Shown: positions 1 through 64,000 of the stretch, one piece after another | Layout: each line of letters starts with the position of its first letter | Position numbering within the stretch: position 1 is the first letter of the stretch | Virus record (IMG/VR): IMGVR_UViG_2654587921_000002 | Coordinates: 15,023-79,022 of that record | Reading direction: 5' to 3' (one strand) | Source of the DNA: a virus | Taxonomy: Duplodnaviria > Caudoviricetes | Length of the DNA: 64,000 nucleotides | Program-made: the position numbers and the translations under genes | The notes under the pieces: generated by a model | The model's input: only the letters and a program-made list of their open reading frames with translations | What the model was told of the DNA's origin: nothing | The model's database searches: none

Positions 1-474
1 TCCGTCTGTGCCGCCATCCGGCAGTTCGTTGGACAGCCCCACCAGTACTTGCAGCGGAATTTGCCGTGGAGTACTGCCATCATCAAAATATACCCGCTCA
101 TTCATTATCGGCAATAAGGTGTTCAAAACAGCGGAATTGCACTTGAATACTTCATCAATGACAGCAATATCGGCTTCCGGTAACTTTCTGGCTGTAACCC
201 GTTTATATTGGTCATTTTCCAAAGCCTTCAAGGATAATGGCCCAAACAGTTCCTCCGGCGTACTGACTTTGGTTAGCAGCCGACTGAAGAAGACTCCGCC
301 GAGCTGTTGAGCCAGACATTCTGCAATGGCAGTCTTGGCACCGCCGGGTGCACCCAGGATTAATATATTCCCCCTGGCAATAGCCGCCACCAGTAGGCCG
401 CGAATGACTTCTGCCCGCTCCAGAAAGCAGCTATTTAGCTCTTGCTCCAACGCGGCGAATGTTTTGTTTATCAT
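1..474 (-). CDS. RavA/MoxR-like AAA+ ATPase, 5' part (runs off the window)
   Basis: Manual translation from ATG 474 with GGAGG RBS at 483-487: MINKTFAALEQELNSCFLERAEVIRG...ILGAPGGAKT (Walker A)...TPEELFGPLSLKAL...IAVIDEVFK (Walker B)...ILNTLLPIMNER, a RavA-type signature. Absent from the ORF track. Confidence 0.85.
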   Translation of the reverse strand, partial: MINKTFAALEQELNSCFLERAEVIRGLLVAAIARGNILILGAPGGAKTAIAECLAQQLGGVFFSRLLTKVSTPEELFGPLSLKALENDQYKRVTARKLPEADIAVIDEVFKCNSAVLNTLLPIMNERVYFDDGSTPRQIPLQVLVGLSNELPDGGTDG

Positions 475-532
475 ACATACATCCTCCAAACATTATTGAA
501 ATTATATCCCCGGCATCCCCGGTGCCAGGCAT

Positions 533-1618
533 TCAACAGGCTTCTTTGGCCTTAATCAGACGAAAAGTATTGGAAACCTTTTTCTTACCGAACGCAGCTA
601 ATTTAGTCTCGTCTACGCCCATTTTCTTAAGGTTCGCTGCCGTCAGCGTCAAATACTGAAACACGTCCACCCCGGCGTCGTGAAGCTCAGTGCATAGTTC
701 ATACAGCTTATCGGCCTCCATATGCCAGCTTACACTGGGAACAAAGGAGAAGGCGGCATCACCGACAGGAATGTCGCCGTTTTCCTTGGCCCATACTTTT
801 AACCTATCTTTCATATCATCCAATGCCGCTTCCAAGCGAATCACTTCTGCGGCAACACGCTCGGCATCGGCACGGTCAGTCACAGGCACCGGGTCAAAGC
901 TTACACTTTTTATGCATAAGCCGGCATGACGGCAATACTGGCAGTGCTTGCCCGGCGCAGCAGGAAACAGGCTGTCACTCATCCCGTCAATCCCGCCGGA
1001 CATATTCCATTCGGCTACTTTATCTTCAATATCTTCCGCAAGACGGAATGCCCAAATTCGCGCTTTTTCCATTTCTTCCAGTGTATAGGTATGGGCTTGA
1101 CGGCTCTGTGCGTCAGGGTAACGCAGAAATACCAGTTCCGCATGAATTTCCTGAACTCCCGTTACTTGTGATAAGTACCAGGCGTATAAGCCCAACTGGT
1201 GATTATCCACAGGTAAATATTTTTGCCTATTCGTTTTCCAGTCGATAAGCTGAATTGTGCCGTCCGGTAATGTCTGATACCAGTCGATGTACCCCTGAAA
1301 GTAAAGCAACCCGGTGCTATCCAGGGGAATTACAAAGTGTTGCTCTGCCTGACCGCCAGTAACGCCCATTACCATGCTATGCTGCGTCAAATAAGTAACC
1401 TCGTCTGCATTTACCGGGATTTGGGCTTCTTGCACGATGGCAGCATTGACCGCCGCTTGTATATCCATCCCGTTTAAATACATTTGTATGGCCGCATGTA
1501 CCGTTTTGCCTAATACTAACGTTTCTGTCGGCGATTCCGTCATTTCATATAGGTACTTATATTGGAAAGAAGCAGGACATTCTTCATAGCGCTTTAGACG
1601 TGAATAGCTATATATCAT
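533..1618 (-). CDS. PD-(D/E)XK nuclease (RecB/Cas4-like exonuclease)
   Basis: YSYSRLKRYEECP N-terminus, GYID...DWKT, QLGLYA, C-terminal CQYC..C cysteines. Confidence 0.85.
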   Translation of the reverse strand: MIYSYSRLKRYEECPASFQYKYLYEMTESPTETLVLGKTVHAAIQMYLNGMDIQAAVNAAIVQEAQIPVNADEVTYLTQHSMVMGVTGGQAEQHFVIPLDSTGLLYFQGYIDWYQTLPDGTIQLIDWKTNRQKYLPVDNHQLGLYAWYLSQVTGVQEIHAELVFLRYPDAQSRQAHTYTLEEMEKARIWAFRLAEDIEDKVAEWNMSGGIDGMSDSLFPAAPGKHCQYCRHAGLCIKSVSFDPVPVTDRADAERVAAEVIRLEAALDDMKDRLKVWAKENGDIPVGDAAFSFVPSVSWHMEADKLYELCTELHDAGVDVFQYLTLTAANLKKMGVDETKLAAFGKKKVSNTFRLIKAKEAC

Positions 1619-2634
1619 GCCGCCTCGCCACCTTTTACAATGCTGTAGGCTTCGATGATATTCGTTCCGTTCTTTTGCACAATGCTAGCCGTTATGAATG
1701 TTCCAACTGGAACCTCCAAGATGTCTGCACAGGCTGACCAAGCCAATATGTGGGTATCCTTTTGAAGCAGTACCAGCTTAACAAAGGTTTGCTTGCCTTT
1801 AATTTTGGCCTCAGCACTGACGATTTGGTATGCATTTAAAAGCTCTATAGTATTTGAAGTGAATATGTCTGGAACTTCTTCCGCTTCTGGTGGCGGTAAT
1901 GGCGTTACTTCAGCTTTAGATATGCTGTTATTATCGCAGTTAAGCCATGAGAGTAGCTTATTTCCTGTAGAAATATCTGGCTTGAAATATTGACCGTCAA
2001 AAATGCCTGTACGGTCTTTAGATGGAGTGGCTATATGTTCGATGCTTAGGTCAAACACAGTAGTGAATTCATATTCAATGCCTTCACGCTGAATAGCGGA
2101 CGTCCCCAACTTCTTAATTGTAGTTTTGCCATTCTCCACAACCTGGGCGTATTCTACTTTTGACCGCAGTGTAGCGATTATATGGCAAGAAGATTTAAGC
2201 ATGGTTTCTACCAGAGCATTGTGTTTGGGCGTGTACTCGCGCCAAGCAGCCCAGCTATTACCCTTAAACTTACTGTCCGTTGCTTTCCCCTGCTGGTCAA
2301 GTATGCCGCCTTCGCCGGACCAGCAATGCGAAAGGCTGTCAACGATAATGACTTCAAAGCCCTTTTGTTCTGCCAGCTTTATGGCGGCAATGTATTTGTC
2401 CGGGTCATATGGCGGCGTTAAGGTCAATACGGAATAGTCTCCCAATTGGGCGTACAGTTCGGCAGAACCATTCTCGCTATCAATGACCGCTATGCTGGAC
2501 CAGGGAGCCATGCCGTTGGCGACCAGTAAAGCACTGTAGGTCTTTCCTGCTCCGCTCGGCCCGGTAATACCCAGACGTAATTTAGCCCGTTTACGTTCCG
2601 CAGTTTTGAATTCCACGATTATCAGTCCCTTCAC
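1615..2634 (-). CDS. AAA_24/Sak4-like P-loop ATPase
   Basis: GPSGAGKT Walker A, IIVDSLSHCW, IQREGIEYEFT typical of phage AAA_24/ERF-associated ATPases. Confidence 0.85.
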   Translation of the reverse strand: MKGLIIVEFKTAERKRAKLRLGITGPSGAGKTYSALLVANGMAPWSSIAVIDSENGSAELYAQLGDYSVLTLTPPYDPDKYIAAIKLAEQKGFEVIIVDSLSHCWSGEGGILDQQGKATDSKFKGNSWAAWREYTPKHNALVETMLKSSCHIIATLRSKVEYAQVVENGKTTIKKLGTSAIQREGIEYEFTTVFDLSIEHIATPSKDRTGIFDGQYFKPDISTGNKLLSWLNCDNNSISKAEVTPLPPPEAEEVPDIFTSNTIELLNAYQIVSAEAKIKGKQTFVKLVLLQKDTHILAWSACADILEVPVGTFITASIVQKNGTNIIEAYSIVKGGEAA

Positions 2635-2635
2635 T

Positions 2636-2701
2636 TTATTTGTTACGCTGGATAAGAAAGTCGATAAATTCGGCCAGTAGATGTAGTAAAGCTTTTCTCA
2701 T
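2636..2701 (-). CDS. 21-aa peptide MRKALLHLLAEFIDFLIQRNK
   Basis: AAGGAGG RBS upstream; stop codon directly before the AAA_24 start. Confidence 0.4.
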   Translation of the reverse strand: MRKALLHLLAEFIDFLIQRNK

Positions 2702-2839
2702 AGGCAACGCCTCCTTTTCAATAGTTGCAGAAAATGAAAAAGACCCAGCTATTTCCAGCTAGGTCCTAGTTGATTACATATTACTTATACCAAAATATGC
2801 AGTTTCGTTGTTGCTATTCAAAAGGTGTTTTTTTATGGA

Positions 2840-3115
2840 TGATTTCCAAGAAGTTTACCAGTTTTATCAATGTAGCTAAATCCTTCTCCATCTCCATTTG
2901 CAACAACAGCCATCCCTTCTGAAAAATGGCTTGCTGCTACAAATTATCATATTTCCGCTATGGTCAATAAAACCATATTTACCATTGACCTCCACTCCTG
3001 CAAGCCCCTCAGAAAATTCCGTTCCTCATTTATACTGTAACCTAATTACTTCTTTTTCGTTTTTGTCAACGCAGCCTACTTTGTCAGCAATTTAACAAGA
3101 GTTCAACCTTCTGAA
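2840..3115 (-). pseudogene. WG-repeat (KWG) protein remnant
   Basis: Three degenerate repeats SEG*TLVKL, FSEGLAGVEVNGKYGFIDHSG and FSEGMAVVANG..FSYIDKTG, broken by stops and frameshifts. Confidence 0.75.
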
Positions 3116-3227
3116 ACTCATGCATAACACCTGTATATATGCTGCATTATAATAACCACCCTACATGTAAAACCTACCGTAATTCCGACAGGGCGTACAC
3201 TTTGCATATGCTAAGCTTTACAAAAGC

Positions 3228-3965
3228 TTATGCTGGTTTTTTATTTTTTGCAAACCTCAATAATGCTATATAATTTATAAAACCAAATAGACCAAATGCC
3301 ACATACAGAGTAGCTTCACGAAACATATAATCTATTACAAGTATTAGCATCCATCCAATAATTGATGAAATAAAACTAATTAATAAGTTTCTCTTAATGC
3401 CATGTACGCCATTAAACCTAATACCAGAGCCTACTACTAATAGGACACTTTTTGCAACTGGCATAACCATTCCAGCCGTAAATAACCATACAAGATGAAG
3501 AAATGGGTTTTGCGGAAATGAAAAATATAACATATATCCCGGAATAGTTACTGCTAAACCAATTATAGCACCACCTATTCCATACTCCCAATCAACTCGT
3601 CCTGCTTTTTGACGTATAGTTGAAATGGCACGAATAGCAAAACCATACAGAATTCCATACCAAAGTAAAACCGTCGTATTTTGTTCTAACTCGAATCTAA
3701 CATAATTGTTAGGGTACTTTGAAGTAGCGCCAAGCATAAACATAAATATTAATATTCCTAACCCTACTGCCAATTCAGCTAACACAGCCATATTATTATT
3801 TCCAATTGAGTCATTTCCTACGGCTTTCGACATACTTATAGTGCTTGATATTTCTCCTATCGCACTGGTAGTATCTATTCCATCCTGCGCCGTAGCCTTA
3901 CCACATTTCTGGCAAAAACGAGCACTATCTGGTACTTCTTGACCGCAATGAATACAAAATCGCAT
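3228..3965 (-). CDS. Zinc-ribbon-headed multi-pass membrane protein
   Basis: FCIHCG...FCQKCG N-terminus followed by several hydrophobic segments. Confidence 0.8.
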   Translation of the reverse strand: MRFCIHCGQEVPDSARFCQKCGKATAQDGIDTTSAIGEISSTISMSKAVGNDSIGNNNMAVLAELAVGLGILIFMFMLGATSKYPNNYVRFELEQNTTVLLWYGILYGFAIRAISTIRQKAGRVDWEYGIGGAIIGLAVTIPGYMLYFSFPQNPFLHLVWLFTAGMVMPVAKSVLLVVGSGIRFNGVHGIKRNLLISFISSIIGWMLILVIDYMFREATLYVAFGLFGFINYIALLRFAKNKKPA

Positions 3966-3996
3966 AAATTAAGTCCCTCTTTCTTTTTACAAAATA

Positions 3997-5031
3997 TTAA
4001 TGACCATGTTGAATTATTTTTTGTATGTTATCATCCCCCGGGTAGATATCTCCTTTTATTACGTTACTAACTTTAGCTGCATCGGGCAATAAATTAGGAT
4101 TTGTCTGAACCATTTTACCTGAAACGCCCAATTCGATTGGTATATACAGTTGAAAGGTAGTATCAATATCTTTAACATGTGCATAGTACATTCCCTCACC
4201 ACCATACCACAGTTTGCTAACTTTATAATTCTTCCGTATATCTCCTAAAGTACTACCTTTACTCACCTTGTTGGACGCTAGTTTTGGCTGACCACTTTGA
4301 AGTAATTGAATAACAGCCTCTTGCCCTGATGTATTCAGCCCTAGCTTTTGCCAACCGTTCTTTGTCTTTTCTGCGCATTGCAGAGCTGTTAACCCTGCCG
4401 AATCTTTTGCATTTATTTCTATGTCTTTCGCGCTTAAGAGCACCTGAACAGTTTCTATATATCCTGCTGAAGCTGCAAGCATTAATGGGGTACCTCCTTT
4501 TGTGTCTCTTACATTAACATTGGCACCTTTATCTATTAATAATTTTACAATTTGCGCATTATCACCCGCACAAGCTAATTCCAATAAAGTTGCTCCGTCA
4601 TTATCCTTCAAGTTTGGATTGAGCCCAGATTCTATCAATGCTTTTGCACCATTTACATCTTTATTAAATAAACACTCAACAAACTCACTAACAGTAACGT
4701 TTTTTGTACTGTTTACTTCCATAGCCTGCTTGGTACTCTCCTGATAAGAACTTTGCACCGAAACAGGTTCGCTTTTTCCGAAAAAAGCTATCCCTATTCC
4801 GATAATCACAACAATACTCCCAATTATTAAATATACGTTTTTATTTTTTAATAGCTGACTTTTTTCTGCCGTATATTTCAACTCACCTGAAACATCTGCA
4901 ACCGTAGTAGTATTAACTTCATTGTCGTCACTTGCAGTAAATATACCACGGTAAATTTTTTTGCCACAATTTCGACAGTATTGTGCTTCATCTGCAGCCT
5001 GACTCCCGCAATAATTGCAATAGGACACCAA
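3997..5031 (-). CDS. Zinc-ribbon + TM + ankyrin-repeat protein
   Basis: YCNYCG...YCRNCG, one TM helix, ankyrin repeats (GATLLELAC, GGTPLMLAASAG, GLTALQCA). Confidence 0.85.
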   Translation of the reverse strand: MVSYCNYCGSQAADEAQYCRNCGKKIYRGIFTASDDNEVNTTTVADVSGELKYTAEKSQLLKNKNVYLIIGSIVVIIGIGIAFFGKSEPVSVQSSYQESTKQAMEVNSTKNVTVSEFVECLFNKDVNGAKALIESGLNPNLKDNDGATLLELACAGDNAQIVKLLIDKGANVNVRDTKGGTPLMLAASAGYIETVQVLLSAKDIEINAKDSAGLTALQCAEKTKNGWQKLGLNTSGQEAVIQLLQSGQPKLASNKVSKGSTLGDIRKNYKVSKLWYGGEGMYYAHVKDIDTTFQLYIPIELGVSGKMVQTNPNLLPDAAKVSNVIKGDIYPGDDNIQKIIQHGH

Positions 5032-5105
5032 ATCTCATCTCCTTTTAGAAACATATCGCAAACAAGAAACCTTGCCTATCCTCCATACAGATGACAAACA
5101 TAATA

Positions 5106-5150
5106 CTATAAATTAGAACCACAATACGAGCAGAACTGAAACCCTTCCAT
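5106..5150 (-). pseudogene. Zinc-ribbon N-terminal stub MEGFQFCSYCGSNL*
   Basis: GAGGGGGAG RBS and a CxxCG half-ribbon ending in an early stop. Confidence 0.45.
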
Positions 5151-5207
5151 TACAATTACTCCCCCTCTTGAAAAATAGCGTAGACAAGCGCTCTGCCTAC
5201 ACTATTC

Positions 5208-5282
5208 TTATAACAAAATAACACTCTCTTTAAGAAACCTTGCATTCCCTGGAACTTGTTGTCCGCAATTTATACAGAACAT
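5208..5282 (-). pseudogene. Zinc-ribbon N-terminal stub MFCINCGQQVPGNARFLKESVILL*
   Basis: GGAGG RBS; resembles the N-terminus of 3228..3965 (FCIHCGQEVPDSARF), then truncated. Confidence 0.6.
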
Positions 5283-5300
5283 AACCTACCTCCATGATAA

Positions 5301-5837
5301 TTACTCCTGCTTTGACTCCCCTAATAAAATTATCTGCTCACTAATTGTTGCTTGTATATGTAAATGTGCAGGTGGTTCTGACGGTATTTGCGCTTCTACA
5401 TCGGCCTTGGCACTTTTAACACCAGTTTGTAATATTTCTTTTAGCTCCTCCAATTCACTACGCATTTTGTTATTCTGGATTTTTAAATCTTCAAGCACTT
5501 CTTCCCAAATTTTCATGACCATCGTATACTTTTCTGCCTCTTCCGAACTAGTGGCCTGTTTAGCCATTTCAGCTGCTTCTTCTGCCTTTTTCTTTACCTC
5601 TTCCTGTTTGCGCATATTCTCTTCCTGTTGGCGTACATTGCTTGAAGTAAAATAATCCTTTATTTTATTTTCAAAGGCAACAATGGCTACTATTACTACT
5701 TCAACTATATATTCTCTAATTCTTGGCCATATGGATTCAACAAACCAAGGCCAAAATTTTTCTACCGCCCATATTTTAATCATTCCCACTATCTGCTGCC
5801 ATACTTTTTGTTTGAAATTCATTTGCATTTTTCCCAT
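5301..5837 (-). CDS. Hypothetical protein: amphipathic/hydrophobic N-terminus plus coiled coil
   Basis: 178-aa ORF with an E/K-rich heptad region. Confidence 0.6.
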   Translation of the reverse strand: MGKMQMNFKQKVWQQIVGMIKIWAVEKFWPWFVESIWPRIREYIVEVVIVAIVAFENKIKDYFTSSNVRQQEENMRKQEEVKKKAEEAAEMAKQATSSEEAEKYTMVMKIWEEVLEDLKIQNNKMRSELEELKEILQTGVKSAKADVEAQIPSEPPAHLHIQATISEQIILLGESKQE

Positions 5838-5960
5838 CTTTTAAATTAATCTTAAATTCCAGCAATTCTTTTAGTGTCATTTCGTATCTTTTATTCTGGT
5901 AAATTCTACATTTATTGCTTCATTCCTGCTTTCGTGCGACTTTTTGTCACCTATGTTGAA

Positions 5961-5995
5961 CTCTATATATAAACAAATTATGTTTATATATAGAG
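5961..5995. promoter_or_regulatory. Perfect 15-bp inverted repeat overlapping the XRE gene RBS
   Basis: CTCTATATATAAACA-aatta-TGTTTATATATAGAG; the right arm ends in GAG, the start of the GAGGTG RBS. Confidence 0.6.
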
Positions 5996-6003
5996 GTGAA
6001 ATA

Positions 6004-6330
6004 ATGGAACATTTAGGAAGCAGAATAAGATTGGTGCGTGGCGAAAGGACACAAGATGATTTTGCCTCCTCTATTGGAGTTGACCGTACTACTTTATCAG
6101 CCTACGAACGCGGCAGGAGAGAGCCTGATTTGAAAACGCTATTAATTATTGCCCAGTTTGGCCGCGTTAGTCTTGACTGGTTGGCAGGTCGCCATAGCAA
6201 TCCTTCTATCGAGCGCGCCCAAGCCTACAATGACCCCAAATGGTCTGAAGTCCAAGAGCTTGCCTTAAGCCATAATGTAAAACCCGTTAAAATCGAACAA
6301 CTAATCAAAGCCGCTCTAGCCTTGAAATAA
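6004..6330 (+). CDS. XRE-family HTH regulator
   Basis: LGSRIRLVRGERTQDDFASSIGVDRTTLSAYERGRREP; start set at ATG 6004 after GAGGTG. Confidence 0.9.
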   Translation: MEHLGSRIRLVRGERTQDDFASSIGVDRTTLSAYERGRREPDLKTLLIIAQFGRVSLDWLAGRHSNPSIERAQAYNDPKWSEVQELALSHNVKPVKIEQLIKAALALK

Positions 6331-6404
6331 TGGCATAAAAAAGAGACGGCTTTTTTAATTTGCCGCCTCTTCCTTAGTAACCCAGTACTCATATGGCTCG
6401 AATT

Positions 6405-6488
6405 CTATATCTCGTTTTCCTCCAGCAGTTCACGGTTTTCCCGCTCTAGTTTTCTCAGCCACTCATCATCTGGACTGAGCTTACCTTG
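6405..6488 (-). pseudogene. IS3-family orfA C-terminal remnant
   Basis: QGKLSPDDEWLRKLERENRELLEENEI* resembles the IS3 orfA leucine-zipper end; no IRs or orfB seen. Confidence 0.45.
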
Positions 6489-6543
6489 TTATTGAAAGTA
6501 TGTTTATCATAATTGAAAAGCGGGAATTACTATATTGTCCTTT

Positions 6544-9500
6544 TTAATCTAGACTACCAACTTCCTGAAGTAACTTTGGAACACGAACATCCTTCTTGCG
6601 AAGCTCTGCAAGAACATCGGTTTTTTTATTTTTTGGCAACCGTTGCAAAGCCAACACGCAATCACCGATAATATTTTCTAAAGTAGTTTCGTTACTGCCT
6701 CGAACATATCTAGTGTGATAATAAAACATAAGTTTAAATAAGACAAGTTTTAATAAATCTCGATTTTTTACTTCTTCTGCAAACTTAGCAAGTTCTTGCA
6801 GAAAATTAGGCATTTTTAAATCCGCATATAAAAACACATACATAAATTTTGAAAACTCATTTGCTTCGGCATCCATAACCTGCTTAACTGTCTTGGCAAG
6901 TTTCGCAGTACCAATACTTTCAGCAGCAATGTTTTGTACTACTATCGGGGCAGTTATGCTAAGAAGGTCATAAAGGAATTCTATATCTTCATTACGTTCA
7001 TCTCGAACTTCAGTATTAGCCCCCCTACTATGATGATGGTTAATCATTTCTATCATGGTAGCCAGAAACACTCTATAACCTTGTATGCATTTTTTTAATG
7101 AGTTTAGTTTAGTATTTTTGTCAGCTCTTTCATTATTCTTAATAATACGCCCATACAGGTGCAATGTTTTAAAGAAAACTCGCCCTTCAAATGGGGATGT
7201 TTCTGCCTTTATAACCTTGGGTCTTACCGCTTCCCTACCATTATCAGGTACGTCTACCAAAGAATCATGTTCTTCCTCGGAAAGTTTGTTCTCTCTTAAT
7301 TCCTGTTTTAGCCCTTCTGCATCAGCTTCCATCTCTAGTCTAAGACTAAAGCTTTCGAGATTAGCAAGTAGATGTAAATACTTTTCAACAAAAGGTTCTA
7401 ACTTACCTTCTATTCTAGTTAAGATGTCTTTGCGGTTCCTTTGAATTCCCGCAATAAAACATAATTCATTGCTACATTGCAAGTAGTTTTCATCCCGAAG
7501 CATCCATTCAAGAGCCTCATTATCTACAATTGCCCTTTTAGCTAAATAATATTCAAACAAACAGTGATACCGAAAGTAGACCATTCCCTCATTCTCAGTT
7601 AGAATTTGTTTATCAAAGAAAAGCTTGCCGAATTTGCTTTCTACTAAACTCAAATCCATATCATCAAAGTATTGGGTTGCTAACTTTAAAAAATCTTCTT
7701 TAGTTATTTGGGAGTTAGGCGCGCTTACAATTTTCCATGCAATGTAAGCAAGAAAATCTTCTTTAAATGAAAAATCATAAGTACTTCGATATGTATCATT
7801 AGGGGATAACTTTTCTAAAATTATTTCCATGAAGCGCTCCATGACTGATGCTTCGTTGACAGGAATAAAGTCTTCTTGGTAATTACTACAAATAGCAAGA
7901 ATTAGTGATACATTAAAGGGCGTTCTGGGCATACCAACACATCTCAGGTACAGCATTACTCGGTCTAGCAGTTGGTCCAAATCCACGGTTCTACCATCAA
8001 ACCATTTTGAAGCAATTTTTCTAATAGCATGTCGTGAAAAAGTATGCATATATATTTTTTCATATGCACATCCAAAATCATGTAACTCATCAGCCTTTAC
8101 TGTATGAAAAATGTCTTCGTTCATAGTAAAAATAAATCGGTTTGTGGGATATGTTAATGTGAATGCCCGTAAATATTCATGTTGCTTTGGTTGGTAATAA
8201 TCATAATTATCAAATTGTACTACGCATTGACCGGCATTTAGGAGTTGCTTTATCTGCTCTACCGTCAGATACTCTTCAGGCAACGTATGCTTAGAAACGA
8301 ACGATTGCATACTTTTTTCAATTGGTTCAATGCCTTGAAGTCGCTTCTTCAAGTCTATAATAAACGGTATTTTTTTTCTCTCGCCAAATTCGGATAGGTA
8401 TTTCAGTGTAATATAGTTAAGAATGGTGCTTTTACCGAGTTCCTTTTTTCCGAGTAGTACAAGGTTCTCATTGCCCCTTATAAGGTCGTCTATATCTACG
8501 TGCTCTTGTTGGTCTTCTTCCTCCTTCTGATATTCGGATTGCTTACTTAACGGTTGCGAAACAAAAAGTTCTTCAAACTTTTGCGGTGCACTTTTATCAA
8601 TAATATGAGTCAATAAGTCCTTATTTATTTTTTCTGTGAAACCATCCTTCAGCGGTTTAGCTACCTTATATGCGTTTTGCATTGCCGGGTTGCTACAGTT
8701 AAGTTGCCAATTATAATGACCATTAGAGCATATTCTGAGGGCTTCATCAAAGGAGTCTCGCTCATCGTAATATTCGCGAAAATATACATTTACCTCCTTT
8801 ATGAATGGATTAATGGAAAGCAAAGAATAGCCATTAAAATACGAACGCCCTTGAAATATCGAACCACCACTAGAAAAAAGGGTCGATTGTTTAGGGCCGA
8901 TGACCTGCTTGTCCCATGAATTATGTAAATGACCACTTAAGACAATATCAAATTTCCTTAGTGCAACTTCTACTGAATCTTGGTCCTCATCGATTAACCA
9001 GTCTAAAGGGTGATGCATCAGGGCTATCTTAATGTTGCATGAAGAAATACTCGCATATGCACGCTCCACTTGCCTCTGCCCTATAACTAACTTTCGTTTG
9101 TCCTCTGCTCCCTTACCAGCTGCCCGCCATGCTGAATCCAAACATGCAAAACCAATAGAAGTATCGCTTACTTGCTTTATAAATGCAGCACCTAATCCTT
9201 TTGGATGCTTCCAGACAGCCTCACTTTGAAAATCTTGAAGAAATTTGTAAAAAGGAAGTATTCTCGCATTGTGTGTGTCTTTTAATTCACTATCAATAAA
9301 AGTATTTATTGCGTCCTTTGATTTCAGTTTCGTAAGTAAACCGGCCTCTATAACAGCATCAATAGCAGTTGTATCAACATCATGATTACCAGGTACAATT
9401 AAAAAATGTGACGCGTCTAAATCGGTTATCTTTAAAATTGGGGTAATAAAACTATCCATTGCCATTTCCAATTGGTTTTCACCTTGCCAAGCGTGTTGTC

Positions 9501-9666
9501 CCTGGGCAATGAGGTCTCCCGTAAAGCACACAAAATTAACTTTTCCCTTATCTTTAATAAAAGTTGCAATATCGTCTTTTAAGGCATTAACTACTTTTTG
9601 CACATCAAATTCGCGTTTCTTGCATATATGTAGGTCAGACAGATGTAATATGTTTATTTGTTCCGT
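6544..9666 (-). CDS. Calcineurin-like metallophosphoesterase fused to a STAND/NACHT-like NTPase with helical C-terminus (candidate anti-phage protein)
   Basis: ILHLSDLH (upstream of the called GTG 9603), TGD, PGNHD, MHHP, SGHLH; Walker A GKKELGKST; Walker B VVQFDNYD. Low GC. The only plausible start, judged by RBS spacing, is ACG at 9666. Confidence 0.8.
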   Translation of the reverse strand, partial: TEQINILHLSDLHICKKREFDVQKVVNALKDDIATFIKDKGKVNFVCFTGDLIAQGQHAWQGENQLEMAMDSFITPILKITDLDASHFLIVPGNHDVDTTAIDAVIEAGLLTKLKSKDAINTFIDSELKDTHNARILPFYKFLQDFQSEAVWKHPKGLGAAFIKQVSDTSIGFACLDSAWRAAGKGAEDKRKLVIGQRQVERAYASISSCNIKIALMHHPLDWLIDEDQDSVEVALRKFDIVLSGHLHNSWDKQVIGPKQSTLFSSGGSIFQGRSYFNGYSLLSINPFIKEVNVYFREYYDERDSFDEALRICSNGHYNWQLNCSNPAMQNAYKVAKPLKDGFTEKINKDLLTHIIDKSAPQKFEELFVSQPLSKQSEYQKEEEDQQEHVDIDDLIRGNENLVLLGKKELGKSTILNYITLKYLSEFGERKKIPFIIDLKKRLQGIEPIEKSMQSFVSKHTLPEEYLTVEQIKQLLNAGQCVVQFDNYDYYQPKQHEYLRAFTLTYPTNRFIFTMNEDIFHTVKADELHDFGCAYEKIYMHTFSRHAIRKIASKWFDGRTVDLDQLLDRVMLYLRCVGMPRTPFNVSLILAICSNYQEDFIPVNEASVMERFMEIILEKLSPNDTYRSTYDFSFKEDFLAYIAWKIVSAPNSQITKEDFLKLATQYFDDMDLSLVESKFGKLFFDKQILTENEGMVYFRYHCLFEYYLAKRAIVDNEALEWMLRDENYLQCSNELCFIAGIQRNRKDILTRIEGKLEPFVEKYLHLLANLESFSLRLEMEADAEGLKQELRENKLSEEEHDSLVDVPDNGREAVRPKVIKAETSPFEGRVFFKTLHLYGRIIKNNERADKNTKLNSLKKCIQGYRVFLATMIEMINHHHSRGANTEVRDERNEDIEFLYDLLSITAPIVVQNIAAESIGTAKLAKTVKQVMDAEANEFSKFMYVFLYADLKMPNFLQELAKFAEEVKNRDLLKLVLFKLMFYYHTRYVRGSNETTLENIIGDCVLALQRLPKNKKTDVLAELRKKDVRVPKLLQEVGSLD

Positions 9667-10024
9667 ATAAATTCCCCCTAGGTAATATTTGGAGGTTCAG
9701 CAATGAAAAATAAAAAAATACTGAGCATTCTTTTAAAACAAAAATCTAAAAAAGATATAATCAATGCCCTCCGAGTACATAGAGCAAACATGGAAAAAAA
9801 TATTACGCCCTACAAAACATAGATTACTAATTGTAATATTCCATATTTTAGCACATTTTTCTTGAAATATCTACATTATCCGAGACCAAAACGCAATCTT
9901 TCATACACCAGCAATTACATTTTCATATTTTCTTTGCCTATTTTGTAAACTTTATTATGTCAGTCTAATGCTGATATATATTTTTATAAACAAATTAGGG
10001 CCCAGTTTACACTAGGCCCAAAAA

Positions 10025-11539
10025 TTACGCAGCATCGGGTGATTCATCCCCGGCATCGCCGGTATCCTTGGTTGTACGACTATCTTCAACAATCTGCCCA
10101 CCCTCAGATTGTGCTTCTCCGGGGATAGCGGTGATAACATCGCTAGTGTTAATGCGTTTTAATTCTATGACAGTTTTGTTCTTATTTGTATTGGTGCCAA
10201 ATGTACATTCGACATTCTTGGCGCGAAGATTGCTGGTTATTTCTCTAATATGCCTTGACACTGCATTCGGCATCTTAGGAAAACTATAAGTAGGGTTTTG
10301 TTCCCTAAGTTTAGTTAATAACTCCGTAGTATAGCCGTTCCAGCTACCCTCCTGTTCAACAAGTCTAACAATAGCGTCAGCAACTGGGTCGCTAGCTACA
10401 ACTTCATCATTTACCATAGAGATATTGCTGCTATATGCGTCTAGAAAGGTTTTACCGCCAATACCTGCCGCCTCTGCGATAGCATAACCCCATTTAGCAA
10501 AATCAGCCATTCGAGGCAGTTTTTCTATTTGAAGGTCAGTTGTCATCAAACATTTGGCTTCCACTAACACATCAAATATAGCGCCTAATATGAAAGGCTG
10601 CTTTTCTTTAAAAGATTTCCAGAAAGTTTCCTCTGTCTGGCGTTGTTCTTCTCCTATCCGCATTACTTCAAACAGCAACATCCTGTCCAGTAAGTCTGAC
10701 CGCCTAGCCGCTAGATTAACGCCGTTAAGGGTAATACACGACTTAACCGAAATGATGATATCCTCCGTGTCAGTATATAGCTTCCGTTTATGTACCGCCC
10801 CGCCTGTTACAGCGCAACATAGCAAATCTGACACACTAGGGGATAACGTACTAAGGTTATCGAATGCAGGCATATAATTGTGCGCTATTAATTGAGCCAG
10901 TTCATTCTGACTTCGCGGCAACACCATAAGTTCGTGCTTCGCCGGGTCAACCAGTTTTCGCAATAGCCTTAGTGCTGTGCTTTTTGCTGCCCCTTTTTCA
11001 CCATAAAAATTAGGGATAGGGTGCGCTATATCCGGTACAAAACAGGTGACTAAGTATACCATAAACAGTATTTTATCCTTATCATTCATCAAGTTAATAA
11101 ACTCTAATACATCTTTCAGCTTCACACCATCATTTCGCTGCGGAGCTATTTGTTCTCTCTTATTTTTGTGACATTTAAAATAAACTGGCGGGCTGCTGAT
11201 TACCTCCCAGCTATCTCTTCCAACTTTTACGGCAGACTCGCCAAGGTCATAATAGAAGTCTTGGTCTTCTTTTGCAACTCTTAAGTGTAACCGACGCTCA
11301 CTGGTATTCTGCCTAGCTAATACCTCAATATGATGGATATAGTCCTTAAGCTGCTGTCTCTTGGGCATCTTGCCAAGTTGGTTTTTGTGCTCCCAGTAGA
11401 GCATATCCTCAATGGATTGGTCATTAGGTGGGTAGACTTTTTGCCCATTAGCTACGTAGATTTCTCCTTCAGATGATTTTAGTAGGGTTAGACTCTTATC
11501 TTGGATAAGACGTTCGATATCAATAATGTTGTAGACCAT
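10025..11539 (-). CDS. P-loop ATPase, SF3-helicase/primase-associated type of mobile elements
   Basis: GEKGAAKST Walker A, PAFDNL Walker B, ITLNG, DLLDR, PRMADF; HTH-like C-terminus. Confidence 0.7.
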   Translation of the reverse strand: MVYNIIDIERLIQDKSLTLLKSSEGEIYVANGQKVYPPNDQSIEDMLYWEHKNQLGKMPKRQQLKDYIHHIEVLARQNTSERRLHLRVAKEDQDFYYDLGESAVKVGRDSWEVISSPPVYFKCHKNKREQIAPQRNDGVKLKDVLEFINLMNDKDKILFMVYLVTCFVPDIAHPIPNFYGEKGAAKSTALRLLRKLVDPAKHELMVLPRSQNELAQLIAHNYMPAFDNLSTLSPSVSDLLCCAVTGGAVHKRKLYTDTEDIIISVKSCITLNGVNLAARRSDLLDRMLLFEVMRIGEEQRQTEETFWKSFKEKQPFILGAIFDVLVEAKCLMTTDLQIEKLPRMADFAKWGYAIAEAAGIGGKTFLDAYSSNISMVNDEVVASDPVADAIVRLVEQEGSWNGYTTELLTKLREQNPTYSFPKMPNAVSRHIREITSNLRAKNVECTFGTNTNKNKTVIELKRINTSDVITAIPGEAQSEGGQIVEDSRTTKDTGDAGDESPDAA

Positions 11540-11739
11540 ATTTTAAAATCCTCCTGTTAGATTTGTTCTTTCATTTTACCGCTTAACTCACATTTTTTGT
11601 CAGCATTCTACGATTATAATTCGATTACCGAAAAAGCCATCGACATTTTTTAAAATAGCTTTCACTAAATTTATAAATCAGTAGCTTCTAACTAAAATTC
11701 ATACACTATCCCATTGTCTACAGCGTATTATTTCGTCTT

Positions 11740-11760
11740 TTGTCCCGCTGATTGTCCCGC
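11740..11760. repeat. Direct repeat TTGTCCCGC x2 (probable integrase arm-type sites of the left island)
   Basis: Copies at 11740-11748 and 11752-11760, about 50 bp from the tRNA fragment. Confidence 0.55.
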
Positions 11761-11765
11761 AAGCA

Positions 11766-11800
11766 CAAAAAAGCCCTCCAAGCAGATGCCTGGAAGGCCT
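11766..11800 (-). terminator. Intrinsic terminator after the tRNA 3' fragment
   Basis: Minus strand GGCCTTCCAGGCATCTGCTTGGAGGGC followed by TTTTTT. Confidence 0.7.
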
Positions 11801-11808
11801 GATTTTAC

Positions 11809-11853
11809 TGGAGCGGGCAACGAGATTCGAACTCGCGACCCACGGCTTGGGAA
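11809..11853 (-). other. att core: 3' half of tRNA-Gly(CCC)
   Basis: Minus strand TTCCCAAGCCGTGGGTCGCGAGTTCGAATCTCGTTGCCCGCTCCA has the anticodon loop, T arm and CCA end; no D arm or 5' acceptor strand upstream. Confidence 0.9.
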
Positions 11854-11950
11854 TGCGATTCCTGAACGTGTCATCATTCCCAAGAGCCGCGAATAATCTA
11901 TGTTTGTTAAATTCTACAAATGGCGCCCAGATACTAAAAACGGTCACAAA

Positions 11951-11979
11951 TTGCACACTTCTGCACACCGATTGCACAC
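11951..11979. repeat. TGCACAC x3 direct repeats (probable phage integrase arm sites)
   Basis: Copies at 11952, 11962 and 11973, spaced 10-11 bp, about 100 bp inside the att core. Confidence 0.6.
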
Positions 11980-11994
11980 CAAAAGCTATGCATG

Positions 11995-12267
11995 TCAAAG
12001 CTGTTTTGTGGTGTCACGTGCTTCCAAATATCCATGCTTATAATGCTTTGCGCACGTAGCTGCAAACATAAATATCACAGTATTAATATCTGACTCTGAT
12101 AAGTTCATACTTTTAAGTAAGTCATGAGCAATCTTTAAAGACTGACTATCTACACGACGGGAAAAGCAATAATTTATTCCCTCAACTATAACATTTGTAT
12201 TTGAATTGCTATTCATCACGCCACTCCTCATGCTAATAATTTTTATATCTATTGCTTGCAAAGTCAT
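11995..12267 (-). CDS. Hypothetical protein
   Basis: ORF track; GGAGTGG RBS suggests a start near MNSNS. Confidence 0.5.
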   Translation of the reverse strand: MTLQAIDIKIISMRSGVMNSNSNTNVIVEGINYCFSRRVDSQSLKIAHDLLKSMNLSESDINTVIFMFAATCAKHYKHGYLEARDTTKQL

Positions 12268-12346
12268 GATATTTTATATATGATTATCATGTAATTTTAA
12301 GTAGCGTTTTCGCATTTTTTGTCGAAAACACTCTTATAAACTTGTA

Positions 12347-12376
12347 ATCCAGTCCCCTGGCCGGGACTGGATTTTT
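12347..12376. terminator. Strong hairpin terminator
   Basis: AATCCAGTCCC-ctggcc-GGGACTGGATT followed by TTT. Confidence 0.7.
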
Positions 12377-12423
12377 CTGTTTACGAAGTATCAATATATA
12401 TCATAAAATACCTCCTTACAAAT

Positions 12424-12437
12424 AACTCAATTGAGTT
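12424..12437. promoter_or_regulatory. 14-bp palindrome, probable XRE operator
   Basis: AACTCAATTGAGTT upstream of XRE gene 12472. Confidence 0.45.
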
Positions 12438-12471
12438 TTATATTAAATTGAAATAGCTTTATATTAAATGC

Positions 12472-12753
12472 ATGGATATCAAGATGCGAATTTTGCAATT
12501 ATGCGCTGAGCGGAATATATCGCTTAATGAACTGGCCTTGTCATCACTTTTAACACAATCTACAATTAACAACATCACTTCCGGTAGAAACAAATCTGTA
12601 AAAGTCAGCACTATTGAAACGATTTGCAAAGGTCTTGGCATTACCTTGTTTGATTTTTTTGAGCCAACCAGGCGGCCTAAGTTTACACCAGAGGCTACCG
12701 CTGAACTAAAGGAATTCGAGAATTATCTTATAAAAAAATACAATCTCAAGTAA
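12472..12753 (+). CDS. XRE-family HTH regulator
   Basis: RNISLNELALSSLLTQSTINNITSGRNKSVKVSTIETICKGL. Confidence 0.9.
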   Translation: MDIKMRILQLCAERNISLNELALSSLLTQSTINNITSGRNKSVKVSTIETICKGLGITLFDFFEPTRRPKFTPEATAELKEFENYLIKKYNLK

Positions 12754-12758
12754 CCATA

Positions 12759-12962
12759 TCACTGCTTCGGCGGTACATACAACTCCTCGATCGCTACCTG
12801 TAATGCTGCTGCAATTTTTTGCAATGTTTCTTTGTTACCTAACATTTTATGCCGTTCAATTTCGCCCAGCGTAGACTCTGGTACGCCTGCTAAACGAGCC
12901 AGAGCTGCCTGGGTTTTTATGCCTCGTTTTTTTCTGTATTCTTTGATATAGTTGCGCTCCAT
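12759..12962 (-). CDS. XRE/Cro-like HTH protein
   Basis: IKEYRKKRGIKTQAALARLAGVPESTLGEIER. Confidence 0.85.
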   Translation of the reverse strand: MERNYIKEYRKKRGIKTQAALARLAGVPESTLGEIERHKMLGNKETLQKIAAALQVAIEELYVPPKQ

Positions 12963-13276
12963 GCAATGCCAAGAGCGATATGGTTACCATATCAATGTTA
13001 ACATAAAATTAAAAATTTCCTAGATAAAAATATAATTAATTCTTGGGGAAAATGAAAAATCCTGCCTGTAAAATATCGCAAATTCTTCTAAAATAATACA
13101 AAAACTGCATGTGTAATAAAAATAGCCGACAACGGCTATTTTTTTATTCGTTAATTATTTGTTTGCCTGTACGCTCGATATTCGCGCCCACGTACAAAGA
13201 CAAGCTTTAAATCCAGCAATCACACTGTCCAATCCCCCGAAAACAGGGCTACGGCGTTATATCTAACGCGTGCGGA

Positions 13277-13570
13277 CTAGCCTGCAACCATCTCGCAAAA
13301 TTGTTTAAATAACATCATTGCTAATGAGATAAATATCCCGACAGCAGCAAGGTAACTGCCATTCGTAACCAGCCGGGCAACTTTCCCGTTTCCGAACGCG
13401 GACAATATCATGCTGCCGGCAAGCCCCACAATACCGACCGCAAATATCGCCACAACCCCATATAGATATGTTTTTGCATCCGGGCTGGCACCGACGATTA
13501 AATCTCTAAGCCCAGCAGCTGAACACACCTTGGGAATTACCAACAGCACCAGAAACACTATTTTGCACAT
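13277..13570 (-). CDS. Small two-TM membrane protein, SpoIIIAC-like pattern
   Basis: IFAVGIVGLAGSMILSAFGNGKVARLVT...LFKQF resembles the SpoIIIAC pattern GIV..IL..G..A..V..LFK. Confidence 0.55.
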   Translation of the reverse strand: MCKIVFLVLLVIPKVCSAAGLRDLIVGASPDAKTYLYGVVAIFAVGIVGLAGSMILSAFGNGKVARLVTNGSYLAAVGIFISLAMMLFKQFCEMVAG

Positions 13571-14016
13571 CTTAATTCCTCCCTGATGTTATTTATTAAT
13601 TCATCAGTAATGGTAATTACGTGGTCGCCTGGCAGTTTAAACACCCTGTCCGTTATCCTGTATTCTCTACTGGTACCAGTAACTGTATTAACCACCGTAT
13701 AAATACCTGCCGCATAATCCATAATTGTACGTTCCCATGATTTACGCCGATTATCCAACCACAGCCGGCACCAATTAACGCCGATCCGTTTTAACGGCTC
13801 CCGGCACTCTTTCAGGTAATAAAAATACGGCGCCGTCTGTGTACTACGGTTTATCACGCCCTGATCGGCGAGCGCGGCCAGCCTTCGCTGTGCTACCCGG
13901 GTTGACGGGTACAGCAATATCTGTAGCTGCTCCGTATCCAGTACGCCCCATTCCGAAAGTATCTCCTGCAGTCGTGAATCCCTTTGGTAACATTGACGCC
14001 TGAAATTGATCAACAC
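13558..14016 (-). CDS. Replication-relaxation-like/wHTH protein
   Basis: LDTEQLQILLYPSTRVAQRRLAAL...Y motif; canonical position downstream of phage FtsK. Confidence 0.55.
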   Translation of the reverse strand: MLINFRRQCYQRDSRLQEILSEWGVLDTEQLQILLYPSTRVAQRRLAALADQGVINRSTQTAPYFYYLKECREPLKRIGVNWCRLWLDNRRKSWERTIMDYAAGIYTVVNTVTGTSREYRITDRVFKLPGDHVITITDELINNIREELRCAK

Positions 14017-15067
14017 ACATAACCTCCTCCGGATCTAAGTACGGTGTTTGAATCTCCGTAAGTTCCCGCCCCAGTCGCCAGTACGCCCGGCCAGGAATTG
14101 CCGGTAAATTTGCGCCCTCGGATGAATCCAGTATGATCCTGCTGTCGACACCGGATATGGTCTGAAAACACAATCGACCGGTGAAGTTGGCTTTGGCATC
14201 TCCGAAACTCTTGCTGGTAAAAATCTTACTGGACGGCCGCTGAGTGGCAGCTACAATGCATATGCCGGCGGCCCGACACAATCTGAGTAATGTTTCTAAA
14301 TCTTCCTGCGCGTCCTTGTCTTTAAGTTCGGCAAGTTCATCAATAATCAGCACTATGTATGGGATTTTTGCTTTCGTTTTGGCATTATACTTCTGGACGT
14401 TAACAAACCGCGACTCTTTTAATAATAGTTGCCGACGGCGCATTTCCTGTACTAATCGGTTAAGCGCCTGGCAGGCTGTTTCTATTTCCGTAACCAGCAG
14501 TATTCTGTTTTCAAGGTAGTTATATTCGCTCATTTTTAAGTCAAGCATGACGACAATAGGCGGCTCTGGCAACGACAATAACGAATTAATAATTACATGC
14601 ACCGCGTTTGACTTCCCCGCCCCCGTAGTCCCACCAATGAGCATATGAGGAAGTTTTGCTAAATCGATTACTTGCAATCCTGCTGTACTATAACCTAATG
14701 GTACTGGCAGTACGCCGGCACGCGGATAGTCTGCCGGGTAATCAAAGTAATTTTCCAATAAGTTATTACTGATTTTTAAGATAGCCATTTTCCCCGACTG
14801 TCGGATTTCTGCATTGACCTTATCCCCGCCGGTTGCGTCCTTGAAATAATCAATTTTGCTGTAAAAATCCTTAAATGATATTCCGGCCGGCAGAGCTATT
14901 GTAAATGTGTAGCCGGTCGCTGTTTTATTTTTGACATGGATTTGTGGTCTGCGCGTGTCAGTCCAAAGGGCTTCCAGCGTTTCGATGACGGCCAGCGGAA
15001 TTTCTTGGCCGAACATCGGTAATAAGATTGACCGTACATCGTTTTTAATCTCGGTGAGTATATCCAC
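13844..15067 (-). CDS. FtsK/SpoIIIE-family ATPase
   Basis: PHMLIGGTTGAGKS, LDLK, IIDELAEL, RAAGI..ATQRP. Confidence 0.92.
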   Translation of the reverse strand: MDILTEIKNDVRSILLPMFGQEIPLAVIETLEALWTDTRRPQIHVKNKTATGYTFTIALPAGISFKDFYSKIDYFKDATGGDKVNAEIRQSGKMAILKISNNLLENYFDYPADYPRAGVLPVPLGYSTAGLQVIDLAKLPHMLIGGTTGAGKSNAVHVIINSLLSLPEPPIVVMLDLKMSEYNYLENRILLVTEIETACQALNRLVQEMRRRQLLLKESRFVNVQKYNAKTKAKIPYIVLIIDELAELKDKDAQEDLETLLRLCRAAGICIVAATQRPSSKIFTSKSFGDAKANFTGRLCFQTISGVDSRIILDSSEGANLPAIPGRAYWRLGRELTEIQTPYLDPEEVMCVDQFQASMLPKGFTTAGDTFGMGRTGYGAATDIAVPVNPGSTAKAGRARRSGRDKP

Positions 15068-15164
15068 TGTATCACCTCCGTATATTCGCTTTGCTTTATG
15101 CTATAACAATATTCTGATTAGGAATAAAAATTGCAAGTCCATGAATATAATTAAATAAAAAATA

Positions 15165-15371
15165 TCACTCCTCTTCAGAAGTGATATAAAAAAGGTCGTT
15201 GACTGTGCATTTTAATTTCTCGCTAATTCGCAATGCCATTTCCAAAGTAGGTTGTAATTTTTGATTCTCCCACCTGTTGTAATGGCTTTGGTTGACACCT
15301 AGAAAGGAGGCAAATTCGATTTGATTCATTTCGTACTTATGTCGCCATGTTTTTAGTTTGTTTTTAAGCAT
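15165..15371 (-). CDS. XRE HTH regulator
   Basis: LKNKLKTWRHKYEMNQIEFASFLGVNQSHYNRWE. Confidence 0.88.
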   Translation of the reverse strand: MLKNKLKTWRHKYEMNQIEFASFLGVNQSHYNRWENQKLQPTLEMALRISEKLKCTVNDLFYITSEEE

Positions 15372-15451
15372 ATATTTATCCCTCTAGGAATATATTGTTA
15401 TTTATGGTATTCTGTGTATATCAACAAAAACCTTTTAAGGAGGCACAAAAT

Positions 15452-16012
15452 ATGCGAACACGGATAAAAATTAGTATGCTAATGCTCGTATTGCTCGCGA
15501 TTATTACCCTAGGGTGCGGTAGCAGCAATAAACCTGAGAACAAACCTGCTGCTTCTCCTCCACCACAAAACCAACACCAGTCAATTACTACCATGAAGGC
15601 TACTACATCTCAATTTATTGAAATATATAACAAGGAAATTAAACAACGCCTTAGTGATAAATCAGTACTAGGTACAGAAAAACCAGTGCGTGACGGTGTG
15701 GTAATGTATGACATTCCGGACGGAAAAGGTTCTCATCTTATATTGAATTACAATCCAGCAGATAAGAAACTAACAACAGTGACCTTTACAGTTCAGGGGG
15801 AAAGTGGTAAGAAATTCGAAAGCAATACAATGCAGGCCTGGGCGACCGCGGTTATAAGCGCCACTGCTCCAGGAGTATCCAATGATAATGTTCTTGAGAT
15901 TCGCGGAAAGCTGTTAAATGATAACCCTGTCATAAAAAATGGTATCTATTATATGTCCCAATATACAGAGAAGGGAGCTCCCTTTTTTCAAATTATAGCG
16001 AGAGCACAGTAA
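15452..16012 (+). CDS. Lipoprotein of unknown function
   Basis: GGAGG RBS, lipobox TLGC followed by a P/Q-rich linker. Confidence 0.75.
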   Translation: MRTRIKISMLMLVLLAIITLGCGSSNKPENKPAASPPPQNQHQSITTMKATTSQFIEIYNKEIKQRLSDKSVLGTEKPVRDGVVMYDIPDGKGSHLILNYNPADKKLTTVTFTVQGESGKKFESNTMQAWATAVISATAPGVSNDNVLEIRGKLLNDNPVIKNGIYYMSQYTEKGAPFFQIIARAQ

Positions 16013-16013
16013 A

Positions 16014-16202
16014 ATGCCCCAAATCCACTCTGACGTAAATATCCACGATATTGTTATGCTGGTGCTTAGCCGTGCAAGTTTCGCCAGCACTTCTCCTGAA
16101 CAGATGGCTGCCGAAGTCGCTCAAAAATACATACAGGTTCGTAGTATTATATTAGAAGAAATTAAGCAACATGCGAACCCAGGAACTATGATCATTAAAT
16201 AA
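16014..16202 (+). CDS. Small hypothetical protein
   Basis: Coupled to the lipoprotein gene; ends at a terminator. Confidence 0.5.
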   Translation: MPQIHSDVNIHDIVMLVLSRASFASTSPEQMAAEVAQKYIQVRSIILEEIKQHANPGTMIIK

Positions 16203-16234
16203 GCTAAGCCCCGGCATGTGCCGGGGCTTATTAC
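16201..16234. terminator. Bidirectional terminator
   Basis: TAAGCCCCGGC-atgt-GCCGGGGCTTA between convergent genes. Confidence 0.75.
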
Positions 16235-17046
16235 TATCCTGTCTTCTTTTTCCGTTTCGGCTTCTCCTGCGCCTTGATTGCCGCAATACTCGCTTCCAGC
16301 GCGGCCATAATATCGATAACCTTGCCAGGCGGCTCAGCTTGTTTTGTCCCAATTACGGTTTTGGCTTTACTATCAATCAGGTTCATAACGGCTTTATGAT
16401 ACTCGTTTTCATATTTACCGGGTTCAAAGTCAGTTATTAGCGATGTAATTAATTGCCGGGCCATATTAAGTTCTTTGTCTGACAGCTTAATACTTCCAGG
16501 CAGATACGTTTCTAGCGCTGCTACCGGTACAATCTCGTCGACAAAAAGCATAGTTGAAAGCGTCAGCGCTCCTTCAGCCGGCCGGATCGCTGCCAGGTAT
16601 TCCTTGCTCCGCAAAACGAATTTTGCAATACCGACTACATTAGCCTCGCCCATAGCCTGCAGCAATAGCGCATAAGCTTTTTGGGCGCCGGTCTCCGGCA
16701 CTAAATAGTAAGACGCGTCATAGTGGCGCGGGTCGATCTGATCCAATTTAACAAAGTCCTCTATGGAGATTACCCTGCTGGCCTGGGGTGCAATGGCATC
16801 TAGCTCTTGTTTGGCAATTACAACATAGCGGTCAGGGGAGATTTGATAGCCTTTAACTATTTCGTCTTGACGGACTTCGGCACCGTCAGAACCGACCTTT
16901 TTATAACTGATTCGGCTATAGTCACTTTTGCGCAGTTGATTAAAGCTGATAGTTTTCTTTTTGGTGGCCGGGTATAAAGCCACCGGAACATTAACAAGCC
17001 CGAAACTAAGCATACCTTTCCATATGGGGCGCATAGTCTCACCCAA
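16234..17046 (-). CDS. ku: Ku (NHEJ DNA end-binding protein)
   Basis: RPIWKGMLSFGLVNVPVALYPA...YYLVPE...VIDIMAALEASI. Confidence 0.95.
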   Translation of the reverse strand: MGETMRPIWKGMLSFGLVNVPVALYPATKKKTISFNQLRKSDYSRISYKKVGSDGAEVRQDEIVKGYQISPDRYVVIAKQELDAIAPQASRVISIEDFVKLDQIDPRHYDASYYLVPETGAQKAYALLLQAMGEANVVGIAKFVLRSKEYLAAIRPAEGALTLSTMLFVDEIVPVAALETYLPGSIKLSDKELNMARQLITSLITDFEPGKYENEYHKAVMNLIDSKAKTVIGTKQAEPPGKVIDIMAALEASIAAIKAQEKPKRKKKTG

Positions 17047-17131
17047 TCTAGATATAGAAATAAAGCTGCCGTTGCTGGCAGCTATTTTAGTTATAATTAT
17101 ATCATATTGGGTTATCCCGGTCAGGTGGAAA

Positions 17132-17362
17132 TTAATGTTTTATATACCATTTACCGCTACTGTCGCAAAACAAGTTAACCTGCTTATTGCATATCTGGCA
17201 TATATACCGTTTGCCCAGGCCATTACCGACAGTGGCAGACGTTCTAACGTCCAGCAATTTGTCAACTTCAAAGTCCCTGCCATCTGCCCAATGCATGATT
17301 AGCGGCTTAATGTTGCCGTTTAGGTCGTGTTTGGCTGTGATCGTTACATATGTTATAGCCAT
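17132..17362 (-). CDS. Small protein of the type usually found beside Y-family polymerases in Clostridia SOS cassettes
   Basis: P...W.DGR.FEVDKLLDVR...G.G.RY.C.I...LF...KW pattern; LexA box upstream. Confidence 0.6.
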   Translation of the reverse strand: MAITYVTITAKHDLNGNIKPLIMHWADGRDFEVDKLLDVRTSATVGNGLGKRYICQICNKQVNLFCDSSGKWYIKH

Positions 17363-17379
17363 GTCTTATCACCCCTGGT

Positions 17380-17410
17380 TTTATAATAGAACATATGTTT
17401 GTAGTTGGCA
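17380..17410 (-). promoter_or_regulatory. SigA promoter with a LexA (SOS) box between -35 and -10
   Basis: Minus strand TTGCCA-17 bp-TATTAT; AGAACATATGTTTG at 17388-17401 fits GAAC-N4-GTTY. Confidence 0.8.
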
Positions 17411-17455
17411 AGTGGGAATAAAAGGAAAAGCCGCCCGGTTGAGCGGCCAAGAAAA

Positions 17456-17827
17456 CTACTTTGCCCTATCGGCAACTTCTGTAATTATATCGTCAATAAT
17501 CGTATCCGTATCTAATGGGTGGAATTCTTGCATGTCAATTATCCATGCTTGAGTATCACCGTCATAGTGTTCATCAATGTAACCTTCTCTCCGCGCGCCA
17601 GGAAATTGATATACTAAAATTGACTTACCGTTCAGGATATCAACGCTTGTATGGTGCGCTTCAGTTATGTACTCAAGGACAGTTCCGTCTTGGCGAAGTT
17701 CTACTGCATGCTGCCGCAAGTCATCCCCTGGTGTTTCATCGAGGGAGTTTACCCATTGGCGTATTAGGGCCGCTTCTATTTCTTCCCGATTGTCTTCAAT
17801 TATTTTTTTCCAGTTAACCATTTTCAC
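17456..17827 (-). CDS. Acidic hypothetical protein
   Basis: D/E-rich 123 aa, coupled to the upstream ORF, followed by a terminator at about 17425-17450. Confidence 0.7.
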   Translation of the reverse strand: MKMVNWKKIIEDNREEIEAALIRQWVNSLDETPGDDLRQHAVELRQDGTVLEYITEAHHTSVDILNGKSILVYQFPGARREGYIDEHYDGDTQAWIIDMQEFHPLDTDTIIDDIITEVADRAK

Positions 17828-18282
17828 CCCTCCAATTTAGCTAACATTTTTTCGAAAAACCGAATGCTCTTATTTATAACTTCCCCATTTTTGTAAATTG
17901 CGAAGTAATACTGGTTTCCCTTTTCGATATGTTGCCATACCTCGTATTTGTCCCCGTCGAGTTCAAATCGACTAATGCGGGATTCGTTTCTGTTTCTATC
18001 AATATTGATGATTCCTTCGACAATTTCCTTGGCTTCGCCGCTTACGATTAGCACCCAATCGCTGTTTAATATTAGGCAATTTTTTTTGAGCCATTCGTAC
18101 TTTTCAGGGTTAATCCATACCTTAAATTGACTATCCCACTTGAAACCAGCTTGATTGATTTGTTCTTTCGCCTCAAAGGTTTTGCCAGTAATCCGGTCAA
18201 CGATATTGAAGGATTCTTCTATGGTGTATTGCTTGCCGTTATACTCAACCATACCGTTTTTTAAGATTCCGTCTTTTAACAT
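17824..18282 (-). CDS. Hypothetical protein, first gene of the leftward twin-promoter operon
   Basis: GGAGG RBS; contains a GFKWD...W motif. Confidence 0.75.
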   Translation of the reverse strand: MLKDGILKNGMVEYNGKQYTIEESFNIVDRITGKTFEAKEQINQAGFKWDSQFKVWINPEKYEWLKKNCLILNSDWVLIVSGEAKEIVEGIINIDRNRNESRISRFELDGDKYEVWQHIEKGNQYYFAIYKNGEVINKSIRFFEKMLAKLEG

Positions 18283-18346
18283 CCTTACCGCCTCCGTTTG
18301 TTTATCTTTAATTAAATTATAATCGAAGTTAATAATAAAGTCAATA
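18280..18346 (-). promoter_or_regulatory. Twin promoter copy 1 (67 bp: -35, -10, RBS, ATG)
   Basis: TTGACT-17-TATAAT...GGAGG...ATG; exact reverse complement of 19498-19564. Confidence 0.92.
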
Positions 18347-18590
18347 AGATTTTAATTAACTTTGATGAAAATTTTATTAAAAACATGGCAAGCGATAATA
18401 GACAAAGTAGACCGCTGAACCAACGGTCTACTTTGATTACACCTTGTGTATAGGGTTGCCTTGAAAACACCAAAGATGTAATCATTAATGTTTTCGAACT
18501 AGCAGTAAATAATAGTTTCAATACATCCAATGTATGATATAATATTACTATTAAATGTAAATTTTGTCAATCAATAAAGGAGTGTTTTTT

Positions 18591-18851
18591 ATGCACGATA
18601 ATATTACATATTCAACTTGTGCGATATGTGGAATAAAGTTAAAATGGAAATACTGCCGCGCCTGTAAAGATCACCAGACCGAATATCACCGTTTGCAGCA
18701 GAAAAAGCGATATGATTACCGCAAGGCAAACGGCCTATGCGTAAGGTGTGGTGCTCCCGCCGCTCCTGATAATGTTCGCTGTGAAAAACACATCGAGCAA
18801 AATAAAAAGAGCGGCGTTGAATATTACGCCGCAAAAACTGCCGTCAAATAG
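18591..18851 (+). CDS. Small CxxC zinc-finger-like basic protein
   Basis: CAIC, CRAC, CVRC and C..H motifs; AAGGAG RBS. Confidence 0.7.
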   Translation: MHDNITYSTCAICGIKLKWKYCRACKDHQTEYHRLQQKKRYDYRKANGLCVRCGAPAAPDNVRCEKHIEQNKKSGVEYYAAKTAVK

Positions 18852-19143
18852 GCGGTTTTTTTGTATGTAATCCGCCCCTGAGAATGCGGCTAGTAGCGCA
18901 TCCCATTAAAGTAGCAATCCCATCACGCCATGACTCGTTAGGAAACAGGGCTTCGATGGACCGGCAAAATTCTTCTGGTCCGAATGGCATATACTCAGTG
19001 TGATATCTGATAATAACTTCTTTTATATTTTCGTCACTACCGCCTGCACGCCGGAAAGCCGCAATAAGGCGGTCAATCTGTTCACCGCTAAACCGTCCGC
19101 ATTGTGGATTGATTTCTAACGCCAAATCAGATATGCCTTGCAT
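18844..19143 (-). CDS. Hypothetical protein
   Basis: GGAGG RBS; ORF track. Confidence 0.6.
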   Translation of the reverse strand: MQGISDLALEINPQCGRFSGEQIDRLIAAFRRAGGSDENIKEVIIRYHTEYMPFGPEEFCRSIEALFPNESWRDGIATLMGCATSRILRGGLHTKKPPI

Positions 19144-19167
19144 GTTGTTATCCCTCCTTCTCCCCGG

Positions 19168-19458
19168 CTACTGCTGGGGTTCTTTCTTTTTCCAAACTAA
19201 TTCATAGTCCAACGCGGCCGCGATACGTCTAAGCTTCCAATGCGGCAAAATCCCTTGCTTTAGTTGTCTGGTTACTGTTTGCGGGGTATCATTAGTACCA
19301 AACATTTCATTTATTCGTCTTACGGCATCAGAAACATTCGAACCGGCTCCTGCCAGTTCTTTTTTTATTTCTCGCTCAATTTCCTGCGCTTCATACTCTG
19401 GTACTGCATCCATTTTAGGCATTTGCATCCCTCCTGGCATTAGTGTATCAAACATCAT
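19168..19458 (-). CDS. HTH-like regulator (LLM/ribonuclease-adjacent type not assigned)
   Basis: NVSDAVRRINEMFG...TPQTVTRQLKQG...LRRIAAALDYELVW; divergent from promoter copy 2. Confidence 0.65.
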   Translation of the reverse strand: MMFDTLMPGGMQMPKMDAVPEYEAQEIEREIKKELAGAGSNVSDAVRRINEMFGTNDTPQTVTRQLKQGILPHWKLRRIAAALDYELVWKKKEPQQ

Positions 19459-19497
19459 TAACTTTGTAAATATTTTTATTAAAGTTATTTAAATTTG

Positions 19498-19564
19498 TAT
19501 TGACTTTATTATTAACTTCGATTATAATTTAATTAAAGATAAACAAACGGAGGCGGTAAGGATG
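19498..19564 (+). promoter_or_regulatory. Twin promoter copy 2
   Basis: Identical 67 bp in inverted orientation to 18280-18346. Confidence 0.92.
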
Positions 19565-19762
19565 ACAAAGGTAGAACAACAATCCAAAGAATGTCAGGCT
19601 TTCAACCTTGGATTAATAGCATTCGGCAATGGCAAGAAAGCAATTCCCGCGCTGGATAAAGACCTGTTAGGACTGCTTCAGGGCAATAAGGTTGGCGAAG
19701 GGCTTCCAATTATCAAAAGCTGGATAGCCGGATACAACAGCGCAAATATTCTTGCAAACTAA
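19562..19762 (+). CDS. Small hypothetical protein (66 aa)
   Basis: Starts at the ATG inside the twin promoter unit. Confidence 0.75.
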   Translation: MTKVEQQSKECQAFNLGLIAFGNGKKAIPALDKDLLGLLQGNKVGEGLPIIKSWIAGYNSANILAN

Positions 19763-19793
19763 GCGGCCAGCACGCGCGTGGGAGGTAATAAGA

Positions 19794-19982
19794 ATGGATA
19801 TAGGTCAAAAGTTTTACATGTCTAGTAAGATAACTCCAAATCCCCGACTGTTTCAGTATCTTGGACAAGACAGCGACTTGTTTGACCAGTTTTGCAATCA
19901 TATAGTTCAGGAAGTATCAACTGGCGAAATAAGCCACGTTGAATTAGAGTGGTTTAATCAAAGACAAATTAACCCGGCTTAG
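19794..19982 (+). CDS. Small hypothetical protein (62 aa)
   Basis: GGGAGG RBS, MDIGQKFY... Confidence 0.7.
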   Translation: MDIGQKFYMSSKITPNPRLFQYLGQDSDLFDQFCNHIVQEVSTGEISHVELEWFNQRQINPA

Positions 19983-20011
19983 CCGGGGTCATGCGGAAAG
20001 GAGTGAATAAA

Positions 20012-20134
20012 TTGGAACTTTATTTATTAGACGGTGAATGGGTTGACAGAGAAACATTTATAAGAATTTGCGAATGCACCCCAGAGGAAGCCAGACAAAT
20101 GCAATTAGATTGGGAAGAAGAGTGCCAGGGCTAA
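20012..20134 (+). CDS. Acidic 40-aa peptide MELYLLDGEWVDRETFIRICECTPEEARQMQLDWEEECQG
   Basis: AAAGGAG RBS, TTG start; absent from the ORF track. Confidence 0.65.
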   Translation: MELYLLDGEWVDRETFIRICECTPEEARQMQLDWEEECQG

Positions 20135-20154
20135 CGCCCGGAAAGGAGTACAAT

Positions 20155-20292
20155 ATGGTAATCGTTTTTAGCGACGGCAGCATGGCCAATATGGCAGCAG
20201 ATTATCGGCTTGAATCCGAGGAAAGACCGGCAACGCCGGAAGAATCTAAAATCTACTGGCAATGGCTCGATGCTATCCCCTACCCCGCCTGA
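20155..20292 (+). CDS. Small acidic protein (45 aa)
   Basis: AAAGGAG RBS; stop codon overlaps the hammerhead core. Confidence 0.65.
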   Translation: MVIVFSDGSMANMAADYRLESEERPATPEESKIYWQWLDAIPYPA

Positions 20293-20338
20293 TGATGGCC
20301 TTTGGTACAGGCCAAAACTCCCTCCGGGGAGTCGCGGG
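20284..20338 (+). ncRNA. Type I hammerhead-fold RNA with variant core
   Basis: Stem I CCCGC/GCGGG, CUGAUGA, extra U, stem II GGCCU/AGGCC, AAAA in place of GAAA, stem III CUCCC-UCCG-GGGAG, GUC triplet. Confidence 0.75.
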
Positions 20339-20367
20339 AACCTAATAGAAAGGAGTGAATAAATATT

Positions 20368-20562
20368 ATGCTTAAAGTAACGATTACCCTTAGTAACGAT
20401 GACGCCGAACTACTGCAAAAGGCTGCCGACAATATGACGGCATGGAATGCACGTCGAGGCAGGAATACCATTTGGACAATTGAGGATTACCTGCGTATTG
20501 GGGCCTTGCAGCAAGCCAGGGAAGACCTGGAACGACATGCAGCCGATTTGACCGCCGAATAG
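20368..20562 (+). CDS. Small protein, possibly ribbon-helix-helix-like
   Basis: KVTITLSNDDAELLQKAA...; AAAGGAG RBS; terminator at about 20587-20625. Confidence 0.65.
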   Translation: MLKVTITLSNDDAELLQKAADNMTAWNARRGRNTIWTIEDYLRIGALQQAREDLERHAADLTAE

Positions 20563-20719
20563 GCGGTATTTTTCTGCCCAAAAATAAAAAGCCCACCCCC
20601 GGCCATTGGCTGAGAGTGGGCTTTAAACGAACCTGGAGGGTGCGGCTAAATATAAAAAATAACCCCTTTATGGAATAACAACAGCTACTCCCAAAGTGGT
20701 TATTTTAAAAATATTGACA

Positions 20720-20929
20720 TTATACACAACTTGCTGTTGGTTGATAATTTCCTTCCTCACTTTCTCTAAAACTAATCACATTATCATCATGATTTAAACG
20801 CGAAATTAAGTCTGGCCTAATTTCAATACCTACAGTATTGATGAATTTAGAAACGTAAATGATGTCGCAATACTCTTCTAATCTGCTAACCAATTTCCTG
20901 TCCTTCAACTTTACAATTAACCTTTTCAT
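20720..20929 (-). CDS. Stand-alone subtilase prodomain (I9-like) paralogue
   Basis: Aligns by eye with the N-terminus of the upstream protease: IV.L.DR, I.Y.SK[FY]...GI, EG.[YF][QE]. Confidence 0.65.
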   Translation of the reverse strand: MKRLIVKLKDRKLVSRLEEYCDIIYVSKFINTVGIEIRPDLISRLNHDDNVISFRESEEGNYQPTASCV

Positions 20930-21914
20930 CTTTCACCACCCCAACAAGTTTATCTATATTTAAGGCGCCATTGCCTTGGTAATATCGAGGATACCCTGTG
21001 TCGTCTGCTGTACTATATATATATTGCACTGTATCATTAATATGCCTGTCAGACGTCCGAATTGCTCCAATCACTCCAGCAACTATTGGAGCAGCCAATG
21101 ATGTTCCAGTAATCAGGCTGCCATTAGCAACGCAATATCCCGGTGCCACAATATCGGGCTTAGAGCCATTAACGCTATCTATACAAGAAAACTCAGCCAC
21201 TCTCTTGAATTGGTCAATTGCTCCAACAGTAATGCTTTTTGTGGCAATACCAGGACATTGAATATTATATGTAACAGAATTTCTATTGCCTGCGGCAACT
21301 ACGATTGCTATTCCAAAGTCACTAGCCACATTAATTAATTGACATAAATCACATTCGCTTTTACATCGAGGATCACGATATATAGATGAAGATATATTAA
21401 CTACATTAACTTCATTTTCTATAGCCCATTCAATACCCTTCATCATATTAATTTCGTCAGGACGATCTTTCCCAATCTTAACTGAATATAACAATGACCC
21501 TTTTGCAAAGTTCTTAATGATTTTTGCGACAACTGTTCCGTGTCCTTTAGTATCAATTATACCTGTACCAGTTAAATCGATGTGATCAGCAATACTTTTA
21601 TTTATATCGTTTGCTCCAGAATCTAAAAATGCTATTTTAGACCCCCATCCAATTAGATTGTTGTTCGTTAACAGTTTTTCAGATATCGTAGGTTGGAAGG
21701 TTATTGAAGATGTTGTTAAGTTTTCAAATACTCCTTCATAAGGTACCCTAATCTCTCGGATAAAATCATAATTATCGCCATCCCAAGGGGTATCCGTTTT
21801 TATTCCAATAACTGGCACATACTTCGATTCATATGTTATTAAAGCACCGATTTTATCAAGAGCCTTGCGGCAAGATTTTGTTAACCTGTCATGCAAGCTA
21901 ACTATGTAATCCAA
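20886..21914 (-). CDS. S8 subtilisin-like serine protease, cytoplasmic
   Basis: FLDSG (Asp), GHGT (His), AAGN, GTSLAAP (Ser); no signal peptide; GGAGG RBS favours TTG 21914. Confidence 0.92.
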   Translation of the reverse strand: MDYIVSLHDRLTKSCRKALDKIGALITYESKYVPVIGIKTDTPWDGDNYDFIREIRVPYEGVFENLTTSSITFQPTISEKLLTNNNLIGWGSKIAFLDSGANDINKSIADHIDLTGTGIIDTKGHGTVVAKIIKNFAKGSLLYSVKIGKDRPDEINMMKGIEWAIENEVNVVNISSSIYRDPRCKSECDLCQLINVASDFGIAIVVAAGNRNSVTYNIQCPGIATKSITVGAIDQFKRVAEFSCIDSVNGSKPDIVAPGYCVANGSLITGTSLAAPIVAGVIGAIRTSDRHINDTVQYIYSTADDTGYPRYYQGNGALNIDKLVGVVKDEKVNCKVEGQEIG

Positions 21915-22243
21915 TGTCAGGACCTCCATAATGGACAGCCTTTACATATTTATAAGGCGATCAATAGCATGTCCAGCCGTTTTTGACTTGTCAAAATGTT
22001 TTTGCCAAGTCAAATTCTACACTGGCACTGGAAATTCCTGCATGTTTTTAAATATAATTAACATTTTCTTGTCTATTTATACTTTATATCGTTAAAAATC
22101 TCAGAAAAATAATAATAAAGATAATTGCTGCTACTTATTTCCAAAACAAAAAAAGCCGCCCAGGTCTCCCCGGACGGCAATAAAATGTCCCACCCTGGTC
22201 CGCATAGCTTAGAGGCGTGGTGGGCTCTGTTGGTTATATTATA

Positions 22244-22672
22244 TCATTTCCGCAAAGCAAAATACAGCGCGGCCCCGGCAAATAAATTCCGCTGCCAAGT
22301 GAGCCTATTCCGTTCCGACTTGACCTCTTGCTCGTATGCCTGCAAGGATTCGTTGGCCTTCTGCAATAAGCCCTGCGCTGTCAATAAGTTTTCCTTGGCT
22401 ACTGTCGATTCGGCTTTCAGCACCAGCAATTGATTCTGCAACGCCGCCAAGTCCGCCTGATATTCTTCCAGCTTCAGCCGCGCTTGCGTCAAGTCCGTTT
22501 TCGATTGCTCCAAGTCGCTCAGCAGCCGCCCGTTGTTCTCGCTGAGCTGCTGAAATATCTGCTCCAACCTGGTCAACTCCTGATCTGTCATGCTGTACTG
22601 AGCCGAACAGGTACCAGGCAGCGAGGCCAGCAAGCAGGCAACCAGTACCGATAGCAATAGTCTTTTTATCAC
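22244..22672 (-). CDS. Exported coiled-coil lysis protein with C-terminal hydrophobic tail (spanin candidate)
   Basis: Signal peptide MIKRLLLSVLVAC..., long heptad region, LFAGAALYFALRK end; AAGGAG RBS. Confidence 0.7.
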   Translation of the reverse strand: MIKRLLLSVLVACLLASLPGTCSAQYSMTDQELTRLEQIFQQLSENNGRLLSDLEQSKTDLTQARLKLEEYQADLAALQNQLLVLKAESTVAKENLLTAQGLLQKANESLQAYEQEVKSERNRLTWQRNLFAGAALYFALRK

Positions 22673-22709
22673 TGAGAATCATCTCCTTTATCTTGGTTAA
22701 ACTAAACAT
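22305..22709 (-). CDS. N-terminal TM plus coiled-coil lysis protein (i-spanin candidate)
   Basis: GAGGAG RBS, TM IAIGTGCLLAGLAAWYLF, Ala/Gly-rich helical periplasmic part. Confidence 0.6.
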   Translation of the reverse strand: MFSLTKIKEMILSDKKTIAIGTGCLLAGLAAWYLFGSVQHDRSGVDQVGADISAAQREQRAAAERLGAIENGLDASAAEAGRISGGLGGVAESIAGAESRIDSSQGKLIDSAGLIAEGQRILAGIRARGQVGTE

Positions 22710-22755
22710 GTATCCCACTCCTCTCCCAATAAGCGCCGCCTCCACGGCGCTATTT

Positions 22756-23334
22756 TTATTGACTAAGATAATCAGTTACGCCACGGGCTATGGCTCTTGC
22801 CATCCTATCCCGCCAGGTCGGATTTGCCAGCAGTGCGGCTTCTTCCGGATTGCTGATAAAAGCCATTTCGACAAGCACTGCCGGCGCATTAGTGTACCTA
22901 AGCACATAAAAATTTTCCTCTTTATCAACGTCACCGTCAGACCAGTCGGCACGAATTGGCAAGTCCGGAAATGTGACTGCCACCTGATTAGTAATGCAAG
23001 TTGCAAGCCGATCAGCGCCAGTGTTGCCTTTAGTTGTGTAGATTTCAAAACCTTTGGCCGCCGGATTAGTCGCAGAATTACAATGCAAACTGACAAATAA
23101 ATCGGCTCCCCAGGCATTTGCAACATCACAGCGGAATTGCAGGCTATCGGTTTCCGGCTGTTCCCTCTCGGTTCTGGTCATTCGGACCAGGCACCCTGCC
23201 GCATCTAAATAGTGCGTTACTAATTTGGATACCGCTAAATTTACATCCGCTTCCTGCAAACCGGTTATGGGGTTGCATGCCCCTGGGTCAGTTCTCCCGC
23301 CGGCGTGGCCGGGGTCAATTACGCTTTTAGCCAT
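22756..23334 (-). CDS. Endolysin, N-acetylmuramoyl-L-alanine amidase (Amidase_3)
   Basis: DPGH, E, FVSLHCN, VLVEMAFISN. Confidence 0.95.
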   Translation of the reverse strand: MAKSVIDPGHAGGRTDPGACNPITGLQEADVNLAVSKLVTHYLDAAGCLVRMTRTEREQPETDSLQFRCDVANAWGADLFVSLHCNSATNPAAKGFEIYTTKGNTGADRLATCITNQVAVTFPDLPIRADWSDGDVDKEENFYVLRYTNAPAVLVEMAFISNPEEAALLANPTWRDRMARAIARGVTDYLSQ

Positions 23335-23780
23335 TACAGTTTTACCCCCTTTTCCTCTCTAATCTGGATCAGTTTATTCCGCAAAAAAACGGGTATGTAG
23401 TGACCATATCCCAGCCGGTCTATGTTTTCCAACAGACTTGTTACCTCAACTATCGCAAAACCGAACAACGCCATGGAGCGCAGTGTATTTGTCCCCATAG
23501 CCACGTCTGCCCAATATGCTACAGCAACAGCGGCAAACATGGCTATCTTTTTTTGCATACCCTTATAGCCCTTACGCGAGCTAATTTCGTCCCGCCTGCT
23601 GGCCGCCGCCCATCCGGTTATATAGTCGGCTAGGGCAAAACCAAGCAATGCCCATACTTGATTATCAACGCCGCCGATAGCAAAGGAAAAGCAGGCTCCT
23701 AAAACAGAGCCCGCCGCTAGGATTTTTATCTCGCTGATCGTGTAAAAGGTTTTGAGCCAAATAAATACATCGTTAATCAA
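23334..23780 (-). CDS. Phage holin (holin_4_1 type)
   Basis: DYITGW...SS..GYKG..KK, E..SLLEN motifs. Confidence 0.9.
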   Translation of the reverse strand: MINDVFIWLKTFYTISEIKILAAGSVLGACFSFAIGGVDNQVWALLGFALADYITGWAAASRRDEISSRKGYKGMQKKIAMFAAVAVAYWADVAMGTNTLRSMALFGFAIVEVTSLLENIDRLGYGHYIPVFLRNKLIQIREEKGVKL

Positions 23781-23817
23781 ATTCCCCACCCCCAACAAAA
23801 ATAGAGCCTTTCGGCTC

Positions 23818-23940
23818 TTACTCTGCAATCAGTCTCTCTGCCACCGCTTCCCTGTACTCTTCCGGCACATCTGTTTCAAGTGCCATTCGTCCAGCCTTGA
23901 CTAAATAGGTGTAGGCCGTGATTTTCCAAGAAATCAACAT
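23818..23940 (-). CDS. CD1375-like small protein (40 aa)
   Basis: AYTYLVKAGR...VPEEYREAVAERL. Confidence 0.7.
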   Translation of the reverse strand: MLISWKITAYTYLVKAGRMALETDVPEEYREAVAERLIAE

Positions 23941-23941
23941 A

Positions 23942-24199
23942 TTACTTTCCCTCCAATACTTCAATTTTTGCAGACAATGCAAGGATTGCTTCCCACATGT
24001 CTGCCGTGTCCTGGTCTACAGGCGGAGTTACTGGTGCACCAGCTTCTGCCTGCATCTCTGTCCAAGCCGCTTCTATTTCCGCTAGTGTTGGCAGAGTCTG
24101 CTTTGTATCTTCCCAGGTATTTTTTAAATTCTCGTATGTGTCTGACATGCGCCAAGCAGCACCAGGACGTATTCTATCCAGAACTAATGCAATATCCAT
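23942..24199 (-). CDS. XkdW-like tail fibre-associated protein
   Basis: LDRIRPGA.W...W...PTLAEIEAAW. Confidence 0.7.
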   Translation of the reverse strand: MDIALVLDRIRPGAAWRMSDTYENLKNTWEDTKQTLPTLAEIEAAWTEMQAEAGAPVTPPVDQDTADMWEAILALSAKIEVLEGK

Positions 24200-24211
24200 T
24201 TAATTCACCCC

Positions 24212-26002
24212 TTACCCTATTTTTAGTAATTCTAGCATAGCGTAGGTTTCAACCTCGCCGCTAGACATTGCGCTGCCAAAACCATACGTGGCGAATGTCG
24301 ATTGACTATAATGCTGTAGTTCTAAAACCGTAGTAACAGCTACTGTAAACACGTCGCCCAATATTGAATTAGTCTGAACCCAGTCCCCTGTGTCTGGGGC
24401 GGCTGCTTGTTCCGTACTCCCTACAGATAAAGTCGTCGCCGCTGTAATGTTCCGTAATCGTATTTTATGCCCATCAACATTATTCCCAGGCGCTGAAGCT
24501 TTTACGGCGTATGTGCCTGCAGGGATAGTTAACTGGTTACCTGACAACGACACCCCGCTTATGTTCCCGTAAGTTTTTAACTGATTCAATTCCCGTGTTC
24601 TCCAGGCTCCAGATGTAAATGTACCGCCGCTTGTCCCACTTGCTTTTTGATCGCAGGCTTTAACATAACCAAGAGTTGTTTGCTTACCCGCTACCTCGTT
24701 AGCAAGCGCTGTTATATCAATTAAACCCTGATTTGTTTCCGCATCAAAGGCTTTAACACAATACAGCATTTTTATGGTTCTCGGTCGAACACTACTGAAA
24801 TACCCAGTAAACGCGCTAGAAGCCTGCGTCGTCGGTACCTGATATTGTGTTAGGGTCTGCGCTATTTTTCCGTCGTTATTAGGTAACTCACCAATTGCGA
24901 GCCGCGTAGGGTTAGAGAGATTTCCTACCCAATCCGGTACTTGTGTAGGTTCTTGCCATGTACCTGCTTCTGCCGCCAAGCCGCCGCGTCCGTAGTCTAG
25001 TAATCGTGGAAGTCTAAAAGTGGTACTTCCATCCCCGCTACTATACGCGCCTACAGACGACTGCACCGCCGCCTGTGCCTGCCATTCAGCCTCGGTAATT
25101 AGCGGCGCGTTTTCCTGTACCCATGCCCATAATTGCGGGTATGTGGCGCGGCTGATCATTGCGCCGGTGTCCAGGGCAAGCCAGCCTGGTGGCGGAGTGT
25201 TGGACAGACAGGCTTTGATACTGCCAATGGATTCGCCGCTGCCACTCTTAATGTCCCTTACCCGCCACCTGACTGTGCCGTCTGTTACTTCCTCTCCCAC
25301 GGCAGGCCATACAGGCTCTGTCGCTGCTGTTGTACCGTCTTGGATGCACTCTAGGTAGGCGTAACTGGGGAGGGTAGGCGAATATTTTACATCACCGACA
25401 ACATAGCTTGTGCTGTTCTTTCGTAGATGCAATAAGTCGGCGTGTGCTGATGTGCTGGTATTATGCTTGGTAATTGCAGGCTCGTGGGCGTCAGGGTCGT
25501 TATCGTGGACGTTTACGGCATTCTGCATGACCGCCACCGTTACCAGCCCGTCCATAGCAATGCTAGCTGTTATATTCGCGGTATTCGAAAACGCCAGGTT
25601 TATTACAAGTTCCTCCGACACCGCCACCGGCCCGCCTTCTGGTGGCAAAAAATCCGGACTGCCATCTGCCGTATAGGCGTACAATATTTCTCCCACATCC
25701 GGGTCCTGTGCAAAAACACCCAACTCCCGAACATAAAACCCATCTTCGATTCCTGCGTTGGTCGCTATCCCATGGATTTTGCAGGTACCATTTGCCAGAG
25801 GTGTCAGTGCCGATATATCAATAATTTTTATCGGATGTACTAAATCGCTGAGCGCTGCAACTGTCTGGCCAGTACCCAATACACCGTCACCAATTTTTAA
25901 TTTTGTGATATTCATGACAGTGCCGGCTTCCACCTTGGCCTGTAGCGCCAGGCCTTTGGCTGTCAATACTGTTCCGCTCCAATTAGGCATGCTGTATTTC
26001 AA
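24212..26002 (-). CDS. Tail fibre protein
   Basis: P2 gpH-type N-terminus (LTAKGLAL...RELGVFA), CBM5/12-like repeat, collar domain (PPGWL...FRLP). Confidence 0.9.
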   Translation of the reverse strand: MKYSMPNWSGTVLTAKGLALQAKVEAGTVMNITKLKIGDGVLGTGQTVAALSDLVHPIKIIDISALTPLANGTCKIHGIATNAGIEDGFYVRELGVFAQDPDVGEILYAYTADGSPDFLPPEGGPVAVSEELVINLAFSNTANITASIAMDGLVTVAVMQNAVNVHDNDPDAHEPAITKHNTSTSAHADLLHLRKNSTSYVVGDVKYSPTLPSYAYLECIQDGTTAATEPVWPAVGEEVTDGTVRWRVRDIKSGSGESIGSIKACLSNTPPPGWLALDTGAMISRATYPQLWAWVQENAPLITEAEWQAQAAVQSSVGAYSSGDGSTTFRLPRLLDYGRGGLAAEAGTWQEPTQVPDWVGNLSNPTRLAIGELPNNDGKIAQTLTQYQVPTTQASSAFTGYFSSVRPRTIKMLYCVKAFDAETNQGLIDITALANEVAGKQTTLGYVKACDQKASGTSGGTFTSGAWRTRELNQLKTYGNISGVSLSGNQLTIPAGTYAVKASAPGNNVDGHKIRLRNITAATTLSVGSTEQAAAPDTGDWVQTNSILGDVFTVAVTTVLELQHYSQSTFATYGFGSAMSSGEVETYAMLELLKIG

Positions 26003-26630
26003 CTCCTTTGAACTGATATGTTACCCCGCCGGCATACGCCCTGCCAGCGATACTCGCTCCCCGGAACGTAGCTGGCATAATCTCAACCCTGCGGCAGCTG
26101 CCAACAGCACCACCAGCATAAACCGTGCCCGACGTTTCTCTGTACAGCGCCACGCCTTCAAGCCAGCTCCGCGTATTCTTCACAGTATCAATGGCTTTTT
26201 TCAGCCTGGCATATATGGCAGCATCCGGCATCTGTCCGTCAATTTTTATAACCCTAAAAAAATACGGCTCTCCGCCGTATTCAAACCATTCCTGGACAAT
26301 GCCCTCATTCAGGATGGCTTTAACTACTTGCTCTACTGCCCAGGGCGTCCCTTTTCGGCGATGTTGCGCGATCGACGTTTTTACTAACGTCCGTTTCTGC
26401 GCTAAGCTAATTCCTGGTTCGTAAAAATCCACATGCCATTGCCAGGCAAGCAGGTCAATCACGTCCTCGGCCAGTTCGTCAATGCGAGATATTAGCAGCA
26501 CCGTTGGAATGGCTGCCGTAACCGCCTGTAATTCACCCTCCAGGGCCGCGGCTGCCGCCTGCACTTCGGGATCATCCTTAATGCTCGGAGGTACCAGGTC
26601 AATTAACCTAATCGCGGACATATCAACCAT
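25983..26630 (-). CDS. Tail protein I (P2 gpI-like)
   Basis: IDLLAWQWHVDFY, HRRKGTPWAVE. Confidence 0.9.
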   Translation of the reverse strand: MVDMSAIRLIDLVPPSIKDDPEVQAAAAALEGELQAVTAAIPTVLLISRIDELAEDVIDLLAWQWHVDFYEPGISLAQKRTLVKTSIAQHRRKGTPWAVEQVVKAILNEGIVQEWFEYGGEPYFFRVIKIDGQMPDAAIYARLKKAIDTVKNTRSWLEGVALYRETSGTVYAGGAVGSCRRVEIMPATFRGASIAGRAYAGGVTYQFKGVEIQHA

Positions 26631-27738
26631 CGGTAAGCCCTCCATAGGTCACAGTGATATTATCAGCTATGGCGACCTGATATTTTTCCAGAGCCGTAAA
26701 AACTGGTGATGTTACTTCCACTCGCCCAGCGCCTGCTGCTCTTGCCCGCCAAATCAATTCAGACGGGTTTTCATCCCGGCCCAGCCTGGATTTCTGCCAC
26801 GCCACGTAATCTGCAACAGCCTGATTTACCGTCACTTGGATATCGGTACTGATTGTTGTGTCATCCTTGTTAATATAGTAGACCATGTTAATATCAAACC
26901 CCACTACTTCTGGAGCCAGCGCTTCCACCTGATCCGTAAGCGGCCGAACTGCCTTATTGGTTACCGCAGAATAAACCAAATCCAATATTTCTGCTCCTGG
27001 TACTTCTCCACCAGCTAGCAGTGGCCGTAATTCAACTTTTCCTGGTTCTGGACTGCGCACCGACACGTCAACAATGGTTTGCGATGCCGACATAGCCCAG
27101 AAACGGTATGCTCCATCCGGTCCGGCAGTGCTAAAGGATTCCGGCGCCAGGCGGATCCGTTCGCGGTAGGCGTCGTCAGTTTCTTCATCGGCGCCGCCTT
27201 CGCTCTCCGTGGTATTCGCGATAGACTGCACCCATGGAAGCGGGTCGACCAATTGGTTAACCTGTCCAGGGACATAACCATTGCCGGCGTCTCCCGCAGT
27301 CAGGCAGGCAGCCGCCGTATCGCCATATAAAGCACCGATCGGGATAGTAACCGGACTTGAAACCTGAAATACTATGCCGTTCGCCGTCGTACCTCTGATG
27401 CCAGCCGGGATAGTCACTGCTTGTGGCTGAGCAGCTGACAAATTAAACCGGATAGTTGTTTCCGCCGGCGATGCCGCTAGGCGGGTAACGCCGACCAGGA
27501 CGCCGAGATGGTCCAAGTTGTCGCCCACGGCATAGGCCAGTAGATTTTGTTTAGCAGAGTAATCTATTAACACCCGCTGTTGAATTATAATAGCGGCAAC
27601 AGATTGCAAAAATAGCCGGACCGGATCACCCTGGGCGAGTGTCCGGCCGGCTATGGCTTCATACATGGTTATCACTGAAGCTTCTATGTGCGCGGCGTCA
27701 GTGTCAGTAAAACTGATAGATGGTAGATTTGCCAGCAC
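26623..27738 (-). CDS. Baseplate J
   Basis: GGADEETDDAYRERI, STAGPDGAY. Confidence 0.92.
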   Translation of the reverse strand: MLANLPSISFTDTDAAHIEASVITMYEAIAGRTLAQGDPVRLFLQSVAAIIIQQRVLIDYSAKQNLLAYAVGDNLDHLGVLVGVTRLAASPAETTIRFNLSAAQPQAVTIPAGIRGTTANGIVFQVSSPVTIPIGALYGDTAAACLTAGDAGNGYVPGQVNQLVDPLPWVQSIANTTESEGGADEETDDAYRERIRLAPESFSTAGPDGAYRFWAMSASQTIVDVSVRSPEPGKVELRPLLAGGEVPGAEILDLVYSAVTNKAVRPLTDQVEALAPEVVGFDINMVYYINKDDTTISTDIQVTVNQAVADYVAWQKSRLGRDENPSELIWRARAAGAGRVEVTSPVFTALEKYQVAIADNITVTYGGLTDG

Positions 27739-27740
27739 TC

Positions 27741-28574
27741 TTATCCCTCCCTTAGCTTCTGCACCACTTGTAGCACTGTACCGGCTGCCTTTGAACCATA
27801 GATAGATTTCGCCGCAGTCGGTTTGTCAGCCGACGTACTTCCCAACGTATCCAGCACACTAATTGCCGTGCCCATCGGGTCGCTTTTAGCGCTTACAGAC
27901 AAATTAGCCACATCTAACCCCATACGGATATAACTGGCTGTCGCTGCCGCTGAGGCATTGCCGGTCTGCAAATCTGTAGTCGCCGCCAGAATGGATTCCA
28001 TTCCGGTAATGGCCAGCGACGGATCACGCACACAACTAACTGCAATGGTTGCCATTTCAGCAATTTGACTAACAGACAGTCCCGTTTTCCTTGCCGGCTC
28101 TTGAACAGCAGCGGCAACCTTTTCGGCTTTCTCCTTCTGCACAGCCGCTGTGTCCGTTGTTTCCTTCACAGCGTTTGGATCTGGTTCGAGATAGTATTCT
28201 TTCAGGTTAACGTCTACAGCAATATATAGAACAAATCCCTGGTTATCGACATATTTCCAGGCTTCGCTAATACTCTCAATAACGAAATTACTCAGCGTTT
28301 CATTGCCAATAACGAGCGGATGATATTCCCCTTTTTGCACGATTTCTCGCAGTTGCTTAACTTCATTCAACGGATTCAAGCCGTGGAAGGCCGAAAAAAT
28401 AACCTGGAAAGAAATTTCATCCAGGCCGGGAGAGATAAATTCTAATTTTGCTTTTTGCCCAATAATGGCATGTTCCTCAAATTTCGCTGCAGTCTTACGG
28501 CTAAACTCATCAAATGTCCGGGTTTTCTCGACAGACACTTCAAACGTGACCGGCCCAAATGTTCCTATTGCCAA
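27741..28574 (-). CDS. Tail protein (P2 gpU-like) with C-terminal extension
   Basis: IGTFGPV.FEVS...LEFISPGLDEISF...LKEY. Confidence 0.85.
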   Translation of the reverse strand: MAIGTFGPVTFEVSVEKTRTFDEFSRKTAAKFEEHAIIGQKAKLEFISPGLDEISFQVIFSAFHGLNPLNEVKQLREIVQKGEYHPLVIGNETLSNFVIESISEAWKYVDNQGFVLYIAVDVNLKEYYLEPDPNAVKETTDTAAVQKEKAEKVAAAVQEPARKTGLSVSQIAEMATIAVSCVRDPSLAITGMESILAATTDLQTGNASAAATASYIRMGLDVANLSVSAKSDPMGTAISVLDTLGSTSADKPTAAKSIYGSKAAGTVLQVVQKLREG

Positions 28575-28579
28575 TCAGA

Positions 28580-28894
28580 TCACTCCTTTAACCGTAGGCG
28601 AACCGTCGGCTGTAGCCTGCCGTTGATGGGCTCACCGTTGAAGCTAACCCGTGTAACTTCTACTCGGGGCTCAAACTTCTGAACGGCTTGCACGATCTCC
28701 GCCGCCAGCTTCGCCCGTGATACCGGCATAGGCAAGTCCAGCAGTTTGGCATTGACGCCAAAAGACCGGTCTAATGGAACGGAATACACCGGCGTTGCCA
28801 GGATGGTCCGGACGTTCTGAAATATTTCTTCGGCAGTAGTTGCCGGCGCAAAGTTAACGGCTATACTGGCAGCCGCCGTAATTTCGATTTCCAT
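28580..28894 (-). CDS. Baseplate wedge gpW/gp25-like
   Basis: QNVRTILATP..SVPLDRSFG, KFEPRV. Confidence 0.88.
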   Translation of the reverse strand: MEIEITAAASIAVNFAPATTAEEIFQNVRTILATPVYSVPLDRSFGVNAKLLDLPMPVSRAKLAAEIVQAVQKFEPRVEVTRVSFNGEPINGRLQPTVRLRLKE

Positions 28895-28906
28895 CCTTTA
28901 TCCTCC

Positions 28907-29386
28907 TTATGCCGGCTGCCCGGTAGTGCCGCCGCCGGGCTCTACACCGCCGTGGACATGCGTTTTTAATGATACGCCATCAGCAATTACGTCTCCGGTC
29001 ACATTCACGTTGCCGGCCGCTACGATGTTAACCGGCCCCTGCGCGCTTATCATGAGCGTGTGAGTTCCAATGTCATATTCCAGGACGGTGCCGTCCTTAA
29101 AACTGATATGGCGTTTCTCCATATCATCTACCGGCGGCTCATCTACATCCGAATAAAAAGACCCAAGGACAAATCCTTGGGCATTGCCACTCGGTAAAAA
29201 CAGACAGACAACCTGTTCGCCGATATCTGGCATCCACCAGTCTTTATTTTCCTGACTCTGTTGTACAAGTACAGACAGGTCATAGGATACCATGTTCTGT
29301 CGATCACCAAACACCACTTTGACAGTTGCTTTGCCCCGTGACGATACCCGCCCAACTCGAACCAGATTTTTCAATACAGGATCCAT
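28907..29386 (-). CDS. Baseplate assembly/spike protein V
   Basis: MPDIGEQVVCLF, SLKTHVHGGV. Confidence 0.92.
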   Translation of the reverse strand: MDPVLKNLVRVGRVSSRGKATVKVVFGDRQNMVSYDLSVLVQQSQENKDWWMPDIGEQVVCLFLPSGNAQGFVLGSFYSDVDEPPVDDMEKRHISFKDGTVLEYDIGTHTLMISAQGPVNIVAAGNVNVTGDVIADGVSLKTHVHGGVEPGGGTTGQPA

Positions 29387-30399
29387 CAGTATCCCTCCAG
29401 TACCCGGCGCAAGTCAATTTTTACGGTGTAACCGGCGCCGGCGTGGGTTGCTTCTTCAATAAAATATTTGCCATCGAATTTGCCGTAACCTTCAACCATC
29501 ACTGTCCGGGCCGCCAACAGCCGAATATCGCCTAGAAGCGAAAACGACATTTTAGTTTCGCCTTTATTTTGCTTACGAAGTTTTTTCCGAGCCAGCTTTT
29601 CGGCCTTGGCAATACTCTTTACTCGTTGGTTTATCACCAGAGTTTTACCGGTAGCTGGCTTATTGGGCGCCCGGTAGGTATGGGATATGCTTTTCTTACC
29701 TTTAGGGTCGTGATATTCTACTCGACAGGCTGAATACACGTCCCGGGTAGTGGTCGAAAAACTATGATCCAGGATATGCGACTGTCCGCGCTTGATGGTC
29801 AGTACCGGCTCCATGGCTTCATATTTTTCTTCATCAAAAATGACAATCTGCTGGTCAGACACCTTTAAAGACAAACCGGCATCTTCGCAGCGCTGCTGTA
29901 AAAATGCCAGGTCAGACTGTTCGGTTTGCTCTACTCGATCCTCTTCCGGATCGTCGTCCGTGTCGTAAAACAGGGTTAGTCCAGCTTTGGTGGCAATGTC
30001 CCGAGCAATGGTTGACAGTTTTACCTTTTCCCAGCTCCGCGTTTTTTCCTCACCGCGCAGGCTGGCCGATTCCGGCACGGATAACGCCTTTATGGTCACA
30101 GTAGCGGGTGAGGCTTTGCCGTCAATGGCATCAATTTCAAATACGCCCAGCGGCAATTCTTCCGTTTTCTCCTGCTCTGTCCAGTGCTCGGTAACCACGC
30201 TGGCGGTCAACGTGGCGCCCTTATCCGGCAGCCAGTCACCCATCCAAAGCCCTGCACGGTCCTCCAGGCTTATCTGTAAGTCATCAGCCTTGCCGCTGGC
30301 ATGGTCAGTGTAAGACCAACTAAGTAAATAAACAGCCAAGTCTGCCGATATGTCTTTGTTGTTGTAAAGTAGTTTTAGTTTCGCCCTGCGTGCCTGCAT
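29386..30399 (-). CDS. Tail hub/late control protein D-like
   Basis: DDLQISLEDR, EQSDLAFL, G.FDGKYFI; start at MQARR. Confidence 0.9.
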   Translation of the reverse strand: MQARRAKLKLLYNNKDISADLAVYLLSWSYTDHASGKADDLQISLEDRAGLWMGDWLPDKGATLTASVVTEHWTEQEKTEELPLGVFEIDAIDGKASPATVTIKALSVPESASLRGEEKTRSWEKVKLSTIARDIATKAGLTLFYDTDDDPEEDRVEQTEQSDLAFLQQRCEDAGLSLKVSDQQIVIFDEEKYEAMEPVLTIKRGQSHILDHSFSTTTRDVYSACRVEYHDPKGKKSISHTYRAPNKPATGKTLVINQRVKSIAKAEKLARKKLRKQNKGETKMSFSLLGDIRLLAARTVMVEGYGKFDGKYFIEEATHAGAGYTVKIDLRRVLEGY

Positions 30400-30403
30400 A
30401 AGC

Positions 30404-30604
30404 TCACCTCTTCCATGGCGGCAATACCGTAGATGTGGCAGTAGCAACATCGGGAACTTGCAGGGCCACGTCGGCCGAGAAAAACACCGTCTCTCGGTGC
30501 TGCGGATTAGCTTCAATTAGCACCGACATTTTACGCTCGTCCCCGTACATCTTATAAGCAATAATGTCCCATGTATCGCCCAAAGCGGTTACATATTTAC
30601 GCAT
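30404..30604 (-). CDS. Tail protein X
   Basis: GDTWDIIAYKMYG...ANP. Confidence 0.9.
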   Translation of the reverse strand: MRKYVTALGDTWDIIAYKMYGDERKMSVLIEANPQHRETVFFSADVALQVPDVATATSTVLPPWKR

Positions 30605-32888
30605 AGCCTAGTCTCCTTTGTTGTGCCGCCCAGGCATCCATTTTGGTTTTAAAATCCTCAGCTTCATTTCGAATAACTTGGCGCACCTTTGAAGCCACAT
30701 TAGGATCGCCGCCATCTACGGTTACATTCGGAGAATAGACGAAGGTCGGACCGGAACCATTACTCGCCGGACTATCAACAAAATCCTGAAACAGTGATCC
30801 ACCACCAAGCCCCATCATCTGTCCTGCTGTCGCCCAGAGGGACAGCGCCCGTGAGCTACCATCAAGCGGAATAACCGCTTCCGGACCTTTCTCTGCAAAC
30901 AATCCAATGTGTGGGCTTGTGGCAATCGTACCATTAGCATAAGCTGGTATTTGCATGGATACATCGGCGGCCGCGACACTGCCACCACCGGTAAACAGGT
31001 TTTTTACCCAGGCTGCTTTTTCTCCGAGCCAGTCAAAGGCCCGGCCAAACCGGTTATAAATCCCGTCGACAAACGCCTGCAGTGCTGCTGCCGGATCATC
31101 CCAGAACCTTGTCCACCATCCTTTTACAGTGTCCCAGTTCTTAATAAGATAATATCCGGCTGCCACTAATCCGCCAATGCCAACGATTAACATACCAATA
31201 GGATTTGCCGTCATAGCCAAGTTCCATGCCCACTGCGCACCAGTCCATACCCTAGTTACTCCTGCCGCTGAACCCGCAATACTAAGAAAAGTTGCCATGC
31301 GCCCTACATATAGCAAGCCGGCGCCGGCTCCTCTTGCAACATTCCAAGCCCACTGTGCTACTGTCCATGCTTTCTGCGCTGCACCTATTTTGGTCATCCA
31401 TCCGTACATGCTTACGAATGGAGAGATTACCGCCCAACCAGCCCAGGTCATGGCGCTCAAAGCGACCGTGCCGCCCAGGACCGCTGCTGTCAGCTTAACT
31501 ACCCAACTGCTTAGAGTCGGATATTCTTGGCTCATTTTAACTAGCCATTCCGTTCCATTGCTTACTGCACCAGCTAATTTATTTATTTCTGGCAATAGTA
31601 CTGAGCCGAAAGTAATAGCTGTGCGGACAGCTGAAGCTTTAAGACCTCTTAGTTGGCTTTCCGTGTTTTGCAGTTGAATAGCAAATTCTTTGGACATACT
31701 GCCTTTGGCTTCATCGGAATTGCCCATCTTGATAACTCGCAAAAATTCTTCATAGTTACCAGAAATTTTGGAGAGATTATCAACATGCTCAGCTCCAAAC
31801 AACTCAGCCAAAACATTGTTTCGGGTCGCCGCATCAAGACCGCCAATGCGTTCAAACAGATTCATAATAGTGCCTTCGGCGTCTTTGAGTGCGCCAGATT
31901 GCAATTCCTCTGCTGTCAACCCAACTTCAGCAAGTGCACCCTTGAATTTTTTCGATTGCGTAGGTGCTGCCGCAACTTTTGTAAATAATGCATTAAGCGC
32001 AGTACCAGCAGTCTCACCTGTTTCACCCATTTGCAGCATAGCAGTAGCCATTCCGGCTAGCGTGGTCCGAGACATTGTAGGTATCAGGGATGTCGCTGTG
32101 CCAGCTGTTCGCTTCAATACCTGTATAATATCGGCACCAGCCGCATTCGACCGGTCATCCAGATAATTGACAGTATCGGCCAATGCTTCCAGCTGGGCAA
32201 TACCTTCTGTAGTTTGCAAGCTAATACCCATGGCGCTGCCTATTTTGGCAAAATCCTCAGTAACCTGTTCCGCTGGTGCCTCAAAAGCCGTCCCCATCAT
32301 AATGCCCATCCGCGCGAACTTATCAATATTTTGCATCCCTTGCACGCCAGACTTAGCAGACATGGCAAACGCCTTAGCCATGTCATCCGGCATAATCATC
32401 ATGTCTTTACTGGCCTGCATAACCTGGCTTTGCGCCTGGTAGTAAACATCAGTAAGTTGCCCTGCGTCATCCCGGGCACCGTCAACCTGCTTGGCTACGC
32501 CGGACATGGCGGATTCGAAATTTATAGCTGAATACACTGGACCGCCAACTGCCACAGCAGTTTCAACAGCCCCAGCCATATTCGCTCGGGCATCACTACG
32601 GGACTGACTTACTTTGTTCTGCAAAGCAAAAGCCTTGGCATAACTCTTTTGTGCTTGCTCCGCTTTTGCCGTTTGTGCCGTCAGTTTTCTATAGGCGTTA
32701 CTGTATTCTCCCGCTGTCAGCACGTTCTTTTTTTGCTGGGCATCAAGCTCTCTCATCTGGCCTTTTAACGATGACACCCGGGTATTAAGCTGTGTCATGC
32801 GGTCAGAGGCAGAAGAAAAGCTGCGGTTGAAGTTAGAGCCCATACGAGCCATAATATTAAATGCAATTTCATGCATGCGACCAGCCAT
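30597..32888 (-). CDS. Tape measure protein
   Basis: FESAMSGV.K, W/A-rich repeats NPIG, YANGTI...EKGPEAVIPL. Confidence 0.93.
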   Translation of the reverse strand: MAGRMHEIAFNIMARMGSNFNRSFSSASDRMTQLNTRVSSLKGQMRELDAQQKKNVLTAGEYSNAYRKLTAQTAKAEQAQKSYAKAFALQNKVSQSRSDARANMAGAVETAVAVGGPVYSAINFESAMSGVAKQVDGARDDAGQLTDVYYQAQSQVMQASKDMMIMPDDMAKAFAMSAKSGVQGMQNIDKFARMGIMMGTAFEAPAEQVTEDFAKIGSAMGISLQTTEGIAQLEALADTVNYLDDRSNAAGADIIQVLKRTAGTATSLIPTMSRTTLAGMATAMLQMGETGETAGTALNALFTKVAAAPTQSKKFKGALAEVGLTAEELQSGALKDAEGTIMNLFERIGGLDAATRNNVLAELFGAEHVDNLSKISGNYEEFLRVIKMGNSDEAKGSMSKEFAIQLQNTESQLRGLKASAVRTAITFGSVLLPEINKLAGAVSNGTEWLVKMSQEYPTLSSWVVKLTAAVLGGTVALSAMTWAGWAVISPFVSMYGWMTKIGAAQKAWTVAQWAWNVARGAGAGLLYVGRMATFLSIAGSAAGVTRVWTGAQWAWNLAMTANPIGMLIVGIGGLVAAGYYLIKNWDTVKGWWTRFWDDPAAALQAFVDGIYNRFGRAFDWLGEKAAWVKNLFTGGGSVAAADVSMQIPAYANGTIATSPHIGLFAEKGPEAVIPLDGSSRALSLWATAGQMMGLGGGSLFQDFVDSPASNGSGPTFVYSPNVTVDGGDPNVASKVRQVIRNEAEDFKTKMDAWAAQQRRLGYA

Positions 32889-33058
32889 TACTTCTGCCTC
32901 CTTTGCGCATCATTAATGGTTTCAATCCAGGCTTCAAGTTCTGGGAAAGGCATGCTTAGCCAATATGTAACCGAAGTCCGCGCTTCTCTGGACAATCGCA
33001 GTGCCACTGCTCTGATTGTCTTGGCCGGTTTAGCGCCCAATCCTATTCGAGCAAAAAA
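32888..33058 (-). CDS. Tail chaperone -1 frameshift extension (gpE'-like)
   Basis: Slippery TTTTTTG at 33052-33058; the -1 frame is open (FARIGLGAK...YWLSMPFPELEAW) up to the TAA abutting the tape measure ATG. Confidence 0.8.
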   Translation of the reverse strand, partial: FFARIGLGAKPAKTIRAVALRLSREARTSVTYWLSMPFPELEAWIETINDAQRRQK

Positions 33059-33372
33059 CTTTGCACTTCTCCAGTAACACTGCTAAATTCTTTGGCCGGT
33101 AGCGCTTGTATCAAGTCGACTGAAACACCAGCCGCTTTAGCTGCAATGATGGCCTGGTAAGCCTTCGCTGACTCTAGCATTATGGCGCGTACTCCCATAG
33201 CCCGCGCTTCGGCTTCAGCGTCAATTACATCCTTGCCGGTTAATTTGTCCAAATCTAACTTGATTTCGGTATATTTATTGCCTTCAAATACAAACGGCTT
33301 TCTAAACGGAATCGTGATATTTCCCGTGGTAGTGTCTTGGTTTTCACTAGCAGTACCTTCCTGGTTTTTCAT
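33043..33372 (-). CDS. Tail assembly chaperone (gpE-like)
   Basis: LDLDKLTGKD, LPAKEF; position between tube and tape measure. Confidence 0.88.
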   Translation of the reverse strand: MKNQEGTASENQDTTTGNITIPFRKPFVFEGNKYTEIKLDLDKLTGKDVIDAEAEARAMGVRAIMLESAKAYQAIIAAKAAGVSVDLIQALPAKEFSSVTGEVQSFLLE

Positions 33373-33385
33373 TTCATATTCCTCC

Positions 33386-33414
33386 TTGCTATTTACCTGT
33401 ATTTCACATATACT
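33386..33414 (+). promoter_or_regulatory. SigA promoter of the antisense moron
   Basis: TTGCTA-17 bp-TATACT. Confidence 0.65.
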
Positions 33415-33432
33415 GGAAGTGAGGTGAAAGAC

Positions 33433-33648
33433 ATGGACATTCTACATATGCTCTTGCGCATAATAGTCTTAGCAATATCCATACCTTTCGGCCTGCTGGC
33501 CGCTTTGATACCTGGCTACGCCGCCGGACAGATCGTAGCGATGATCGGCCTACCGGCTGAAATTGGTTACTATCTGGTGGGCGGACTGGTGCTGGTAGTG
33601 TTTTGTGCCTACTTCCAGGACCGGATCACGCCACCGAAAAACGCATAA
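33433..33648 (+). CDS. Small two-TM membrane moron inside the tail operon
   Basis: GAGGTG RBS, hydrophobic 71 aa, own promoter and terminator (AGGCCGTACC..GGTACGGCCT, 33661-33687). Confidence 0.75.
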   Translation: MDILHMLLRIIVLAISIPFGLLAALIPGYAAGQIVAMIGLPAEIGYYLVGGLVLVVFCAYFQDRITPPKNA

Positions 33649-33691
33649 ACGAAATTATTCAGGCCGTACCCGGTTAAGGTACGGCCTTTTA

Positions 33692-34210
33692 TTATCCACC
33701 AAGCGCCAGGCGAACGGCGGCGAGATAATCCACCCCATCAATCTTGCAGATAAAATTCAGCTTGTCGATTTCGATGTATTCTTTGCCGTCATACCAAACC
33801 TTATAATAGGTTACTTCCAGCGTATTAGAACTGTCTGTTGGGGAACCGACTTCTAGCTTGCCGGGCTCCGTGCTTTTCGGTATGCCGTTGACCGTCACTC
33901 GCAGCGGCACTGCCCGGTAGGTGCCGTTGGCTGCGTCATGCACCTGAATTGCACCCCGCAAATCGAGCTGGTGAACTTTCGGAGCTGCAAGAGAAAGTGA
34001 TTTCGGTGTCGGTGTGCGCCATGACAATGAAAGTTCCATGCTGCTATAATGACCGATAACCGGGCTGTCGTATTCGCCAGCAATGCCGGCGCCTTTGACA
34101 GTTTCCGTCATTGCTTCTAATTTCGGCAATTCTGCATCAACGAGGCCGACAAAGTTTGTTCCATTTTCATATGCCCGGAAATTGATTAGTTTTTCAGGGA
34201 TTCGATTCAT
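33692..34210 (-). CDS. Major tail tube (P2 FII-like)
   Basis: IPEKLINF, GAGIAGE, EIDKLN. Confidence 0.92.
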   Translation of the reverse strand: MNRIPEKLINFRAYENGTNFVGLVDAELPKLEAMTETVKGAGIAGEYDSPVIGHYSSMELSLSWRTPTPKSLSLAAPKVHQLDLRGAIQVHDAANGTYRAVPLRVTVNGIPKSTEPGKLEVGSPTDSSNTLEVTYYKVWYDGKEYIEIDKLNFICKIDGVDYLAAVRLALGG

Positions 34211-34230
34211 ACATAAGCCTCCTTTCTTAG

Positions 34231-35691
34231 TTAATCAAACAGTGTGCTGAAATAGGACACATCATATTCGATTACTTCCTCGATATCCTCGGCCGGAGGA
34301 GGTGGTGCAACATAATAGTGCAAGCGAAAAACCCCGTTCAGCAAGTCTGTTACGGGGTTTTCTGATTCTAAAAACTCAACCCGCCCGCCAAGAATTTTCT
34401 CCGTGGCCGCAAGGCCGTTAAACCAGATATTGGCGCTATCCACGAGCGTATCCACCAATCGGCGATTGGTCGGATCATCAACTTTTTGCCAATGGGTCAG
34501 TACTAAGGTGTTTGCAATCCAGTTAAACATGCGCCGTACCGGAATAAAGGCGTCTTTAATGTCAGTGTTACTCGGGTATGCGCCGGTACGGTTCCCCCAA
34601 AGTTTCCAGCCACCAATAAAGTTTAGTGCGGTAACAATTCCCTGGCCGTTTAGGTAGTTAGCCTGAATCAAGTCAAGATACACTTTTTTACCGTCTGCTG
34701 TCAGCGCCATGTTAGCTTGCAGGGATTTATTAGACGGCGACTTATATGGAATATCGTCATTGGCCGCATCCGTCTGGCAACAAATCCCGGCCAGTTGCGT
34801 ACTGAGATGAAACTGTTTGCCGCTTAAAGCAACTTTCGGCCAACAGACTATGAGCTGTGGGTCAATATAATTGTTATTGGTTTTCCAAGCTGGCACCTGA
34901 GTATATTGCGTAGCCGCATCTTCACCGGTTGTGGGTATATCGGCAATCGCCGTCGCCTGAAATACGCCGTTAATGCTGCCAGACTTGGCATGCAGTACTG
35001 CAGCTACCAGCGGATCCGTAGACCAGCCGGGGGCTAAAACTTGTCCAGGGACAAGTTGAAACATCGGATACACCCGGGCAACCAGTTCTAAACCCTCTGG
35101 CTCACCAGTGGTGATGTCGATACCGCCAACAATGTCGTCACTATCGACCATATCCGGCTTCAGTTTGGTGTAACTCAAAACTAAAGACGTTTTCTCGGCC
35201 GTAATTTCGCCACCCTCGACGGGGGTAATAACAACATTGAGCTCGTCATTGTAACCAGCAACATAGTCTGTGCCTTTTACTAACGGTTGTCCGGCTTCGA
35301 CCAGTTTAACTACCAGTGTACCCAAAAGGACTGGCTCGCCAGAGATAATGGCCGTACCGTCAGCAATGTTTACGGATTTATTGGTTACAGCTTCTTTATG
35401 CACCGCCGGGTCAAGTACGTTAATCAATACCACCGGAGCCACATTAAATAGGGAAAAATGACTGTAAATAAACTCGCAGAGAGTGTATTTATCCCAGTCA
35501 TTTGAATACCCGAAAGCCTTGACTGCCTCGGCGTAGGAATAACAAAGTACCGGATTATTCGCCCCTGCTGGTTCACTGGCAAGGTGAAGCGGCGCTGTAC
35601 CGAATACAACTGGTAGCCCCGCTGATGTTTTCACCGGTGGAATAATAGATGTTGGTACTTCTGAAGGAAATACGCCATGTTTATACGTCAC
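34231..35691 (-). CDS. Tail sheath
   Basis: YKHGV, LNGQGIVT, GWKLWGNRT, FIPVRR. Confidence 0.93.
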   Translation of the reverse strand: MTYKHGVFPSEVPTSIIPPVKTSAGLPVVFGTAPLHLASEPAGANNPVLCYSYAEAVKAFGYSNDWDKYTLCEFIYSHFSLFNVAPVVLINVLDPAVHKEAVTNKSVNIADGTAIISGEPVLLGTLVVKLVEAGQPLVKGTDYVAGYNDELNVVITPVEGGEITAEKTSLVLSYTKLKPDMVDSDDIVGGIDITTGEPEGLELVARVYPMFQLVPGQVLAPGWSTDPLVAAVLHAKSGSINGVFQATAIADIPTTGEDAATQYTQVPAWKTNNNYIDPQLIVCWPKVALSGKQFHLSTQLAGICCQTDAANDDIPYKSPSNKSLQANMALTADGKKVYLDLIQANYLNGQGIVTALNFIGGWKLWGNRTGAYPSNTDIKDAFIPVRRMFNWIANTLVLTHWQKVDDPTNRRLVDTLVDSANIWFNGLAATEKILGGRVEFLESENPVTDLLNGVFRLHYYVAPPPPAEDIEEVIEYDVSYFSTLFD

Positions 35692-35977
35692 GTTTCAAGC
35701 CTCCTTCCTGGATGAATTTCTGGATTTCCTTATACCGCAGGTTTTCCAGTGAACCTGATGATTGAATAGCTGTGGTGACGGCTTGCAGCTTGGCCGGTGG
35801 CACAAATAGCGATTTTATCCCTGGACACTTTTCAACCACATCTTTCAGATGCTCCGGAATCCCGCCTTTATAGATGGTATGCCGCTGCAGCAGTCCGCCA
35901 GGCAGGCTGGGGCCGCAATAAATAAAGCGCTCCGTTTTCACGGGCGCTTGTTCTTTCTTATTAGCCATAATATGCAT
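35681..35977 (-). CDS. Hypothetical virion protein
   Basis: IYCGPSLP motif; position in the head-tail cluster. Confidence 0.7.
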   Translation of the reverse strand: MHIMANKKEQAPVKTERFIYCGPSLPGGLLQRHTIYKGGIPEHLKDVVEKCPGIKSLFVPPAKLQAVTTAIQSSGSLENLRYKEIQKFIQEGGLKRDV

Positions 35978-36452
35978 CTTCCTCCATTTCCGTTAGAATC
36001 GGCCGACCGATGGCCCATGTAGTAGTCATCCAGGCAATCCAATACGGCCAAGGCTGTTCGTCCGGTTGCTCCCACTTAATGGGTAATTGCAAATCGAAAT
36101 GTCTAGCCAGCGGCCGGCGCGTGATGATAGCCTGCCGGATCCGTTCCAATACATTCAGTGGGTCCCGCCAGCCCTGGCCATGTTTTGAGTAGGTCGTTGC
36201 AATCAGTCGAACAGTGGCCGTACCGACATCCTGGGTATCTTCTCCTGAGCGGAAGCGGACCAGAACAAATGGTACTGCTCTTGCAAATTCATCGTCCGGC
36301 GGTTTCCCTGGTCGCGGTTCGTCATCATCCAAAAAACCAGCAACTACGGACGGCGGACGCGGCGGTCCAGTTTTGGCCTCCAGGACTAATTCGGCAGTGG
36401 CGTCGGTAATTAACTTACATAATTCGTCGACTAAGATAAGCGGTGTACTCAT
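35961..36452 (-). CDS. Putative tail terminator/completion protein
   Basis: PFVLVR, QPWPYW; position before the sheath gene. Confidence 0.65.
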   Translation of the reverse strand: MSTPLILVDELCKLITDATAELVLEAKTGPPRPPSVVAGFLDDDEPRPGKPPDDEFARAVPFVLVRFRSGEDTQDVGTATVRLIATTYSKHGQGWRDPLNVLERIRQAIITRRPLARHFDLQLPIKWEQPDEQPWPYWIAWMTTTWAIGRPILTEMEEDAYYG

Positions 36453-37012
36453 TTGCCATACCTCGCTAACATACGGTTAATTTCGTGATTTAGTCGGTCG
36501 CTTAGCCGCCGGTTTGCGCCGGCTTCGACATATTGGCTAACTGATTTACTTTCTAGCATCTGGGCAACGGATGGGCCGTGTCGCTGGACAATAGGGAAGC
36601 GGCCAGCGCTAGTACGATTAAATACACCGACATGGCCGCTGGACATTTTTGCCACAAATGATTTTGCAATGGTACCACCGCCTGATCGTTTTACCTGAGC
36701 ATATACACCATCAGCCGGCCGGCGCTTAGTTACTTTGCCCGGGCGAATTTTATAGTACGACAGCGCCCGCGGCCGTCCCCGGGAGGTTACTGCCGCGCTT
36801 AGATTGGATGTACTAGCCTTGCTAATACTGATAGTTTCGCGCACACGACCGGCAGTGATGGTATAGTCTTCTTTTGCCTTGGTCACCGCATCAGTCCGCG
36901 CCCCTTCGGCTGCCCGGTTTATAGCATTGGCAAGCACTTTCGGTATAGCTCCTGGGATATGCCCCAGCATCAGCTTTGCCATGTTAATCTGCTCAGCCGT
37001 AATATCAATCAT
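36449..37012 (-). CDS. Minor tail protein (lambda gpZ-like)
   Basis: AINRAA, GHVGVFNR, GPSVAQM. Confidence 0.82.
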   Translation of the reverse strand: MIDITAEQINMAKLMLGHIPGAIPKVLANAINRAAEGARTDAVTKAKEDYTITAGRVRETISISKASTSNLSAAVTSRGRPRALSYYKIRPGKVTKRRPADGVYAQVKRSGGGTIAKSFVAKMSSGHVGVFNRTSAGRFPIVQRHGPSVAQMLESKSVSQYVEAGANRRLSDRLNHEINRMLARYGK

Positions 37013-37332
37013 GAGCGATTCGCCCCCAGATCAATTTCCAGCATCCCCGCACTGGCAGCACAATTAAGCACCTTGTACCATTCCCCGTCTACCGTCATTT
37101 TCTGATCACGTTCCGGTCGGTATCCCAAATCCGACTCACTGACAAACAGGGTTAATTCCCGCTGGTAGATTCCATCATAGCTATCGCTTTGCCGGTTACT
37201 GCGCTGTTTGGAGATATCATCATCCACAACACAGAGGATTTGCTGGCCGTCAATCTCGTGCATCTCGGCGAATTCATCAGGATTAAGAAAAACGGCCACC
37301 AAATCGGCGGCCATCATATCTTTGAGACTCAT
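37009..37332 (-). CDS. Head-tail joining protein
   Basis: FLNPDEFAEMH.IDG motif. Confidence 0.75.
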   Translation of the reverse strand: MSLKDMMAADLVAVFLNPDEFAEMHEIDGQQILCVVDDDISKQRSNRQSDSYDGIYQRELTLFVSESDLGYRPERDQKMTVDGEWYKVLNCAASAGMLEIDLGANRS

Positions 37333-37333
37333 A

Positions 37334-37678
37334 TTATCCTACCAATTTGACAGTAGCAGTTGTCGCGGCCTGCAGTTTAGCAGACAAACACCAGCCACCT
37401 ATTGGTATATTATCAGTGGCAGTTTTAGTCAATTTACTTGCTGTTCCATCCCAATAAAGAACGTCACCTGCACCAAAAGCCACTGTTGTAACAGCCGGTA
37501 CATCTGCAAAGACACCTTTAACTGCTACGCCACCAACACTCCCTGGTGCAATATCGGCCACTGCAAAGCCAATTCTTGTAGTAAGTGACACAACCTGACC
37601 GGCAGTAATGGTTTCCGTTCCGGCATTATAGTAATCAATAATATCACCGTTTTGTTGATATACACCTTGTCTTGCCAT
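37334..37678 (-). CDS. DUF2190 capsid cement/decoration protein
   Basis: YQQNGD.ID, GFAVADIA.G..G, GD.LYWD. Confidence 0.85.
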   Translation of the reverse strand: MARQGVYQQNGDIIDYYNAGTETITAGQVVSLTTRIGFAVADIAPGSVGGVAVKGVFADVPAVTTVAFGAGDVLYWDGTASKLTKTATDNIPIGGWCLSAKLQAATTATVKLVG

Positions 37679-37716
37679 TCTTATTCCTCCATTTTATAAT
37701 GTTTTAACTCTAACAT

Positions 37717-39768
37717 TTATTTACCAGGGTTTTTGTATAGACCACGGAAGTCCAACGCTTTTACGCCGAACTCGGAACGAACCTTATAGGTAATTCCGTC
37801 TACTTCAAAGCCAGGCTGCGTTTCAATGTATGGAGTATCTTCCCCGTTCAAGAATGCAACCTCTATCGTATCAATGAAACCAGGAGCCGTTGCAAAATAA
37901 TAGGCGTCCGGATCTACGGCATCCAACTGTGCATCGGCTACTACCTCTAACAGGTTTTGAAATACATTAGTTGCTGCATTGTTAGCCCCTACATCCACGG
38001 CAGATTTTACAAGCTGCATCGCATCAAACTGTAAGGCTACAGGGCCAATCCAAAACGCCGGCGTAATGTTAAGCGGAACGGCATCCTTCTTCTGCAGCCC
38101 TTTTTGTTTTGCCATGGCTGTGAACCCTGCCTTAAAAGTTTCCTTGCTTGGCGCTGCTTTGACTGTGGCTTCAATATTGGCATGAGGAGTGCTGAATAAT
38201 GCATTGCCGTCTGCCATTTTGGGGTTGCCGGTTAAAATGGAATAAACCGAATAATTGATGGTTAGCCGAGCAGCGGCACCAAACTTAGTCGGGATATCCG
38301 TCAACGCTTGCAGATCATCGTTAATGATGTCTTCACGGGTTAAGCTGAATAGTTCGCCGTATTTTTCCAACTGGATATACTCGCCGGTATCAGACATAGC
38401 CACATATTTATACTCATTTCCTTTGGTGACTTTACGCAGTAACGGTGCCTCGCTCACCTGCACCCTGAGTGCTGGCTTATAATCATTCAGATTCCCTCGC
38501 TTGGTCCAACGTTGGTAAGTTGTTGGTGCAGTTTGATATGCCGTCATAAGAGATTTATTTGCAACGTTGGCCAGGACACTGGGGAAGTCCGATGTGGAAA
38601 TAACGGCTCTGACCAGTTCCCTGCGATCATACCCACGAAATGCTTTGCCATGCGTACGTTGATATATTTCACGCGCCAGGTCAATCATCGTCATTCCCCG
38701 CAGGCTTTCAAACCCGGCCGCCGGTTTCTCAACTTTTAGACCAGCTCTGAAAGACATTGCATCGGAAGCAGCTGCGCGAAATTTATCCACATCCTCCTGG
38801 CCGAATTCAATTGCAGGGGTTTCAATTGGTGTTCGTTGTTTAGCTAATCGCTGGACAATTTCTTTATTAACATCAGCAACGGTAACACCAGAACGTATGA
38901 ATTCCGTAGTGTCTAATTCTAATTGGGGAAAATTCCTGCAAAGTTCAGTAATTTCCAGTGCTCTCTGCGTTTCCTGTGCTCTAATTTCTTCAGGGGTTTG
39001 ATTAGTTGTTTTACTTTGAGTATTGGTTTCAGGCATAGGTTGTTCACTCCTTTGTTCTTCTTGATTATTTTGAATTTGCGGTTGTGTCAATACTGGTTCA
39101 AACTTTACCGTTACTGCTTCTGGTTTAAGCAATGACCGAACACTTTCATCGTTCTTTAAAACATCTGCTATAATCCCAGCAATATCTGTTTCCTCTTGTT
39201 CCAACGACCTGCCAATTCCTACATTGGGATCAGCTGCCGTTGGTTCTAGACTAACTTCAAATGGTTCCCAGTCAATTACAATTTCACAGGGGCCAGCAAA
39301 ACCACGAACTACTTTTCCTGGTTCAACAACTGTATAAGCATTAGTAACATAGCCCATAGAAACCCCACGCAAGGATTCGCTATCGACCTTCCCTTTGATT
39401 TCTTGCGCTTTAGTATCACTATCAAATCGCACTTTGATGCGACATGTTCTTGCCTGTTCATCTTGCCAGGCATCAACAATTGGGCCTAGAGGTACTAATC
39501 CGTGATTTGGATCTCGTCCATGGGCAAATAAAAAAGAGCCAACTGTTTTTAGTCGCTCTAATTTTGGTTCGCCTGGGTCATGACCTAGAATTTCAGTCCC
39601 CCACCAACGCGGGACTGGAGTTTCACTGGAAAAACTAAATTCATACACACCATCTTCGCCATCAACAGCTCTCATATCAGCGAGCTCTAAATAGCGATAT
39701 TGTTTAGTCCCCTGCTCCTGTTGCCGGCGTTTTTTTGTTTCCTCCGCCTTCATCGGCAATATCATCAC
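37717..39768 (-). CDS. Prohead protease-major capsid fusion
   Basis: SFSSETPV, SMGY, EVSLEPTAADP.VG protease part; STSDFP, YGELFSLTREDIINDDL, DFRGLYK capsid part. Confidence 0.92.
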   Translation of the reverse strand: MMILPMKAEETKKRRQQEQGTKQYRYLELADMRAVDGEDGVYEFSFSSETPVPRWWGTEILGHDPGEPKLERLKTVGSFLFAHGRDPNHGLVPLGPIVDAWQDEQARTCRIKVRFDSDTKAQEIKGKVDSESLRGVSMGYVTNAYTVVEPGKVVRGFAGPCEIVIDWEPFEVSLEPTAADPNVGIGRSLEQEETDIAGIIADVLKNDESVRSLLKPEAVTVKFEPVLTQPQIQNNQEEQRSEQPMPETNTQSKTTNQTPEEIRAQETQRALEITELCRNFPQLELDTTEFIRSGVTVADVNKEIVQRLAKQRTPIETPAIEFGQEDVDKFRAAASDAMSFRAGLKVEKPAAGFESLRGMTMIDLAREIYQRTHGKAFRGYDRRELVRAVISTSDFPSVLANVANKSLMTAYQTAPTTYQRWTKRGNLNDYKPALRVQVSEAPLLRKVTKGNEYKYVAMSDTGEYIQLEKYGELFSLTREDIINDDLQALTDIPTKFGAAARLTINYSVYSILTGNPKMADGNALFSTPHANIEATVKAAPSKETFKAGFTAMAKQKGLQKKDAVPLNITPAFWIGPVALQFDAMQLVKSAVDVGANNAATNVFQNLLEVVADAQLDAVDPDAYYFATAPGFIDTIEVAFLNGEDTPYIETQPGFEVDGITYKVRSEFGVKALDFRGLYKNPGK

Positions 39769-41212
39769 TCCCTAATCCTTTATCTTGTATGTACTTTTTC
39801 TCCCTGGCTCTTTGATCAACAACCTCCTTCCAATCCTTGCCCTGTTCAGCGCATTTTTCTTCCAAAGTAGCAAAGTTTGCATCAACCTCCTCGCCGCTGG
39901 CCTTTACATCTTTCAGCGGATCAATCCATGTCCAACCTGGCGGAATCCATACATGCTCCAAATACCGTTCTTTTTCCTGCCAAAAATCCTTAATGTTGAC
40001 CTCGCCAGTTAAAACGGCGCTCATAATGAATTCATTGAAAATTTCAATACAGGCATGCTCAATAAGATAATCCTGTATTGGTTCGAATGTTTTTCGATCT
40101 TCCAACAATCCTTGTCGAGCCGAAGAGTAGGTTACCTTAGACACATCCCTACTAACCATTTCATAACTGAGGCCTTGACCAGCACCAACCAAGCGCTGCT
40201 GTTGCTCTACAAAATCCTTTGTGTTTGTTGGGATATTCCCGGGATTAGCAACCTCAATGTCTTCGCCTGGCTGCAAGTATTCAATCATACCTGGTTCAAT
40301 AGTATCTACCCGTTTAGGGCTTTTTTGTCCATCGACCGGCATTTTTTGGATTCTTGCGTATGGGTTCGAATTACCAGGTGCAGCTTTAATAAACATAGAA
40401 AAACAAGCGGCAATTCTTGCTTTCACTCGCTCAGCTTCGAGGTATTCTCCGGAATCACGAATTGAATCCATGGAACTTGCTAATTCAGAAATACCACGAA
40501 CCTGAGTCGGTCTGGTTTTACTAAAGAGATGAATTACTCGGTCAGCAGACACCCGAATTGAATTAACTGCAAAATAGCCGTCTGGCAGGGTTTCATAAAG
40601 CCAATATGCTACCGGTTTATTCACCTTGTTGACTTCCACACCAGATTTTACAAGATTTCCGTTTTCTCCATACTGGCGAGATGTATCTAGCTGATCCGGC
40701 TCTATTAACTGAATTTTAAAAGGTATTTTGGCTGTAGCATCAAAGGTCTTAATAATAAAAATTTCACCGTCTACAATACGCCGGCGAATAAGCATTCTCA
40801 TTATTTCGTTGAAGGATGACTGACCGGTAACATCGCAGTTTTCATGACGGCACCACTTTTTCCAGGCTTTTTCAATAGCTTTGTTAATTTTTTCGTCATC
40901 TTCGCCGTTTTTCTTTTTTACCCGCGCCTGGAAATTAAAACCCCGTCCAACGACATTACGTTCAAATGACAAAATAACACTTTTTGCGATGTCATTATTG
41001 CGTTCTAAATCCCTTGCCCGCCGTAGTAAACGCTCACGATATGGCCGATCAATCTGTTCTGCTGTCCCGCCGGCTGCGGCCCATCCTGATCCTAGTCTGT
41101 CCATACGAGCGGCGTCATAATTTCGAAGTGTTTCACCGGCTTGCCGGTAGGCTTCCCTTTCATAGGCCCAGCGTGGCGAAATCATGGAAATGACTTTATC
41201 AATGAAATTCAT
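39704..41212 (-). CDS. Portal protein, lambda family
   Basis: RARDLERNN, QVRGISEL, SYEMVSRD..YSSAR, WIDPLKD. Confidence 0.95.
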   Translation of the reverse strand: MNFIDKVISMISPRWAYEREAYRQAGETLRNYDAARMDRLGSGWAAAGGTAEQIDRPYRERLLRRARDLERNNDIAKSVILSFERNVVGRGFNFQARVKKKNGEDDEKINKAIEKAWKKWCRHENCDVTGQSSFNEIMRMLIRRRIVDGEIFIIKTFDATAKIPFKIQLIEPDQLDTSRQYGENGNLVKSGVEVNKVNKPVAYWLYETLPDGYFAVNSIRVSADRVIHLFSKTRPTQVRGISELASSMDSIRDSGEYLEAERVKARIAACFSMFIKAAPGNSNPYARIQKMPVDGQKSPKRVDTIEPGMIEYLQPGEDIEVANPGNIPTNTKDFVEQQQRLVGAGQGLSYEMVSRDVSKVTYSSARQGLLEDRKTFEPIQDYLIEHACIEIFNEFIMSAVLTGEVNIKDFWQEKERYLEHVWIPPGWTWIDPLKDVKASGEEVDANFATLEEKCAEQGKDWKEVVDQRAREKKYIQDKGLGSDDIADEGGGNKKTPATGAGD

Positions 41213-41222
41213 AAACTACCTC

Positions 41223-41438
41223 CTACCGCGTCGGCCATCGAGCGTATGCCCGGGTTGTTCCCAAAGATTCGTAAGAAATTTGCTGTTTTAAAGCTGCTTC
41301 GCGCTCGTATAAGGTTTTTAGATTTGCGTGAACAACATTTTTACTTCCTATTCCATATTCTTGGGCACCGGTTTCAATTGCAGCAATCTTCGCCTGTACC
41401 CGGGCAAGCTGTTCTTGAAGCGTTTCCATATTTTTCAT
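41223..41438 (-). CDS. Head completion protein (gpW-like)
   Basis: IAAIETGAQEY.IG...ANL..LY.RE. Confidence 0.8.
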   Translation of the reverse strand: MKNMETLQEQLARVQAKIAAIETGAQEYGIGSKNVVHANLKTLYEREAALKQQISYESLGTTRAYARWPTR

Positions 41439-43306
41439 CACCTCCTCAGCCAATTGCTCTTCCTTGCTTCCCTCTCAATAGGCGGTACCGGAATCACTAT
41501 CTCAGGCTCAACCAAATACCTCACTCCGGCTATTTCAGCTGCCAGAGCACAGTTAACCTCAACGTCCAGCATATGGTTTTGCGCATGACTGCTGATCGGC
41601 TGCCATTCATATGTTACTCGGCCTTTTTTATCTTTTTGCTCAATCTTTTGCTCAGAACAAATCATATCGGCATAGCGCCGGTCACAGCCTTGATATACAT
41701 TCCATGAGCCTGGAGCACCAGCAGGGACAGTTAGTCTGCCAGCTATAAAATCTTTGAATTGATTGGGATCAAAATTATACAGTAATAACCCGAAAAACTT
41801 ATCCAGCTTGGTAACAGTATATCGTGCTTTTAGCGGTTTTGATGAGCCTTTAGTGGGCAGGCATATACCCTGGTGCTCCGCGCAGAACTGGTATACTTCA
41901 TCGGTATTGTAACCAGAGTCAATGCAAGCTAGGTTAATATAATAGGCCTCACCCAATGTTGTTGGGTAAGGCCTATAGATAATATTTTCAATTTCTGCCC
42001 ACGTTTCTACGCGGCCATAATCCACCAGCCACGATGTCAACTTCGGCCCCCACGCTCTAACTCCCCACCAAAAATGATTTAACTGCACATCAACGCCTAA
42101 AGTAAGCAACTGTGCTTTGTCAAAGACACGGCCTTGTTCATAATCCAATTGCTTTTCTAGCACTATATCTGATTTTAACCTGCTTGCTTTGTTTTCCCAC
42201 GGCTCTGCTAGCCATGAATTCACAAAATTCATGAGATTGGACGGTGTATCCTTGGACTCTAGAAACTCTCTAGCGATACGGCCAAACGATACAAACGGGC
42301 TATAAATCGAATTGAGATGATAAGCAACGGTTCGAATTCGCCCAATCGGTTTGTTTTCAGATACCCACTCGCCAAGCCTAAGCATGGTTTGCTTATGGCT
42401 ATCGCTAATTTTACCACCACAATGAGCGCATTCATACCAAGCTACATCTTCTACTAACTTAGGATTATCCTTTATTTCCTCCGGCCATTTAACTCCGCCG
42501 CGGTCCCCTTTCTTTGCCGGTCGAAAAACAAACGGCTGCATAGCTTTGCAATGAGGGCAGGGCACATGGTATTTATACCGGACATCAGCCGCCATATAGG
42601 CAGGCCAAATATTTTTATTTTTTGTTACAGGGGTTGATGCATCAACAATTTTTTTATTATGGGGAAAAGCCTTGGTCCGTTCCTCCGTTAGTTTCATAGG
42701 ACTTGCTTCATCACCAGACCATTTTTCGTATTTGTCAATTTCATCTCGAAACAAATAGCGAACCGGTCGGGATGCAGTTTGACTTGGAGAATTAGCGCTT
42801 AGTATAGCTATGAACATGTCGGTAAAGTCCAGTTCAAGCTCTTTACTGCGAACATTAAACTTATCAGCAATAGATATTGTTGATGTAATCATGGGCTGTA
42901 AACGCCTATTGCTTGAAAACTTGCCGGTACTTTCTTCCGGATATACTAACGCCGTTGGCCCGGGGTCCTGATCGATCAAATAGCCAATCATGTTATTGAT
43001 GCACTCGGTTTTAGCTGATTGCGATCCCCAAACTAAAATAATGCGTTCAATTTCTTTGTCGGTAAAGGCATCCATCGGCCCCCGCGTGTAAGGAGTGAAA
43101 TCGGTGCGCCATGGACCAGGCTTGGAGCTGATCAAATCCAGCACACGATTCTTGTCCGCCCACTGCGAAACAGTCATTCGCTCCGGCGGTTTTAATGCTT
43201 GCCTTAATGCTAACGGAAACTCAATTACATTATCTTTTCTTCGTCTTTTTGGCTTTTCGATACTGGCTGGTGCTGGAGAGTTGTTCAAGGAGGTCATGGA
43301 CGGCAT
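41438..43306 (-). CDS. Terminase large subunit (GpA family)
   Basis: GSQSAKTE, RDEIDKY, STP, GVDVQ, NH.LD.EV. Confidence 0.95.
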   Translation of the reverse strand: MPSMTSLNNSPAPASIEKPKRRRKDNVIEFPLALRQALKPPERMTVSQWADKNRVLDLISSKPGPWRTDFTPYTRGPMDAFTDKEIERIILVWGSQSAKTECINNMIGYLIDQDPGPTALVYPEESTGKFSSNRRLQPMITSTISIADKFNVRSKELELDFTDMFIAILSANSPSQTASRPVRYLFRDEIDKYEKWSGDEASPMKLTEERTKAFPHNKKIVDASTPVTKNKNIWPAYMAADVRYKYHVPCPHCKAMQPFVFRPAKKGDRGGVKWPEEIKDNPKLVEDVAWYECAHCGGKISDSHKQTMLRLGEWVSENKPIGRIRTVAYHLNSIYSPFVSFGRIAREFLESKDTPSNLMNFVNSWLAEPWENKASRLKSDIVLEKQLDYEQGRVFDKAQLLTLGVDVQLNHFWWGVRAWGPKLTSWLVDYGRVETWAEIENIIYRPYPTTLGEAYYINLACIDSGYNTDEVYQFCAEHQGICLPTKGSSKPLKARYTVTKLDKFFGLLLYNFDPNQFKDFIAGRLTVPAGAPGSWNVYQGCDRRYADMICSEQKIEQKDKKGRVTYEWQPISSHAQNHMLDVEVNCALAAEIAGVRYLVEPEIVIPVPPIEREARKSNWLRR

Positions 43307-43763
43307 CAGTCATCACTTTCTCTACAGAGCGCATATCCAAGTGTGCAAGTTCTGGGGCAATTGTCCTTGACCATAAAAGCAAGTTTGTTTTTAATTGATT
43401 TCCAATAACCATCCATTGCCTGTCCACCTCCTCTTTAGGGATATATTCGCCCTTCAGTACTCCAAGCTGTAGTTTTTCTTTTTCAGCTTTCATTTCGCGA
43501 TAATCGGCATCAGATTTAAGCTTGCGAGCTTCATTGCTCAAAGGCGCATTACTGCCAGCACCAAGGCCACCTAGCCATTCATTCAGCTTTTGAATATTCC
43601 ACCAGCCACGGGCCTCATTGGGAGCTCCACGCTTTTTCCAATCAATCAAGGTCCGTGGTGTAACGTTAAAAAACTTGGCTGTCATTTCCGAATTTAGGTA
43701 AAAAAAATCACCTTCAAATTTTATCCATGAAGGCACAGTAATACTAGATTTTATAGTTGCCAT
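43230..43763 (-). CDS. Terminase small subunit (Nu1-like)
   Basis: HTH AKFFNVTPRTL..W, coiled coil, GEYIPKEEV. Confidence 0.85.
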   Translation of the reverse strand: MATIKSSITVPSWIKFEGDFFYLNSEMTAKFFNVTPRTLIDWKKRGAPNEARGWWNIQKLNEWLGGLGAGSNAPLSNEARKLKSDADYREMKAEKEKLQLGVLKGEYIPKEEVDRQWMVIGNQLKTNLLLWSRTIAPELAHLDMRSVEKVMTDAVHDLLEQLSSTSQYRKAKKTKKR

Positions 43764-43834
43764 AATATTTTCGATTACCTCACTTAATTCGGAAAATCGG
43801 AAGTGGATTTTTCAGTTTTCACAGAGACAAAAGT

Positions 43835-43880
43835 CGGGGCTCGCAAGACCCTCAAGCCGTCTACCCCTCCGGAAGGACCC
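43835..43880 (-). other. Probable cos region (cosQ-like GGGTCCT plus putative cosN)
   Basis: Minus strand GGGTCCTTCCGG at 43880-43869 resembles lambda cosQ context; lies upstream of the small terminase gene. Confidence 0.55.
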
Positions 43881-44050
43881 ATTTATCATCAGCCGTTCTC
43901 GAATGGCCGGGGCCATCCAGACCACTCTCCCATAGCCGTTGCAGTCTGTCTGATGCTAATGATGGAGGAGTTACACAAATAAACCTTGTCACTTGTTCTG
44001 ACTTGCCAACGTTTCGAGTTTTATTTAACACAATATAGTCAGTCACGTTA

Positions 44051-44266
44051 TCAGCCTCTCTTTCGTTTCATCCTGCCTTTATCACGCTGACATATCCCCG
44101 CATTCGTTCGCATCAACTCACGATAGTTATCACCACGCGGCCGCTTACGATAGGTGACACACTGCCGGTCAACGTTATACACTCGGTTAACTGTACAAAG
44201 CTGCTCTGGATTATCGTTGTGCTGGCAGATTGAGTTGCAATAAAGTTTTTCCGGCAAGTGGGTCAC
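44051..44266 (-). CDS. Small Cys-containing protein
   Basis: C...C.HN...C...C pattern. Confidence 0.6.
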   Translation of the reverse strand: MTHLPEKLYCNSICQHNDNPEQLCTVNRVYNVDRQCVTYRKRPRGDNYRELMRTNAGICQRDKGRMKRKRG

Positions 44267-44302
44267 CTCCGTTATGGGTAAAAAAAGAGCCCCGGTTAGG
44301 GC

Positions 44303-44980
44303 TCATATTGTTGGATATTGTTGAGCAATAATTTTTAACTGTTTTAATCCATTCTCGGTTAACAATCCTTCTTTATTTACAATACCCATCTCAATTAACT
44401 TTGTACGCAAAGAAGGACTTGTAAGCATTTTAGACAATTGTTCTTCAATCTTTTTACAGTTTCTAGCTGAATTAATCGATAAATTCAAGTTTTCTCTACC
44501 AAAGCTTCTAACTAGCATCTTAAATATATTAAGATGTTGATTCGACATTACAGACAATTGTTGGTGTAAAACTGCTGTCTCTAATTGATTTTGCAACTCA
44601 GAATATTTTACTTTTAGATTAGTTAATTCCTTATTTGCAGTTGATAAAGCTATTCGATATTTTTCAGCATCTTGCTCGTTTAATTTAGACTTTGTGATTA
44701 ATTCCTGTATTAGTTTATCAACTTCGGCTTGCTTAGAATCTGCCTTTTCTTCGGTTTTAGCAACTTCCTCAATAATGTCAGGTGTTGTATCTTTAAATCT
44801 AAAGCTTAAGCCAAGCCCATTTCCTTCGAGTAATCGATCAAGTAAATCCTTTATAGCGTCCTTATGATTTCTCATAAATATAATAGCTATAACAGATATA
44901 GCTATTGGCCATGATGCTATCACTTGAAATAATCGTATAACTATATCAGCCCATTTAAGGTAGAGTTCAGACCACTCCAT
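44303..44980 (-). CDS. Low-GC moron: N-terminal TM plus coiled coil
   Basis: GAAAGGA RBS at MEWSE; AT-rich compared with its flanks. Confidence 0.65.
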   Translation of the reverse strand: MEWSELYLKWADIVIRLFQVIASWPIAISVIAIIFMRNHKDAIKDLLDRLLEGNGLGLSFRFKDTTPDIIEEVAKTEEKADSKQAEVDKLIQELITKSKLNEQDAEKYRIALSTANKELTNLKVKYSELQNQLETAVLHQQLSVMSNQHLNIFKMLVRSFGRENLNLSINSARNCKKIEEQLSKMLTSPSLRTKLIEMGIVNKEGLLTENGLKQLKIIAQQYPTI

Positions 44981-45132
44981 AAACACACATCCTTTCACCA
45001 ACTTACACCATTCGACAAAAGGCAATAAATTCCTGCTAACAGAAAAGCCGCCCAAATGGACGGCTTGCAATTTAAATATAATACTTTCAATTTATATTTT
45101 ACTTTATTTATACTGCCATTTCAATGACATCT

Positions 45133-45855
45133 TTATGCCTTCTGTGATAGCCCGTCAATGCCGAATATTAAAGCACTTAGCCTGTTATAGTTGGCTTCCA
45201 TGTCACGAAAAAAAGTTCTTTCTTCAATATCTTCCTGCTTGCAGATAGCTTCTCGGCTAGGCTTGGCGTTATCATCTTGAGGGAAATAAACCGCTTTAAG
45301 AATCCGGTATCGTCGCATATCCTCAGGCTTCCCGGTGCGCTCGCAATAAATGCCGTAATGCATAACCATCTGGTCAATGTGTGCCAGGATCAGTTTGGTA
45401 CGAGCAACCGACTGCTTGATAGAATGAATATAAGTTGTTGCGTCAGTATCGTCTAATGAATCCAGTATGTCAATGACATATCCATATTCGTTTTCAACTC
45501 GTTGCTCCTTTTCGTAGATAGCATTTTCGCAATGGTCTTTTAGTAACTCATATTTTTTTAGCAGCAGCTTTGTATTCCGGAGCCGTTTATCATGACGTGA
45601 TTTAAACTGCCGGCGCTTCTGCTGTTCAGAGTGATTTAATGCAGCCTTAGCAGCAGTTTCGGATATAATCTCGACAATCATTTTTTCGGTTTCTGAATGG
45701 CTGTCAGACAGTCGCTTGAGCAATTTTGCTTTAGCGGCTGTTCTTATTGTTTCCTGCGCCCGTTCATGAATTTCGCGGCATTCCTTGCAAACATCAACAC
45801 CGTAGAATTGTTTACAGTCCGGTTTTTCAGTGATGCATAAACTGCATGTAGTCAA
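45133..45855 (-). CDS. Phage late transcriptional regulator (RinA/ArpU-like)
   Basis: RLRNTKLLLKKY..., C-terminal HTH-like EAICKQEDIEERTFFRD; position before packaging genes. Confidence 0.7.
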   Translation of the reverse strand: MTTCSLCITEKPDCKQFYGVDVCKECREIHERAQETIRTAAKAKLLKRLSDSHSETEKMIVEIISETAAKAALNHSEQQKRRQFKSRHDKRLRNTKLLLKKYELLKDHCENAIYEKEQRVENEYGYVIDILDSLDDTDATTYIHSIKQSVARTKLILAHIDQMVMHYGIYCERTGKPEDMRRYRILKAVYFPQDDNAKPSREAICKQEDIEERTFFRDMEANYNRLSALIFGIDGLSQKA

Positions 45856-46020
45856 AATATCACCACCCGTTTTTCTTGGAGTAAAAATTCTTGCTGGATT
45901 TAGGATACAACCCGCGACACTCGGCGCAGGGTTTATTGTGCGGATCCGCTTCGAAATGCTGGCAGCCATGGCAGAGCGGTGTTGGCATGGAGTTGGCTTC
46001 TGTGGTGTGGGGATATTTAA

Positions 46021-46329
46021 TCATTCAGGCACCTCCATAAACCGGACCGGGATATTATTTTCCCGGGCAAATTGTATTTCCATCTGGCATCCTTCGGACT
46101 GTCGCCAGTCGCCATAAACGTGGAGCTCATCTGAGCGGGCGAGTAACACCAGACAGTATTTGAGTACCAGTTCCTGCGGGCCGCGCGGGTCTACAAAATC
46201 GAATGCATGTAATGGTGACAACGGGACGATTTCGCCAGCAGCAAGGAGTTGCTGGCATATTTTATTGACACGGGTTAAATTATTATCGATATCGCCCCTT
46301 AGCGGATGGGCTATGTATACGGTTTTCAA
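46021..46329 (-). CDS. DUF4406/nucleoside deoxyribosyltransferase-like protein
   Basis: VYIAHP, PLSPLH, SDELHVYG.W..SEGC..E. Confidence 0.8.
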   Translation of the reverse strand: MKTVYIAHPLRGDIDNNLTRVNKICQQLLAAGEIVPLSPLHAFDFVDPRGPQELVLKYCLVLLARSDELHVYGDWRQSEGCQMEIQFARENNIPVRFMEVPE

Positions 46330-46532
46330 ATTTTCTCACTCCCAATTTTGAGTTGATTTTAATGGCAGGTTAGTTAATTACCTCGGGAATTCCCTCAACT
46401 CTCGCATAACCGCCCGCCTTAGCGACTCCTTACCATGGTCTATATGCGCCTTACCGGACTGCCTATCCCACCGGCGCATCCTCTGTAACTCCCGCTTGTC
46501 CGGTATGCACGTTGCTGTGTAGCCTTTGCGGG

Positions 46533-46805
46533 TCATGGTTTGGCCTCCCCATCCCCGGCATTGATCGCCCGCCTACTCGCATTATTAAAAACTTCAATTG
46601 CTCCAGTTGCTTTTCTAGCCAGCAGGACAATTCTCAGCAAATCCGGCCTGTGCACCTTGTCATATTTACTATCTACAGGCGTTTCAGCAATCTGGTTGGC
46701 CTGCTCGGCTCTGGTGGTCAGTTCGGCGACCTGATTAATTAAATTTTCATTTTCGATTAATAAACTTGCATAACGAGAATGAATTGATTCACTCACCGTC
46801 CGCAC
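46533..46805 (-). CDS. Hypothetical coiled-coil protein
   Basis: Overlapping stop/start chain. Confidence 0.55.
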   Translation of the reverse strand: MRTVSESIHSRYASLLIENENLINQVAELTTRAEQANQIAETPVDSKYDKVHRPDLLRIVLLARKATGAIEVFNNASRRAINAGDGEAKP

Positions 46806-47406
46806 CTCCCCGGTACTTGGCTAACGCCTCCGCTAAACATCTGCCGTGTCCCGTGTCTCCTAGTTTGTTTTGCTTTAACCATGCAAGGGTATCAGTGGCG
46901 ACAGTAACCAGATACTGTACCCGCTCCCCGGCCTGCTCTGGGGTGGTGGAGAGGGCTTGGTCAACCTTGCTATATTTCGCTAAACACCTTTCTGTATGTG
47001 GCTCATAATCACAAGACGGCTCGTATTTGCATACGTGACATTTTATATAAGAGCAATCTTTCAGCGCTTTTCGAGCTATTTTGTTCTCCCATTCATGCGT
47101 TGTTAGTCCAGCTATACAATCCAGCGCCCCCCGCACCACCTCATAAGCGGCCTGGAGGTTGTTAATTTTGTGTTGCTGGTTATCAAATATTGCGCTCATG
47201 TCAAGCATTTTTAAGCAACAAGCTTTGTATGCATCGGCAATCTTTTGGTCAGTTTCAGCTATTTCTTTTTCAGCCGCCTCCAACCGGGCGCGGAGGTCGG
47301 CGTTTTCTTGCAATAATCCGTCGATAACAGCACTACCAAAAAACGTTTTTCCTTCCGCTCTTGCCTTTTCAACATAAGCAGAGTCATATTTTATACACTC
47401 ACTCAC
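46789..47406 (-). CDS. Hypothetical protein
   Basis: Coiled coil plus CxxC; operon-coupled. Confidence 0.6.
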   Translation of the reverse strand: MSECIKYDSAYVEKARAEGKTFFGSAVIDGLLQENADLRARLEAAEKEIAETDQKIADAYKACCLKMLDMSAIFDNQQHKINNLQAAYEVVRGALDCIAGLTTHEWENKIARKALKDCSYIKCHVCKYEPSCDYEPHTERCLAKYSKVDQALSTTPEQAGERVQYLVTVATDTLAWLKQNKLGDTGHGRCLAEALAKYRGGADGE

Positions 47407-47681
47407 CCGCGCTCACTCCTTTTATTCCAAGCCGCAACAGCCTGTTCTTTGGTGTCAAAATATCCGCTTGAAGCTCCGCACCCACCTTTGCTAAAATTAC
47501 AAACCACCAAAACATATTCTTCATTGTCGCAACACTCAAATTCCTTACAGTCTTCCAATCTCTTGCAGTCGCTAAAATCAATTTCACTTCCTCCGCAAAA
47601 CGGACAAGGTTTTAACTCACTCACCAGCGCCAGCCTCCTTCTCCAATTTAGCCCCGCAGTACGGGCAGTATATAACTTCAT
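47403..47681 (-). CDS. Lar-family restriction alleviation protein
   Basis: LKPCPFCGG...CGA.......A.AAWNKR. Confidence 0.85.
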   Translation of the reverse strand: MKLYTARTAGLNWRRRLALVSELKPCPFCGGSEIDFSDCKRLEDCKEFECCDNEEYVLVVCNFSKGGCGASSGYFDTKEQAVAAWNKRSERG

Positions 47682-47853
47682 TCAGTACCGTATAAAAACG
47701 CAAATACCACTTTGCTGGTTTGTTTCCTGGCATTTGTACTTTCTCGACTCCAATAGTATCAATTTTATCTAAGACTCTACACCTATGCTCATCGACTGTT
47801 AACGCCATGCTCACCCTACTCCGCTCCCTTTCGCTGTAGTCGGTCATGTTCAT
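47617..47853 (-). CDS. Small zinc-ribbon protein
   Basis: IYCPYCGAKL. Confidence 0.55.
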   Translation of the reverse strand: MNMTDYSERERSRVSMALTVDEHRCRVLDKIDTIGVEKVQMPGNKPAKWYLRFYTVLNEVIYCPYCGAKLEKEAGAGE

Positions 47854-48082
47854 TCAACACCCGGCAAAACTCTTTGCAGTCGCACCCTGCGCACAAAACC
47901 TTATCCTGCTTGGCTTTTACCGCCGCCCTCCCAAGCTCTGCCTCCGGGGCCAGCGCTTTGATTAATTCAATAGTGTGCTGCAAATTCATAATGTCTCTGG
48001 CGGTACAATCTGCATGTACCAAAATAGCAATTGCATATTCTATAACATCTATCGCCTGCTCCGGCGTAATCTTAGCGTCCAT
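47816..48082 (-). CDS. Hypothetical protein
   Basis: GGAGG RBS; operon-coupled. Confidence 0.55.
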   Translation of the reverse strand: MDAKITPEQAIDVIEYAIAILVHADCTARDIMNLQHTIELIKALAPEAELGRAAVKAKQDKVLCAGCDCKEFCRVLNEHDRLQRKGAE

Positions 48083-48638
48083 TGGTGGCCTCCTTCACCT
48101 TACGTTTTATCTCCCAAAGTTCGTTTTCCACTTCATTGCATCTACGCTGTGTATTTCTCAATCTCCGTTCAAGATCATTAGCCCGATTCTGCGCAAAATG
48201 CATATGGGATACAGCGCTTTTAACTTTCATCCGTTCAGACAGACCGCGACTTAAGACAATATACTGCAAGACTTCAAATACAGCATCTTTATCAAATTCA
48301 TTCCGCTTGGCCTTTTTAACACAGACTAAGCGATTATCAACCACATGGTATAAACCGATTCCGGCTGGCAAATCGTCCTTTCGAATTACTTCCGGCGGAC
48401 TGACAAAGTAAAATGTGTTACAAACCGGCAAATAGTTTTGCCATTTCTTATCTTGCAGGAAGTCGTTCCGGCTGACTTTTACTTCATAGCCGATTGTCCG
48501 CATGTTTCGGTATGCCTGAGACATTGCAAAGCCATCAAGGATATAACCTTTTGTGCCTCGGTATACATGAGCGAAGAATTTTAGCTTTTGCTCGGTGCAG
48601 TGGCGGTGCAGAATTCGAATTACATCACTCTCAGTCAC
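48072..48638 (-). CDS. MmcB-like PD-(D/E)XK protein
   Basis: GYEVKVSRNDF..D.KW..Y...C..FYFV.P. Confidence 0.82.
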   Translation of the reverse strand: MTESDVIRILHRHCTEQKLKFFAHVYRGTKGYILDGFAMSQAYRNMRTIGYEVKVSRNDFLQDKKWQNYLPVCNTFYFVSPPEVIRKDDLPAGIGLYHVVDNRLVCVKKAKRNEFDKDAVFEVLQYIVLSRGLSERMKVKSAVSHMHFAQNRANDLERRLRNTQRRCNEVENELWEIKRKVKEATNGR

Positions 48639-48831
48639 TTGTCCCCTCCGTCCCCGGCAGCGGCGGTATAATCATCCAGTGAGTTTTATCGTGTAATGTC
48701 ATATCCTTCCGATATGTACCAACACCAAAACCAAGCTTCACATCATTAACGATTATACGCTGTCCATTTCCCGGCATAGTCTCCGGCGACACCGGCACCC
48801 ACTGCTGGGCCGCCTCTAACTGCTCTTTCAT
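48631..48831 (-). CDS. DUF551-like protein
   Basis: WVPVS..MP...THWM..PPLP. Confidence 0.75.
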   Translation of the reverse strand: MKEQLEAAQQWVPVSPETMPGNGQRIIVNDVKLGFGVGTYRKDMTLHDKTHWMIIPPLPGTEGTSD

Positions 48832-48934
48832 GCCCTAAAGTCACATAGTTACCCCGGCCAGGCGATTTATACCAACACTCTATATAATCAATCACGCTCA
48901 TTCTCTCCACTCCTTATTGTTTGGTTAGGCGGGG

Positions 48935-49306
48935 TTAGCCTTTAGCCAGTAACTTCAGCAAATGAATCAGATTCCCCCTGTATTGCATCAACGGCCGTCG
49001 CTCCCGCTCATATTCCTCTCGGTCTTTAAACCCAAATTCGCCGATTACCGGCTGTATCACATACCCATATTTCTGGTCCGGTTTTAATACGGCCCCAATA
49101 TTCCGAATATATGCTAACATCGAAACCAATTCGCGCCCTGAATTAAACTCGGCCATTTCAAATAACCGCATCCATAACTCATGATCGCCTGGCGAGTGCT
49201 CCGAATATTTATCCTCCCATTGATAGGCAGTCATTTCTTTTAATAAATCAGTCGGTTCCGGTATGACCTGTTCAGGCGCATCGAAAAATTTGTCAAAAAC
49301 GCCCAT
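48935..49306 (-). CDS. Hypothetical protein following the origin
   Basis: GAGGTGG RBS; ORF track. Confidence 0.7.
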   Translation of the reverse strand: MGVFDKFFDAPEQVIPEPTDLLKEMTAYQWEDKYSEHSPGDHELWMRLFEMAEFNSGRELVSMLAYIRNIGAVLKPDQKYGYVIQPVIGEFGFKDREEYERERRPLMQYRGNLIHLLKLLAKG

Positions 49307-49327
49307 TTTATACGCACCACCTCAAAA

Positions 49328-49625
49328 TATCCTACTGTATCCTACTCGGTATCCTACTAAAAAAACCTTGAAACCCGCGCCATTGCTGGATGTATCCTAC
49401 AAATCCTACTATCCTACTCGAAAAACATACCTATAAGAGATATAAAAAAAATATTTTTTATAGGCAGGGTAAATTGTGTAACAATATTTTTTTTGCTCGC
49501 GCGTGTAGCGTGTTTTTGTAGTAGGATAGTAGGATAGTAGGATATTTATATATAAGAATATAGATAATATAAGGGTTTATAGGTGTTTTTTTGTATCCTA
49601 CTCGTATCCTACTCGTATCCTACTC
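49328..49625. repeat. Iteron cluster, probable phage replication origin
   Basis: 12 copies of core ATCCTAC in four triplets (49328-58, 49393-418, inverted 49520-44, 49593-625) around an AT-rich centre, directly downstream of primase-helicase. Confidence 0.8.
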
Positions 49626-49649
49626 TTTAAAATTATTGTTAACTAGACA

Positions 49650-52535
49650 CTATTTTTCGAGTTCTGAAAGCTTAATACATATCATTCTGACCTGTGTTCG
49701 TGTTTCACCGGGTTTAGTTCGTTTGATTTTAAAAACTCTTTTACCAGATTCAATTGTCGTAACTATTTTCTCGTCATTTGCCAATTCGCGAAGAACTTTT
49801 TGAGGAGAAAATCCACGTTCCCTAAGCACGTCATTAAATACAGTTGGGTTTATACATAAATACAATTCATCTTTAAAACCGTAAGACATCGGCATATTTA
49901 CCCGAAATTTACCTTCGTTTGCCTGGGCCCAATCCACAATATAGTCCCAGGCTTTAGTTACGTCACTGGCCTCCGTTTTTGTGACCATGCCAGCAATGAT
50001 ATGCTTCGCAAGTTCTGCGGCCTCGCCCGCCGCCCCGGCCTCATCGGCGCCAAAAATCCACTGGCTAACCAGGAAATCGGCGAGAGCCACCACAGAGACT
50101 GAGTCGATATGAGAGTCAAGTTTTTCCGGGAATTGCTTCCGTATTCCGGCACGCATATCGTTGAACGTTTGTTTTAATGTATTGCGGTCGTATTTTATTA
50201 ATCGCCGGATAAACTCTGTCCCGGCATGTCCGTGGTGATCGGCTGTCAGGCGATACAGATCCGACGCGAAGGGTTTGTTGTCGGCAAACGGTCCGCCGTA
50301 AATTTCAAGCGTTCGGGTAACGGCTCCGGCCGTGGACGAATCCCCTGACAGCATCCCCTCGCCGGTGGATAATACGATTGTCCGCCATGTCGCCGTTTGT
50401 TGCATACCACCGGACTTATTGCCGCGGTTGCGACCTTTTCCTTCAGCAATTTCGTAAATTTTATTTGTTGCCTCGGTTTTGTCTCGCATGGTTTCGCGTT
50501 CATTGAGGCCCATTGGCAAGTCATTACACAGGGAAAGTTTCTTCTCAATACCGGTTTTCGTGGAATCAAAACTAGTGCGCAATTCGTCCGGATCACCCCA
50601 GGCCGACAGCGCCACATAAAGTGCGGCCGTTTTGCCGTCCTGAGAATTCCCCCAGTTATGTATGAAAAATATTCGCTGTGACAATATCCGTAAAAGCGGC
50701 GCTGCAAACGATGCAGATAATATAAATCGAGCTACCGGCCGCTGCCTGACTTCGGCGGCGAATTGCTTCCATTCATCAAAACTGCCAGATATTCGGTATC
50801 CACACACCGCAGAGTTTGCGGCCGTGTCGTCAAGGTCTAGCCGGTAACCTCCTTCGGCGCCCGGGATAAATATCTCATCGCCGCGCCAGCCCATGCGGGA
50901 TACGGCTTTACCTTCAGGTATACTGTTTAAGTTCGCGCCCTCAAGTTCATCAAACCATTTCACCAGCCACCTGGCTGATTCACTGGATACGGTAAGGCCT
51001 TTGTCAGCCAGTTTAATAACTTTTTTGGCATCAAACACTTCTGAACGGGCTAATAAAACCGACTCCCATTTACGGCCACGAAGAAACGTCACTTCGATTT
51101 TTTCAATATCGCTGTCGATATTTCTAAGCCGGCTTGTGAGTAATACTGGCACATGTGACGCCCGGTAAGTTTTGACGTTATCCCGGGACCAATCCTGATA
51201 TAAAATTCCGTTTCGTGTGCATATCCAGTCCGCCGGAATCATCATGTCAACTGGTGAGTCAGGGATAATTGTTTTTACGCCCTGTGCTGGCGCTCGGCTG
51301 GCAAGCTTTAGTTTTGCGGTGTGTTTTTTAAGCGCGGCCTTTAATGTATTGACGCTGATTTTACCTTTCGCCCGGGTTTTGAATATCTCAAACTCGGCCG
51401 GATCCTGCTCTTGCAACAGTGCCAATGCGCCGATAATTTCGTCGTTAAAAACTGTTTGAGTTTCGACCGGTACCGTTCGGGCTATGGCGCGAGCGCGGGG
51501 AATTTTTTTGAGTGCCCACCCGCAAGGAGCCTTAATATCCTGGCAGCCGCCAGGTGGACAACCGGTGAAACCTAATGTACCGGTTATATACTCGCAACTG
51601 TGGGGATGATTATCTTCCAGCGAATGCCGAATTTTTTCTTCCGTTTTCTTTGGATCATATTTGACTCCCAGCACTGGCCGGATTAATTCATGGATTAGCT
51701 CTGGACCACCTTTACAGCGGGACAGATTCGCACAGGCAGCAAACCATTCAGGTTCAGGTATTTTCCCAATGCTGGACCGGAAACGCGCCAAAAATGCACA
51801 TTGAGAGATTGCCAGTTCCGCCGATCCGTCACCGTCTCGGCGTTCGAATTTTGTTTTCCTGGTTCTGTCGCCGGTGGCCTGTTGGGGCTCGGCTGTGTAT
51901 GGTTCCAAATCAGATGGGTTGTAACGTTCGGATGATTCATGAATGATTTTTACTTCGACCGGATCCGATTTATAGTTTTTAGTACCAGGTACCCTTAGGA
52001 CGCGAGACAGGTCATGCGTTGAATCAAATTTATAACCTAAGGTTGCGGCATGCTGCCTTAATGCAGTTTGAAATCCGTGCAGTAATTCAGATGCTTGTTT
52101 CCACTCTTCTGGCGTATCAAGTGTCCAAATTTCGCGAAATAGCCAATAAGCATGAAGGCCATGCCCTGAATATATGATTACGCTCGGCTCTAACGGTATC
52201 GCATTGATAACTTGCATGGCTGCACCGATATCAGATGGCAGTTTCGTTTCGGCGTGTGCATCACCGCTAGCAATATCCATATCGAACCATAGGCCCGGAA
52301 TAGCGGTTATTTCTTCGGCGGTTATGCGTTCGTAGTCGCCTTTAGGTTTATCTGTGATGCCGACGCCAAAGTATACGTTTTTCTGTGCATTAGAGAGCCG
52401 CAAAGCCGTTTTTATGGCATTGTCGGTATTATCTATAGGGAACCAATATGTCCGTTTGTCTGGGAGCGTCCAGATCGATAGATATCCGGACTCAGCATTG
52501 CCGTATAGTTCTTCAAAAAAATTCACCCGTAACAC
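49650..52535 (-). CDS. Primase (RepB/AEP-like) fused to DUF927 helicase
   Basis: WFDMD, YSGHGLHAYW, RVLRVPGT; HSCEY..C..C Zn motif; GNSQDGKT, LNERE, STGE. Confidence 0.92.
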   Translation of the reverse strand: MLRVNFFEELYGNAESGYLSIWTLPDKRTYWFPIDNTDNAIKTALRLSNAQKNVYFGVGITDKPKGDYERITAEEITAIPGLWFDMDIASGDAHAETKLPSDIGAAMQVINAIPLEPSVIIYSGHGLHAYWLFREIWTLDTPEEWKQASELLHGFQTALRQHAATLGYKFDSTHDLSRVLRVPGTKNYKSDPVEVKIIHESSERYNPSDLEPYTAEPQQATGDRTRKTKFERRDGDGSAELAISQCAFLARFRSSIGKIPEPEWFAACANLSRCKGGPELIHELIRPVLGVKYDPKKTEEKIRHSLEDNHPHSCEYITGTLGFTGCPPGGCQDIKAPCGWALKKIPRARAIARTVPVETQTVFNDEIIGALALLQEQDPAEFEIFKTRAKGKISVNTLKAALKKHTAKLKLASRAPAQGVKTIIPDSPVDMMIPADWICTRNGILYQDWSRDNVKTYRASHVPVLLTSRLRNIDSDIEKIEVTFLRGRKWESVLLARSEVFDAKKVIKLADKGLTVSSESARWLVKWFDELEGANLNSIPEGKAVSRMGWRGDEIFIPGAEGGYRLDLDDTAANSAVCGYRISGSFDEWKQFAAEVRQRPVARFILSASFAAPLLRILSQRIFFIHNWGNSQDGKTAALYVALSAWGDPDELRTSFDSTKTGIEKKLSLCNDLPMGLNERETMRDKTEATNKIYEIAEGKGRNRGNKSGGMQQTATWRTIVLSTGEGMLSGDSSTAGAVTRTLEIYGGPFADNKPFASDLYRLTADHHGHAGTEFIRRLIKYDRNTLKQTFNDMRAGIRKQFPEKLDSHIDSVSVVALADFLVSQWIFGADEAGAAGEAAELAKHIIAGMVTKTEASDVTKAWDYIVDWAQANEGKFRVNMPMSYGFKDELYLCINPTVFNDVLRERGFSPQKVLRELANDEKIVTTIESGKRVFKIKRTKPGETRTQVRMICIKLSELEK

Positions 52536-52672
52536 TCCCTAATCATTGCCAATAAAAACACGGCCCAGGCAATTAATGCCGCGTTTACAATAAAAATACC
52601 AATCTTAAAACATGCGTCGGAGATTGCTTCCCTCCTTCGCGCGGTGAGTTTTAGCATTTATGGAATACCTCC

Positions 52673-54439
52673 TTAAAGGTGAGAGTATTGCCTGTATGGT
52701 TGCTGCACAGCGTCACATAGCTCCGGCAAATTTGCACTTACCAATGCTTCTGCAAATTGTGGCGGCACCGCATTTCCGCATCTTGCCACCTGTTTAGCCT
52801 TTGAATACCGCTTACCATTACAATCCTGATCAATAATGTAATCGGCTGGGAAACCCTGAGCAGCGAACAATTCATGTGGCTCTAGCATCCGCATGCCGAT
52901 ATCTACTATTTGATAATCCTGACCGTGAATAGTGACTAATCCAAGCCGGTCCTTAGTTGTGATAGTGTGTACCGGTTCCTCTATACTCTGACCAATGGCT
53001 GTCCCATAGTATTTCAGTAGAAAGGCCCTTACTTCGCCAAAGTGCAAACCGCCGGCAGTAATTGTTTGTATCGGTTCAGCCACTTCCTGCCCTATGTTAG
53101 TGCCTTTCATTTTAACCAAATGACTGGTAACTAAGGCGTTGTGATCAACCGTGGTTACTGTCGGCACTGGTTCATCCATTCCGGCGCCAGGACCATTATA
53201 ATTACCGCCGTAATGCTTAGCGAGGAAAGCAGCTACCAATTGGGACTTACCACCACCGCCGGCCGTCACTGTTCCTAGAGGTTCATCCATGATATGGCCT
53301 ACCGAATTACCAAACTGGCGAGAAATGAAGGCGGTAGCAATGGCGAATTTATTACCTCCGGCGGTTATAGTCCCTAATGGCTTATGTATATTGAGAACAC
53401 GGGGTTCCTGCCCCTCCCGTTCTCCATATCCCATTTGGATCAGCGTTGGTGCAATAAGCAGATGTTCTGCCTTGCTGACAATAGTAGTTAGCGGATCATT
53501 AATCGGGTACTGCTTCCGGTCACCGCTAAATCCTGTATGTCCGATCTGAGCTACAAAGGGAGTAACTATACCCCAGCCATTCTTTGCCGTGATAGTCTGC
53601 AATGGTTCGTCAATCTCCTGGCCGCGAAAGTCAACGCCGTGATGATTAACCTTGATGACAAAGGGTTTAGGGTTATTTATAACAAACTTCTGAATCCCCC
53701 GGGCTATACGGCGCATTGTGTTTTCGGCCAGTGGTTTCTTACGTTCAAAGATACTCTGACACGGTAGTGACCAATCAATTATTTCGGCTGCCGTTCGCCA
53801 TGGTTTGAGCTTCCCTTTCTTTACTTCCGGGCTGTCAGGATGACCGTGAGTAGGTTTCGGCCAAACAATCTTCCGCCCGTCACACCTGGCTATGAGGAAT
53901 AAGCGTTTCCGTATAGTCGGAGCCCCATAGTCACAGGCCCGGAGCTCACGCCATTCAACTTTATAACCATGTCTTTTCAATGCGTTCACGAAAGCCTTGA
54001 ATGTAATCCCTTTTTTCTTAGGGTCTGGCTTACCGTCTTTAAGCAGCGGCCCCCAGGTCTGAAACTCCTCTACATTCTCCAACATGATAACCCTTGGCTG
54101 TACAGTTGCGCCCCATCGTAACGTTACCCATGCAAGGCCGCGAATTTTCTTTTCAACAGGCTTACCACCTTTGGCTTTTGAAAAATGCTTACAATCCGGG
54201 CTAAACCAACACAATGCTACAGGCCTGCCTTTGGTTGCTTCCCTAGGGTCAACATTCCAAACTGATTCGCAGTAATGCTCTGTATCGGGATGGTTAACTG
54301 TATGCATTGCGATTGCATCAGGGTCATGATTAATTGCTATATCTACGCTACGGCCTATTGCTAAAGCAATTCCGGTGCTGGCCCCGCCCCCACCGGCGAA
54401 GTTATCGACTATGATTTCTTGAAATAACTGTTGTTGCAG
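52673..54439 (-). CDS. C5 DNA cytosine methyltransferase
   Basis: Motif I FAGGGG lies upstream of the called ATG, so the start is moved to CTG 54439 (GGAGG RBS); SPDC, ENV, R.R, RCGNAV. Confidence 0.93.
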   Translation of the reverse strand: MQQQLFQEIIVDNFAGGGGASTGIALAIGRSVDIAINHDPDAIAMHTVNHPDTEHYCESVWNVDPREATKGRPVALCWFSPDCKHFSKAKGGKPVEKKIRGLAWVTLRWGATVQPRVIMLENVEEFQTWGPLLKDGKPDPKKKGITFKAFVNALKRHGYKVEWRELRACDYGAPTIRKRLFLIARCDGRKIVWPKPTHGHPDSPEVKKGKLKPWRTAAEIIDWSLPCQSIFERKKPLAENTMRRIARGIQKFVINNPKPFVIKVNHHGVDFRGQEIDEPLQTITAKNGWGIVTPFVAQIGHTGFSGDRKQYPINDPLTTIVSKAEHLLIAPTLIQMGYGEREGQEPRVLNIHKPLGTITAGGNKFAIATAFISRQFGNSVGHIMDEPLGTVTAGGGGKSQLVAAFLAKHYGGNYNGPGAGMDEPVPTVTTVDHNALVTSHLVKMKGTNIGQEVAEPIQTITAGGLHFGEVRAFLLKYYGTAIGQSIEEPVHTITTKDRLGLVTIHGQDYQIVDIGMRMLEPHELFAAQGFPADYIIDQDCNGKRYSKAKQVARCGNAVPPQFAEALVSANLPELCDAVQQPYRQYSHL

Positions 54440-54493
54440 GGCTCTCTCCTCCCTTTATAGAAATGGGGCGACCATCGCCGCCCCATAATTTAA

Positions 54494-55069
54494 TTAAAAT
54501 ACTGTATCCGATTCCTCCGCCGGTGCGGCGCCGTCCTGAGATGCTGGCTGTTCGTCGGCCGGGGCCGTGTCAGTCGTATTTTCGGCCTCCTGCTCCTTGT
54601 TAAACTCCAGTTCCGTCTGCTTCAAAGCCTGATCTAACCGCTTCAAATCGTCCGTTACCAGGCCATGTCGCTTAATCAAACTGGCGAATTCCTTGATCTG
54701 GTAATCTCTGAGCGACCAGCGCACATCCCCGGCCGCTGTAGAGTTTTTCTCGCATCGGCTGAGTTGCTTGTCCAGAATATACATACGGGTTTTTTCATCG
54801 ACCTTTTCCCAAACCTTGGCGTTTATAATCACTCGGAACACGGTTTCGTCCATCATAAACCGATTTGCACCCGATATTACCTGCACATCGGCATCGACTG
54901 GACTGCCTTTCTTCTGCCATGAGCCGGTACGCATCAGATATGCAATTTTTGCTTCCGCCAGGTGTCCGTGATGGTCATCAATCAGGCGGGCTGCCATAAC
55001 CGTTATTGCTTCCGGCGCATATTCGTAGCCGGTCTTTTCCTTAGGTGGTTTAAAACTTTTTCTTGCCAT
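54494..55069 (-). CDS. Putative phage metallopeptidase-fold protein (HExxH degenerate)
   Basis: HH.HLAEAKI.YL, INAKVW, EF..LIKRHG; LDKQLSRC replaces the usual HEL.H. Confidence 0.6.
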   Translation of the reverse strand: MARKSFKPPKEKTGYEYAPEAITVMAARLIDDHHGHLAEAKIAYLMRTGSWQKKGSPVDADVQVISGANRFMMDETVFRVIINAKVWEKVDEKTRMYILDKQLSRCEKNSTAAGDVRWSLRDYQIKEFASLIKRHGLVTDDLKRLDQALKQTELEFNKEQEAENTTDTAPADEQPASQDGAAPAEESDTVF

Positions 55070-55473
55070 TAAATATCACCTCTCTGTTGTTTTTGGCCGG
55101 TAACAATGGCCACGGCGTCTTCGACACTCCGGGCGATACCGGCACGGGCACCGCGAGCTTTCATGATACCGATAAAATTTTCTTGTTCGGGCCGGATTCG
55201 TCCGGCTGGGGTTTTGACCTCGATGGCGGCGAACAAGCCGATTTTTTTATTTATCATGTCGTGGGTTATCGTGATTGGGATTATTCCGAATAAATCACTG
55301 AAGCCTGGCGGTAGGCCGGTGTTAAAAGGTCGGGCGTTTTTTAAAATTATGTTGCCGCCTTCCAGCCGGATAACATCGTCTCCGGTCCAGGTTTGGCCAA
55401 CATTGGCACGGAAGAAGGTGCCATGTTTTGATAATTCCAATCGAATTAAATTCTGAATGTCTGTTTCGCGCAA
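55069..55473 (-). CDS. VRR-NUC domain nuclease
   Basis: ETDIQ, G.SDL, IEVKT..GR...EQ..F, ARSV. Confidence 0.92.
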   Translation of the reverse strand: MRETDIQNLIRLELSKHGTFFRANVGQTWTGDDVIRLEGGNIILKNARPFNTGLPPGFSDLFGIIPITITHDMINKKIGLFAAIEVKTPAGRIRPEQENFIGIMKARGARAGIARSVEDAVAIVTGQKQQRGDI

Positions 55474-55477
55474 TAAA

Positions 55478-56848
55478 TCACCGCCTAATATTTTTTAATT
55501 TTGCCTGAATAAACACCCACGACGGCTCATAATTCCTTTCCTTTGCAATCCGCTTTAATTCATCAATCGTCCGCGCCCGTCCAACCTCCTGGCGTAACTG
55601 CTTTTTCTCCCTGGCGATAAACTCTTCAAGTTCTCCCGCCTCTTCGGCCAGCTGCCGTTCAGAGATTTGGTATTGATATCCGCATTCAGGACATACAGGT
55701 GCTGGCTTATGTGCATAGTAGCAGCAGGGACACTGCCTTATAAATACCTTTGCGGCCTCACCTTTACGCCGGGATTTAACCTCTGATTCTAACGTCCAAA
55801 CCCTATCAGCGTCAGGCAAATCATGGTGAAATACGTTGCCGCAGTGATCGAGAATTGTTGCTATCTTAAATGGATTATCTGGGTCAGGCCTTAACGCCCG
55901 GCCGACCATTTGTATGTATAAGCTCAGTGATTGAGTCGGCCGGAGCATTATAACACCTTCACAATTTGGAATGTCGGCCCCTTCGGTATAAAGCTCCACA
56001 TTCACAAGTACAAGCGTTTCTCCGCGTCTAAACCGTTCCATAGCCGCTTCGCGTTCTTCATCTGGGGTGTTGCCATCTACGGCCTCGGCTGGTACACCAG
56101 CATCGCAAAACTGCTTGGCAACCTGTTTAGTGTGTTCAACGGATACACAGAAAGCAATGGCCCGCTTGCCTGGAAGAAACCTTTCGTAGTGCTGGATTGC
56201 ATCACCGGTAATATGGCTTTTAGCGACAGCCTGGAATAGTTCTCCCTTGGCATAATCACCAGCAAGTGTAGGTACACTGTCCAGATTCATTACTTGAGGC
56301 GGGGCCAGGTATTTGTATCTGCATAAGAATCCCCATTCCATCAATTGCCGGATAGACGGTCCCTGTACCATTACGTCATAACAATCTGACATGGGCTCGC
56401 CGGAAAGTCTTTTCGGGGTAGCGCTAAGGCCGATTATAATGGAGTCATTTTCATAATAATAATCAGCAATTTCACTCCATGTGCGGCTTTTTTGGTGCTG
56501 AGCTTCGTCGACTATCAATATTTTAGGAATTGGAATTTTGGCTAGTCGCCGTCTCAGGGTTCCCACACTGGCTACTTGCATTAGCAGTGATGTGTCTTGC
56601 GCTATCCCTGCTTTTATAATGCCGTGCGGGACAGATATCCGGTCCAGTGTATTACTTGCTTGTTTTACTAATTCCGTCCGGTGGGCCATCATACAGGCTC
56701 TGTAACCGTTGCTTATAGTGCCTTTAAGGATAAAAGATGCAATTGCTGTTTTGCCGCCCCCACAGGCAAGTTGTATTAATATACGGCGCTGGCCATCTTT
56801 GATTTGTTCGCGGACTTTATTGATTATTTGTTGCTGGTAATCTCGCAA
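55478..56848 (-). CDS. SF2 DEAD/DEAH-box helicase
   Basis: ACGGGKT, VDEAQH, SATP, EGAD.P, QMVGRALR. Confidence 0.93.
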   Translation of the reverse strand: MRDYQQQIINKVREQIKDGQRRILIQLACGGGKTAIASFILKGTISNGYRACMMAHRTELVKQASNTLDRISVPHGIIKAGIAQDTSLLMQVASVGTLRRRLAKIPIPKILIVDEAQHQKSRTWSEIADYYYENDSIIIGLSATPKRLSGEPMSDCYDVMVQGPSIRQLMEWGFLCRYKYLAPPQVMNLDSVPTLAGDYAKGELFQAVAKSHITGDAIQHYERFLPGKRAIAFCVSVEHTKQVAKQFCDAGVPAEAVDGNTPDEEREAAMERFRRGETLVLVNVELYTEGADIPNCEGVIMLRPTQSLSLYIQMVGRALRPDPDNPFKIATILDHCGNVFHHDLPDADRVWTLESEVKSRRKGEAAKVFIRQCPCCYYAHKPAPVCPECGYQYQISERQLAEEAGELEEFIAREKKQLRQEVGRARTIDELKRIAKERNYEPSWVFIQAKLKNIRR

Positions 56849-56927
56849 TTTAAATGCCGTTATTTATACCTCCCTTACGGGAGAGCGCGGATACCCCGCG
56901 CTCCTGGTAGTCTCTTAGCTGCATAGG

Positions 56928-57410
56928 CTAAAACGGCATCTCTTCCTCGGGGAATTTGTCGTTGCCGAACGCAGATTGATTAGTTGCGGCCTGTGTCTGG
57001 GCTACCGGCTTTTCAACAATCCGTCTCAGGTTTTTAAATTGGCCGTTATTGCCTGACTTTAATTCGATCTCAACGGTTTGACCAACAAGCCCTTTCATAA
57101 TGTTTTCAAGATTGGCGGATGTCGGAGTAAAGCCTAAGTATTTGAAGTCATCAGTAGCTCGACGCACAGCTTTTTTATTGTCCTCGCTGTTGTCGTTTTT
57201 ATAAAACGCTCGGTCAATCCAGATATGACTTCCTTTTTGTTCACCATCAATAACCTTAAGTTCCCAATGAACCTTGTCTTTCGTTTGGTCTTTGGTTTTA
57301 CCAAACTCGCACTTTATTACTTCAGCCTGATATTTACCATCCGGTAAATCATCGGCAAATTGCTTTACCTCTTGTCCTGCTGCTTCATCCCAAATATCTT
57401 TAAAACTCAT
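56928..57410 (-). CDS. DUF669 ssDNA-binding-like protein
   Basis: LPDGKYQAEV, acidic C-terminus EEEMPF. Confidence 0.8.
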   Translation of the reverse strand: MSFKDIWDEAAGQEVKQFADDLPDGKYQAEVIKCEFGKTKDQTKDKVHWELKVIDGEQKGSHIWIDRAFYKNDNSEDNKKAVRRATDDFKYLGFTPTSANLENIMKGLVGQTVEIELKSGNNGQFKNLRRIVEKPVAQTQAATNQSAFGNDKFPEEEMPF

Positions 57411-57553
57411 GTTTGTACCTTCTTTCTTCGGCTCTTGGCCGATAAATATTCCGTTTGGGCAGGGTTCTCCTGGCCCTAAATCATCGGGACATTCTCCCCC
57501 ATAGTTCAGTAATCCTGGGCAGTTTGTTGGACATACCCATCTTTCATCGCTGA

Positions 57554-58363
57554 TCATGCAGGCATTAACTCAGTATAATGAATAATTTTATCGACTTTCT
57601 TAGTTGCCCGGCAGTACTCGCACCGCTCGCACCTGACAGGCGGTTCCTTGCCTGCCTTTACCGCAATAATCCGCGGCATGTTTTCCCGGATTTTATTTAA
57701 CTCCTCCTGCACTCGGTCATGATCCGTCAGGTCGATGATTGCATGGTCAGGAACCTTTTCCTTTGACACGGCGATGCAGTAAAAGTCTCGCCAATTGTCC
57801 CGGCCTCGGGCAATTCTCTCAACTTCGGAGTAAACAGCAACCTGAATCATATACTGCCATTCCTCAATAAAAGATACATATTTTCTGATCTCATCGGACC
57901 AGACATGCTCGGTGATTGACTTAGTTGTTTTTAGGTCCAGCAGGTAATTTAATCCTGGATTATCAACGTCAATTTTTACTTTCCATGGGATGCCGAACAT
58001 TTCGGCGGTTAAGATAATTTCTTTGCGCCCCTGCAGGTAAAACATAACTTTGGGATCATTAGCCAGGCAGGCAATCATTTCATCAGCATGCCGGTACTCG
58101 GACTTTAATTCTCCCTTGGTAGGGCCCTTTGACGAAATAATCTCCGGATGGTCACAGATGAATTTTTCTAATGCATCCGGACCCTCTGCCCAGCAGTGCA
58201 CATATTGGCCTACAAGCAGGGCTGTTTTATCTTCGGGCTCATATTCGCCTTTCAGATTCGCTAGCGTGGCGGCTTCGCAGGAGATCCAATTTTTATATTG
58301 GCTGACAGACATATAATGCAAGTTCGCGGCTTGGCTATGGTAATTTCCAGCGGTTAACTGCAT
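57554..58363 (-). CDS. PD-(D/E)XK exonuclease (DUF3799 type)
   Basis: MSVSQYK, KVKID, DLKTT, Y.IQ.AVY, CERCEYC. Confidence 0.9.
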   Translation of the reverse strand: MQLTAGNYHSQAANLHYMSVSQYKNWISCEAATLANLKGEYEPEDKTALLVGQYVHCWAEGPDALEKFICDHPEIISSKGPTKGELKSEYRHADEMIACLANDPKVMFYLQGRKEIILTAEMFGIPWKVKIDVDNPGLNYLLDLKTTKSITEHVWSDEIRKYVSFIEEWQYMIQVAVYSEVERIARGRDNWRDFYCIAVSKEKVPDHAIIDLTDHDRVQEELNKIRENMPRIIAVKAGKEPPVRCERCEYCRATKKVDKIIHYTELMPA

Positions 58364-58520
58364 ATTCGCATTTCCTTCAGCAATTTGCAGAAATACTCGG
58401 CAGCTGCAGGACCATATTCTGCTGGCTCGCCATACTCGGCAGCAAAAGACTCCGGATTTTCTTCATATCGCCTCATCCATTCAGTGAAAACTGCCGCCAT
58501 TTGCTCTTTAGTTAAGTTCA
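58356..58520 (-). CDS. Small hypothetical protein (54 aa)
   Basis: GAGGTG RBS; MNLTKEQMAAVFTEW... Confidence 0.5.
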
Positions 58521-58530
58521 TAAATACACC

Positions 58531-59100
58531 TCATTTCTTATCGAAGTAACATGCCGCCAAATCTGCCAGGTGCAGAGCCACCGCCAACGGATGTCCATTA
58601 AAAGCCTTACTCATTACCTGCCTGGTCGCATAATCCGTATCAGATAAGCCCATATGCCAGCGAATCGCCATGACCTCTTCCAAAGTGAGGCGAATCATCT
58701 GCTGGAGTATAATCACGGACTTTTCGCCGTGCCCTAATGGAATCTGGTCATCAATGGCATAAAACGGAAGTGAGTGCCAGCCGGTAAGCTGTTTGCCGTC
58801 CACGATAGGGTCTTTTTTGTTTCGCATTTCGACCTTATAGAAATTGGCTTTACAAAGATCATGCAGTAAAGCTGTGATTGCAATAGAGTCCTGTTTGTCC
58901 GCTAGATATAACGGTGCAAGCTTTGTCAGGTTGTCAAACACAGCAAGAGAATGTTCCAGTAATCCGCCTTCCTTCGCGCCGTGGTATTGAGTGCTGGCCG
59001 GTGCCGTAAAGAAGTCCGTTTTCTCTGACAGGTAAGTAATAACGTTCTCAATCCCTGGCCGCTGTGTTTCGCGGAGTAAATTTACAAATCTGTCCTTCAA
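58531..59100 (-). CDS. HD-domain hydrolase
   Basis: APAST.YHG...GGLLEHSL, LLHDLCK, GHGEKS, RWHMG. Confidence 0.92.
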   Translation of the reverse strand: MKDRFVNLLRETQRPGIENVITYLSEKTDFFTAPASTQYHGAKEGGLLEHSLAVFDNLTKLAPLYLADKQDSIAITALLHDLCKANFYKVEMRNKKDPIVDGKQLTGWHSLPFYAIDDQIPLGHGEKSVIILQQMIRLTLEEVMAIRWHMGLSDTDYATRQVMSKAFNGHPLAVALHLADLAACYFDKK

Positions 59101-59771
59101 TCCATTACCTCCACTTCTTTAACTTGAGACTCCCGCCATGCCCGCTCGGCAGCCGATTCGGCGCGGTCAGGCGTGACATTAATCATGTCTTCGCGCTCAT
59201 CCCGCGAATACAAACCCATTGTGAGTTCCGGTGCATGTGTCCGGATCAGGAATGCCGCTGCTCGGTACTGAAGCATAACCTCGGGCATGGTTTTCCACTT
59301 ACTGCCGTTTTTGCCATGCCAGCCTTCACCCTTGGCCATTTCAATGGTGACCCTGGGGCCGACCAGTTTTTCACCAGTGGATAATTCGGTCATATGCGCC
59401 CGGCAGCCCCAATCGTCCTGGCCTTCGGTACCAACCCACTCATAACGGATTTTTGAATACCGGCCGCACTCGTTAGCAATGGCAATCAGGAACTTACTGG
59501 ACCAGTTTGGCTTGCCTTGAATAACATCCAGGTTCTGCATAACCATCATGGCGTTTATCCCAAAGCGCTGGGCATATTCAAGGGCTATAAAGCAGTTTTC
59601 CGGTTTGTTTTGGTAAACTGCTGGAATAATAGTAGATTTGGACATTAACTCAGCTACTTGTTTTAATTGTCCGTAATTGCCGCCGGTTAAGGCGATAGAT
59701 GACGATGCTTCAGGTATTTCTGCCGGCAGCGATTGTTCGGATTCTGACTCGGTGTCAAATATATCACTCAT
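59097..59771 (-). CDS. RecT/Bet-like single-strand annealing protein
   Basis: PENCFIAL, MQNL.VIQGKP.W, W..MPE.ML.YRA. Confidence 0.82.
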   Translation of the reverse strand: MSDIFDTESESEQSLPAEIPEASSSIALTGGNYGQLKQVAELMSKSTIIPAVYQNKPENCFIALEYAQRFGINAMMVMQNLDVIQGKPNWSSKFLIAIANECGRYSKIRYEWVGTEGQDDWGCRAHMTELSTGEKLVGPRVTIEMAKGEGWHGKNGSKWKTMPEVMLQYRAAAFLIRTHAPELTMGLYSRDEREDMINVTPDRAESAAERAWRESQVKEVEVMD

Positions 59772-59878
59772 CGTTTTCCTCCTTTTCTATGGGCTCCGGC
59801 TCATCCGGTGCAAAATACTCATCCTGGCAGTCACGGCAGCAGAACTCCTGGTAATATTGCACCGGCCGGCCGCAGTTT

Positions 59879-60142
59879 TTACAACGTGCCATTACGGGCC
59901 CTTTCCCACATCTGATTTGTGGGGTTCTTTTCCTCAACCCAGCCTTGGCCTTCGCGGTAATCAAGATTGCCAGCATATATTTCCTCGCTTTTCTTGCCTG
60001 ACCATTCGCCGGGGCAATCTGTAGTTAAACTGCCTTCCATTAGACCGCAAACCTTGCAAATTGATAAGCCGCCATCGCATACCATGCATCCTGGCTCGCC
60101 ATTACAATTACAGTCCTTTGGTTCTCTATATTGATGGTCCAT
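59879..60142 (-). CDS. Small Cys-rich phage protein
   Basis: C..C.GGL.IC..CG..EGSL.T.CPG. Confidence 0.65.
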   Translation of the reverse strand: MDHQYREPKDCNCNGEPGCMVCDGGLSICKVCGLMEGSLTTDCPGEWSGKKSEEIYAGNLDYREGQGWVEEKNPTNQMWERARNGTL

Positions 60143-61482
60143 TATCCAGCAGCCTCCGACGCCTTAATCTCGCCATCCTCAATGTAAATGCCGACCGTAG
60201 AATCAGTACTGACGCTTGTTGTCCAAACCTGGAAGTCATTCACCGTTGCCATTTCTTCCACAATCTTTCTTTGGTCTGGATCCAGTGATTCGTAACCATC
60301 AATCATAACCACTCTGAGCTCTGGATTCGCTGCCATGCCTACGCCCATGCCGACACGAATTTTCTGGGCGCTGCTGGCCTGGCTGAATGGCTTGCCTTCG
60401 AAGGTTACGCCGCCGCCCGCGAAGTCCAGGCCCGGCACTGGGAATTTGGTGTTCTTGATAATCTCGGCTTTATAGTCAACAATTTTCTTGAGTTTCGCAG
60501 ACAGATCGTCCGACTCGGTTTGGTGCTTGGCGACTTCGGCCGCTTTAGCCTGGCGGTCCTTGTACTGCTGGGCTTGTTTATTGGTTTCGTCGGCCTTGGC
60601 AATCCGCTCATTAATATCAGTCAAGTCCTCGTCTTGCTTGGAATCAATAACAGCCTTTGCCACCTTCAATGCTTGCTCCTGAGCAGATATTTGATTTTCT
60701 TGCTCTACCAGGCTTTTCTTGGCGGCTATTAGTCTGCTTTCAAGATCGCTGATGATTTCCGATGTTGCTGTTTTGTTGGACCGCAATGCAGCTAAATGTC
60801 TTTCTTGGTCTTGATACTCAGCTAAACGATTCGCATTATCCCTGTTAACTTTTTCTAGCTTCTCCTTCTCCGCCACCAATTCTGTCAGTAAAACCGGCTC
60901 AACCTCGGCAACCTCCGGGATACTCTCCAGCGCTTTTTTGGCCTTGTCCAAGTCTCGGTTAACTGCCGTCCGGCTCTCATAAACCGACTTATAAGCCGCA
61001 TTCAGCATGTCCAGCGGATTCGGGCTTTCCTCAATGACTACACCGGATATGTCCGTTAGTTTCGCCGCGTCAACCTTCAATTCAACAACCTTCAGCAACA
61101 TGTCAACCTGTTTTTTGGGATCCTTCTCTTTAGAAAACTCCATCGGATTAAATGCGATCTTGCCGACCAGTTTATCCAGCAGTGTCTGGGGCGAAGGGTA
61201 TTTCGCACCGTCCCGGGTTTCGACCTTTAGAGTGCCGCCAGCTTTAGTTATTGTTCGGGTGACGATGATATCACCAAGATCGACAACTATTTTCCCTTTG
61301 TCGGCGCCTTCTCGGAGAGCTTCGTCCCATTTTGTGCCACACAACGCCGTACCGATAGCGTCCAGTACTGTGGTTTTACCTTGTTCGCATTTGCCGGTAA
61401 TTTCGATCATGTTACCCTGTGGAATAATCTCAATGGCCTTTAACTTCTTAAAGTTTTCGGCTACTAACTTAACAATTTTCAT
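60142..61482 (-). CDS. SMC/Rad50-like ABC ATPase
   Basis: ENFK, Walker A GKCEQGKT, long coiled coil, signature FSQASSAQ, Walker B VMIDG; start at ATG 61482 after GGAGG. Confidence 0.9.
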   Translation of the reverse strand: MKIVKLVAENFKKLKAIEIIPQGNMIEITGKCEQGKTTVLDAIGTALCGTKWDEALREGADKGKIVVDLGDIIVTRTITKAGGTLKVETRDGAKYPSPQTLLDKLVGKIAFNPMEFSKEKDPKKQVDMLLKVVELKVDAAKLTDISGVVIEESPNPLDMLNAAYKSVYESRTAVNRDLDKAKKALESIPEVAEVEPVLLTELVAEKEKLEKVNRDNANRLAEYQDQERHLAALRSNKTATSEIISDLESRLIAAKKSLVEQENQISAQEQALKVAKAVIDSKQDEDLTDINERIAKADETNKQAQQYKDRQAKAAEVAKHQTESDDLSAKLKKIVDYKAEIIKNTKFPVPGLDFAGGGVTFEGKPFSQASSAQKIRVGMGVGMAANPELRVVMIDGYESLDPDQRKIVEEMATVNDFQVWTTSVSTDSTVGIYIEDGEIKASEAAG

Positions 61483-61559
61483 TTGTACCTCCACGCATAA
61501 TTTACCAGGAATATACATATACTAAACTGGGGAAGTCCGGCCCATTGGCGAAGCCAAAA

Positions 61560-61793
61560 TTATTTGTTCTGGTCGATATACTTAACGATATCGCCAATAG
61601 GCTTGCCAATCAGGTCCAGCGCCTCGTTATCCGGAATTTCAATGCTATACTCTTCTTCAATCTCCATAACCAATTCAACTAAATCCAACGAATCTGCGCC
61701 AAGGTCGTCCAATTTAGCTTTTTTGGTTACTTCCGCAGGGTCGCAGCCTAACTGCCCAACAATTAACTCTTTAACTTTTTCGAATGTGGTCAT
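61560..61793 (-). CDS. acpP: Acyl carrier protein (phage-encoded)
   Basis: [14 protein letters not shown]...[24 protein letters not shown] with the phosphopantetheine Ser intact; AAGGAG RBS. Confidence 0.93.
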
Positions 61794-62064
61794 ATGATCG
61801 TCTCTCCTTATACTTTTTTACTCTCCGATGTACTGCTGATTGGTCCATACCATATATCTCACCAATTTCGCTGTAAGGGATTTTCTGTTTACGCAGTTTA
61901 ATCATGTCCTCAGTGTCGGAATCTGTTAAATCACATCGGTTATTATGCTGTGTCGTCACCCCGCACACATAATCCAGTGCCCGTTCAACGGTGTACTTCG
62001 GTGATATTAACGCAAGCGCAAATGCACACCAATTCACGTCATTTAATACCGCGGCCGCTCTCAT
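61771..62064 (-). CDS. Hypothetical protein with C-terminal HTH
   Basis: [22 protein letters not shown]. Confidence 0.7.
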
Positions 62065-62333
62065 GTGATATCCACCAATTCGGCGTATCTGACCGGCACC
62101 TCGCCGGTAAACACATCAGTTGATACATATACCTTAGGCGGCTCCTGGCATCTTAAAATAGGCGGCTTGCAATTCTGGCAAACAAATTTACTGTCTCCTT
62201 GCGGGTAAAATTTCAGGCCTGATGTTAAACTAACTCCACAACAACGGCAACGAATATGTTTCATGGCACTACTTCGCACCTCCAAACAGATCATGTAACA
62301 CCCTGGGGTTATAATGCCGCTCACTTTCCACAT
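62061..62333 (-). CDS. Small CxxC protein
   Basis: CRCC, CQNC; true start likely MKHIR. Confidence 0.45.
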   Translation of the reverse strand: MWKVSGIITPGCYMICLEVRSSAMKHIRCRCCGVSLTSGLKFYPQGDSKFVCQNCKPPILRCQEPPKVYVSTDVFTGEVPVRYAELVDIT

Positions 62334-62658
62334 AGTTAGACCGCTTTTTCATCTCACCGCGAACTCGGTCTAATTCATTGAAGAACGGATTGTTTTTTGC
62401 CACCAATTCAGACAGTGGTTTTATAATCCGAATCGCATCATCCGCGTTTCTCCGGCGTCGTGACCATTCTCTTAGTAGCCTTATTAGTTTCCTGTCTTCA
62501 GTGCGGGTGGTTTTGTTAAATTCCGCATAATGCCGGATATCGCAAATTGCTTTATCGCTTAGGCTGTATTCTTCTTCAAGACTTTTTAATGCAGCCGGCA
62601 GTGTCCGGACAACAGAGGCAAAATCATCAGTTAGTTTTCGAATCTCTGATGGGGTCAT
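62269..62658 (-). CDS. Hypothetical coiled-coil phage protein
   Basis: D..HY.E......R.RR..DD...Y.PR motif. Confidence 0.7.
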   Translation of the reverse strand: MTPSEIRKLTDDFASVVRTLPAALKSLEEEYSLSDKAICDIRHYAEFNKTTRTEDRKLIRLLREWSRRRRNADDAIRIIKPLSELVAKNNPFFNELDRVRGEMKKRSNYVESERHYNPRVLHDLFGGAK

Positions 62659-62909
62659 TGAAGGCCGACCTTGTGCGCCGCTTTCTTTACGCAATCCGGG
62701 CAGAGTCTTACAGCATCCAGACTAACCAAGCCATCAGCGCTCCCGCACACGACGCAGCCAGGGTTATATTTTCTGAGAATGATTCGGTCACCATCGACGA
62801 AGATTTCGAGCGGGTCCTTTTCTTCTATATCCAGTGTCCGGCGCAACTCGCGGGGAATAACTACGCGGCCGAGTTCGTCCACTTTACGGGTAATGCCAGT
62901 AGACTTCAT
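62655..62909 (-). CDS. AbrB/SpoVT-family regulator
   Basis: MKSTGITRKVDELGRVVIPRELRRTL. Confidence 0.93.
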   Translation of the reverse strand: MKSTGITRKVDELGRVVIPRELRRTLDIEEKDPLEIFVDGDRIILRKYNPGCVVCGSADGLVSLDAVRLCPDCVKKAAHKVGLQ

Positions 62910-62997
62910 ACGTAAACCTCCCATTGTTATTTGATTTTCAATGTGCTAAAATATCCGTAAGTATTTTTTGTTAGGCGCTTCTAAAGAGCGTCTTTTT

Positions 62998-63201
62998 TTA
63001 TTTGCATTTTTCGTTATACGCCGCAACGATGTTCGCCAGCAGGATTTCATCTGCATTATCCAGCGGCTGGCCGTTACGCTCCCGGACAAACCAAAACGCT
63101 GGCCCGCCCTTGAACCCGATACCGAATTTCTTTTTGTCGTAACGGGCCATGGCTAACTTCTGAGAAAACGGCGTAAAGGGGCTTGGCATATTTTCTGGCA
63201 T
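62998..63201 (-). CDS. Hypothetical protein
   Basis: GGAGTG RBS; ORF track. Confidence 0.55.
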   Translation of the reverse strand: MPENMPSPFTPFSQKLAMARYDKKKFGIGFKGGPAFWFVRERNGQPLDNADEILLANIVAAYNEKCK

Positions 63202-63205
63202 ATTT

Positions 63206-63490
63206 TCACTCCTTCCAGTAATTTATGGTTAACCGGTCCCCCGGATGAATCAGCCCATACGGCTGCCTGTCCTTAAACACGGCGTCCCAGTTCTCCTGGA
63301 TGATTCCCTCACGGAACTCACGAACGTCGCGCCTGACGGCTGATTTGGCCATATAACGCAAGGATATTGCGTCCAGAGTGTCACCGGATTTTACCGTATA
63401 GGTTTCTGTCACCAGGTGGCCCTTCGGCCCTGCATTACCGCAACTGGCCACAGCTAGGGCGATTAGGCCAGCAATTACAATCCGTTTCAC
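63206..63490 (-). CDS. Exported LysM-domain protein
   Basis: Signal/lipobox VASC, YTVKSGDTL, LIHPGD.L. Confidence 0.85.
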   Translation of the reverse strand: MKRIVIAGLIALAVASCGNAGPKGHLVTETYTVKSGDTLDAISLRYMAKSAVRRDVREFREGIIQENWDAVFKDRQPYGLIHPGDRLTINYWKE

Positions 63491-63805
63491 TTACTACCAA
63501 CCCTCCCGCATGGTTTTAACTCAAATAGCACACGCGCCTGACAATCATACTCAGGCTGGCAATCCGGCCGGCAGTCACCGTCGCATTTTTGGCGGTTACA
63601 GTGATTGACACATTCTGTGCACTGACAGTCAGTCGGCCAGTTATCCGGTACGTACTGAGTTTTCACTGCTTGTCCCTCCCTTGTATAGAGTCATAAACCT
63701 GATTCCAATCTGCTTCACATTTCTTGCTGTATCGTCGCCAGCCGATCGCGTGTCCGAGTATTCCAGCAACCAGCACTGCAGGGATTAACCACCACCACTC
63801 AATCA

Positions 63806-64000
63806 CTACCCAACTCCTCTCGCCACGTACCGCGTGGCATTTTTATATACCGTTGGCATATGCTTGCTTTTTAAATTAACTACCAGCCGAGGGTAACAGG
63901 TAAACTGGTCGCTGCAAACGGGCTTGTCCTGGATACATTCATTTGTTAGTTGCTGGCAGCAATCCTCGCGCAGCTCACGGCCGCAGTTTATGCATTGCAT
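63806..64000 (-). CDS. Cys-rich hypothetical protein (may start at the window edge)
   Basis: CINC...CC...C...C. Confidence 0.4.
   Translation of the reverse strand: MQCINCGRELREDCCQQLTNECIQDKPVCSDQFTCYPRLVVNLKSKHMPTVYKNATRYVARGVG

Follow-up and report, generated by a model that had tools for sequence, protein, structure and literature searches.

A natural G12A hammerhead ribozyme fold, most likely unable to cut, at a small-gene junction of a Sporomusa-type prophage

The DNA considered here is a 64,000-nt stretch of a tailed-virus record (positions 15,023 to 79,022 of IMG/VR record IMGVR_UViG_2654587921_000002), referred to below as the window. On its plus strand, five open reading frames (ORFs) of 40–66 amino acids make up a small-gene operon of ~1.05 kb, which extends from a promoter-like site at 19500–19528 (TTGACT and TATAAT with a 17-nt spacer, 11 of 12 matches) to a terminator-like hairpin with a T run that closes it at 20551–20567. 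ORF1 (19562–19762, 66 aa) has no known family, and ORF2 (19794–19982, 62 aa) ends in ...INPA and a stop codon within a conserved junction sequence, cassette a, whose hairpin CCCGGC-UUA-GCCGGG (19973–19987) encloses that stop; cassette a is also present in other Sporomusa prophages and on a 59-kb contig of the same genome (contig 2). ORF3 (20012–20134, 40 aa) begins with TTG, has a contig 2 copy that is 92% identical at the DNA level, and runs into cassette b (AGAGUGCCAGGGCUAACGCCC, 20118–20141), which supplies ...ECQG and the stop; the weak hairpin of cassette b (20125–20141) is not kept in its other copies. ORF4 (20155–20292, 45 aa) is an orphan for which a homologue search returned nothing. 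The last gene, ORF5 (64 aa, 20368–20562), starts at an ATG at 20368 behind the ribosome-binding site (RBS) AAGGAG at 20350–20355; it is conserved in Sporomusa prophages, and its homologues carry Sporomusa names. None of the five ORFs matched Pfam or PHROGs. The near-consensus promoter has an identical, inverted counterpart on the minus strand at 18316–18344, such that the two drive divergent small-gene arrays, and in a DNA search the first 65 nt of the query matched this inverted copy at 100%.

Between ORF4 and ORF5, positions 20284–20338 (plus strand) adopt a type I hammerhead fold in which stems II and III are closed and stem I is open. The 5′ strand of stem I (CCCGC, 20284–20288) pairs with GCGGG at 20334–20338 in the letters, in the predicted fold and in the alignment to the covariance model described below. 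The core strand CUGAUGA (C3–A9, 20289–20295) corresponds to the canonical C3 U4 G5 A6 N7 G8 A9 and is followed by one extra unpaired U at 20296. Stem II (20297–20313) is formed by GGCCU (20297–20301) and AGGCC (20309–20313) with the loop UUGGUAC, and stem III (20317–20332) by the A15.1–U16.1 pair (A20317–U20332) and CUCCC/GGGAG with the loop UCCG. By alignment to the family, C17, a non-G H17, lies at 20333 and nominal cleavage falls between 20333 and 20334, 34 nt ahead of the ORF5 start codon. The 3′ strand of stem I continues into a conserved AACC tail (together 20334–20342; sequence, covariation and alignment agree), of which ACC (20340–20342) can pair with GGU of loop II (20304–20306) in a pseudoknot; this predicted, family-covarying pairing would provide the tertiary contact between stems I and II that a hammerhead is expected to have. 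The three-way junction is both the minimum-energy and the centroid fold of the isolated element (z −2.5), and again both inside 171 nt of context. The one element of the catalytic core that fails is G12 A13 A14, in which G12 is the general base: direct reading of the letters gives AAA at positions 12–14 where the family consensus is GAA, with A13 and A14 in place at 20315–20316 and position 12 an A (20314) in the sequence, in the family alignment and in the read assembly. This G12A is the sole departure of the window copy from the family consensus. An earlier note on this DNA, made from the letters, had described the stems, CUGAUGA, the GUC triplet, the U after A9 and AAAA in place of GAAA, all of which hold base for base; it had also placed the element over the stop of one ORF and ahead of the RBS of the next, and the UGA at 20290–20292 that ends ORF4 is indeed U4–G5–A6 of the hammerhead core.

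Is this a true member of the hammerhead family or a chance fold? The covariance model R2, built solely from 150 hammerheads of other genomes with the window sequence left out, scores the window copy at 69.3 bits (E 2.5e-15) and finds no other significant match in the 64 kb. Among 60 related genomes searched, DNA matches of 84–89% confined to the ~60-nt motif were found at three places in two other genomes; these relatives share the architecture and the extra U but carry CUGACGA and the canonical GAAA, and their stems II and III differ from those of the window copy by compensatory changes. The exact stem III sequence of the window had no match in metagenomes. A degenerate pattern with position 12 left free matched at least 120 genome loci (among the matches listed, in Oscillospiraceae, other Clostridia, Paenibacillus, Cohnella and cyanobacteria) and at least 115 IMG/VR contigs, giving a family of at least 235 loci in these bacteria and in IMG/VR phages. 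When 100 of the pattern loci were searched with a covariance model, 180 copies came out, up to ~10 per 8 kb, and family copies often stand in arrays between small genes. For the best 150 of these 180 copies, 98.2% of stem cells are paired, both partners vary in 14 of the 17 base pairs and the core purines are all invariant, compared with about 40% paired cells in slid alignment controls. The pseudoknot covaries as well (GGC/GCC in 114 copies, GGU/ACC in 36, the latter being the window combination). The window element is a genuine hammerhead homologue, far beyond chance, and the homology and context bear out the suggestion of the earlier note that it belongs with the hammerheads found between small prophage genes. 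The extra U, to which that note had drawn attention, is present but is not peculiar to the window copy, since 119 of the best 150 copies (~80%) have a U inserted there.

An Infernal-type check, which the note had proposed, succeeded with the custom model but not with the Rfam hammerhead models. At gathering thresholds, Rfam detects no hammerhead or other ribozyme in the window; at E 10, a 221-nt slice around the element gives no hammerhead match; and RF00163 returns just a 15.6-bit chance match elsewhere when run over the whole genome. The rationale for discounting this failure is that canonical relatives are missed too: among dozens of canonical subfamily copies in 12 loci, none reaches the gathering threshold of any Rfam 15 hammerhead model. 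The missing match therefore reflects the Rfam models rather than the window copy. Loci whose canonical copies are missed include L027, L029, L060, L085, L089 and L099, and in L060 a RAGATH-5 element was detected at 4861–4913.

The setting of the window copy is also that of its family. Of 195 family copies, 158 have a Shine–Dalgarno sequence and start codon no more than 120 nt from the cut site, mostly at 30–50 nt, and in 83 the frame of the core UGA is open for at least 40 codons upstream, compared with 52 and 53 for the other two frames. On these counts, the UGA in the hammerhead core often also ends the upstream gene, as it does ORF4, and a ribosome terminating there would for this reason be positioned over stem I and the core. 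A different arrangement was observed in Sporomusaceae and several other Firmicutes, where most subfamily hammerheads precede no RBS and are followed on the 3′ side by a conserved module consisting of AACCCGC..CGAGG, a variable hairpin and CCCUUKAYAUAGAUUGUUCUUU (L259:1430–1572 on the minus strand, L273–L277, L281, L002, L003, L017, L026, L083 and L054).

Comparison with characterized systems places the element among the type I hammerheads (RF00163, clan CL00010), with which it shares CUGANGA, A13 and A14, the A15.1–U16.1 pair and the GUC triplet. Unlike known type I hammerheads, the window copy has A12 and an extra U between A9 and G10.1, and unlike RF00163 members, it and its canonical relatives score below every Rfam hammerhead threshold. 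Perreault et al. 2011 (PMC3088659) report prophage hammerhead arrays and describe pseudoknots for all hammerhead types, and the present subfamily resembles the bacterial and prophage examples given there in its three stems, open stem I, tertiary pseudoknot and occurrence in arrays between small prophage genes. However, the arrays of that study have several ribozymes flanking single genes on a transcript, whereas the window has one hammerhead-like element. For the extra U, the closest parallel is the CChMVd (+) hammerhead, where a base is likewise inserted after A9 (De la Pena and Flores 2001, via PMC3705267); this is a viroid type III ribozyme in which the natural extra base is A, whereas U is the norm in the window subfamily. 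According to PMC3705267, a U at this position of CChMVd raised trans-cleavage 3–4 fold, so the extra U of the window copy is probably benign. Hammerheads from a phage context in which a single core base deviates and activity is lowered or absent include the Bcep176 A6C variant (PMC3088659, PMC7151607) and the RNAs of Figure S7 of PMC3088659, with Bcep176 deviating at position 6 and not at 12. The passages of PMC3088659 and PMC7151607 available on core-variant hammerheads make no mention of a natural G12A, and a literature search for hammerhead together with Sporomusa found no paper.

Two questions follow from the A at position 12: whether it is real and what it does. The earlier note had asked whether homologues keep A or G, and the answer is that all 150 model-aligned relatives (the best 150 of 180 copies) have G, as do 261 of the 264 pattern matches among those listed; the remaining three have A12, and just one of them folds as a hammerhead. 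An error of sequencing or assembly at 20314, which would leave an ordinary active hammerhead, has in its favor the prior that single-base errors occur. The note had raised this as well, and an independent Logan assembly of run ERR1231562 is identical to the window over 341 nt, AAAA included, although the same run may also have fed the genome assembly; we regard an error as extremely unlikely. As to what the A does, the same general-base substitution has been made in the full-length sTRSV hammerhead, an engineered type III ribozyme where the window copy is natural, type I and located in an mRNA, and it brought the wild-type rate of ~50 per min down to ~1e-4 per min (Chi et al. 2008, PMC2553840). 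These kinetics agree with the expectation of the earlier note that G12A should strongly impair cleavage, and because of them we conclude that the window copy most likely folds without cutting.

Further copies in the same genome and in related genomes show what commonly happens to such elements. On contig 2, which has no match among PLSDB plasmids, a canonical copy (GAAA, GUA) at 57819–57888, with its predicted cut after 57876, stands before an RBS in a paralogous small-gene array, and the same array contains a twister-P5 ribozyme above the Rfam gathering score (42.3 versus 37.6 bits; L258:206–265, ~56524–56583). L003 has a weaker twister-like match (24.2 bits), about 200 nt upstream of its hammerhead. 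On contig 1, a copy at 2062078–2062149 (minus strand) has mismatches in stems I and II. Damaged copies are frequent in the genus, family and order, with a CUACUGA core, U3, an inserted core base or a lost 5′ strand; in S. paucivorans, a remnant at a neighbouring junction joins the 5′ half of a hammerhead to another hairpin cassette. No G12 sister was found at an orthologous ORF4/ORF5 junction, ORF4 being an orphan. At four other loci with ORF5 orthologues, the junction has no hammerhead and has instead one of two other conserved cassettes, the same a and b that form the other junctions of the window operon. The gene thus needs no hammerhead.

These cassettes bear on a larger claim of the earlier note, namely that GC hairpins at the other gene junctions make the operon an RNA-segmented polycistron. 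The hairpins exist, at 19973–19987 and 20125–20141, but the claim is not supported: both match no ribozyme family or model, nothing suggests that they are cleaved, and they are part of the very cassettes found in place of the hammerhead at this junction in other Sporomusa prophages. More generally, the junctions between small genes in these Sporomusa prophage arrays were observed to use a small set of conserved cassettes that can stand in for one another. Each provides genes that are otherwise unrelated with their final codons and stop (...NPA stop, ...ECQG stop) and leads into GAAAGGAG; examples lie at 19973–19990 and 20118–20141 of the window, at L258:905–922, 1055–1075, 1305–1325 and 499–520, and in L265–L268. 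The hammerhead is one such junction cassette, and the cassettes look like module boundaries for gene shuffling. One could therefore propose that the element serves mainly at the DNA level, as a recombination linker that gives small-gene swaps a conserved boundary and whose RNA activity is irrelevant here. The three interchangeable cassettes before ORF5 orthologues, the shared last codons and stops of unrelated genes and the S. paucivorans fusion fit this proposal, as does the homology between two other A12 loci discussed below, L242 and L286 (86% over 876 nt), which begins exactly at the hammerhead 5′ end and is preceded by unrelated sequence, such that the ribozyme there appears to mark a mosaic module boundary. 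However, compensatory changes and invariant catalytic bases across the family show selection at the RNA level, and a linker role would be compatible with loss of cleavage rather than opposed to it. As the principal account of the element, the linker proposal seems to us very unlikely.

Does A12 occur in other natural copies as well? Scans of the whole IMG/VR collection covered seven purine transitions (G12A, G5A, A6G, G8A, A9G, A13G and A14G). Well-folded A12 copies numbered two (L242 and L283), and folded copies with any of the other six numbered zero each; A9G pattern matches there were due to chance and lacked the stems. The A12 pattern matches L086, L112, L282, L284, L285, L288 and L290 were likewise rejected as chance matches. 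Metagenomes added L286, L289 and the partly decayed L287, in which A12 is accompanied by a stem mismatch and a weakened tail. In all, at least five other independent A12 copies have a good or nearly good fold (L242, the L286/L294/L295 lineage, L283, L289 and L287). The A12 copies of L242 and L286 both precede homologous 96-aa genes, and 15 further loci with this gene were fetched for orthologue comparison; two 5′-truncated hammerhead relics were also seen among the loci with the gene. The A12 copies before the 96-aa gene occupy two different hammerhead backbones, each of which has a G12 sister: L294 (A12) and L296 (G12) are 96.5% identical over 1248 nt, and L242 (A12) and L298 (G12) are 83% identical over 1323 nt. 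For this reason, G12A arose at least twice before this gene. The possibility that A12 had been kept through compensatory divergence between L242 and L286 was rejected on the same grounds, both alleles look young from these comparisons, and no old A12 lineage with deep compensatory divergence was seen among the orthologous loci compared (two lineages). A descriptor scan of the fetched loci recovered 210 well-folded copies, namely 207 canonical ones and one each with U4C, C3U and G12A, a total that is too small to judge whether A12 is over-represented. A12 recurs and may be somewhat favored among single mutants, with the qualification that the numbers are small and that the collection-wide scans covered purine transitions only. 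A core change of another kind, GCC for GUC (U16.1 to C), which breaks the A15.1–U16.1 pair, is shared by two related contigs among these loci (L306:163–237 and L307:166–238).

This recurrence is among the arguments for the alternative that selection maintains the A12 copy. The copy might be a non-cutting structural element, namely an intercistronic insulator or stabilizer that keeps the ORF5 RBS free and ORF4 and ORF5 linked, or a ribozyme whose cutting is conditional and requires particular metal ions or a high pH. Nothing in the fold or the pseudoknot is broken, the junction forms in the longer context, and active-site geometry is retained in the G12A hammerhead (PMC2553840). In addition, PMC7151607, summarizing another study, states that G12A can move metal specificity from Mg2+ to Zn2+, and the same source describes the natural phage A6C variant as preferring Mn2+. 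The independent natural copies with good or nearly good folds, the two origins before one gene and the standing of A12 as the sole purine transition among folded IMG/VR copies (2 versus 0 each for six others) point the same way. Against this, no A12 lineage persists through divergence, the L242 and L286/L294/L295 copies having near-identical G12 sisters; A12 occurs seldom, in just 1 of the 210 well-folded copies of the unbiased descriptor scan, as often as U4C and C3U; L287 combines A12 with the mismatch and weakened tail that decay predicts; and ORF5 orthologues manage without a hammerhead. The counts are also small, and mutational bias is possible because G12 follows C11.1. We consider selection for A12 unlikely while granting it some real weight.

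The reading we favor, to which we assign a probability of roughly two in three, is the first of those raised by the earlier note: an mRNA-processing ribozyme that was disabled recently and has kept its fold. The invariance of G12, the decaying copies in the clade, the near-identical G12 sisters of other A12 alleles and the hammerhead-free orthologous junctions fit it best. We infer that the change at position 12 is recent and was not selected. The ancestor of the window copy would have been a member of a widespread phage-borne type I hammerhead subfamily with an open stem I, the usual extra U and the loop II/3′-tail pseudoknot. In canonical members, the RNA would fold during transcription and cut itself after H17, such that the upstream message ends in a stable structure and the downstream gene is left with a 5′-OH leader of ~30–50 nt before its RBS. 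A Sporomusa-type prophage copy of this kind presumably came to stand between ORF4 and ORF5, supplying the ORF4 stop codon, and a single G-to-A change at position 12 would then have removed the general base. The RNA should still fold and would cut ~1e5- to 1e6-fold more slowly, which is effectively not at all within the lifetime of an mRNA, so that ORF4 and ORF5 would remain on one transcript. Several points weigh against this reading: selection for structure would leave the same intact stems, pseudoknot and AACC tail, no G12 sister junction was found for the window copy, A12 is the sole one of seven purine transitions seen in folded IMG/VR copies, and it arose twice before one gene.

The two independent G12A events before the same 96-aa gene hint that knock-outs which preserve the fold may be tolerated or favored. 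Taken further, G12A would be a recurrent fold-preserving allele, off or conditional, by which phages repeatedly silence cutting at particular junctions while keeping the RNA architecture; we offer this as a speculation that is more probably wrong than right by a wide measure. If it were true, the A12 allele would serve to hold two cistrons together or to place cutting under the control of a soft metal ion or of pH, and the window copy and the two A12 alleles before the 96-aa gene in metagenomic phages would be examples.

The element is best seen as a broken member of an ordinary family, in its usual setting, without the base that does the chemistry. This large subfamily escapes Rfam 15 in every copy tested and will therefore be missed by standard annotation. 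A natural G12A allele with all else intact forms a clean pair with its one-base revertant, and with the canonical contig 2 copy, and such a pair lets one ask what cleavage does for the expression of small phage genes. Moreover, the recurrence of A12 alleles, twice before the same gene, raises the question of whether knock-outs that preserve the fold are tolerated or are used by these phages.

Follow-up and report, generated by a model that had tools for sequence, protein, structure and literature searches.

Orphan acyl carrier proteins (ACPs) recur in phages, and to our knowledge the partnership of AcpP with MukB is the only known case in which an ACP is required by an ATPase of the SMC type. 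In E. coli, AcpP is needed for the ATPase activity of MukB; this requirement, found in the MukBEF clade alone, is served equally well by apo- and holo-AcpP (PMC8602292), and the complex has been studied by cryo-EM (PMC8669397). The orphan phage ACPs are filed in PHROGs (5934 and 4154) under the class "moron, auxiliary metabolic gene and host takeover", and one example is gp32 of the Erythrobacter phage vB_EliS-R6L (PMC5463345). A search of the literature for a described function of phage ACPs returned annotations and a single predicted contact, with the host's FabZ, in a preprint (10.64898/2026.03.01.708874).

The ACP analyzed here adds another member to this known kind. It lies in a window of 64,000 nucleotides (the whole stretch of DNA that was analyzed), in an element whose terminase, portal, head-protease, sheath, tape measure and fibre genes are those of a myovirus-type prophage. 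Like the other orphan phage ACPs it stands alone, without loading or FAS enzymes, but it differs from them in belonging to a tiny three-sequence clade of Negativicutes phages and in directly adjoining a gene for an SMC/Rad50-fold ATPase; in R6L an ATPase of the same phrog_1499 type is also present, 3.6 kb from the ACP and on the opposite strand. The initial annotation, citing MukB, had proposed that this ACP is a dedicated cofactor of the ATPase or a decoy that diverts ACP-dependent host signalling or defence, rather than a lipid-metabolism gene. The precedent is real (PMC8602292), and the two cases are alike in that an ACP accompanies a coiled-coil ATPase of the SMC fold. The phage ATPase, however, has 446 residues, gives no match to the MukB Pfam family, lacks a hinge and MukEF-like neighbors, and has an acidic coiled coil; moreover, MukB is indifferent to the apo or holo state of its ACP, whereas the serine of the phage ACP is invariant. 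The host here is presumably not a MukBEF organism.

The ACP gene and its early operon

The genes that matter to the argument are the following.

55069..55473, minus strand: VRR-NUC nuclease (PF08774, 4.5e-08)
55478..56848, minus strand: ResIII / Helicase_C DNA helicase (phrog_16, 3.6e-104)
56928..57557, minus strand: DUF669 SSB-like protein (PF05037, 9.8e-13; phrog_378)
57554..58363, minus strand: PD-(D/E)XK exonuclease, DUF3799 (PF12684, 1.9e-79; phrog_1227)
58531..59100, minus strand: HD-domain phosphohydrolase (PF01966; phrog_28876, 8.7e-41)
59097..59771, minus strand: RecT-like single-strand annealing protein (phrog_561, 6.7e-72; PF03837)
59879..60142, minus strand: Cys-rich, zinc-ribbon-like protein of 87 aa, from the ORF list, without a Pfam or PHROG match; 78% identical copy in L011
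60142..61482, minus strand: SMC/Rad50/RecF-fold ATPase of 446 aa (phrog_1499; AF2 and Foldseek)
61483..61559, minus strand: ACP-ATPase spacer of 77 bp, containing the ribosome-binding site of the ATPase
61560..61793, minus strand: orphan ACP of 77 aa, with Ser35 in a DSL motif and a pI of 4.1
61771..62064, minus strand: HTH protein of 97 aa (phrog_11376, 3.9e-14; weak HTH Pfam matches)
62061..62924, minus strand: upstream early genes (ORFs) for a 90-aa zinc ribbon, a 141-aa protein and an AbrB/MazE-like regulator; copies in L011, L010 and L338

The window ACP is a genuine, intact acyl carrier protein of the FAS type. It matches the PF00550 PP-binding profile above the curated threshold (E 4.8e-13; 49.6 bits against a cut-off of 20.8) and phrog_5934, "acyl carrier protein" (2e-16), and its best sequence match in the PDB is AcpP (2e-17). 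The AF2 model (pLDDT 92.5) is a four-helix bundle which Foldseek aligns with solved AcpPs at TM 0.85-0.91 and an rmsd of about 1.1 Å, and in it Ser35, within the motif D34-S35-L36, opens helix II (residues 35-49). The protein is thus like a housekeeping AcpP in length, fold, DSL serine, acidic helix II and a pI of about 4 (its net charge is about -11.5), but it differs in helices III and IV, in its position outside the cellular cluster and in its location within a prophage early operon without fab genes. Its neighbors are phage early and recombination genes and not fabD/fabG/fabF or plsX.

No fatty-acid, PKS or PPTase gene was detected by Pfam in 29 ORFs of the window, which take in most of those longer than 110 aa, or by PHROGs in ten more. 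Elsewhere in the same genome, 0.5 to 3.9 Mb from the prophage, are the host's own acpP (G000:C1:1847109), an NRPS/PKS cluster and both PPTases; the host encodes AcpS and an Sfp-type PPTase, the prophage neither. The HD protein was considered as an AcpH-like ACP phosphodiesterase and rejected, as its match is to a generic HD domain and the gene is kept in relatives that have no ACP.

The ACP gene has an AAGGAG ribosome-binding site 8-9 nt 5' of its ATG. Because its start is overlapped by 23 nt of the 3' end of the HTH gene, and because no terminator-like site was found on the coding (minus) strand between it and the ATPase, we place it inside the early operon. The ATPase start is the ATG at 61482, which opens the MKIVKL common to all homologues and has a GGAGG 5 nt 5' of it, and not a start at 61518. 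On all these points the initial annotation was accurate: its 77-bp gap is confirmed by the start at 61482, the absence of fatty-acid, PKS and PPTase genes nearby holds for the ORFs profiled, and PF00550, phrog_5934 and the AF2 fold agree on a canonical ACP with an intact DSL serine in the early operon.

The ATPase and the slot upstream of it

The ATPase matches the phrog_1499 profile at 1.5e-90, and the only Pfam families to match it, AAA_23 and AAA_29, are both marginal. Its description as SMC/Rad50-like is borne out by the AF2 model (pLDDT 84), in which a coiled coil of about 190 residues (helices 156-343) is inserted into a split ABC head, and by the top PDB matches of that model in Foldseek, which are the heads of Smc, Smc5/6, SbcC, Rad50, RecF and RecN (E 1e-11 to 1e-8). 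With Rad50/SbcC, RecN, RecF and SMC it shares Walker A (here G30-x4-GKT), the split head and an antiparallel coiled-coil insert. It departs from them in its short coiled coil, which at its apex (residues about 247-252) has neither a Cys pair (CxxC zinc hook) nor a hinge, and in a D-G-x-E Walker B in place of the canonical D-E; this region reads I-D-G-Y-E-S-L-D, with a family consensus of IDGxExLD, and the region of the LSGGQ-type signature reads S-Q-A-S-S-A-Q-K. Neither a Mre11/SbcD nuclease nor a kleisin family was found among its neighbors by Pfam and PHROGs. The protein has an acidic pI of 5.2; its coiled coil, too, carries a net negative charge and shows no marked basic patch.

Like the phage family phrog_1499, the gene is placed in a recombination module; it is the first gene of a conserved block of RecT, HD, exonuclease, SSB and helicase genes. 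This module is kept in all nine of the closest ATPase relatives (54-76% identity) and the ACP in none of them; the small ORF that precedes the ATPase differs in each of the nine, and these ORFs are mutually unrelated. In L011, the nearest whole-phage relative (identities of 60% for the HTH protein, 84% for the zinc ribbon, 76% for the ATPase and 89% for the HD protein), two unrelated small ORFs occupy exactly the position of the ACP. Since the module is constant and the ORFs before it are not, the interval between the early regulators and the ATPase module appears to be a hypervariable cargo slot. The adjacency of ACP and ATPase seems mainly positional, because the ATPase simply heads the conserved block, and has little of the look of a dedicated pairing.

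Wider searches gave a similar picture. An ACP is present at 2 of about 235 ATPase loci (about 1%), and PF00550 was found in 1 of 50 whole viral records that bear the ATPase. The search of viral contigs for the ATPase family was made with an alignment, a single-protein query having given no match, and a metagenome scan returned mainly distant relatives among the matches listed. Salmonella, Escherichia and Listeria, the largest cultured groups whose phages bear ACPs, are missing from the organism tally of ATPase matches. No fusion of ACP and ATPase occurs among 120 near-length homologues or any longer protein, which is weak evidence. Co-occurrence lends no support to an obligate pairing of the MukB kind.

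There is nevertheless a weak statistical association. Of 44 viral records that bear an ACP, 5 have strong ATPase-family matches, as against none of 48 random records (Fisher p = 0.022, uncorrected for relatedness or contig size); the distance between the two genes is 9, 35 and 67 kb in three of the records that have both. An ACP at most 0.7 kb upstream of this ATPase family recurs in four phage lineages; in the window, L010/L258 and L050 the two genes are also on the same strand, the ATPases being only 27-34% identical to one another. In L334 the distance is 1.5 kb. ICP1 was rejected as a further shared case: no match to the ATPase family lies 9 kb or less from the ICP1 ACP, and the Vibrio entries listed for the ATPase are oyster phages, not ICP1. 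A protein of 155-175 aa lies between the two genes in L010, L258 and L050; as a candidate PPTase or acyl enzyme it was set aside, since it has no Pfam or PHROG match. The L050 version is unrelated to those of L010/L258, the ESM Atlas matches are viral hypotheticals only, and the host genome of the window contains no copy.

Ancestry of the phage ACP

The window ACP shares 58% identity with the AcpP of its host and 46-50% with solved AcpPs. Its clade has only three members among 5.8 billion proteins. In a quick tree of 79 columns, which leaves open the clade's deep position relative to the Negativicutes AcpPs, these three phage sequences form one group (SH-aLRT 90), apart from the cluster of cellular AcpPs. 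With dS saturated, a dN/dS of 0.06-0.10 and a separate clade, the ACP is, to judge from its sequence, an old gene under purifying selection and not a recent capture. Across 13 aligned ACPs of phages and hosts, neither Asp34 nor Ser35 varies and helix II retains its acidic residues; no homologue in the alignment departs from the DSL motif. Only the two other phage copies share its 2-residue insertion ahead of helix IV and its loss of a helix III acidic residue.

The company that the gene keeps is also informative. The L010 ACP is 68% identical to that of the window, its ATPase only 27%; the L338 ACP, also of this clade (68%), has the same upstream zinc ribbon, and the genes after it encode a membrane protein and a lipoprotein, not the ATPase. 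On the basis of these identities and gene orders, the ACP appears to travel with its upstream genes rather than with the ATPase. More generally, the 119 genes downstream of phage ACPs include 57 Pfam families, none of them in more than three; AAA_23 is the commonest family directly downstream, yet accounts for just 3 of the 119. Recombination genes do recur beside phage ACPs, in the form of RecT (L274, L275, L283 and L284), ERCC4 (L339) and the ATPase modules. L339 is a separate phage-like contig whose ACP is nested in the host-lineage AcpP clade.

Two checks that the initial annotation had suggested, co-occurrence across phages and phylogeny against the host acpP, gave mixed answers. The ACP is sporadic and largely unlinked to the ATPase, with a weak association left over, and a dedicated cofactor is mostly not borne out (0 of 9 nearest relatives, about 1% of loci); the other half of the alternative that it had named, a recent capture from the host, does not fit either.

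Possible roles of the phage ACP

We consider it about an even bet (a probability of roughly 0.5) that the ACP is an orphan accessory early gene, housed in the prophage's hypervariable slot, whose product engages the ACP partners of the host. During lytic growth the host AcpS would phosphopantetheinylate the phage ACP, the phage encoding no AcpS of its own. The surface that FAS enzymes and AcpS recognize, helix II, has hardly changed and would allow the protein to engage host ACP-dependent enzymes, and host fatty-acid or lipid metabolism would thereby be supplemented, diverted or titrated; the remodelled helix III-IV loop may narrow the range of partners. The near constancy of helix II is also the reason why the exclusion of a role in lipid metabolism by the initial annotation was unjustified. 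Two points weigh against a role in host FAS: the host already contains abundant AcpP, so that a second carrier would be of doubtful benefit, and the insertion together with the lost helix III acidic residue could indicate a new partner instead of the FAS enzymes. The residual association with the ATPase (5/44 against 0/48, and near placement in several lineages) likewise counts against our preferred reading.

That association would find its explanation if the ACP were an accessory subunit of the ATPase, acting as AcpP does at the MukB joint, with most phages borrowing the host's AcpP. The MukB requirement itself (PMC8602292), the same-strand placement upstream of such divergent ATPases, the co-occurrence in whole records and the rank of AAA_23 downstream of phage ACPs all fit this idea, but we judge it unlikely. 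The nine nearest relatives of the ATPase do without an ACP, as do all but about 1-2% of the ATPase-bearing loci and records; the genes can be tens of kilobases apart, other genes follow the same-clade ACP in L338, and neither the major cultured ACP-bearing groups nor the surroundings of the ICP1 ACP have yielded the ATPase. Fusions are lacking, the acidic ATPase offers no marked basic patch on its coiled coil, and the MukB requirement is both clade-specific and independent of the serine that is invariant here. The broader proposition that the short phrog_1499 ATPases generally use an ACP subunit, be it the host AcpP or, in a few lineages, a private tuned copy, strikes us as quite improbable.

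Rather doubtful, too, is a decoy, counter-defence or signalling protein that binds an AcpP reader, or an acidic mimic that blocks a nuclease, in either case without acyl cargo; Gam, which blocks a host nuclease in the lambda Red module, is the model for the latter. The AcpP reader might be an enzyme of the Rel/SpoT type, a toxin that depends on ACP, or a sensor of host defence. A hypervariable early slot is of the type that often houses host-takeover or anti-defence genes, the strong negative charge and the repeated proximity to recombination genes are in keeping with such a role, and the helix III-IV loop, remodelled in this clade alone, suggests an altered choice of partner. A pure binder or mimic, however, would not need the serine and DSL motif that are invariant in all aligned homologues, and no such role of a phage ACP is described in the literature searched. 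A recent, functionless hitch-hiker from the host chromosome is very improbable and largely refuted. The N-terminal MTTFEKVKE is the same as in the host-lineage AcpP, at 41.9% the gene's GC content falls between the 38.9% of the host acpP and the 46.9% of the prophage, and the L339 ACP indicates that captures do occur; but an identity of only 58% to the host AcpP, the separate clade, the saturated dS with its low dN/dS, and the intact reading frame and motif all contradict it.

This case adds evidence that an orphan phage ACP can be old and under selection, together with a measured, weak association of phage ACPs with one ATPase family, and sister phages that share these flanks but differ in whether they carry the ACP provide a clean natural comparison. 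If the link between ACP and ATPase is functional, the dependence of MukB on AcpP would be a more general feature of SMC-like machines, and if the phrog_1499 ATPases do use ACPs, what seemed an oddity of MukB would extend to a second, unrelated SMC-like branch. If the link is not functional, the ACP would be an ordinary accessory gene of the phage, and its likely target would be the lipid metabolism of the host.

The carrier protein gene within the prophage early region

The acyl carrier protein (ACP) gene is overlapped at its start by an upstream HTH gene, and no terminator-like site was found between it and the ATPase gene that follows. The genes concerned are:

61560-61793, minus strand: ACP, 77 aa (PF00550, E 4.8e-13; PHROG 5934 "acyl carrier protein", 2e-16)
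60142-61482, minus strand: ATPase, 446 aa, starting at 61482 with MKIVKL, GGAGG upstream (phrog_1499, 1.5e-90; Pfam AAA_23, marginal)
Downstream of the ATPase, same strand, in this order:
Cys-rich protein, 87 aa
RecT
HD hydrolase
DUF3799 exonuclease
DUF669 SSB-like protein
helicase
VRR-NUC protein
metallopeptidase
C5 methylase
DUF927 primase-helicase

The initial annotation had described a canonical ACP with an intact DSL serine, and both family matches, together with the Asp34-Ser35-Leu36 that opens helix II, bear this out. Its AlphaFold model is a four-helix bundle (pLDDT 92.5) that superposes on solved AcpPs with a TM of ~0.9; the pI is 4.1. The GC content is 41.9% for the ACP gene, 48.4% for the ATPase gene, 46.9% for the prophage and 38.9% for the host acpP, a weak hint that this 234-bp gene has a host-like composition.

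The ATG of a longer open reading frame was rejected as the ATPase start, and the 77-bp gap to the ACP gene reported earlier was reproduced with the start at 61482. The ATPase model (pLDDT 84) has a split ABC head and a coiled coil of ~190 residues, with no zinc hook or hinge at the coiled-coil apex; the label "SMC/Rad50-like" is justified because the model matches the heads of Smc, Smc5/6, SbcC, Rad50, RecF and RecN (E 1e-11 to 1e-8). The family consensus (alignment A1) has a non-canonical Walker B, I-D-G-x-E-x-L-D (D-G-x-E in the window copy), in which glycine replaces the catalytic glutamate of ABC/SMC ATPases and a glutamate lies two residues on.

The element is a myovirus-type prophage, with terminase, portal, head-protease, sheath, tape measure and fibre genes beyond the early module. 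Far from the window, the 5.0 Mb host genome encodes an acpP of its own, together with an NRPS/PKS cluster and two PPTases; from the names of the nearest homologues (Sporomusaceae and other Negativicutes), the host probably belongs to this lineage. A candidate defence-type gene outside the prophage body encodes a 1019-aa protein with calcineurin-like metallophosphatase and "novel STAND NTPase 4" domains (6544-9603, minus strand); ankyrin and zinc-ribbon proteins are encoded beside it (3228-5031). At the left edge, a PD-(D/E)XK nuclease and an AAA_24 Sak4-like ATPase make up another recombination pair, separated from the prophage by genes for an FtsK/HerA-like ATPase and a Ku-like end-binding protein; these genes may be left over from a different mobile element:

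533-2634, 13844-15067, 16234-17046, minus strand: left-edge recombination, FtsK/HerA-like and Ku-like genes

Association of the carrier protein with the ATPase family

The flanks of all sampled ATPase loci were scanned with an ACP profile: 80 viral, 55 genome and 80 metagenome loci among the matches listed (at least 1 kb upstream being available in 181 of these first 215), supplemented by 18 genomes from the class to which the host belongs and by seven close-homologue look-ups. Among the ~235 loci an ACP was present only at L050 and L243/L258, and PF00550 of any kind occurred in just 1 of 50 whole ATPase-bearing viral records. The nine closest relatives of the ATPase (54-76% identity; L011, L235, L236, L255-257 and L340-342) all keep the ATPase-RecT-HD-DUF3799-DUF669-helicase block, and the scan of their flanks found an ACP in none; directly upstream of the ATPase each has a different gene, mutually unrelated and in several cases small and Cys-rich. 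In L011, the phage nearest the window overall (AbrB 63%, zinc ribbon 84%, HTH 60%, ATPase 76%, HD 89%), two other small ORFs fill the exact ACP position. This slot is a hypervariable cargo position bordering a conserved module. Because the ACP is absent from close relatives and rare across the family's loci and records, the ATPase has no need of a phage-encoded ACP, and the proposal that the ACP is its dedicated cofactor is largely unsupported.

Some association is nonetheless visible. In the window and in L010, L258 and L050, a phrog_1499-family ATPase lies on the same strand as an ACP and within 0.7 kb downstream of it, the phages of L010 and L258 being related to each other; the four ATPases are mutually only 27-34% identical. 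The distance is 1.5 kb in L334, and in Erythrobacter phage R6L it is 3.6 kb, on opposite strands. Whole-record searches gave a strong ATPase-family match in 5 of 44 ACP-bearing viral contigs (three of them with distances of 9.4, 35 and 67 kb) and in 0 of 48 viral contigs picked at random by means of an arbitrary 14-mer (Fisher one-sided p = 0.022, ignoring relatedness and contig size); the ACPs sampled for this were the 80 most similar to that of the window. The co-occurrence that the initial annotation proposed to check exists as a modest enrichment, but not as a conserved pairing. No ATPase match was found in the cultured-phage ACP groups listed by name (Salmonella, Escherichia, Listeria, ICP1). 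When the two genes following each of 60-odd non-redundant phage ACPs were surveyed, the 119 proteins showed 57 Pfam families, and even the most frequent, AAA_23, accounted for only 3; phage ACPs also recur beside T4-like neck and terminase genes, ribonucleotide reductase, FabF and RecT. The enrichment is most simply explained if certain types of phage keep both genes in their early DNA-metabolism region.

A true interaction, with host AcpP serving in most phages, is improbable. The precedent invoked for it is real: MukB, to whose joint AcpP binds, needs AcpP for its ATPase activity, but other SMC complexes function in the absence of AcpP, and with MukB the apo and holo forms of AcpP do equally well (PMC8602292). 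The serine, immaterial there, is by contrast invariant in every ACP homologue aligned; the window's ATPase is itself acidic and its coiled coil shows no pronounced basic stretch, and no ACP-ATPase fusion was found among 120 near-length ATPase homologues or any longer ones.

In three phages the ACP is closely followed by a viral protein of 172-181 aa that matches nothing in Pfam or PHROGs (L258:8841-9359, L010:8317-8844, L270:7230-7775); it tracks the ACP, not the ATPase, since no ATPase locus without ACP was found to have it, and it is absent from this genome. The L270 record (77.7 kb, terminal repeats) lacks a phrog_1499 ATPase. In L274, L275, L283 and L284 a 494-aa RecT-family protein is just upstream of the ACP (e.g. 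L283:4369-5850), another phage ACP near recombination genes. Vibrio phage ICP1 (L254, gp97 region) has adjacent ORFs, both annotated hypothetical, that match the ACP profile (8575-8922, 1.9e-08; 8926-9243, 4.1e-12). The ATPase of one ACP-bearing viral contig (L343:2773-4056; G465) showed one in-frame TAA in the whole-record search; in the fetched stretch its 427-aa ORF is nonetheless open.

Ancestry of the carrier protein

Only two close relatives of the ACP (68-69% identity) were found in 5.8 billion proteins, the others being cellular AcpPs at no more than 61%. The phylogeny proposed against host acpP places the three phage ACPs in one clade (SH-aLRT 90) outside the cellular cluster; all three have two extra residues before helix IV, have lost an acidic residue of helix III and carry the C-terminus IVKYIDQNK. 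Saturated dS, a dN/dS of 0.06-0.10 within the clade and 58% identity to host AcpP argue that the gene is old and constrained. These values and the separate clade contradict the "recent" in the sporadic, recent host capture considered at the outset, while "sporadic" and unlinked to the ATPase largely describe an ACP found at few of ~235 loci. In L010 the order is ACP, a 175-aa uncharacterised protein, the family ATPase (sharing just 27% identity with that of the window), Sak4, helicase and primase; in L338 the same zinc-ribbon gene as in L010 (85%) precedes the ACP, and a membrane protein and a lipoprotein come after the ACP in place of the ATPase. The ACP therefore keeps company with early genes upstream of it no less than with the ATPase. 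In another phage-like contig (L339), an ACP (2483-2719) directly upstream of an ERCC4-type nuclease (2955-3584) nests in the host-lineage (Negativicutes) AcpP clade (support 97), which suggests that a phage early region captured an ACP a second time, and more recently.

Probable role in the infected host

Helix II is the surface of ACP used by AcpS and the FAS enzymes. Retention of the DSL motif and of the acidic residues of helix II, under purifying selection, points to a working carrier protein that would be loaded by host AcpS; since the phage encodes no acyl enzymes, its partners would have to be host proteins. On the simplest reading, the ACP would supplement, divert or titrate the host's ACP-dependent lipid metabolism during lytic growth, which agrees with its PHROG category and with a predicted phage ACP-FabZ contact (10.64898/2026.03.01.708874). 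Given its remodelled helix III-IV loop, the ACP may instead have a narrower or altered choice of partner and, less probably, may act as a decoy. Orphan phage ACPs of this kind are already catalogued (PHROGs 5934 and 4154); Erythrobacter phage R6L has an annotated example (PMC5463345). What the present case usefully offers is a comparison of phages with and without the ACP, and a weak but testable association with the ATPase.
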